NCBI GenBank assembly: GCA_963693365.1
Contig: CAVNZM010000007.1
Span: 558,001 to 622,000, forward strand
Direction of reading: 5' to 3'
Length of the DNA: 64,000 nucleotides
Source of the DNA: Amoebidium appalachense
Taxonomy: Eukaryota > Protista > Ichthyosporea
A model generated the notes under the pieces. That model was not told the origin of the DNA and did not search any database. It worked only from the letters and a program-made list of their open reading frames with translations. Positions 1 through 64,000 of this stretch are shown piece by piece. Position numbers and translations under genes: made by a program. Numbering within the stretch: the stretch's first letter is position 1; each line of letters opens with the position of its first letter.

Positions 1-34
1 TGCGCACCCGTTTTTTCCGTTTTATGTATGTATG

Positions 35-235
35 ACATCAGCCATGCGCACAGTATGCGTCATAAGCAGAGCCCATCCTCAGGGAGGACCAAGTCATCAA
101 TTGCGTCTGAGTTTCGACCCCTTAGCCCGCGTATATACGACGCTCCAACTCAGACAGCAACATCAACTGAACTTGGGGGGGTCAACCCGTCTTGATCGAT
201 ATCAAAGACGAGCAGGGTTGCTTATGCAAGCAAGG
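35..235 (-). mobile_element. Copy of the hammerhead-bearing repeat family
   Basis: 35-80 is near-identical to 11074-11118 (AGCCATGCGCACAGTATGCGTCATAAGC(A/G)GAGCCCATCCT). 61-235 is collinear with 11211-11375 (..CCGTCTTGATC..AGACGAGCAGG(G)TTGCTTATGCA(A/G)GCAAGG). Confidence 0.75.
68..183 (-). ncRNA. Putative hammerhead ribozyme, non-circularly permuted (copy 1)
   Basis: Minus strand: GUCUGAG-UU-GGAG (155-143), then GGGGUC-GAAA-CUCAGAC (121-105), then CUCC-CUGAGGA-UG-GGCUCU (86-68). Stems I, II and III can all pair. Predicted cleavage triplet GUU at 149-147. Confidence 0.6.
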
Positions 236-778
236 TGAGCAAAACGGTGAAGATGTGTGCGCAAACTAATGCAGTGCAGCGAAAAATGCGTATGTGCTTA
301 CAGATGCACGACACAGAGCAACCATGCCCGGTTGCATGGGGGGGGGGGTCTAACCGAAGAACCCGGAAAAAGGACCTGGATAGATCCGTGGTCAAGATTT
401 ATTGACACGGATAGACAGGCCGTAACATCACTACGATAACTCCACATAGAAACATACACATTCGTTCAATAACTCCAAAGCAGTATATTATTGATTATTA
501 CTTAACATGAGATTCGTTACCAACTGAATAAAAACTTATGAAAGATCAATGCGTGAAGTACGTGCCATGTCAATTGTGTGAACATACCCGATTAAAGAAA
601 CATCTGCTAGCTTCATGTCACCAAACTACATTTCAACACTGTTCGTGGTAATACGAGGCGAACTGTTCAAATTCGATAACTGTATCACTCATTACTGCAA
701 GACCTTGCATGCAATATAGACTGAACGAATCACATTACGACTCCCTTAACAACACGTGTAAGTCCCATACAGGGACCA

Positions 779-858
<80 letters not shown>

Positions 859-1589
859 TTCGTGTGTGTGTGTGTTCGTGTGTGCATGTTCGCACACGTG
901 TGTGTGTGTGCGTGTGTGCGTGCGTGTGCGAGTACACGTGCATGGGTATTTGTGTTAACATATGGGCGCATTGAGTTGATGTTGCGGTGTTTTTACCATT
1001 AACCTGCATGGATGCACGTGTATGTGTGTATGTCGATCTGTTGTCTGTGTAGGCATGTCTATGCGCGTGGATATCATGTTGCAAAAGCCCTTCGATTCAG
1101 CACAATACCATACAAGGAGCAAACAAAAAATGTGAGAGTAGGTTTAACGGTATCAAATCATGCGTAGACATTCACTCTTAACCCAACACAATCAACACCA
1201 TAGTTGATGGTTGTGTGATACACGACTCGTGTGTTGATATGATGTGTGTGGTGAGAGAACACTCGGGTGGGGCAGGGTGTGAATGTCAAGCGTTGCGAGT
1301 TCACTCTGGGTTGTATGAGTGTCTGTGCGTGCATGCATGTACTTGCGTGTTTTTAGGTATGTGTGTATGTGTGCATTGTGCGTGCGTGCCTGGGTGAGTG
1401 TGTGCTTGCATGTGTGTGTGCCCGTGCGTGCATTCCTGCCTGTTGTGTGGGTGTGTTGTGCGCGCATGTGTGTTGGTGGTGGTCACGGGGAATGGGGTTC
1501 CAGGTGGTCACTACTGATACACCAATTGAGATGGATGGATGCCACAACGCCTCAACACAAGAAGTGTGAAGGGCAAAAATGAGGTGACA

Positions 1590-18952
<17,363 letters not shown>

Positions 18953-19399
18953 CCTCCCTCCTGCTACCTGCTAGGTTTCATGCTCCCAAAAAAAGGTACA
19001 GCGGCACAAACAGATGTCTGCTCAAAAATGAGCGTACACTAGATTAGTTTTGTAAGAGATTAATATCTCAACAGCTATTCTTACTCTGGGTGTAAACAGC
19101 TCTGTTGCATGGTCCAGAGGTGGTATGGTAACAGAAACATCTGGCTAAATTGTTTGAGACTCTTGGCACTGCAAATGATTCATGCCACCACCACGTATGT
19201 GGTATGATTGAACGGCTAAGACGTGACTCTTCCACCTGAACGTGATATGCGTTTCGTTAGTGTTGCTATTACTACTTTTCCGATCCGGCAGTTTTTGGTA
19301 CCTTCCGGTTGTCAACTTGCCACCAAGCTTGGTTCGTTCATCTTTGTTGCGCTGTGTGCGCGACCATGGTCCAAAAAATGCGCATATCAATGAGCCACG

Positions 19400-19535
19400 A
19401 TTGACGTCACAGATCTTGCATTATTACCTCTAATCCAATCGCAGCAAGCAAAAACAGATGAGCCAATTGGCACTGGTTATGAGATCTTATCGTGTTACTT
19501 TATTTGGAAACACAATTCCTCATGCGCCCAATCAG
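19400..19535. promoter_or_regulatory. Putative DGK promoter: CRE palindrome plus CCAAT boxes
   Basis: TGACGTCA at 19402-19409 and CCAAT at 19435, 19463 and 19528, about 450-580 bp upstream of the DGK ATG in non-repetitive sequence. Confidence 0.35.
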
Positions 19536-20024
19536 ATTCGAGTAGATTAGATCCATGGCAGCGCGTAGGGTGAGCCGCCCACACAGCCACGCAAAAACGT
19601 GCGCCCGTCACACTGTGCACACACACGTGCTAAACAAGATATCACGTGTTCACACTCTGTGATCACGCGCATATATTGAAGGTGTCAGAAGGGAGAGTGG
19701 AATCCTGATCAAGAAGGGCGAGCACCTACATACATGCACGTGTGTTTGAAGATAATGTGTGCGCGCGCGTATCTGTGTCTGTGTCTGACAGCTGTGTGCG
19801 CATGCAATGTGCAACTTGTGTGATGTGTACATTATTTTGACTGTTTCAATATTATTGCATGCATTGCCCCAAAAAGCACGCTGTTGAAACCTGCGTGCCC
19901 CCCCCCAAAAAAGTGGCTGACTTCACCAAGTACACCACAGTAACCAGCAAATTCAAAAAACAACACATGCCATTTCTGCCATGTCCGATCTTGCAATCGG
20001 ATATCCGCAATTCAAAAAAAGACG

Positions 20025-20344
20025 CTACTCGGTAGACGTCCAGTCCTTTGCGATCTTGATTGTGTACTCAAAGTCCAGGTGGCACTGGTTGTCATCATCA
20101 ATGAACTGTGTGGGCAAAGGGAAAAAGGAATTGTTAGCGTGCGTGTGTGACAATGGCAGCCACAATGTGCTACCACACATTCAATGTCGCGACCGAGCAA
20201 GTGACTGTCGGATCCGCGGGGATCTACGAAGTTTGAACTGCCAAACAAAATGAAAAAATCGTATATGACTTGCCCCTACAGCAAACTTATAACCAACATG
20301 TGCACTCACCGGGGAGAAGGGGGGAGTGGGGGGAGGGGAGGGGG

Positions 20345-20378
<34 letters not shown>

Positions 20379-21001
20379 GGGAAGACTCGGGAGGGACAGA
20401 TGGAACATTTCGGAAGGAATTTGGGGCGGGAAGGGGGGGGGGGGGAGTCTCAGAGAGAGGACAGAGACCGAGAAAGCCTACGCTGAGAAGACTTGAGATG
20501 CATGTACCCTTTTTAATTAACAGCTTAATTCCAGAGTCAACTACTGGGCCACCTGACAAATTTCAATACGAAGCACAAAAACACACAATTTGAAGATTGT
20601 GTGTAGTTATCGGCCATCCCATACCATGCAAAAGTGAAAGTTAACACGCGTTTTTATAATAAAAAATTGAACACCCTGCTCAGGTTAACGAAAGACCCCC
20701 CCCCCTCCCCCCCCCCCCCCCCCCCCCCCCCTCCCTCCCTCCCCCCCCCCCCCCCCCCCCCCCCCCACACACACACACGTGCGTGTGTTCACACACAAAG
20801 CTAGCTCAAGGTTAAGTACATCCCATCCGGAGGAGAGGAGTGCACGTGGGAGATGGACACTCACGGGAAGGTGAGATGGGGAGGGGTGGGGTAGAAAAGA
20901 AGGGTTTTACAGTACATCTCGTACTTTCCCTACGGACAACATACAAAGACCTTAAGATCTTAAGATAATGTACAGAAAGCCCCATCATTCCGGGGGAGGG
21001 G

Positions 21002-21052
<51 letters not shown>

Positions 21053-21314
21053 CTTGAAAACGTTGAAATTGAAACAGATGTCCGACAGAAGTAAAAAACC
21101 AAAGGACCGAAAGAAAACCAAATGCATACGCAAACGACACTTTACAAAGAGCTCATGTTCAGGAATGGGGAGGAGGAGGGGGATGGGACGCCAAAAGGAG
21201 AAGGAAATAGGAGCTTGGGATGACGGTGCGAGTAGCTTAGGTTTTGATCGTGGCACAGTGGTTGTGCGTGCATGTGTGTGTGTGTGTGTGTGCGTGTGTG
21301 TGTGTGCGTGTGTG

Positions 21315-21348
<34 letters not shown>

Positions 21349-23380
21349 CATGTGTGTGTGTGTGTGTGTGTGTGGTGTGCTTGAGAAAGGGGGGGGGGGG
21401 GGGGAGGGTGGGGGGGGGGGGAGGGGAGGGCATGGGATGAGTGAGAGAGCGAGAGGGAGAAGGGGGAAGGGGGGGGGAGGGGGGGGGGGGGGGAGAGAAG
21501 GGGGAGGGGAACGGGGGAGGGAGGGAGGGAGGGAGATGTTTGAGTGTGTGGTGATTGTTTGTGTGTGTGGAGGCTTGCCTGCATGTTGATTTGTATTTTG
21601 AAGAGAAGTGGAGGGAGGAGAGGGGGGGGGGGGGGATATATGACTGCAGCCACCAATGAGTGATGCACCAGGAAAGCAGTACGAAACGAGATGGCTAAAA
21701 TCGCAAAGCAGAAAAGCGAAAAAGCTCAGGACAGGGCGGAGTATGTGTATGAGTGTGTGTTTTGGGGCGAGGGGGGGGGAGGGAGGGGAGGGGGGGGGGG
21801 GGGGGGAGGGGGAGGGAGGAAGGAAGAGGTACATGCAAGAAGAGACGGTTAGGCGCATCGACATTGGAGCGGGGAGGGGGAGGGGGAGGGGAGAAGCGGT
21901 CCGAATGTGTTAGAGTAAGATAAACACATTCACGATCGACAACACAATAAACACGGAGGCGGGGTGTGGCGATGGGGGAGGGGGGCTTGGGGAGTTGGGG
22001 GCGGCCGGGGGAGGGGGAGGGGGGGGGGGGGGGGGGGGGGAGGGAGGGTTCGCATAGTATGCACAAGGGGAAAGGTAGTAAGCAGCGGAGACGCGGGGCG
22101 GGGGGGGGGGGGGGGGGGGGGGGGAAAGGGAGGGAGGGAGGGAGCAAGGATGTAACGGAGTTGGGGGAGCGGGGGGATCCACCACGAGGATGTGTATGAT
22201 GGAACTGGAAAGGAAATGCGTAAAGAGAAACCACTCGCGGGAGGTGGGGGCGAGGGGGGAGGGAGGGGGGAATGCTCGGACACTACCACGGTTTGACAGG
22301 CTTTAATGATAACAAGACGGAAGGGTATGCAGGGCCATAGAAGAAAAGAATTTTTCAACGAAATGAACAGCCGAACCAGGAAGGAAACACCAAGGTGACA
22401 CCGGCAGATAAGTGACGGTCATATGAAGCTTATGTGTGGGGTATGTGTAAGGAAGGGCTGAGAGTAAACGGGGAGGCAGCCGTCCCAGGTCATTGGCTGG
22501 AAAGAAAGAGGGGGATTCTAAGATCGTACAGGGGACCCATGAGCAACACCAGAAGGAAACTGTAACAAGCAGGAGCAAATCAATGCAAGCCATGACATCA
22601 GCTGCAACTCAGACCCACCTTCATGTGTGCCTTGTACTCTCCTCGCGCAAGCATACCGGTGGGTGCCTCCACAAACTCCCCCCCACCGATGTCCAGGTTG
22701 CCAAACTCGCTCTTTGGGGGGTAGGACCCCAGCATCTCTGTCTCGCTCTGCAGTTTCTTGCCCATCTTCGACACAGTGCTCTGGATTTTCAATCCTGCAA
22801 CCACGGTGTGCTGCACCCGGAAGTGCACTCTGATCTTGTACTCTGCCCCCTCCTTGATCACAAGAGGCTTCTCCTTAGCCTTCTTCACGTCCTCTTCCTG
22901 CAAACGTCAAAAATCAGACATTGTGTAAGTAAAAGGGAGTCAAGCAAATTCCGGCACTAAGAACAACGAGTAAGCCAATCCGTAATAAAACGGCCAGTTA
23001 CAAATAGACAAGTTGCCCAAAAACCAACACTCACGAGCACAGCTGCACAACAACCCTATTAAGTCACCTTCCGTTTCGTCCGTTTGCTTCCCCACCCGTT
23101 CCATCACCCTAGAAAGGAAGTGCTTTTTCACCCAGACGACTAAAAGTCGCACCACAAAGATGTAACTACGCCATTTGGAGAAGAGAAGGAGCCTTACTGT
23201 GGCAACATTGAGCACAGCGGCTTCATGGCCGTCCTTGAAAATGATTTCAATCTTGCTGATGACTACACGACGGGGGTCGTCCTTAGGGGGAACATAGTCA
23301 GGGTCGATGCCAAGCGCTTTCAGGTAGGCGATCATGGCAGGATCATTCTTCTCCTTTTCGAAGAACTCTTTTTCTGACAT
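20025..23380 (-). CDS. ARHGDI: Rho GDP-dissociation inhibitor (RhoGDI), 180 aa, 3 exons
   Basis: Exons 23380-23198, 22897-22619 and 20105-20025, all phase 0 and GT-AG. Motifs DDPRRVVI, IKEGAEYKIRVHFRVQH, EMLGSYPP, EAPTGMLARGEYKA, FIDDDNQCHLDFEYTIKIAKDW match the RhoGDI Ig-like fold. Confidence 0.93.
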
Positions 23381-24550
23381 TTTGACGTTGAAAGCAAAAA
23401 GGGGAATGGAAGCAAATTATTATTACTAAATATTGTTTGGTCGTGCTTTGAGGAACCTTGGTGTGTCGGCTTTGTAAAGGGCTCCTGACGGTTTTAAAGA
23501 AAAGAGTGTACAAATAGGCAAAAGCTTTCGATACCGTCAAATACGTATGGTTATTCACAACTATTACTAATGTTTCATACATTCAGCACCCTTTTTCCAT
23601 GGATCCAGTCAAAACTTTTTGAACAAAAAACTGCCCGGGCCGGGGGGAAGAAACTTTCACGACCTTGAGCCAGCACTTGCCATATATGGCAGCTGTGCAA
23701 CTAGCACCTGCCTTTTTAGGCAGTTCTGTGGAACGCATGCTCTAGTAGCTTTGATTGGTGGTCCACCATAGCCAATCGAAAAGGGGACTTGATTACATTT
23801 TGCGTTTTTGTGTGGTGCTGTGTACACTGGGTGTACAGTCACGGACTCACGCGGTCTACAATAGCTCACGCCGTCACTGACAACTTGGGGCATGGCGTGG
23901 CCAGACTGGCTCGCCTTGAAATGCACAACTTGTGTAGCCTACACCCGTGCACACATGGACTCGCATGTAGGGGAGAGAGAAAAAGGGGAGAAGAGGGGGA
24001 AGCGGGGGGGAAGCAGGGCCGGGAGGCGGGGGGGAAGAAACTGAGGAGGGCAAACTTTTATCGAGCTGAAAGACCGTGACCATTGGCCCAACATACGATT
24101 TAGAAAACCCCGCAATACGATTAAAAAGGGGCATCCAATTAGTAAACACGACCCGGAAGGGTGTCAAAATGCTCGGAATTTGACAAAATACGATTAAGAG
24201 CGCCAAACCCAGGCAACCACTGGTGACCAAGGGTTTGCTAGGCGGGCGCCATAAAAGGGTCAATATCACTTCGCATGTGTGTGTGAGTGTGTGTGCATGA
24301 ACGTGCGGGTCCGTGTGTGTGTGCGTGATTGTGTGTGACACTGGTCGTGTGCGTGTATCTGTGTGTGTATGTTTGTGTATTTATGCGTTTTTCACGGTTA
24401 ATTGGTGTGTGTGTGTGTGTGTTCTATTGGGAGGTCAAGCACTTAGGGTATGCGTGTGCCCTCTTGGTCCGGGCATACACCTGTGTGTCTTCTATGGCCT
24501 TTGTATCGGTTGTATGTGTGTACATACGTGTGTGTGTGTGTGTGTGTGTG

Positions 24551-24670
<120 letters not shown>

Positions 24671-24715
24671 ATGCGCGTGGATGCGCGTGTTCGTGCGTGT
24701 GTGCGCTTGTGTGTG

Positions 24716-24793
<78 letters not shown>

Positions 24794-26091
24794 ATGTGTG
24801 TGTGGGTGGGTGGGTGGGTGGGTGGGTGTGTGTCACAGTGTGCTTGTATGTGTGTGTGCGCTGGCATGCGTTCTTGTACCTGTTCCGTTAAAGAAGGCTA
24901 GAAGAGGAGCCAGGAAGGGTGAAAGAAACTCAGTTAAGCGGGGTAGCAGGTGGAGGGGAAGGGGGGAGGGGATAGGAGGGAGAGAAAAAGAGGGGGAAAG
25001 CCTTTAGAAAGTGTGTGTGCGCGCTGCCATCACGGTGTACCACCACGCTTCAGCATATCGTGGCAGTGAGCACGTCTGCAGGAGCTTGCATGTGCCTGTG
25101 TTCACGTGTGTGAGCGCGCGTGTCACGGCGTGCACATATGTGTGTATGTGTGCTTGCGTTCGTGCGTACATTGATGCGTGCGCATGTGCGTGCTTGTGCT
25201 CAGCTGTGTGTCGTTGTCATGCTTTGGAATTTCGCATGTGCGCGCTTGTGTTTGAGTGTGCGCTTAGTACATACACCTGCCTGTCTGTGCACGTGCAGGC
25301 ATGTTTGTGTGTGCTTTCGGATTCATGTGCATGTTAGGTGCGTGTAGGTGCGTGCGAGAGAGAGAAAAAGAGGCTGTGTGTGGGTGTGCGCGCGTGCGCG
25401 TGCGTGTGTAAGTGTTGTGTGCGTGTGCATCACATACACCGTTGCGAGCTGTGAAGAGGTGCTAGCAAAAAGGCCAACAGCACTTCCACCCAACAGTGTG
25501 CACTTGTAAAGACGACGTCATGAGAAGGTCATGAGGTGTTACATCTAATATTTGGAGATATACCGTTTTTTTGTGTGTGTGTGTGTGTGTGTGTTGTGTG
25601 TGTGCACGTGCGTGTGTGTGTTTGCGTGTGTGTGTCTGTGTGTGTGTGTGTCACGGTGCCAGAGCAGTAGTACTGCAGTAGCTGAGTGAGTGCCCAGTTC
25701 CTCAGAGTTTCACACCCTGGGAATTACCAAAGTGCCTTACCAAAGCCAAAACAAGCTATGACCTACGCGATGTGATTGGTTTCATTTTTATCCTCTGGTA
25801 TGCAGTAACGTACACAAGGTCACAAGGCTGGGTCTCAGCGGCGGCTTCAGACCAGCAGCTGCCGTGCTGTGTGCCACACACATGCACCGTGTCCAACTAC
25901 GCACATGCCAGCAGCCACCAGAAACTTTCATATAGCACCCCGGGAGGATGCATGCATGTGGTAGCCCTCGTCGATATTAGCTTGTTTCAGAGGTTACTGC
26001 GTTACGCACCCTGCCGTTTCACTCAGCCGCGTCCTCCTTGGTTCCTTCCTCACACTCTCCATCTAAACATGCTGGAAGGGAACATGAGAAA

Positions 26092-43807
<17,716 letters not shown>

Positions 43808-45410
43808 TTCGTTAAACTGCAGTGGTTTTAAAACGGTGTAGCATAAAGAGTTAAAAGCATGGCGAATATATTTTCTTTTTAAATAGGTAAGGGGATGTTA
43901 ACCTGTTAACTGATGTAAGATGCAGTGGACTTTGTTGATAGTGACAGAGTAGTTGTATTGAAGCATGAATGTTGCCTGTCCGTCCGGGTGGGGAGGGGGG
44001 GGGGGGGGGAGGGGGGGGGGGGGGGGGGGGGGGGGGGTACGGTACGGCAGTGTGGGCATCTAAGGACATAACTTCCTGCCTGGATGCAGCGCTGACCAAA
44101 TGAAGGTCTAAAATGGGTGGCTTGCCCACTCCATATATAAATGAAAAGGCGCATCCCTGCCCCCCCTTGGCACCCCCCCCCCCCCCCCCCTTCCCCGGGC
44201 CCCCCTGGAGATAGATCTGTACAACGATCGAGAGCCCCTAGGTATAGGGTGATTGCACACTTAAACCGCTAAAAACCTGTGTTTGATAATTTATCACCGA
44301 ATTAAAAACGTAGACCCGATAACCATAGCCCTATATGTGTATCTGGGCCCTAAAAGGGAGTGCTGCTGCTCTCTTGACCCCCGGCTTCCGTTGCAAATTC
44401 AATTCAAATTAGTTAACCGTCCAACCCCCCCCCCCCCCCCCCTCTCTCGGGCACGGCCACTTTCAAGCAACCCTCCCCTCATCCCCCCTCCCCCCCCCCC
44501 CCCCCCCTCACCCTCCCCTTCCCGGGCCCACACACACACACCACCACCACCACAAATCTTTAAAAAAGAGAGATAAAGGAGAGAGAGAGAGAGAAAGGAG
44601 GGGAAGAAGATTAAAGAGAGGATTCCGAAGACAGAACAGTTATAATTCCGAAAAAAAAAAAAAGAGATACAGCACCCTTCATGCATGTCATGCTTACTTC
44701 AGCTAAGTCATGATAGCAATTATGCCGATATCTCAGTTGATTTGGATCGACGACATGCATATTGGCGACGACCGCTACATTGTCTGGTGGTGGCAGTCCC
44801 TCCCCCCCCCCCCCCCCCCTTCCCCGCCCGGCCCTCCCTACCCTCTCCCCTCCCCCCTCCGAGGCCTCCCCCCCCACCGGCCTCTATAAAAAAACTTTGA
44901 ATAAAGATAACCCCCGAAGCTCCTTTGAAATTTTACACGCGTGCACACTGCACACACACCACGCATGCGCGCGCACGCGCTGTGCATACGTATGTTAACA
45001 CATTTCGAAGAGAGCACAGAAGGCACTATAGAACTCCGGGTTTCTGCCGTCATGCATGGCCTAATACTAACTACAAACATCATATACTTGCCTGGATAAT
45101 CAGATCCTGGGAGGGCCGTGGTGGGTGGGTGGGTTGGTGGGCGGGGGGGGGGGGGGGGGGGGGGGGGGGAGGCACTAGTACTGCGCATGCATGCATAGGC
45201 GCAACCCTCTATCTAACTTCAACAATTTGTGCAACACTGCCAACTACTAGCTACATTTTAGCATGTACATTTGGGGCTATTGTGGTTGACAACAGGGCAT
45301 GCGTGCTAAAATGTACATGTTAATATAGTGCACAAGTCCTCCAGTACTGATGTGTGAAAAGAGTGGACCTTAGGGCAGGGCACATCTTGCGATGGAAGGG
45401 CTTTTGTGTA

Positions 45411-46153
45411 ACACGGCTTTATTTGTTTGCTCAGAAGACATATCACATCACACAGCTTTACATCAGAGAAATACACTGGAGTCAACCAGTATGTATATAC
45501 TACCTCTCATAGGCATTAACCAACATCTACATATAGTACTCACAGACATTTTACAGTCACTGCGTCATACAATCAGCTATATATCTCCCATTGGCAGAAT
45601 ACAACACGCAAATATATCTCACTAACTTTTCAAACACCATCTTTATATCCATTTCTTGTTTCTCATTATTTCATGGTTTTGTTTGTTTTCATTTTATCAT
45701 TTTACAACTTAGATATATCCCCCCCCCCCCCCCCCCTCCCCCCCCCCCCCCCCCCCCCCCCCCCCATTTTTTTTTTTTTATTTTTTTTTTGCGCAGTATA
45801 CTAGTATATACTCGTGTATCACTTTTCAGTTTATAGCACACTTATATCCCACACTTTTTGTTTTTACAACACGTATAAATTTCCCTTCCTTTTTTCTTTT
45901 TTTTGGTTTGTTCTTGCATTGTACAACACGTTTATGTCAACTTCGTGATTTTTTTTTTTTGCATTCTACACACGTAACACACGCACGCACACACGCACGA
46001 ACACACACACACACTATCTCTCCCCCTTGCCCATCACCCGTGCCACTCCCTGGCATTCTGATACCTCTCATCATAGAACCTCTGTCGCACAAAACAGTTC
46101 CAAGGAGAGAAGATAATCCGCATGATCCCAGTTTCAGCCATGTGATCAAACCA
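45411..46153 (+). repeat. Left arm of a ~750-bp diverged inverted repeat
   Basis: CTGGAGTCAACCAGTA, TACCTCTCATAGGCATT, ACAGTCACTGC and CCGCATGATCCCAGTTTCAGCCAT.TGATCAAACCA have reverse complements in collinear order in 47525-48279. Confidence 0.85.
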
Positions 46154-46500
46154 GATGACCCTTCTCCCCCCCTTCCCTAACCTCATTACTTTTGTGTTAA
46201 GTTCAATCGTTCTTTCTTTCTTGGCCCCCTCTTCCCTTACCGTAGCACGTGTAACGGGATACCGCACTCGCACAGGGACAGATGATTGGATGTTAAGTCT
46301 TACATGGTTTTAAATATAGATATATTACGACTGTTCTGCAGCATAATAGCGATGCAAATACTATCACTTGCGTGTTTTCTTCAACTGCCCTTTGGCCTCC
46401 CTTTCCCTCTCCGTTCTTGATAACAATCACATCTCCCCACAAAGTGACCCCCCCTACCCCTACATAGTGCAGACATATCTGCCCCGCACGTGCGCCCGCA

Positions 46501-46545
<45 letters not shown>

Positions 46546-46822
46546 CCCAGTATCTCCCCCCCCCCCCCCCCCCCCCCCATCATGCAGATTGCTCATTCCT
46601 CCTCCCATACCCCCGCAGGCTCTCAGTTCGGACCCACGACGCTTCACTCGGCAGCAACCAATAGCTGACGGCCAAAACAGCAACCAGGCGGCAAAGGAAA
46701 GGGAGGGGAGTGAGGGCATGCACGTGCAGGCACACGGCAACACGGCGGCTTTGGTGGGAGAGGGGTCAGTGTTGGTGGTGGGCCGAGTGGCAGAAGGAAT
46801 CGAGATCTTTACATGAATGGAA

Positions 46823-47100
46823 TGGAGGAATATCACGTGTTGAGAGCCAGCGACACTGCATGAGCATTGGAGGAATATCACGTGTTGAGAACCAACGACA
46901 CTGCATGAGCATTGGAGGAATGTGACGTGTTGAGAATCAGCGACACTGCATGAGCATTGGAGGAATATCACGTGTTGAGAACCAACGACACTGGATGAGC
47001 ATTGGAGGAATATCACGTGTTGAAAGCCAGCGACACTGTGTGGTCATTGGAGGAATATCACGTGTTGAGAATCAGCGACACTGCATGAGCATTCGAGGAA
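46823..47100. repeat. 45-bp minisatellite, about 6 copies
   Basis: Unit TGGAGGAATATCACGTGTTGAGA(G/A)(C/T)CA(G/A)CGACACTGCATGAGCAT starts at 46823, 46868, 46913, 46958, 47003 and 47048. No unique spacers. Confidence 0.95.
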
Positions 47101-47524
47101 CAACCACCGCTTCTCCCATGGGCGGCGAGTCACATTGATATCGTCATTCTGTGCACAGTTCTCATGCTGCCGTTTGGCGCCCAGCCTGAAAAAGGCGCAA
47201 AAACCGGATGTCGATATCATCGACCTCGGCATTTTGACGTCATTTCATTACGTCTCCCGATTGGTGATAGTTATCTGAAAAATGCAGCTCTCGGCTGTGG
47301 GCTGCCCAGCAGCTAAAATGCGAGGGGCTGAGCCCTTGAAGCAACGCGTGGTGGCGGCCAGTCAACGGCAGCACCACCCAGTGACGTCACAGCCAATGCT
47401 TTTCGGGGATCACATTGGCTTCATTTTTCAACTATGGGGCCACAGAGTCATGACCCATGCCCAAAATAGCCACCAGAAAGACACCATGATCAATTTTTGA
47501 CCTTGGCCCTCTGGGACTCTCTGG

Positions 47525-47732
47525 TGGTTTGATCAGATGGCTGAAACTGGGATCATGCGGACTGTCTTCTCTGCTTGGAACTGGTTTCATGCGACGAAGG
47601 GTTTATCATGTGGGGTATCAGAATGGTGGAGGGTGGAAAATGCCCGGGAGCGACATCGGGGATGGCAATGAGAGAGACAGAGATTGTTTACAATGCAGAA
47701 ACAAAAAAGGGATTTCTTTGTGTTTGTTTCTT

Positions 47733-47763
<31 letters not shown>

Positions 47764-48279
47764 GGGGGGATGATGTGTGGTGCAAAATAAACAATGTGTG
47801 TGTGTGTGTGTGTAATTGTGTAATATATAAAGCAACAAAATAAAAGAAAGGAAATACAAAAAAAGAAAAGGGAAAAAGAAAGCAAAGAAAAGAGAGAGAG
47901 AGAGAAATGTTTATGTTCTTGTTGTAAAATGAAAACCGAAAAAAAGACCGACATACATGCGTGTTGTATAATACCAAGAGTAAAAAGGAATAAAAATGGA
48001 TATCTATATAGGTGATGTTTTATTATGGCGATAGGAGATATAAACGGTTTGTATTATAACGCCAACGAGAGAGATATACCGTAACGTGTTGTTTAATGCC
48101 ACTGATTTTATAATGCAGTGACTGTGTAATGCCATTTGTGTAGCACAAGTTGTATAATGCCTATGAGAGGTACTATAGATACATATTTACTGGTTGACTC
48201 CAGCGTAGGTCTCTAACGTAAAGCCATGTGATGTAATGTACCTTCTATCAGATCTTCCGAGCAAACCAATAAAACCGTG
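47525..48279 (-). repeat. Right arm of a ~750-bp diverged inverted repeat
   Basis: Reverse-complement homolog of 45411-46153. The outer end lies just before a poly-C tract. Confidence 0.85.
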
Positions 48280-48287
48280 CTATCTAT

Positions 48288-48322
<35 letters not shown>

Positions 48323-48707
48323 GGGCATCATTTCTGTCAAGCTCTATGGGGTGGCTACGCACGTATACGTATCCAACCCATAGCGTCCACAGCCGCAGTT
48401 CGAGTTTGAAAAAAAAAATGTGCCCTAGCTTATGATGTATGCCGTGGTCGCAAGCCATAACAGCCGTAAACTGGAGCTGCGAGTTTTGGGGAAATGCCAG
48501 TCAAACTTTGAGTTGTGCACATTCAGTGCCCCCGGCGCGGACCCCTCCTTCCCCGCCAAAAAAAAAAATGGCTATTCCTGCATGGTTTGTAGCTAGCTAA
48601 GCCCTCCTATATGCATGCACGCTTAACGTGTGTGCGGGTGTGTACACGTGTATGTGTGTGCGGCTGTGTGTATGGCTGTGTGTATGTGTGTGTGTATGTG
48701 TGTGTGT

Positions 48708-48762
<55 letters not shown>

Positions 48763-48849
48763 CAGTGTGTGTTTGTGTGTGTACATGTGATGTCACGGTC
48801 GGCGCCGAGCACGGCGCCGGTGGGGGCGGGGGGCGGGCGGGCGGGTGGG

Positions 48850-48914
<65 letters not shown>

Positions 48915-49386
48915 TTCGGATCCGCATGGATGTTGTGCCCTCAAACCCACCCACCAATCACGTCTCTGATTTAATATTATCGATGTGTACCACAGACAGG
49001 CAGATCTAGACGTGCACACACAATCATCTGATCATAGAGTCGATCACAGATCTACCAGACACTGTTAGAAATAGCTATGTAACTTCTGAGTTAGCTCTAA
49101 GGCCTACATTTTTTGAGAATGGCAGACGATTCGGAGAGCGGCTGATCACGTAACTCCCGAGCTCCCACCCTTGAAAAATAGCAAGGGTCGATTTATCGCA
49201 TGTAGGCTAGAGGGCACAGTCAGGAAGTGCCAGCTGGCCACACGCCACCTACTCCCACGCACGTGCACACATGTTATGCATGCAATTGCACAACTTCAAC
49301 GGGCCTGCAGAGGGTGTTGAATGTGGATGCACACACAATCAGCAGGCAACATACACACGCAGGCCTACACACACATGTGTACACGT

Positions 49387-49421
<35 letters not shown>

Positions 49422-50260
49422 GCACACACAAAAGATCTCTCTTAACCCCACACGGGGTCACTTCTTTTGCGCCTGTACTAAAGGCCACAGGGATACAACC
49501 ACGAGGAAATCCAGTCTCCCAGATTTATGTATGTACACCTACTACTCTACTTACTACATGGGTTGCCTAAAGCCATAATTTGCATCCCGAAATTTACAAC
49601 ACGTACTGCACATCCGTATAGTGATAATGATGGAAACATAACTAGCGACAAGCTTACCGTAGTAGAGTTTTTTACAACAGCGTATAATCATGTTGCCAAA
49701 TATGGTTGCTGCATTAGATATCACAAAAAAAACATCTCTTATGACTGATTTCCTTTTTGTTATGGCAAAAACAAAAATGCAGCGAACAATTTTAGAAATA
49801 TAGACAGGTGAGAAGGGAGAAAATGAAAAAGACAGAAAGAAAAGAAGAAAGAAATGAAGGAATAGAAAAGGAAAAGAAAAACGAAAAAAAAAAACACGCG
49901 TGATCCTGTGATGCTCATATATTTCCTCATAGACCCCATTACTCCCTGACTTGATCCGTTATACCCGTTTATTTTTACCGGAAACCCATATTTCCGTTAT
50001 CTAACCCTCTACCTTAGTGGGTGGAAGTACCGTTGGCCCCAAACTGGTGCCACTGGATAACACCCCATAAGTATATCTCGATTGACAAAAATTGTCAATA
50101 AAATTGAGTTCGGTGCAAAGCTATCTTAATAATGATCCACCATAACTAAAATACACACACCCCTCTCAAATATCTTCCCACACCCAACTCTCTCCCCCCT
50201 ACGCCATCTCCAGTTCACACCTAAATAACTAAAACATCGGTCAACACCTTCCCCCAATTT

Positions 50261-50664
50261 TCAAGCGGGGGGTTTAAACATCACGTATCCATTCATGTCC
50301 GAATTGTCGGGGCCCACGACGGGGTCCGAGAGCGAAATTGCAACCTGGTCGGAAATATGGTGGCGTGCATAGTAGTTGAGTAGGTCGATCAGGCTGGCAA
50401 AGCGCACCTGGTTGAGGCTGAACATGCCGGACTCATCTTGGAACACGGGCATGTGCAGCAGGCGGTTCATGTACCTGTGATTACGGCAACCGTGTTAGTG
50501 ACCGAGAAAATTATGGAATTTTGAGGGGGTTCAAGGTGATTCAATAACACAGGGTTCTAACTTTTTTTTTTTTAGGTGTCCTTTTCCAGGGTAGGTGAGG
50601 GTGTCCGGATGTCTGGTTCTGCTGTTTTGCATGTGTGAGTGTGTGTGCGCGCACACGAGAGAGA

Positions 50665-50698
<34 letters not shown>

Positions 50699-52900
50699 GA
50701 AGCACGCGGGGGCTTTATCACATACATACACACACATCACACCGTGCATATCCCCCCCCCCCCCCCCCCCCCCCCCCCCACCACCACCACCACCCCCAAA
50801 AAAAAAAAAAAAGTAAAATAATAAATAAATAATAAATAATAAAACGAATAAATAAAGCAAAACACTCACTTGAGGGTGATGATATACAGCCCCTTCTCTT
50901 CGTTGTACCGCAACAGCCACTGCCCGTTCCTGTGCGAGTCAAACACAAACTCCAGCAGCTGTCGCCTCTGCTGTCTGTGCTGCGCGGGCACATCGTGGAA
51001 AAACGAACAAGTCTCGATCGTTGCACCGTCCATTCTGAACCGTGGGGCCACCAAGCCCTCCAGCTGGCCGATAATACCATAGCCACTGTCGGTCTCGATG
51101 GAGCTGCCATGGTCCTGTTATAAAAAAGGAGGAAGATGAGTGTGAGTGGGTCGCATGCGTTGGAAATTACATGGACTGCAGAGGGTGTGCTATCTAATGC
51201 ATGTGCTATCAAAAAAAGAAAAGAAAGAAAAACATGTGCTTGTTTCATAACTATTTCCTCCCCTTTTCCATCCTCTCTCGAATTCAGATGGTCAAATCGT
51301 TCCTTTCTTCACGCTCACGTCTTGAGGTAGCTTTCTTTACATTCGATGTTTCAATTGTTTCCCTCTTCCCTTTCCTTCTTCCCACATCCCATTTCGTTCG
51401 TTTTAACCTTTTCTTCTTTTTGTGCGAATAATACTGGTTTGGTTTCGAAGCATGGTGGGGGCATATTACCTCGCTCTCATCACTAGCCAAGCTCTGAAAC
51501 CGCGCAATACGTCCAGCCTGGCCCATAGTGTTATCCTGCGACATACTCCGCACCCTTTGCTGCATTGGGCGCATGGTCGGAATGGCGGGCAGTGAATGGC
51601 TCTGTTGGACCTGCATCACCCAATTGTGGTTGTGGTTAACGTGCAGCGCTTCCCCATCCTCACACACGGGTTCGGGGGCTTGTGGTGGCGGCGGTGGTGG
51701 TGTGCGTGCTGGTGGTTGTGATTGTGTGCGTGCGGCATTGTCCTTCGTTTGTTGTAGATCGTTGTAGCTTGGGGGTGGAGGAGAATGCTTGGGATAGGCG
51801 GAGGTGACCGGGGTAGTGGAAAGAGGGCGGGCGGCTGGTTTGGTGGTGGTGCTGTTTGTCGTTGGCTTCTCCTTTTCGGATCGTTTACCATTGACCAGGT
51901 CAGTGATGTCTGACTGCTCGGCAAAGCACATGCTCACCGGCCCAACGTGAACTCGCAGTTTCGCCATATCTCGTGACGGAAACAACGTCTTTTTCCGTTT
52001 CACCTCAAACAATATTCTCTCGGCCGCCGGCTGTGCGTTCAACTCCTTAGCCAACCCATCTAGTGCCGCCAGAAGTGTGTCCCTCGGCAGTTTGTACTGT
52101 AGGACGGCGTTTATTCTCTCCGTTGCCCTTTTCACGTGCATGCACTCATCTACACTCAATTGCTCAGAAACAAGCGTCGACTTGTACACATCTACCACCC
52201 GCCCGTGTGGCTCACTCTTAGCCAAATCGAACGAGAGAAGTTTGTGGGTTGTCGTTTGCTCCTCCGAAAATTCTTTCCCCAAACGCTCCGCTCCACCTGT
52301 CATCGTTCCTTTCCGCCCGATTTTTTTCGGCCACGAGCTGTTTTTGTTGTTGGGTAATGGTACTGAGCTGTGATGTGCAACTCTGCGAGCAGTGGGATTT
52401 GCTGTCGCTGGCACCGATGTGTCTTCACCAACAGGAGTGGAGCCCTTTGGAGAAAGTGCCCTATCTGCCTGATTGTGTCTGTGCGTGTTGTTTACGGGCT
52501 GTACTTGCTTCTGTGGTGGCGGTGTGCTTGTGTCTGGGGTGTCCACATTCACATACAAGGTATGGGGTCCGTTTGTGTCTTCAGGAATCTGGGGCCGCAT
52601 GACGTGTGGTTCGGTACTATCAAGCTCCGGTCGCACGGCACAAACGTTTTGTACCCATCTGTCTGTATACGCCTGACGTGCCCACTCGTTTTGTTCGTGC
52701 ATCCTCTCCCTGTACTCACTACCATTACTTGGTCTGCGGTTACGCAAAGCACTTCTCCATTGCTCTACGTTTAGCTCTAGGGGCCGTGTGGAATCGAGGT
52801 CACCTAGGCCACTCAGTGTGTTCGCTAGAGCTGGTTTGGGGAGCCCCATGACGGTATTGGGTGGCATGGTTAGTACTGCGGTTTGCTCTCTATAATACAT
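50261..52900 (-). CDS. SH2-domain adaptor protein (~629 aa): long disordered/Pro-rich N-terminus, C-terminal SH2
   Basis: Exons 52900-51470, 51114-50870 and 50474-50261 (1890 nt, phases 0/2). SH2 motifs FFHDV..RQLLE..NGQWLLRY..GLYIITLKY..LLHMPV..FSLNQVRFASLIDLLNYY..LSDPV, with the betaB Arg retained. In-frame stop upstream of the ATG at 52900. Confidence 0.85.
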
Positions 52901-54419
52901 GCTGTGCTTCGTTCACCAACTGCGAAAAAAAAGTCACAAGAAAACATAACGTTTGTGTGCCGAACGTTCAACAAAGTAAAACTGTTTTCGCTCTCGGCCG
53001 GAGAAGTAGATATAGACGGAGAAGTATTGTCTGTGTATAGCTGTATGACTATTGAATGGCGTCATTTGCGGATAGGGCGGACATTCACTATGTGTCACAT
53101 TCCTTGGAATTGAATACGATTGGCTAAAAATTACCTCTACATTCCTCAGATCGATATATCCGCGAAGCCTCACTCACTGGCAGTGAATCATGATTATGGA
53201 ATGAGTGAATAACACGGGACCTTCCATTTCGACTCCAATATGATGGGTAAAACACTAGAAACTAATGAAAAGAACTCATCACAAGCATTTTTTACATTTG
53301 AAACCGTTGGTATATTACAGGAAACAAGAAGTTCTTAGGCAAGCTTATCCAGTGCTTTTGTGGCAATAGAGCCTGTAAGACTCAGTGTGAGTATTGCTTT
53401 TTATTGGTTAAAAGTCACCTTTTTTCTTTGGGCAAGAGGCTTTATTGGTCAAATGAATGAAGCCATCTGGATTCCTAGTTTTATCGCAAATTCCATTTGC
53501 CTCACAAAAAGGAAGCTCAAAATGTTCCTGTAATCATAATAAGCTTCTCCTTGACATTATTTTAATAATGTCTTTCACATATGTAAATGCACCTTTGCTT
53601 TTATGACCTCCATGATCTATTTCTCAATCTTTGTCAACACCCACATGCAGTGAGTGGAATCAGGCTGCCACTTGTCGATTGGCCGGGGGGATAAATCTGG
53701 GTTTTATTCGGATTGCCAGAGCCGAAACAGGAATTTCCAATTCGGTACAGGGTGTGATATTCATGCTCAGGTCCGGACTCCAGATGACTGCCCAGCCTCG
53801 TGATCAGGGCCGGTTTCTGATTGATATAAATGTTGTCTCCAGCCTTCGTCAAAATAATTGGCCACGAACCTCTTCAGTTATTAGTTTTATCTTTAAAGTC
53901 GTAATTTCAGCTTCCTGTTTACTATATATATACTTCTTATCCAAACTCTCATTTGCTTCATCGGAATGTTTTCGCACCGACCACATGCACTCGGCATGGC
54001 CAGGAATTTATAACCCTAACGGGCTGCAGTCACTGCTGCTCTCACTGCGGCCTCTTTGTTTAAAGGTTTTTTTTTCTTTGGGTAAAAAAAAGGAAGAAAG
54101 GAAGGAAGAGAAGAAAATAAGAAGAAGAGGAGGAAGAAGAAAAAACCTTGCGGGGGCATTATTGCGGCTCCAACATGATAATTTGAACTGCTGGTTCGCA
54201 ATTGCAAGTTCACGTACACGTCGTCACCATGATCACGGTGTGGAGGTCGCTGGTCTTTACATGCATCATACGGTACTTGTATCATCATCATGGCATGACA
54301 TGCATGCTGTCGTGTTTTGTTGCGCATCTGCAGGAAGCAAGTCACGGACATGCACATGTCCTAGTAATATATTGGCCCGGTGAATACTAGTACGATGGGG
54401 AGAACACAAGAATAATAAA

Positions 54420-54433
54420 TCTCCCTCCCTCCC

Positions 54434-54514
<81 letters not shown>

Positions 54515-54523
54515 GATAGTAGA

Positions 54524-54561
<38 letters not shown>

Positions 54562-54700
54562 CCCCTCTCCCCCTCCCCCCCCCCCCTCTCTCTCTCTCCC
54601 CCTCCCCCCCCCCCTCTCTCTCTGAGACACACACACTCTCTCTCAGAGAGAGACTCAGAGACTGTCTCTCTCTCTCTCTATCTCTCTCTCATCTCTCTCT

Positions 54701-54739
<39 letters not shown>

Positions 54740-54742
54740 TCC

Positions 54743-54784
<42 letters not shown>

Positions 54785-54950
54785 ACTCTATCTCTCTCGA
54801 CTCTATCTCTGAGTCTCTCTCTCTCTCTCTCTCTTCCTCTCTCTCTCTCTCCCCCTTCTCGCTCCCTCTCCCTCTCCCCCCCCCCCCCTCTCTCTCCCCC
54901 CCTCCCCCCCCGGGTCTCTCTCTTTCTCTCTTCGCCGTCTCTCTCTCTCT
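54420..54950. repeat. (CT)n / C-rich microsatellite
   Basis: Seen directly in the sequence. Confidence 0.9.
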
Positions 54951-55382
54951 TTCTTTGTGTGCGTGCATGTCACAGTGAGTGTGTGTGTCTGTATCCCTCT
55001 CTCCCTCTCTATCACTCGCTCCGAGTTCCCCCTCCCCCCGCTCCCCCCCCCCTTCCCCCCCCCCCCCCCCCCCCCCCTCCCTCCCTTCCCCGTTATTCTC
55101 TCTGACTGAACAATTCCATTTCCTCGCTCTTAATGCCCCCCCCTCCCCCCTCCCCCCCCCCCCCCCCATGTCACACTCCCCCTCTCTAGCTTCTCGTAGG
55201 CCCCTCTAGCTTCTCGTAACCGATCCTCAGCTTCTTCTGAAGGTAGATGTATATTCAATGGAATTTACTGGCAGCTATTTGCAGCCCGACACCAACAAAA
55301 TCCTTCATGTGTCATCCTTCAGTAATGCATGGCCATTGGCTTTTTGGGTTGATAGGGCCCGGGTGTTGAAGCTACTTTGTAC

Positions 55383-55414
<32 letters not shown>

Positions 55415-55746
55415 AAAAGAAAAGAAAAGAAAAAGAAAAAAAAGACACCCACCCACCCACCCTTGTCAATCTTCAAGATTGGCAGCCAGTCCCCCCCACC
55501 CACCCATCCACCCACCCACCCACACACACACCCAAAAAAAAAAAACAGTGCCTCCGGATTTCCCCTCATGGCAACGCGCAAACTAAACATGTTCCGAACT
55601 TGGAAAACGCTCGATTGTTTTGCACGTGCCTGTGCATGGTGTGTGTGTGCATGTGTACACATGTGATGATGTGCGTCACTAACTCGTGGTGTGGCTTCTA
55701 GCATGTGAAGCCGCAGTCTGAGATCCGTAGGTTTTGCGCCGTTTGT

Positions 55747-55786
<40 letters not shown>

Positions 55787-56460
55787 CGCGCGTGCGCGTG
55801 TGCGTGCGTGCGTATGTGTGTGTGTGTGCGTGCGCGCGCGAACGCGCATTTTAACCGCCTTCCCCCCCCCCCCCCACCCCCCACCCCCCTTCCCGCTCCC
55901 CCCCCCCCCCCCCCCCCCTCGGCCTCCCCCGAGGTCTTGAGCTTGACCGAGTGTGTTTAGTGTGCTTCTGGTACATCCATATGCTGAGCCTAATAAAGTA
56001 TGTACATGTACGTGTGTATTTGTATGTGCGGATGTGTTTGCAGTGCGTGTGCGCATACGCTTGCATGTCACAGTGTGTTGCTGAGAACAGGCCGGTGCAT
56101 GCAGGCATAGGCTCCAGTGTCCGTTAGAAGAGTTCGTTGGGGAAATACGGGAAGGAAGACTTTCACTAAAGCCTGGAGCAGAGGTGTGTATACTGGCAGG
56201 TGTGTTTGCAGTGCTCGCCTTGTGCCTTCAGATGAATGTTGGCTCAGAAGGCCTGCATGCGACTCGTAGTGCAGCAAGAAAGGGCCACTAGATCTCTTGT
56301 GTATGCCCACCATGTGTGTATGTGTGGTGTGGGTGCCGGAAATCGCATCCACATACAGTACATGCATGTGTTCCTGTGGTGTGTGCACGCTTCATGCAAC
56401 GCTGTCTGATAGTGTAGATGTTGTGTATTTGTGAGCATGCACTGCACACCATTTGTGAGT

Positions 56461-56811
56461 GGTGTTGCCGATATGCCATGCTAACATGGCCAATCACATC
56501 GGTGGAGTCAACTTCGGCGGAGCAGAATGGTTCTGCAAAATGCAGGATTATTCTGCAAAAGCCGGAGTATTCTGCTATAAGAAGAATTATTCTGCTACAA
56601 GCAGGGTTATTCTGCTTAAAGCAGTACTCTGCTAAACGCAGGATTATTCTGCTCAAAACAGGATTAGGAATTATCCTGCAAAAACTAGAAATATTCTGCT
56701 GAAGCAGAATTAATTCTCTAAGCCTATTATTATTCTGATTTCAGAGAATCATGTGCTCGTGCAGAATTATTCCGCAAAAAGCAGATTAATATTTTCTGCT
56801 CACGGCAACCC
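56461..56811. repeat. Array of ~19-20-bp degenerate palindromes (GCAGAATTATTCTGC), probably a transposon subterminal repeat region
   Basis: About a dozen tandem variants of GCAG(A/G)ATTATTCTGC in 56521-56800. Weak terminal inverted match GGTGTTGCCG / CGGCAACCC. No target duplication seen. Confidence 0.7.
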
Positions 56812-56920
56812 AATGAACTTCCTCCAAGAAGATTAAAAGTTTATACTTCTGCTTCGTGCAGAACAATACTACAAGTTGAAGAATAATCTTTTTTTAGCAG
56901 AACAAATCTGCTATTAAGGG

Positions 56921-57009
<89 letters not shown>

Positions 57010-58218
57010 TCAGTGATGCCTATATATGTGCACGGTGGCCCCCCATATGCATGATTGTACATGTGTGTTTGTGTCTGTGCATCAAAAACGGAAGGAGCTT
57101 GGTTGCCACATGTGTGCGAGTAAGTGTGTGTGCACATTAGTGTGTCTGTGTGCACATGCATGTAAATGTGTATGCGCGTGCATAGCCACTCACTGATTGG
57201 CTATCCTTGTCTTCCCTATCCATTGCCTGTGCACATGTACAACATTTTGAGATCGATATCTAAACATAACAACCATAGATGTATTTTGTATCTGTGCACA
57301 CAGTGCCGCAATGTTGCAACAATGTCTACTATGAGTTCTGCAATCACATGTCCCTCCCTTCAAATTCGAATGCCAGATTACTTGCATCCACTTCATGTGT
57401 TTTCGTGTGTGTACGTATAATACTGCTCATCTTCAATTGGATGGTTTCAAAATTGAAAAACCTTTGGTAAGATGATGAGACGAACGTTTTAAGTCTGTAA
57501 AACGATCACCCTTATGACAGCTCAACCATACAACTTTACACATCTTCTCAAAACATTTTTGCTGGCAATAACGGTCCAGAAATCTTGGTTATATACTACC
57601 ACATAAAAAAAAGGTTCACAACACCCACTAAAAGGTCAATAATCCTCTTTTTCTAACAGAGTTTGACAATAAACACTTTCAAAGAGCCCTGGTCTATGTG
57701 CACATCTTCGAGAAACACCAAATCTTAGTACCGAATTTTGTAAACTATCACCACGAGTTGGAAAAACCCTTGACTTAGCGACTAAGTCGACATTTCTTTA
57801 AAGCGCTTTAAGGGCATACACGCCCAAAAAAGGATATCACCATAAATGGGCAAAACCAATCCTTGCACTTGTGGGCACATGTGATTGCTGGAATTGGAAT
57901 TAATCACATTCATGTCAACATAAGGTTTGATAATCATCACGCTTGAGTCACGCATAGAAAAGAGGCCGACATATGTCTTCCACCAGAATACACAAATCAA
58001 GATTTTGCCTGTGGAACCCCCACCCCAATTCATCTGTGAATGCAAATTGAATTTCACCTGAATCACAACACAAGCTGTTCCATTTATCTTCAAAGCCAAT
58101 CATCCGAATTTCAAAACACAAAGCTTGCTTACCCACACCACCCATTTATCTGTGTGATTGCACAATAATTCCATCTAAACTACAACACACTCCACCCATT
58201 TATCACCTCTACACTCTT

Positions 58219-59538
58219 CTACCACGAACTCTGCCTTCTACCCCCCAACCGTGCCCTCAAATCATTCGCCGGCAAGTCCCTTTCACCAGGTGGGGCCAAC
58301 GAATCCATCGACCTGCCCCCATCCCAACCCGGACCCGGCCCGAATCTCTCCGACCCGTCATCGTAAAAACCCGACCCATGAGGTGGTGGTGCGCCGTGAT
58401 GGAAAAAGTCATCAGGGTGACCCCTTGGCCCACGGCTGGGCCCGAAATACGAGTCTGAGCCCCCCCTATCATCCCAAAATGGCGGGTGGTCCGGTTCACG
58501 TGGTGAGCCGCGTGGTGAACAGGCCGGTACGGGCCGGTGGTGGTGACCCGACCCGTTTGGATTGTAATCGACATCATCACTGTCTATGCCTATGGGCCGG
58601 AACACAACACGGGCGCCCTCCCCCTCCTCCCTCTCGTGCCGGTCTATGTGTCTGTGTCTGTCTCCCTCCCTCGTGACTCTTCTTTCGTCATCTCTCCCCA
58701 TCTGCCTGTCCGAATGGTATCGCTCCTTGGATAGATCGCGTGTTCTATGATCCGTTGATACTATCTCCCTTGTTCGCCCATCCACATCTTCTCTCTCCCT
58801 CCATGTGTCTTTTTCTCTATGCAATATGTCTCTTTCACTGCTACCACCCTTCTCCCGCCTACCCCATTCGTCTTTATCTCTACGATCACGCTCTGTTCTA
58901 TCACTACGCCCCCTATCATCCCTATCTTTCACATCTCTCTCCCTCTCCCTCCTGTTTCTCTCCGTTTTTTCTCTTCTTGCATGCTCATCTCTCTCTCTCT
59001 CCCCGTGCCTGTGCCCATCCCTATCTCTCTCCCTCTCCTCTCTACCATCCCTCACCCTCCCCTCCTCCCTTTCTACAACCACACTCTCTCTTCTGTGTGT
59101 ATCCTCTCTCACCCCACCGCTATCTGTTCGCTTTACCCCTTGCCCTCTATCACCCGAACTCCCCCTATCCCCCTCTTTCTCTCTTCTCTCACCACCACCC
59201 ACGGGTGTTCTTGGTCTTGGATCCCCCCCATCCTTTTCCGTCCTCACATCCTCAATTTTCAACCTCTTTTCCCCCTCCTTTCCCTCTCCCGTGCTTTCAT
59301 TAGACCCTCCCAAAGCCCTCTTTTCCCCCCCTACCACTCTACCCGTATTCCCACTTGGTGTGGACGGTTTCCTTCTAGTCGTTTCTATTCTTCGTTTCAT
59401 CTCAGCCAATGTCTGGGCCGTAGTATCACGTGATTTGCCTGCACGTGCAAACCGTGCCTGCATGCCCTCTGCCTGCAGTTGCATGCGCTCGAGTTCTTTG
59501 TCTTGCTGCCCTAGGTGCTCTTGTAGCTCTGTGCATGT

Positions 59539-59608
<70 letters not shown>

Positions 59609-59648
59609 ACGTGTGTACGTGTGTGAGAGAACGTGTGTGCACGTGTGT

Positions 59649-59747
<99 letters not shown>

Positions 59748-60612
59748 GGGGGGTAAGGGGTGTTGTTGTGGAGATTGGGAGGCAGCCCGGGGGGAGAGGG
59801 GGAGGGGGGGAGGGGGGGGGTGTCTGTGTGTGTGCGGGCGCACATGTGTGTGCGCGCGCACATGTGTGTAGGTATGTGTGTGTGCGTGTATGAGTGGGTA
59901 TGTGGGTATGGGTGGGTTGGTGAGTGTGTATGTGTGTGAGAGTGTGAGTCTGTGTGTGTGTGTCTGTGTGCGCGCGTGTGGTGCTTGGGTGGGTGAGTGT
60001 GGTGAGTGTGTGTGTATGTGTGTGTGTGTGTGCGCGCGCGTGTGCTAGGGTGTAATGGGATCCCGCGGGGGGGGGGGGGGGGGGGGGGGAGGGGGGGGGG
60101 GGGGAGGGGGATAAATGCAGTTAATGTTAAGAAAGCTAGTACGAAAGCCATGCAAATACCATCACAAACAGCAATAAAACACAACAAGTGTGCGAAAGAA
60201 AATCTCCAGGGCATTCGAGGAGGGAGGGCTCGGGGAGGGGGGGGGGAGGGGGGGGGGGGGGGGGGGGGGGGGGGCAAACCTTGATTTGAGGCTCTTAGGG
60301 CTGTGATGTAACGTCCTTGTAGATGGATCGAGGCCTCAAGATCCGCAACACGGCCTAAAGGGGTCGGGTCAGCATAAAAACATAAAAGATAGTGAAGATA
60401 TATCGTTTAAGAACAAAAACCCCCATGACTACATGAAATGAGGTTATGTATACTATGATGACACGTGCTTTGAATTTGTTCGTGTTCGAAATGAGGTTGA
60501 ATAGACGGGTGAAGCTGCGTGTGTGTGTTCGACTGTAATCATTAACACGTGTGTGTGTGCGTGCGTGTGTGTGTGTGTTTGTGTGTGTGCGTGTATGTGT
60601 GCGCGCGCCCAT

Positions 60613-60681
<69 letters not shown>

Positions 60682-60881
60682 TGTGCGTGCGTGCTTGCGC
60701 GCGCGCGTGTGTGTGTGTGTGTGTGTGTGTGCGTGCGTGCGTGTGTGTGTGTGTCTCTGTGCGGGCGGGCCTGCATGCGTGCGTGTGTGCATGTGTGTGC
60801 CCGTGAAGTGTGCGGCTGTACGTCTGTGTGCGTCTGTGTGCATGTATGCAAGTGAGGATGAATGTATGTGCATGTGTGTGC

Positions 60882-60955
<74 letters not shown>

Positions 60956-61505
60956 ACGTATGCCTGTGTGTATGTGTGAACACATCTGTATTTGTGTGTG
61001 TGCACACGTATGCCTGTGTGTATGTGTGAACACATCTGTATTTGTGTGTGTGCACACGTATGCCTGTGTGTATGTGTGAACACATCTGTATTTGTGTGTG
61101 TGCACACGTATGCCTGTGTGTATGTGTGAACACATCTGTATTTGTGTGTGTGCACACGTATGCCTGTGTGTATGTGTGAACACATCTGTATTTGTGTGTG
61201 TGCACACGTATGCCTGTGTGTATGTGTGAACACATCTGTATGTGTGTGTGTGCACATGTGCCTGTGCAGACACACCCACCCACCCTCGTTCAAGTGCAGC
61301 CCATACTCCCTGTTTTCCTCCATTAGCTGTGCACACTTTGCCCTCAGCCGCAGACCCACAGCACTGCAAAATAAAACTTTCAGTTATGAACAAAACAAGA
61401 CAAACCAATAGAGCCCCTCTTCTTCCCCCCCCCCCCCCCCCCCTTGCTCCACCTTCCGAAATGCAACCATAAAGCCTCCGGTTTACCTTTTTAACTCACT
61501 GAATA

Positions 61506-61536
<31 letters not shown>

Positions 61537-61892
61537 GCTGTAAAAGACACACAGGAAGGCCCCCTTCCACCAGTCGAAAATGCCCTTAAGCCCTCCCCCC
61601 CCCTCCCCCCCCCCCCCCTCCCCCCTCCCCCCTCCCCCCCACCCCATCAACAACAACAAAAAAAACTCCTTTGCAATTTAAGTCACCGAGTGCACCTGGG
61701 CCAGCACCTTCACCGGAAGAGAGAAGGGGGAGGGCAAAGAAGAAAAAAACGGATCTAGACAGGGAATCGAGACTTTCAGCAGCATAGCTGTTTGCTCTGT
61801 GCATATACAAAAAATTAAAGGAAGACGAAGAAACACAATAAGAAAGAAAGAAAAGAAGAGGGAACGAAAGAATGAAAGAAAAGAGGAGGGAC

Positions 61893-61934
<42 letters not shown>

Positions 61935-62163
61935 CCGCGGAACCAAACAGGAATCGAGGCCCCGAGCATACTCGCACCAACACACCTACCTGTTTGGTGT
62001 GTGCCTGTACGTGTCCGTAGTGTTTGCCAATTGCTCCGCCTTTGCTCTCACCCCCACTATCTCTCCCTTCAGTCCCACCAACACACTACCAACAAGAGGG
62101 TCGTAGCTGTCCAGTTTGACTCCACACACGAGACGTTGGAGGGACTGCTGTGATTGCTCCTGT

Positions 62164-62222
<59 letters not shown>

Positions 62223-62461
62223 TGTGTGGAGGGGGTGGGTGGGTGGGTGGGTGGTGGTGGGGGGGGGGGGGGGTATTGGTATGGGTTTTTTTAGGAGATT
62301 TCCTTTATTTAATTATTTATTTATTTCTTTCTTTTATTTCTATTCTTTTCTTTTTCTTTTTTTTTTGTTGTTGTTGTTGGGGGGGGGGGGGGGTATGAGT
62401 TCTGGCTGCAAAGGCAACACGACGTAGCATACATAACACCATGCCAGTGCGATTCTCAGAT

Positions 62462-62500
<39 letters not shown>

Positions 62501-62535
62501 CCGCCCTATATATATATATATACACACACATACAA

Positions 62536-62566
<31 letters not shown>

Positions 62567-62743
62567 AATCACCCAACCCACCCATCCTCTCCTTTCACCT
62601 CGCCCATCTCCACCCCCCCAATACCAACACCACCACACAGGCATGCGCGCATACACCCACCCACCCACCCAATTCCCCACTCCCACCCACCCACCACCCA
62701 CCCACACACCCAGCCCGACACCCCCTCAACAAGCCCCCCCTCA

Positions 62744-62775
<32 letters not shown>

Positions 62776-63081
62776 ACCCCCCCACCCACACACCCCCACA
62801 CACCCCTCCCCCCGCCCCATTCAACCACCCAACCACCTCCACCCCCACACAACCATTTAAACCCCGCATCCCCCCACCCATCCATTCCCACTCCCACCCT
62901 CAACCCCACCCACCCACCCACACCCACATCCCCCCCCCCCCCCCTCAAACACACACACCCACACATCCTTCCACCCCTTCATCCCCCCCCCCCCCCCCCC
63001 CCACCGGCCCCACCCACCCACTCCCACACGTCTTCCCCCTTCCCTCCCCCCCCCTCCCTTCTACCCCCATCCCCCCCCCCC

Positions 63082-63112
<31 letters not shown>

Positions 63113-63252
63113 ACCCACCCACCCACCCACCCACCATGAGTGCATTCATATCCGTGTCTGCTGCCTGCATCTGCTGCTGCATGGCCCCCACATACTCCTG
63201 TGCCCCCTCAAGGGGGTGCCCGGCCCCCTCCCCAGGCACATCAACACCCATC

Positions 63253-63314
<62 letters not shown>

Positions 63315-63852
63315 AGTGCGTGGGCATGCGTGGGTGGTGGTGGGCAGGGGATGAAAGGGAGGTGTTATTCTACAGGAATTGAGAGTCATGATTAGAGCCA
63401 TTATATCCAACTTGAAAAGAAACACTTTTCATCGAACCGCCAGAGAAGGAAATCGTGTTTTTATCCGACCCAAATAAGTACCATGGTTCTTGTACTTTCA
63501 TATTGAATACAACCCGGGGATCATTATCAAAATAGGACAACAAGCATATGATAGGCATATAGTCTGTCACATCTATGACAACGGGTGATTTGTGTTCACT
63601 AGCACATTCGTTCTGCCCTCTTTCTCTTGCCCTTTTCATCTCCTTGTTTCTTATCTTTCCTTACACCTATTCCCGTAGTTCTCATCTTTTACCCTTTCTC
63701 GGAAGGAAGCACTTTTTCGGACGAATCCCGTTCCCCTTTTTTTTCAATCACGTTTCCTTTTTTGGGCAGGAACCACCCCACCTTGCAGGGATATAACCAA
63801 CATTCTCTCCTGTCTTCTCAGTTCGGCCAAAGTCTCCTGCCTCTCAACAAGC
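58219..63852 (-). CDS. WTAP: WTAP/Fl(2)d/FIP37/Mum2-family m6A methyltransferase complex subunit, 5' end beyond the window, long R/E/D-rich C-terminus
   Basis: Exons 63852-63782, 63253-63135, 62159-61990, 61363-61284, 60354-60280, 59528-58219, phases compatible. [11 protein letters not shown]; [70 protein letters not shown] aligns by eye with the WTAP coiled-coil core (DPAIN..FTPDS..GKKLMAKC..LIQENQELG..GRIAQLE). Confidence 0.88.
60955..61262. repeat. 50-bp tandem repeat x6 in a WTAP intron
   Basis: TGCCTGTGTGTATGTGTGAACACATCTGTATTTGTGTGTGTGCACACGTA repeated at 60961, 61011, 61061, 61111, 61161 and 61211, nearly perfectly. Confidence 0.95.
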
Positions 63853-64000
63853 CTGCATGGGTGCTGTTAGTGGAATTCTGAAGACACAGAGGTGTGGGGT
63901 GTGGTGTGTGAAGAGACAGCGGAGCGCGGGGCGGAGTAAGGCGGGGCGGAGTAAGGCGGGGCGGGGCGGGGCGGGGCAGGGGCAGGCGGCGGCGCCGGGG

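What the first reader, a model, noticed from the sequence alone, without database searches (positions are those of the whole stretch)
68..183. Hammerhead ribozyme core in a non-circularly permuted ('jumbled') strand order, supported by covariation between copies
Seen: on the minus strand the three hammerhead junction strands occur in the order [stem III-GUU-stem I], [stem II-GAAA-stem III], [stem I-CUGAGGA-stem II]. Established: type I/II/III hammerheads are circular permutations of the order NUH, CUGANGA, GAAA. Here the order is NUH, GAAA, CUGANGA, which forces a pseudoknotted or trans assembly and would be missed by standard type I-III searches. Seen: pairing is kept while sequence changes. 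Stem I is GGAG/CUCC in copy 1 and GGG/CCC in copy 2 (11221-11330). Stem II is GGCUCU/GGGGUC, GGCCU/AGGUC, GGCUCU/AGAGUC (10903-10957) and GGGC/GCUC (~8401-8472). Stem III is GUCUGAG/CUCAGAC versus AUCUGAG/CUCGGGU. The distal extension is CCAAGU/ACUUGG versus CCCAUGU/ACGUGGG. G-U pairs work only on the minus strand. A 1-2 nt insertion (U or UG) follows CUGANGA. From memory, natural non-circular hammerhead permutations have been reported only rarely. Inference: this is a new retroelement-borne family of such ribozymes in a microbial eukaryote.
Basis: partly seen in the sequence, partly recalled or inferred. Interest (0 to 1): 0.88.

Follow-up and report, generated by a model that had tools for sequence, protein, structure and literature searches.

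The report
Kink-braced scrambled hammerhead in protist retroelement
A very abundant repeat in a single-celled relative of animals carries a hammerhead self-cutting RNA motif with its three parts in a scrambled order, so far published only from environmental RNA; a sharp bend in one helix likely lets it fold and cut, but cutting is untested.

Summary
The core observation holds. Two complete hammerhead cores (minus strand, C3 at 82 and 11233) lie in the order site-GAAA-CUGANGA; 200 shuffles gave none. This order is the published type-SGC (Eckert 2023), so the topology is known. Three things differ from it. (1) Context: two abundant subfamilies of a 5'-truncated, poly-C-flanked non-coding repeat in an ichthyosporean, likely mobilised by a Penelope-like element; no partner ORF was found. 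(2) Architecture: stem III extends into a ~25-bp arm with a k-turn sequence kept in both subfamilies, and a separate helix (P0) closes the domain; Eckert's descriptors would miss it. (3) Support: five two-sided changes between the two subfamily majorities, so only two lineages. Best reading: a monomeric, slow, self-cleaving SGC hammerhead whose k-turn folds the arm back; a trans/dimer form is the main rival. The scan reported similar SGC motifs before in animal Naiad elements, and I read the same order in three published Naiad consensus sequences. Cleavage is untested.

The parts
35..339 (-). Copy 1: 5'- and 3'-truncated member of subfamily 1 of the repeat, preceded on the minus strand by a C run (348-338)
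   Evidence: Contig depth rises about 10^4-fold over the flank across ~37-324; loose ends at 35 and 339 show other copies continue
143..155 (-). Block S of copy 1: stem IIIa 155-148, H17 = U147, stem Ia 146-143; predicted cut 147/146
105..121 (-). Block G of copy 1: stem IIb 121-116, GAAA 115-112, stem IIIb 111-105
68..86 (-). Block C of copy 1: stem Ib 86-83, CUGAGGA 82-76, UG (or U plus a bulged or mismatched G), stem IIa 73-68
   Evidence: the stem II register is ambiguous between U and UG insertion
122..142 (-). 21-nt Ia-IIb linker holding a 10-nt palindrome (139-130); hairpin in cis or dimer seed
   Evidence: Self-duplex -17.8 versus hairpin -2.6 kcal/mol
97..167 (-). Predicted k-turn in the stem III arm: 3-nt bulge 167-165, G1b/A2b 164-163, G2n/A1n 98-97, 3b.3n U.U; NC stem 162-157 with 104-99
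   Evidence: Same motif in register in copy 2, with bulge AGU and 3b.3n A.G; about 0.6% chance in one orientation
89..176 (-). Distal helix (k-turn C stem) 176-168 with 96-89, joined to stem Ib by 2 nt
   Evidence: One two-sided change against subfamily 2; pair probabilities 0.87-1.0 for the outer 5 pairs
61..226 (-). P0 helix 226-219 with 68-61, closing a multiloop (P0, hairpin A at about 217-184, stem III arm, block C)
   Evidence: 8 pairs in copy 1 and 7 in copy 2; P 0.96-1.0 in copy 1; identical in both copies, so no covariation
11128..11880 (-). Copy 2: ~750-nt member of subfamily 2, non-coding, 3' end followed by a C run; complete SGC core at 11303-11220, predicted cut 11295/11294; four private base changes
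11002..11117 (-). 5'-truncated subfamily-1 unit (starts inside block C) in tandem after copy 2, ending in a C run
10900..10974 (-). Copy 3: starts with stem Ia directly after a C run, at the predicted cut (within 1 nt); has blocks G and C, lacks IIIa and UH
10182..10291 (-). 3'-tail-only unit of subfamily 1 between C runs
8312..8491 (-). Copy 4: starts about 1 nt past the predicted cut, has block G, CUGA replaced by a C run, subfamily-2-like tail
31912..31997 (+). 3'-tail-only unit on the opposite strand, between C runs
11144..11154 (-). 3'-terminal motif GUACUUCGUAC, exact in 5 of 5 tails (also 11019-11029, 10200-10210, 8328-8338 and +31968-31978); candidate signal for the reverse transcriptase
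   Evidence: 5 matches against 0.53 expected; lower-stem covariation not significant
1829..13671 (-). Host diacylglycerol-kinase-like gene on the same strand; copies 2-4 lie between its exons, copy 1 lies about 1.8 kb past the last matched exon
   Evidence: Pfam C1_1 in 13159-13671 (E 0.0025), DAGK_acc in 5068-5424 and 1829-2239 (E 2e-4, 3e-5), all below curated cut-offs

Best explanation
This is a hammerhead motif in the non-circular SGC strand order near the 3' end of an abundant non-coding repeat; it likely folds within one RNA with the help of a predicted kink-turn and likely cuts after GUU, and the repeat is likely copied by a Penelope-like reverse transcriptase. Model: the long stem III hairpin forms first, leaving UH, Ia, the linker, IIb and GAAA in its apical loop. 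The k-turn bends the distal helix back along the arm, so block C, held between the distal helix and P0, reaches that loop and forms stems I and II as two pseudoknots. Cleavage would be slow or conditional and would trim element RNA out of read-through or tandem transcripts. The 3' piece, with its terminal stem-loop, would then be reverse-transcribed into (C)n tracts. Shown: order, pairing, covariation between two subfamilies, abundance, truncation and tandem pattern. Inferred: kinking, cis docking, cleavage, identity of the partner.
For: The SGC descriptor hits only copies 1 and 2, with 0 hits in 200 shuffles. Between subfamily majorities, 17 changed sites in 31 pairs leave 30 and 28 paired, with 5 two-sided changes kept, against a random mean of 0.93 (P 0.0003). 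Family-majority bases repair what copy 2 has lost: stem III probability rises from 0.13 to about 1.0 in a 168-nt fold. No change of 2% or more falls on a core nucleotide in subfamily 1; in subfamily 2 only U4 varies among the rows shown, at 0.45-1.7% (40 of 47 rows shown). The k-turn motif is kept while its bulge and 3b.3n pair change (U.U versus A.G); A.G is the Kt-7 pair (PMC4382518). Retroelement pattern: a common 3' motif, a 5'-truncation gradient in run X4, seven contig joints linking truncated units to a 3' end (11005/11007), six through a poly-C run. (C)n targets, 5' truncation and partial tandems are Chlamys/Naiad traits (PMC8557442). Three Naiad consensus sequences show S-G-C order by eye; the two cephalopod ones share GUC-GAAA, CUGAUGA-UG-G and a k-turn-like bulge in stem III. 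Copies 3 and 4 begin within about 1 nt of the predicted cut, and only 5 of 161 C runs in the window are followed by GG.
Against: No cleavage data. The covariation compares two lineages, with a structure read from those same sequences. Stem II and P0 show no two-sided change. Stem I is only 4 bp (subfamily 1) or 3 bp (subfamily 2), with duplex energies of -3.7 and -2.5 kcal/mol. A change at 85 that breaks pair I.3 reaches 9% of depth in run X4. In a 283-nt context copy 2's stem III has probability 0 with or without the four majority bases, and block C can fold into a local hairpin. The whole-region fold z-scores are unremarkable (-1.63 and 0.80). Subfamily 1 varies little anywhere, so core invariance there is weak evidence. 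No RT or GIY-YIG hit in 123 of 503 ORFs, and the stretch upstream of copy 2 has no long frame. A third unit (8412) also starts at a G run that is not the cut site.
Confidence: 0.55

Rival explanations
1. Trans or dimer ribozyme: the arm acts as a stiff strut, so block C of one unit docks on the apical loop of another unit (tandem partner or second molecule), seeded by the palindromic Ia-IIb linker; only tandem or paired RNAs cut.
For: Both subfamilies keep a 10-nt palindrome of different sequence in the linker, with self-duplex -17.8 and -15.8 against hairpin -2.6 and -1.7 kcal/mol. Only 2-3 nt join the distal helix to stem Ib. Partial tandems are common. Penelope hammerheads with palindromic helix III work as dimers (PMC4209133, passages).
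Against: The k-turn motif offers a cis route, stem III is long and stable within one unit, and P0 closes the monomer. The linkers of copies 3 and 4 lack the 10-nt palindrome. The window holds no tandem of two complete cores.
Confidence: 0.2
2. The fold is selected but does not cut at a useful rate. It serves as a binding scaffold for the element's RT or a host k-turn-binding protein, and the hammerhead core is vestigial.
For: Weak stems I and II and competing local folds. Long 5'-extended copies exist, so much template RNA was not cut. Metazoan Penelope hammerheads cleave poorly in vitro (PMC4209133). Copies sit sense in host introns.
Against: All core nucleotides are identical in two subfamilies about 25% apart while the flanks and linkers differ; stem I has a two-sided change; two truncated copies start at the cut site.
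Confidence: 0.13
3. An ordinary circularly permuted hammerhead assembled across two tandem units (S and C of unit n with G of unit n+1), so the scrambled order is only apparent.
For: Units do occur in partial tandems, where a canonical order can be read across the junction.
Against: The covarying arm ties S, G and the strand leading to C within one unit. The unit after copy 2 lacks S and G. No canonical-order hit was found with gaps up to 60 nt.
Confidence: 0.07
4. Chance motif in a repeat, with no selected structure.
For: Only two complete copies in the window; fold z-scores near background.
Against: 0 hits in 200 shuffles; excess of compensatory changes; majority bases restore pairs.
Confidence: 0.02

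Closest known systems
Type-SGC hammerhead ribozymes (HRIMA-1 and SGC variants; Eckert et al. 2023, PMC10085705; read: abstract, text parts 2-6 of 8, supplement parts 8 and 18 of 42, term searches)
   Same: Block order S-G-C, intact core, stems I and II as pseudoknots, U after CUGANGA, a helix directly 3' of stem IIa.
   Different: There: found in metatranscriptome contigs, none in genomes of known organisms; Ia-IIb linker about 3 nt; a fourth helix formed by the strands flanking block C; about 60-100 nt. Here: a genomic high-copy repeat, a 20-21-nt palindromic linker, a ~25-bp stem III arm with a k-turn sequence, a P0 partner lying 5' of block S, and CUGAGGA. The published descriptors (CUGAUGA(U)G, linkers up to 8 and 15 nt) cannot match. 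'Kink' and 'k-turn' occur 0 times in the text and the supplement.
Naiad/Chlamys N-terminal-EN Penelope-like elements (Craig et al. 2021, PMC8557442; read: passages, section 9, supplement parts 1-2 of 59, motif searches)
   Same: 5' truncation, partial tandems, microsatellite targets ((C)n is listed for many Chlamys). Three Naiad consensus sequences show S-G-C order by eye; one of them (Naiad_Ovul, by file order) is flagged only 'HHR_half_core'.
   Different: No RT/EN ORF is linked here. The host is an ichthyosporean ('ichthyospor' occurs 0 times in the text; 'Creolimax' and 'Amoebidium' 0 times in the supplement). The k-turn bulge is on the 5' strand and about 15 bp from the core, against the 3' strand next to a short stem III in the cephalopod Naiads. 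Four 8-mer searches showed no SGC motif in the Chlamys consensus file (a limited search).
Type I hammerheads of Penelope pLTRs and non-LTR retrozymes (Cervera and de la Pena 2014, PMC4209133, passages; Li et al. 2026, bioRxiv 10.64898/2026.07.22.740005, part 1 of 5 and passages)
   Same: Hammerhead near the 3' end of a Penelope-type repeat, extra nucleotide after A9, palindrome that could seed dimers.
   Different: Those are circular type I (CGS) motifs with short helix III, and retrozymes are tandems of full units. Here the order is non-circular, helix III is long, and the tandems are partial.
Standard k-turns (Kt-7, box C/D; McPhee et al. 2014, PMC4382518, abstract, introduction and passages)
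   Same: 3-nt bulge followed by G.A and A.G; 3b.3n is A.G in subfamily 2 (ion-folding class).
   Different: Subfamily 1 has U.U at 3b.3n, like box C/D (recalled), a class reported not to fold in ions alone. The C stem here starts with A-U. Kinking is untested.

Membership tests
Hammerhead ribozyme | Core CUGANGA, GAAA and NUH intact | tested here: met
   Copies 1 and 2
Hammerhead ribozyme | Stems I, II and III adjoining the core, with A15.1-U16.1 and G10.1-C11.1 | tested here: met
   4/6/8 bp in copy 1; 3/4/8 bp in the subfamily 2 majority
Hammerhead ribozyme | Covariation in each stem | tested here: inconclusive
   Two-sided changes in stem I, stem III, the arm and the distal helix; none in stem II; two lineages only
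Hammerhead ribozyme | Site-specific self-cleavage 3' of H17 | not testable with these tools
   Only an indirect hint from two 5' ends
Type-SGC topology (Eckert 2023) | Block order S, G, C in one strand | tested here: met
   definition
HRIMA-1 / SGC-variant families (Eckert 2023) | Short Ia-IIb linker (about 3 nt; up to 8 in the descriptor) and up to 15 nt from IIIb to Ib in the descriptor | tested here: not met
   Linker 20-21 nt; 18 nt from IIIb to Ib in copy 1
HRIMA-1 / SGC-variant families (Eckert 2023) | Interaction helix between the strands directly 5' of Ib and 3' of IIa | tested here: not met
   Those strands pair elsewhere, in the distal helix and P0
Non-autonomous Penelope-like element (Naiad/Chlamys type) | Fixed 3' end, variable 5' truncation, partial tandems, microsatellite target | tested here: met
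Non-autonomous Penelope-like element (Naiad/Chlamys type) | 3' end shared with an autonomous GIY-YIG/RT element in the same genome | not testable with these tools
   No genome held; no RT hit in 123 window ORFs; family motif absent from the three collections
Non-LTR retrozyme | Tandem full units, each with a type I hammerhead | tested here: not met
   Order is SGC and tandems are partial
Standard k-turn | 3-nt bulge followed by tandem G.A and A.G between two helices | tested here: met
   Both subfamilies
Standard k-turn | Kinked fold in ions or on L7Ae/Snu13 binding | not testable with these tools
   Needs FRET, gel or structure

The most novel reading that the evidence does not exclude
The SGC hammerhead with a k-turn brace is the missing ribozyme of the whole N-terminal-endonuclease Penelope lineage and is older than animals. 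In this ichthyosporean family the k-turn is a gate: the box C/D-like version folds only when a host Snu13/L7Ae-type protein binds, which makes it a natural protein-switched self-cleaving RNA that sets when retroelement transcripts are cut.
Probability: 0.18. Interest if true: 0.88.

Novelty: new variant of a known kind. Interest (0 to 1): 0.62.

Why it matters
Type-SGC hammerheads were published only from environmental RNA of unknown hosts. A genomic, very abundant family in a unicellular relative of animals gives a defined biological setting and many natural variants. It bears on an open point in Craig 2021, that Naiad/Chlamys elements spread without a canonical hammerhead: the ribozyme may be present in a wiring that descriptors miss. 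[quoted passage not shown]

Tried and rejected
No whole genome is held. Whole-window repeat finder gave only microsatellites. Family motif outside the core: 0 matches in metagenome, genome and viral contigs. Core-based patterns gave 120 viral loci listed of about 170, none SGC, and 2 metagenome plus 15 viral loci, none with all three stems of at least 3/4/4 bp beyond the pattern; three look like canonical type II hammerheads. No RNA holder was listed; X11 is only guessed to be RNA and is not used as evidence of expression. Contigs showed no pile-up of ends (table 6), which contigs cannot show in any case. A 64-aa frame upstream of copy 2 looked like a Penelope linker motif (recalled); its one hit was a repeat-inflated unrelated protein, and majority bases open no long frame, so it was rejected. 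A k-turn with its bulge on the 3' strand fits copy 1 only and was rejected in favour of the 5'-strand register. Covariation of the lower stem of the 3'-terminal hairpin is not significant (160 of 500 shuffles as high). The P0 rows were mis-indexed and are replaced. Literature searches with no report of this combination; Perreault 2011 (PMC3088659) and PMC6466107 have no 'kink' (term searches only). The library lacks most subscription papers and bioRxiv supplements, and figures were not seen, so an earlier report cannot be excluded. Earlier-findings look-ups by place, by sequence and for protists returned nothing. A search with a Naiad/Chlamys protein was left out because no tool supplied one, so the partner question stays open.

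Full report
Observation. On the minus strand, copy 1 has block S (IIIa 155-148, U147, Ia 146-143), block G (IIb 121-116, GAAA 115-112, IIIb 111-105) and block C (Ib 86-83, CUGAGGA 82-76, UG, IIa 73-68). Copy 2 has the same layout, with U16.1 at 11296, G12 at 11267 and C3 at 11233. A descriptor for all six block orders found only these two loci, both SGC; 200 block-wise dinucleotide shuffles gave none. The copies are 74.6% identical over 185 nt. Rfam has no gathering hit in the window and no hammerhead among 71 weak hits in 1-12000. Copy 3 (from 10974) lacks the cut-site strand, and copy 4 (from 8491) has lost CUGA.

Host and place. A Rho-GDI exon (22601-22906) gave 12 hits. The best named ones are CFRG0432T1 (78%; the prefix is recalled as Creolimax) and Sphaeroforma arctica (74%), so the host is an ichthyosporean. 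Weak Pfam hits in order on the minus strand (C1_1, then DAGK_acc twice; all below curated cut-offs) outline a diacylglycerol-kinase gene. Copies 2-4 lie between its exons in sense orientation. None of these three is a predicted working ribozyme as it stands: two are incomplete, and copy 2 is predicted to misfold.

The repeat. On window 1-520, 7752, 2514, 2460 and 134 contigs of four runs were laid. Summed depth in X1 is 0.7-1.8 million over the element against 85 in the flank. The tool warns that this is no copy number, but thousands of copies are likely. On 11005-11900, 12000, 6585, 13 and 4 contigs were laid; the element extends to about 11880, and depth in X4 falls towards the 5' end. Seven of the 12 joints shown (19 not shown) link 5'-truncated units to the 3' end at 11005/11007, six of them through a poly-C run. 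All 5 tails in the window carry GUACUUCGUAC exactly (0.53 expected) and end in a C run. The two subfamilies share the ribozyme domain but not their upstream parts. No RT or GIY-YIG family hit was found in 123 of 503 ORFs of 70 aa or more, and the stretch upstream of copy 2 has no long frame.

Correcting the covariation. Four bases of copy 2 differ from 94-99.9% of family depth (11223, 11239, 11304, 11332). With the majority bases, stem III probability rises from 0.13 to about 1.0 in a 168-nt fold, but stays 0 in a 283-nt fold where upstream sequence competes. Comparing majorities over 31 pairs (stems I, II, III, arm and distal helix; the 3 non-canonical k-turn pairs and P0 left out), 17 sites change, 30 and 28 pairs hold, and 5 two-sided changes keep pairing: one in stem I, one in stem III, two in the arm and one in the distal helix. 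Random placement gives a mean of 0.93 (P 0.0003). This rests on two lineages and on a structure read from them. Stem II has no two-sided change, and its register (U or UG after A9) is ambiguous. In subfamily 1 no change of 2% or more touches a core nucleotide, but few positions vary at all, and a change at 85 that breaks one stem I pair reaches 9% in X4.

Architecture. The nested scaffold of copy 1 folds with high probability: P0 (226-219 with 68-61), hairpin A and the stem III arm. Stems I and II must then be pseudoknots between the apical loop and a junction strand at the base of a ~25-bp arm, only 2-3 nt from the distal helix. A straight arm would rule this out in cis. Both subfamilies have, in register, a 3-nt bulge (GUU, AGU) followed by G.A and A.G, then U.U or A.G. 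This is the standard k-turn pattern, and A.G at 3b.3n is that of Kt-7 (PMC4382518). The chance of the motif in register is about 0.6% for one orientation. I looked for a k-turn after seeing earlier AI notes that mention one. The Ia-IIb linker holds a different 10-nt palindrome in each subfamily, which keeps a dimer mechanism open.

Mechanism. Most likely (0.55), a single RNA folds the arm back at the k-turn, docks block C and cuts after GUU at a slow or conditional rate, trimming element RNA. A Penelope-like RT would then insert 3' pieces into C runs. Copies 3 and 4 begin within about 1 nt of the predicted cut. Only 5 of 161 C runs in the window are followed by GG, 3 of them in this family, but the third (8412) is not at the cut, so the hint is weak. 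Rivals: trans or dimer cleavage (0.2), a scaffold that does not cut (0.13), a canonical order across tandem units (0.07), chance (0.02).

Comparison. Eckert 2023 named this order type-SGC, predicted 583 members and showed cleavage for five; it states that no RNAs were found in genomes of known organisms apart from one GCS candidate. Its SGC descriptors require CUGAUGA(U)G and linkers up to 8 and 15 nt, and HRIMA-1 closes block C with a local helix. This motif has the SGC topology but is not a member of those families. Craig 2021 reports that Naiad/Chlamys lack canonical hammerheads, that some Naiads have a 'half core', and that Chlamys often target (C)n. In its consensus file I read S-G-C order by eye in three Naiad entries, two of them cephalopod with a k-turn-like bulge in stem III; I saw none in the Chlamys file with four 8-mer searches. 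Ten paper searches found no report of SGC hammerheads in retroelements or of Penelope ribozymes in ichthyosporeans. Figures, bioRxiv supplements and most subscription papers were not visible. Eight earlier AI notes of this scan describe non-circular hammerheads in animal retroelements, mostly Naiads; none matched this sequence or this genome.

Verdict. A real, selected hammerhead fold; a new variant of a known kind. The interest lies in the genomic retroelement setting outside animals and in the k-turn-braced periphery. Cleavage and the autonomous partner are not shown. Interest 0.62.

Noticed in passing
window 45409-45576 and 48282-48102: A second dispersed repeat pair (72% identical, inverted to each other), one copy abutting a long C run; possibly another (C)n-targeting family.
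   Followed up: no
window 46054-46153 and 47625-47525: A third repeat pair (86% identical, inverted); one copy ends in a C run; no CUGANGA.
   Followed up: partly
window 46823-47100 and 60955-61241: Tandem arrays with a 45-nt unit and a 50-nt period.
   Followed up: no
window 22601-22906 (-): Rho GDP-dissociation inhibitor exon (Pfam E 3e-23), used to place the host among ichthyosporeans.
   Followed up: yes
window 51284-52912 (-): 542-aa open frame, proline/serine-rich, with no Pfam hit.
   Followed up: no
L134 and L136 1001-1074 (-), L137 1001-1088 (+): Viral-contig loci that read as canonical type II (GSC) hammerheads.
   Followed up: no
window 204-251: A contig joint 251 to 204 with 3 extra letters at high depth (800-2500) in runs X1 and X3 suggests a subfamily with an internal duplication or inversion upstream of hairpin A.
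   Followed up: no
PMC10085705 supplement part 18 (HRIMA-1 alignment): Several HRIMA-1 rows have an internal loop with G and A on both strands in the interaction helix, possibly a k-turn-like element that the paper does not name.
   Followed up: no
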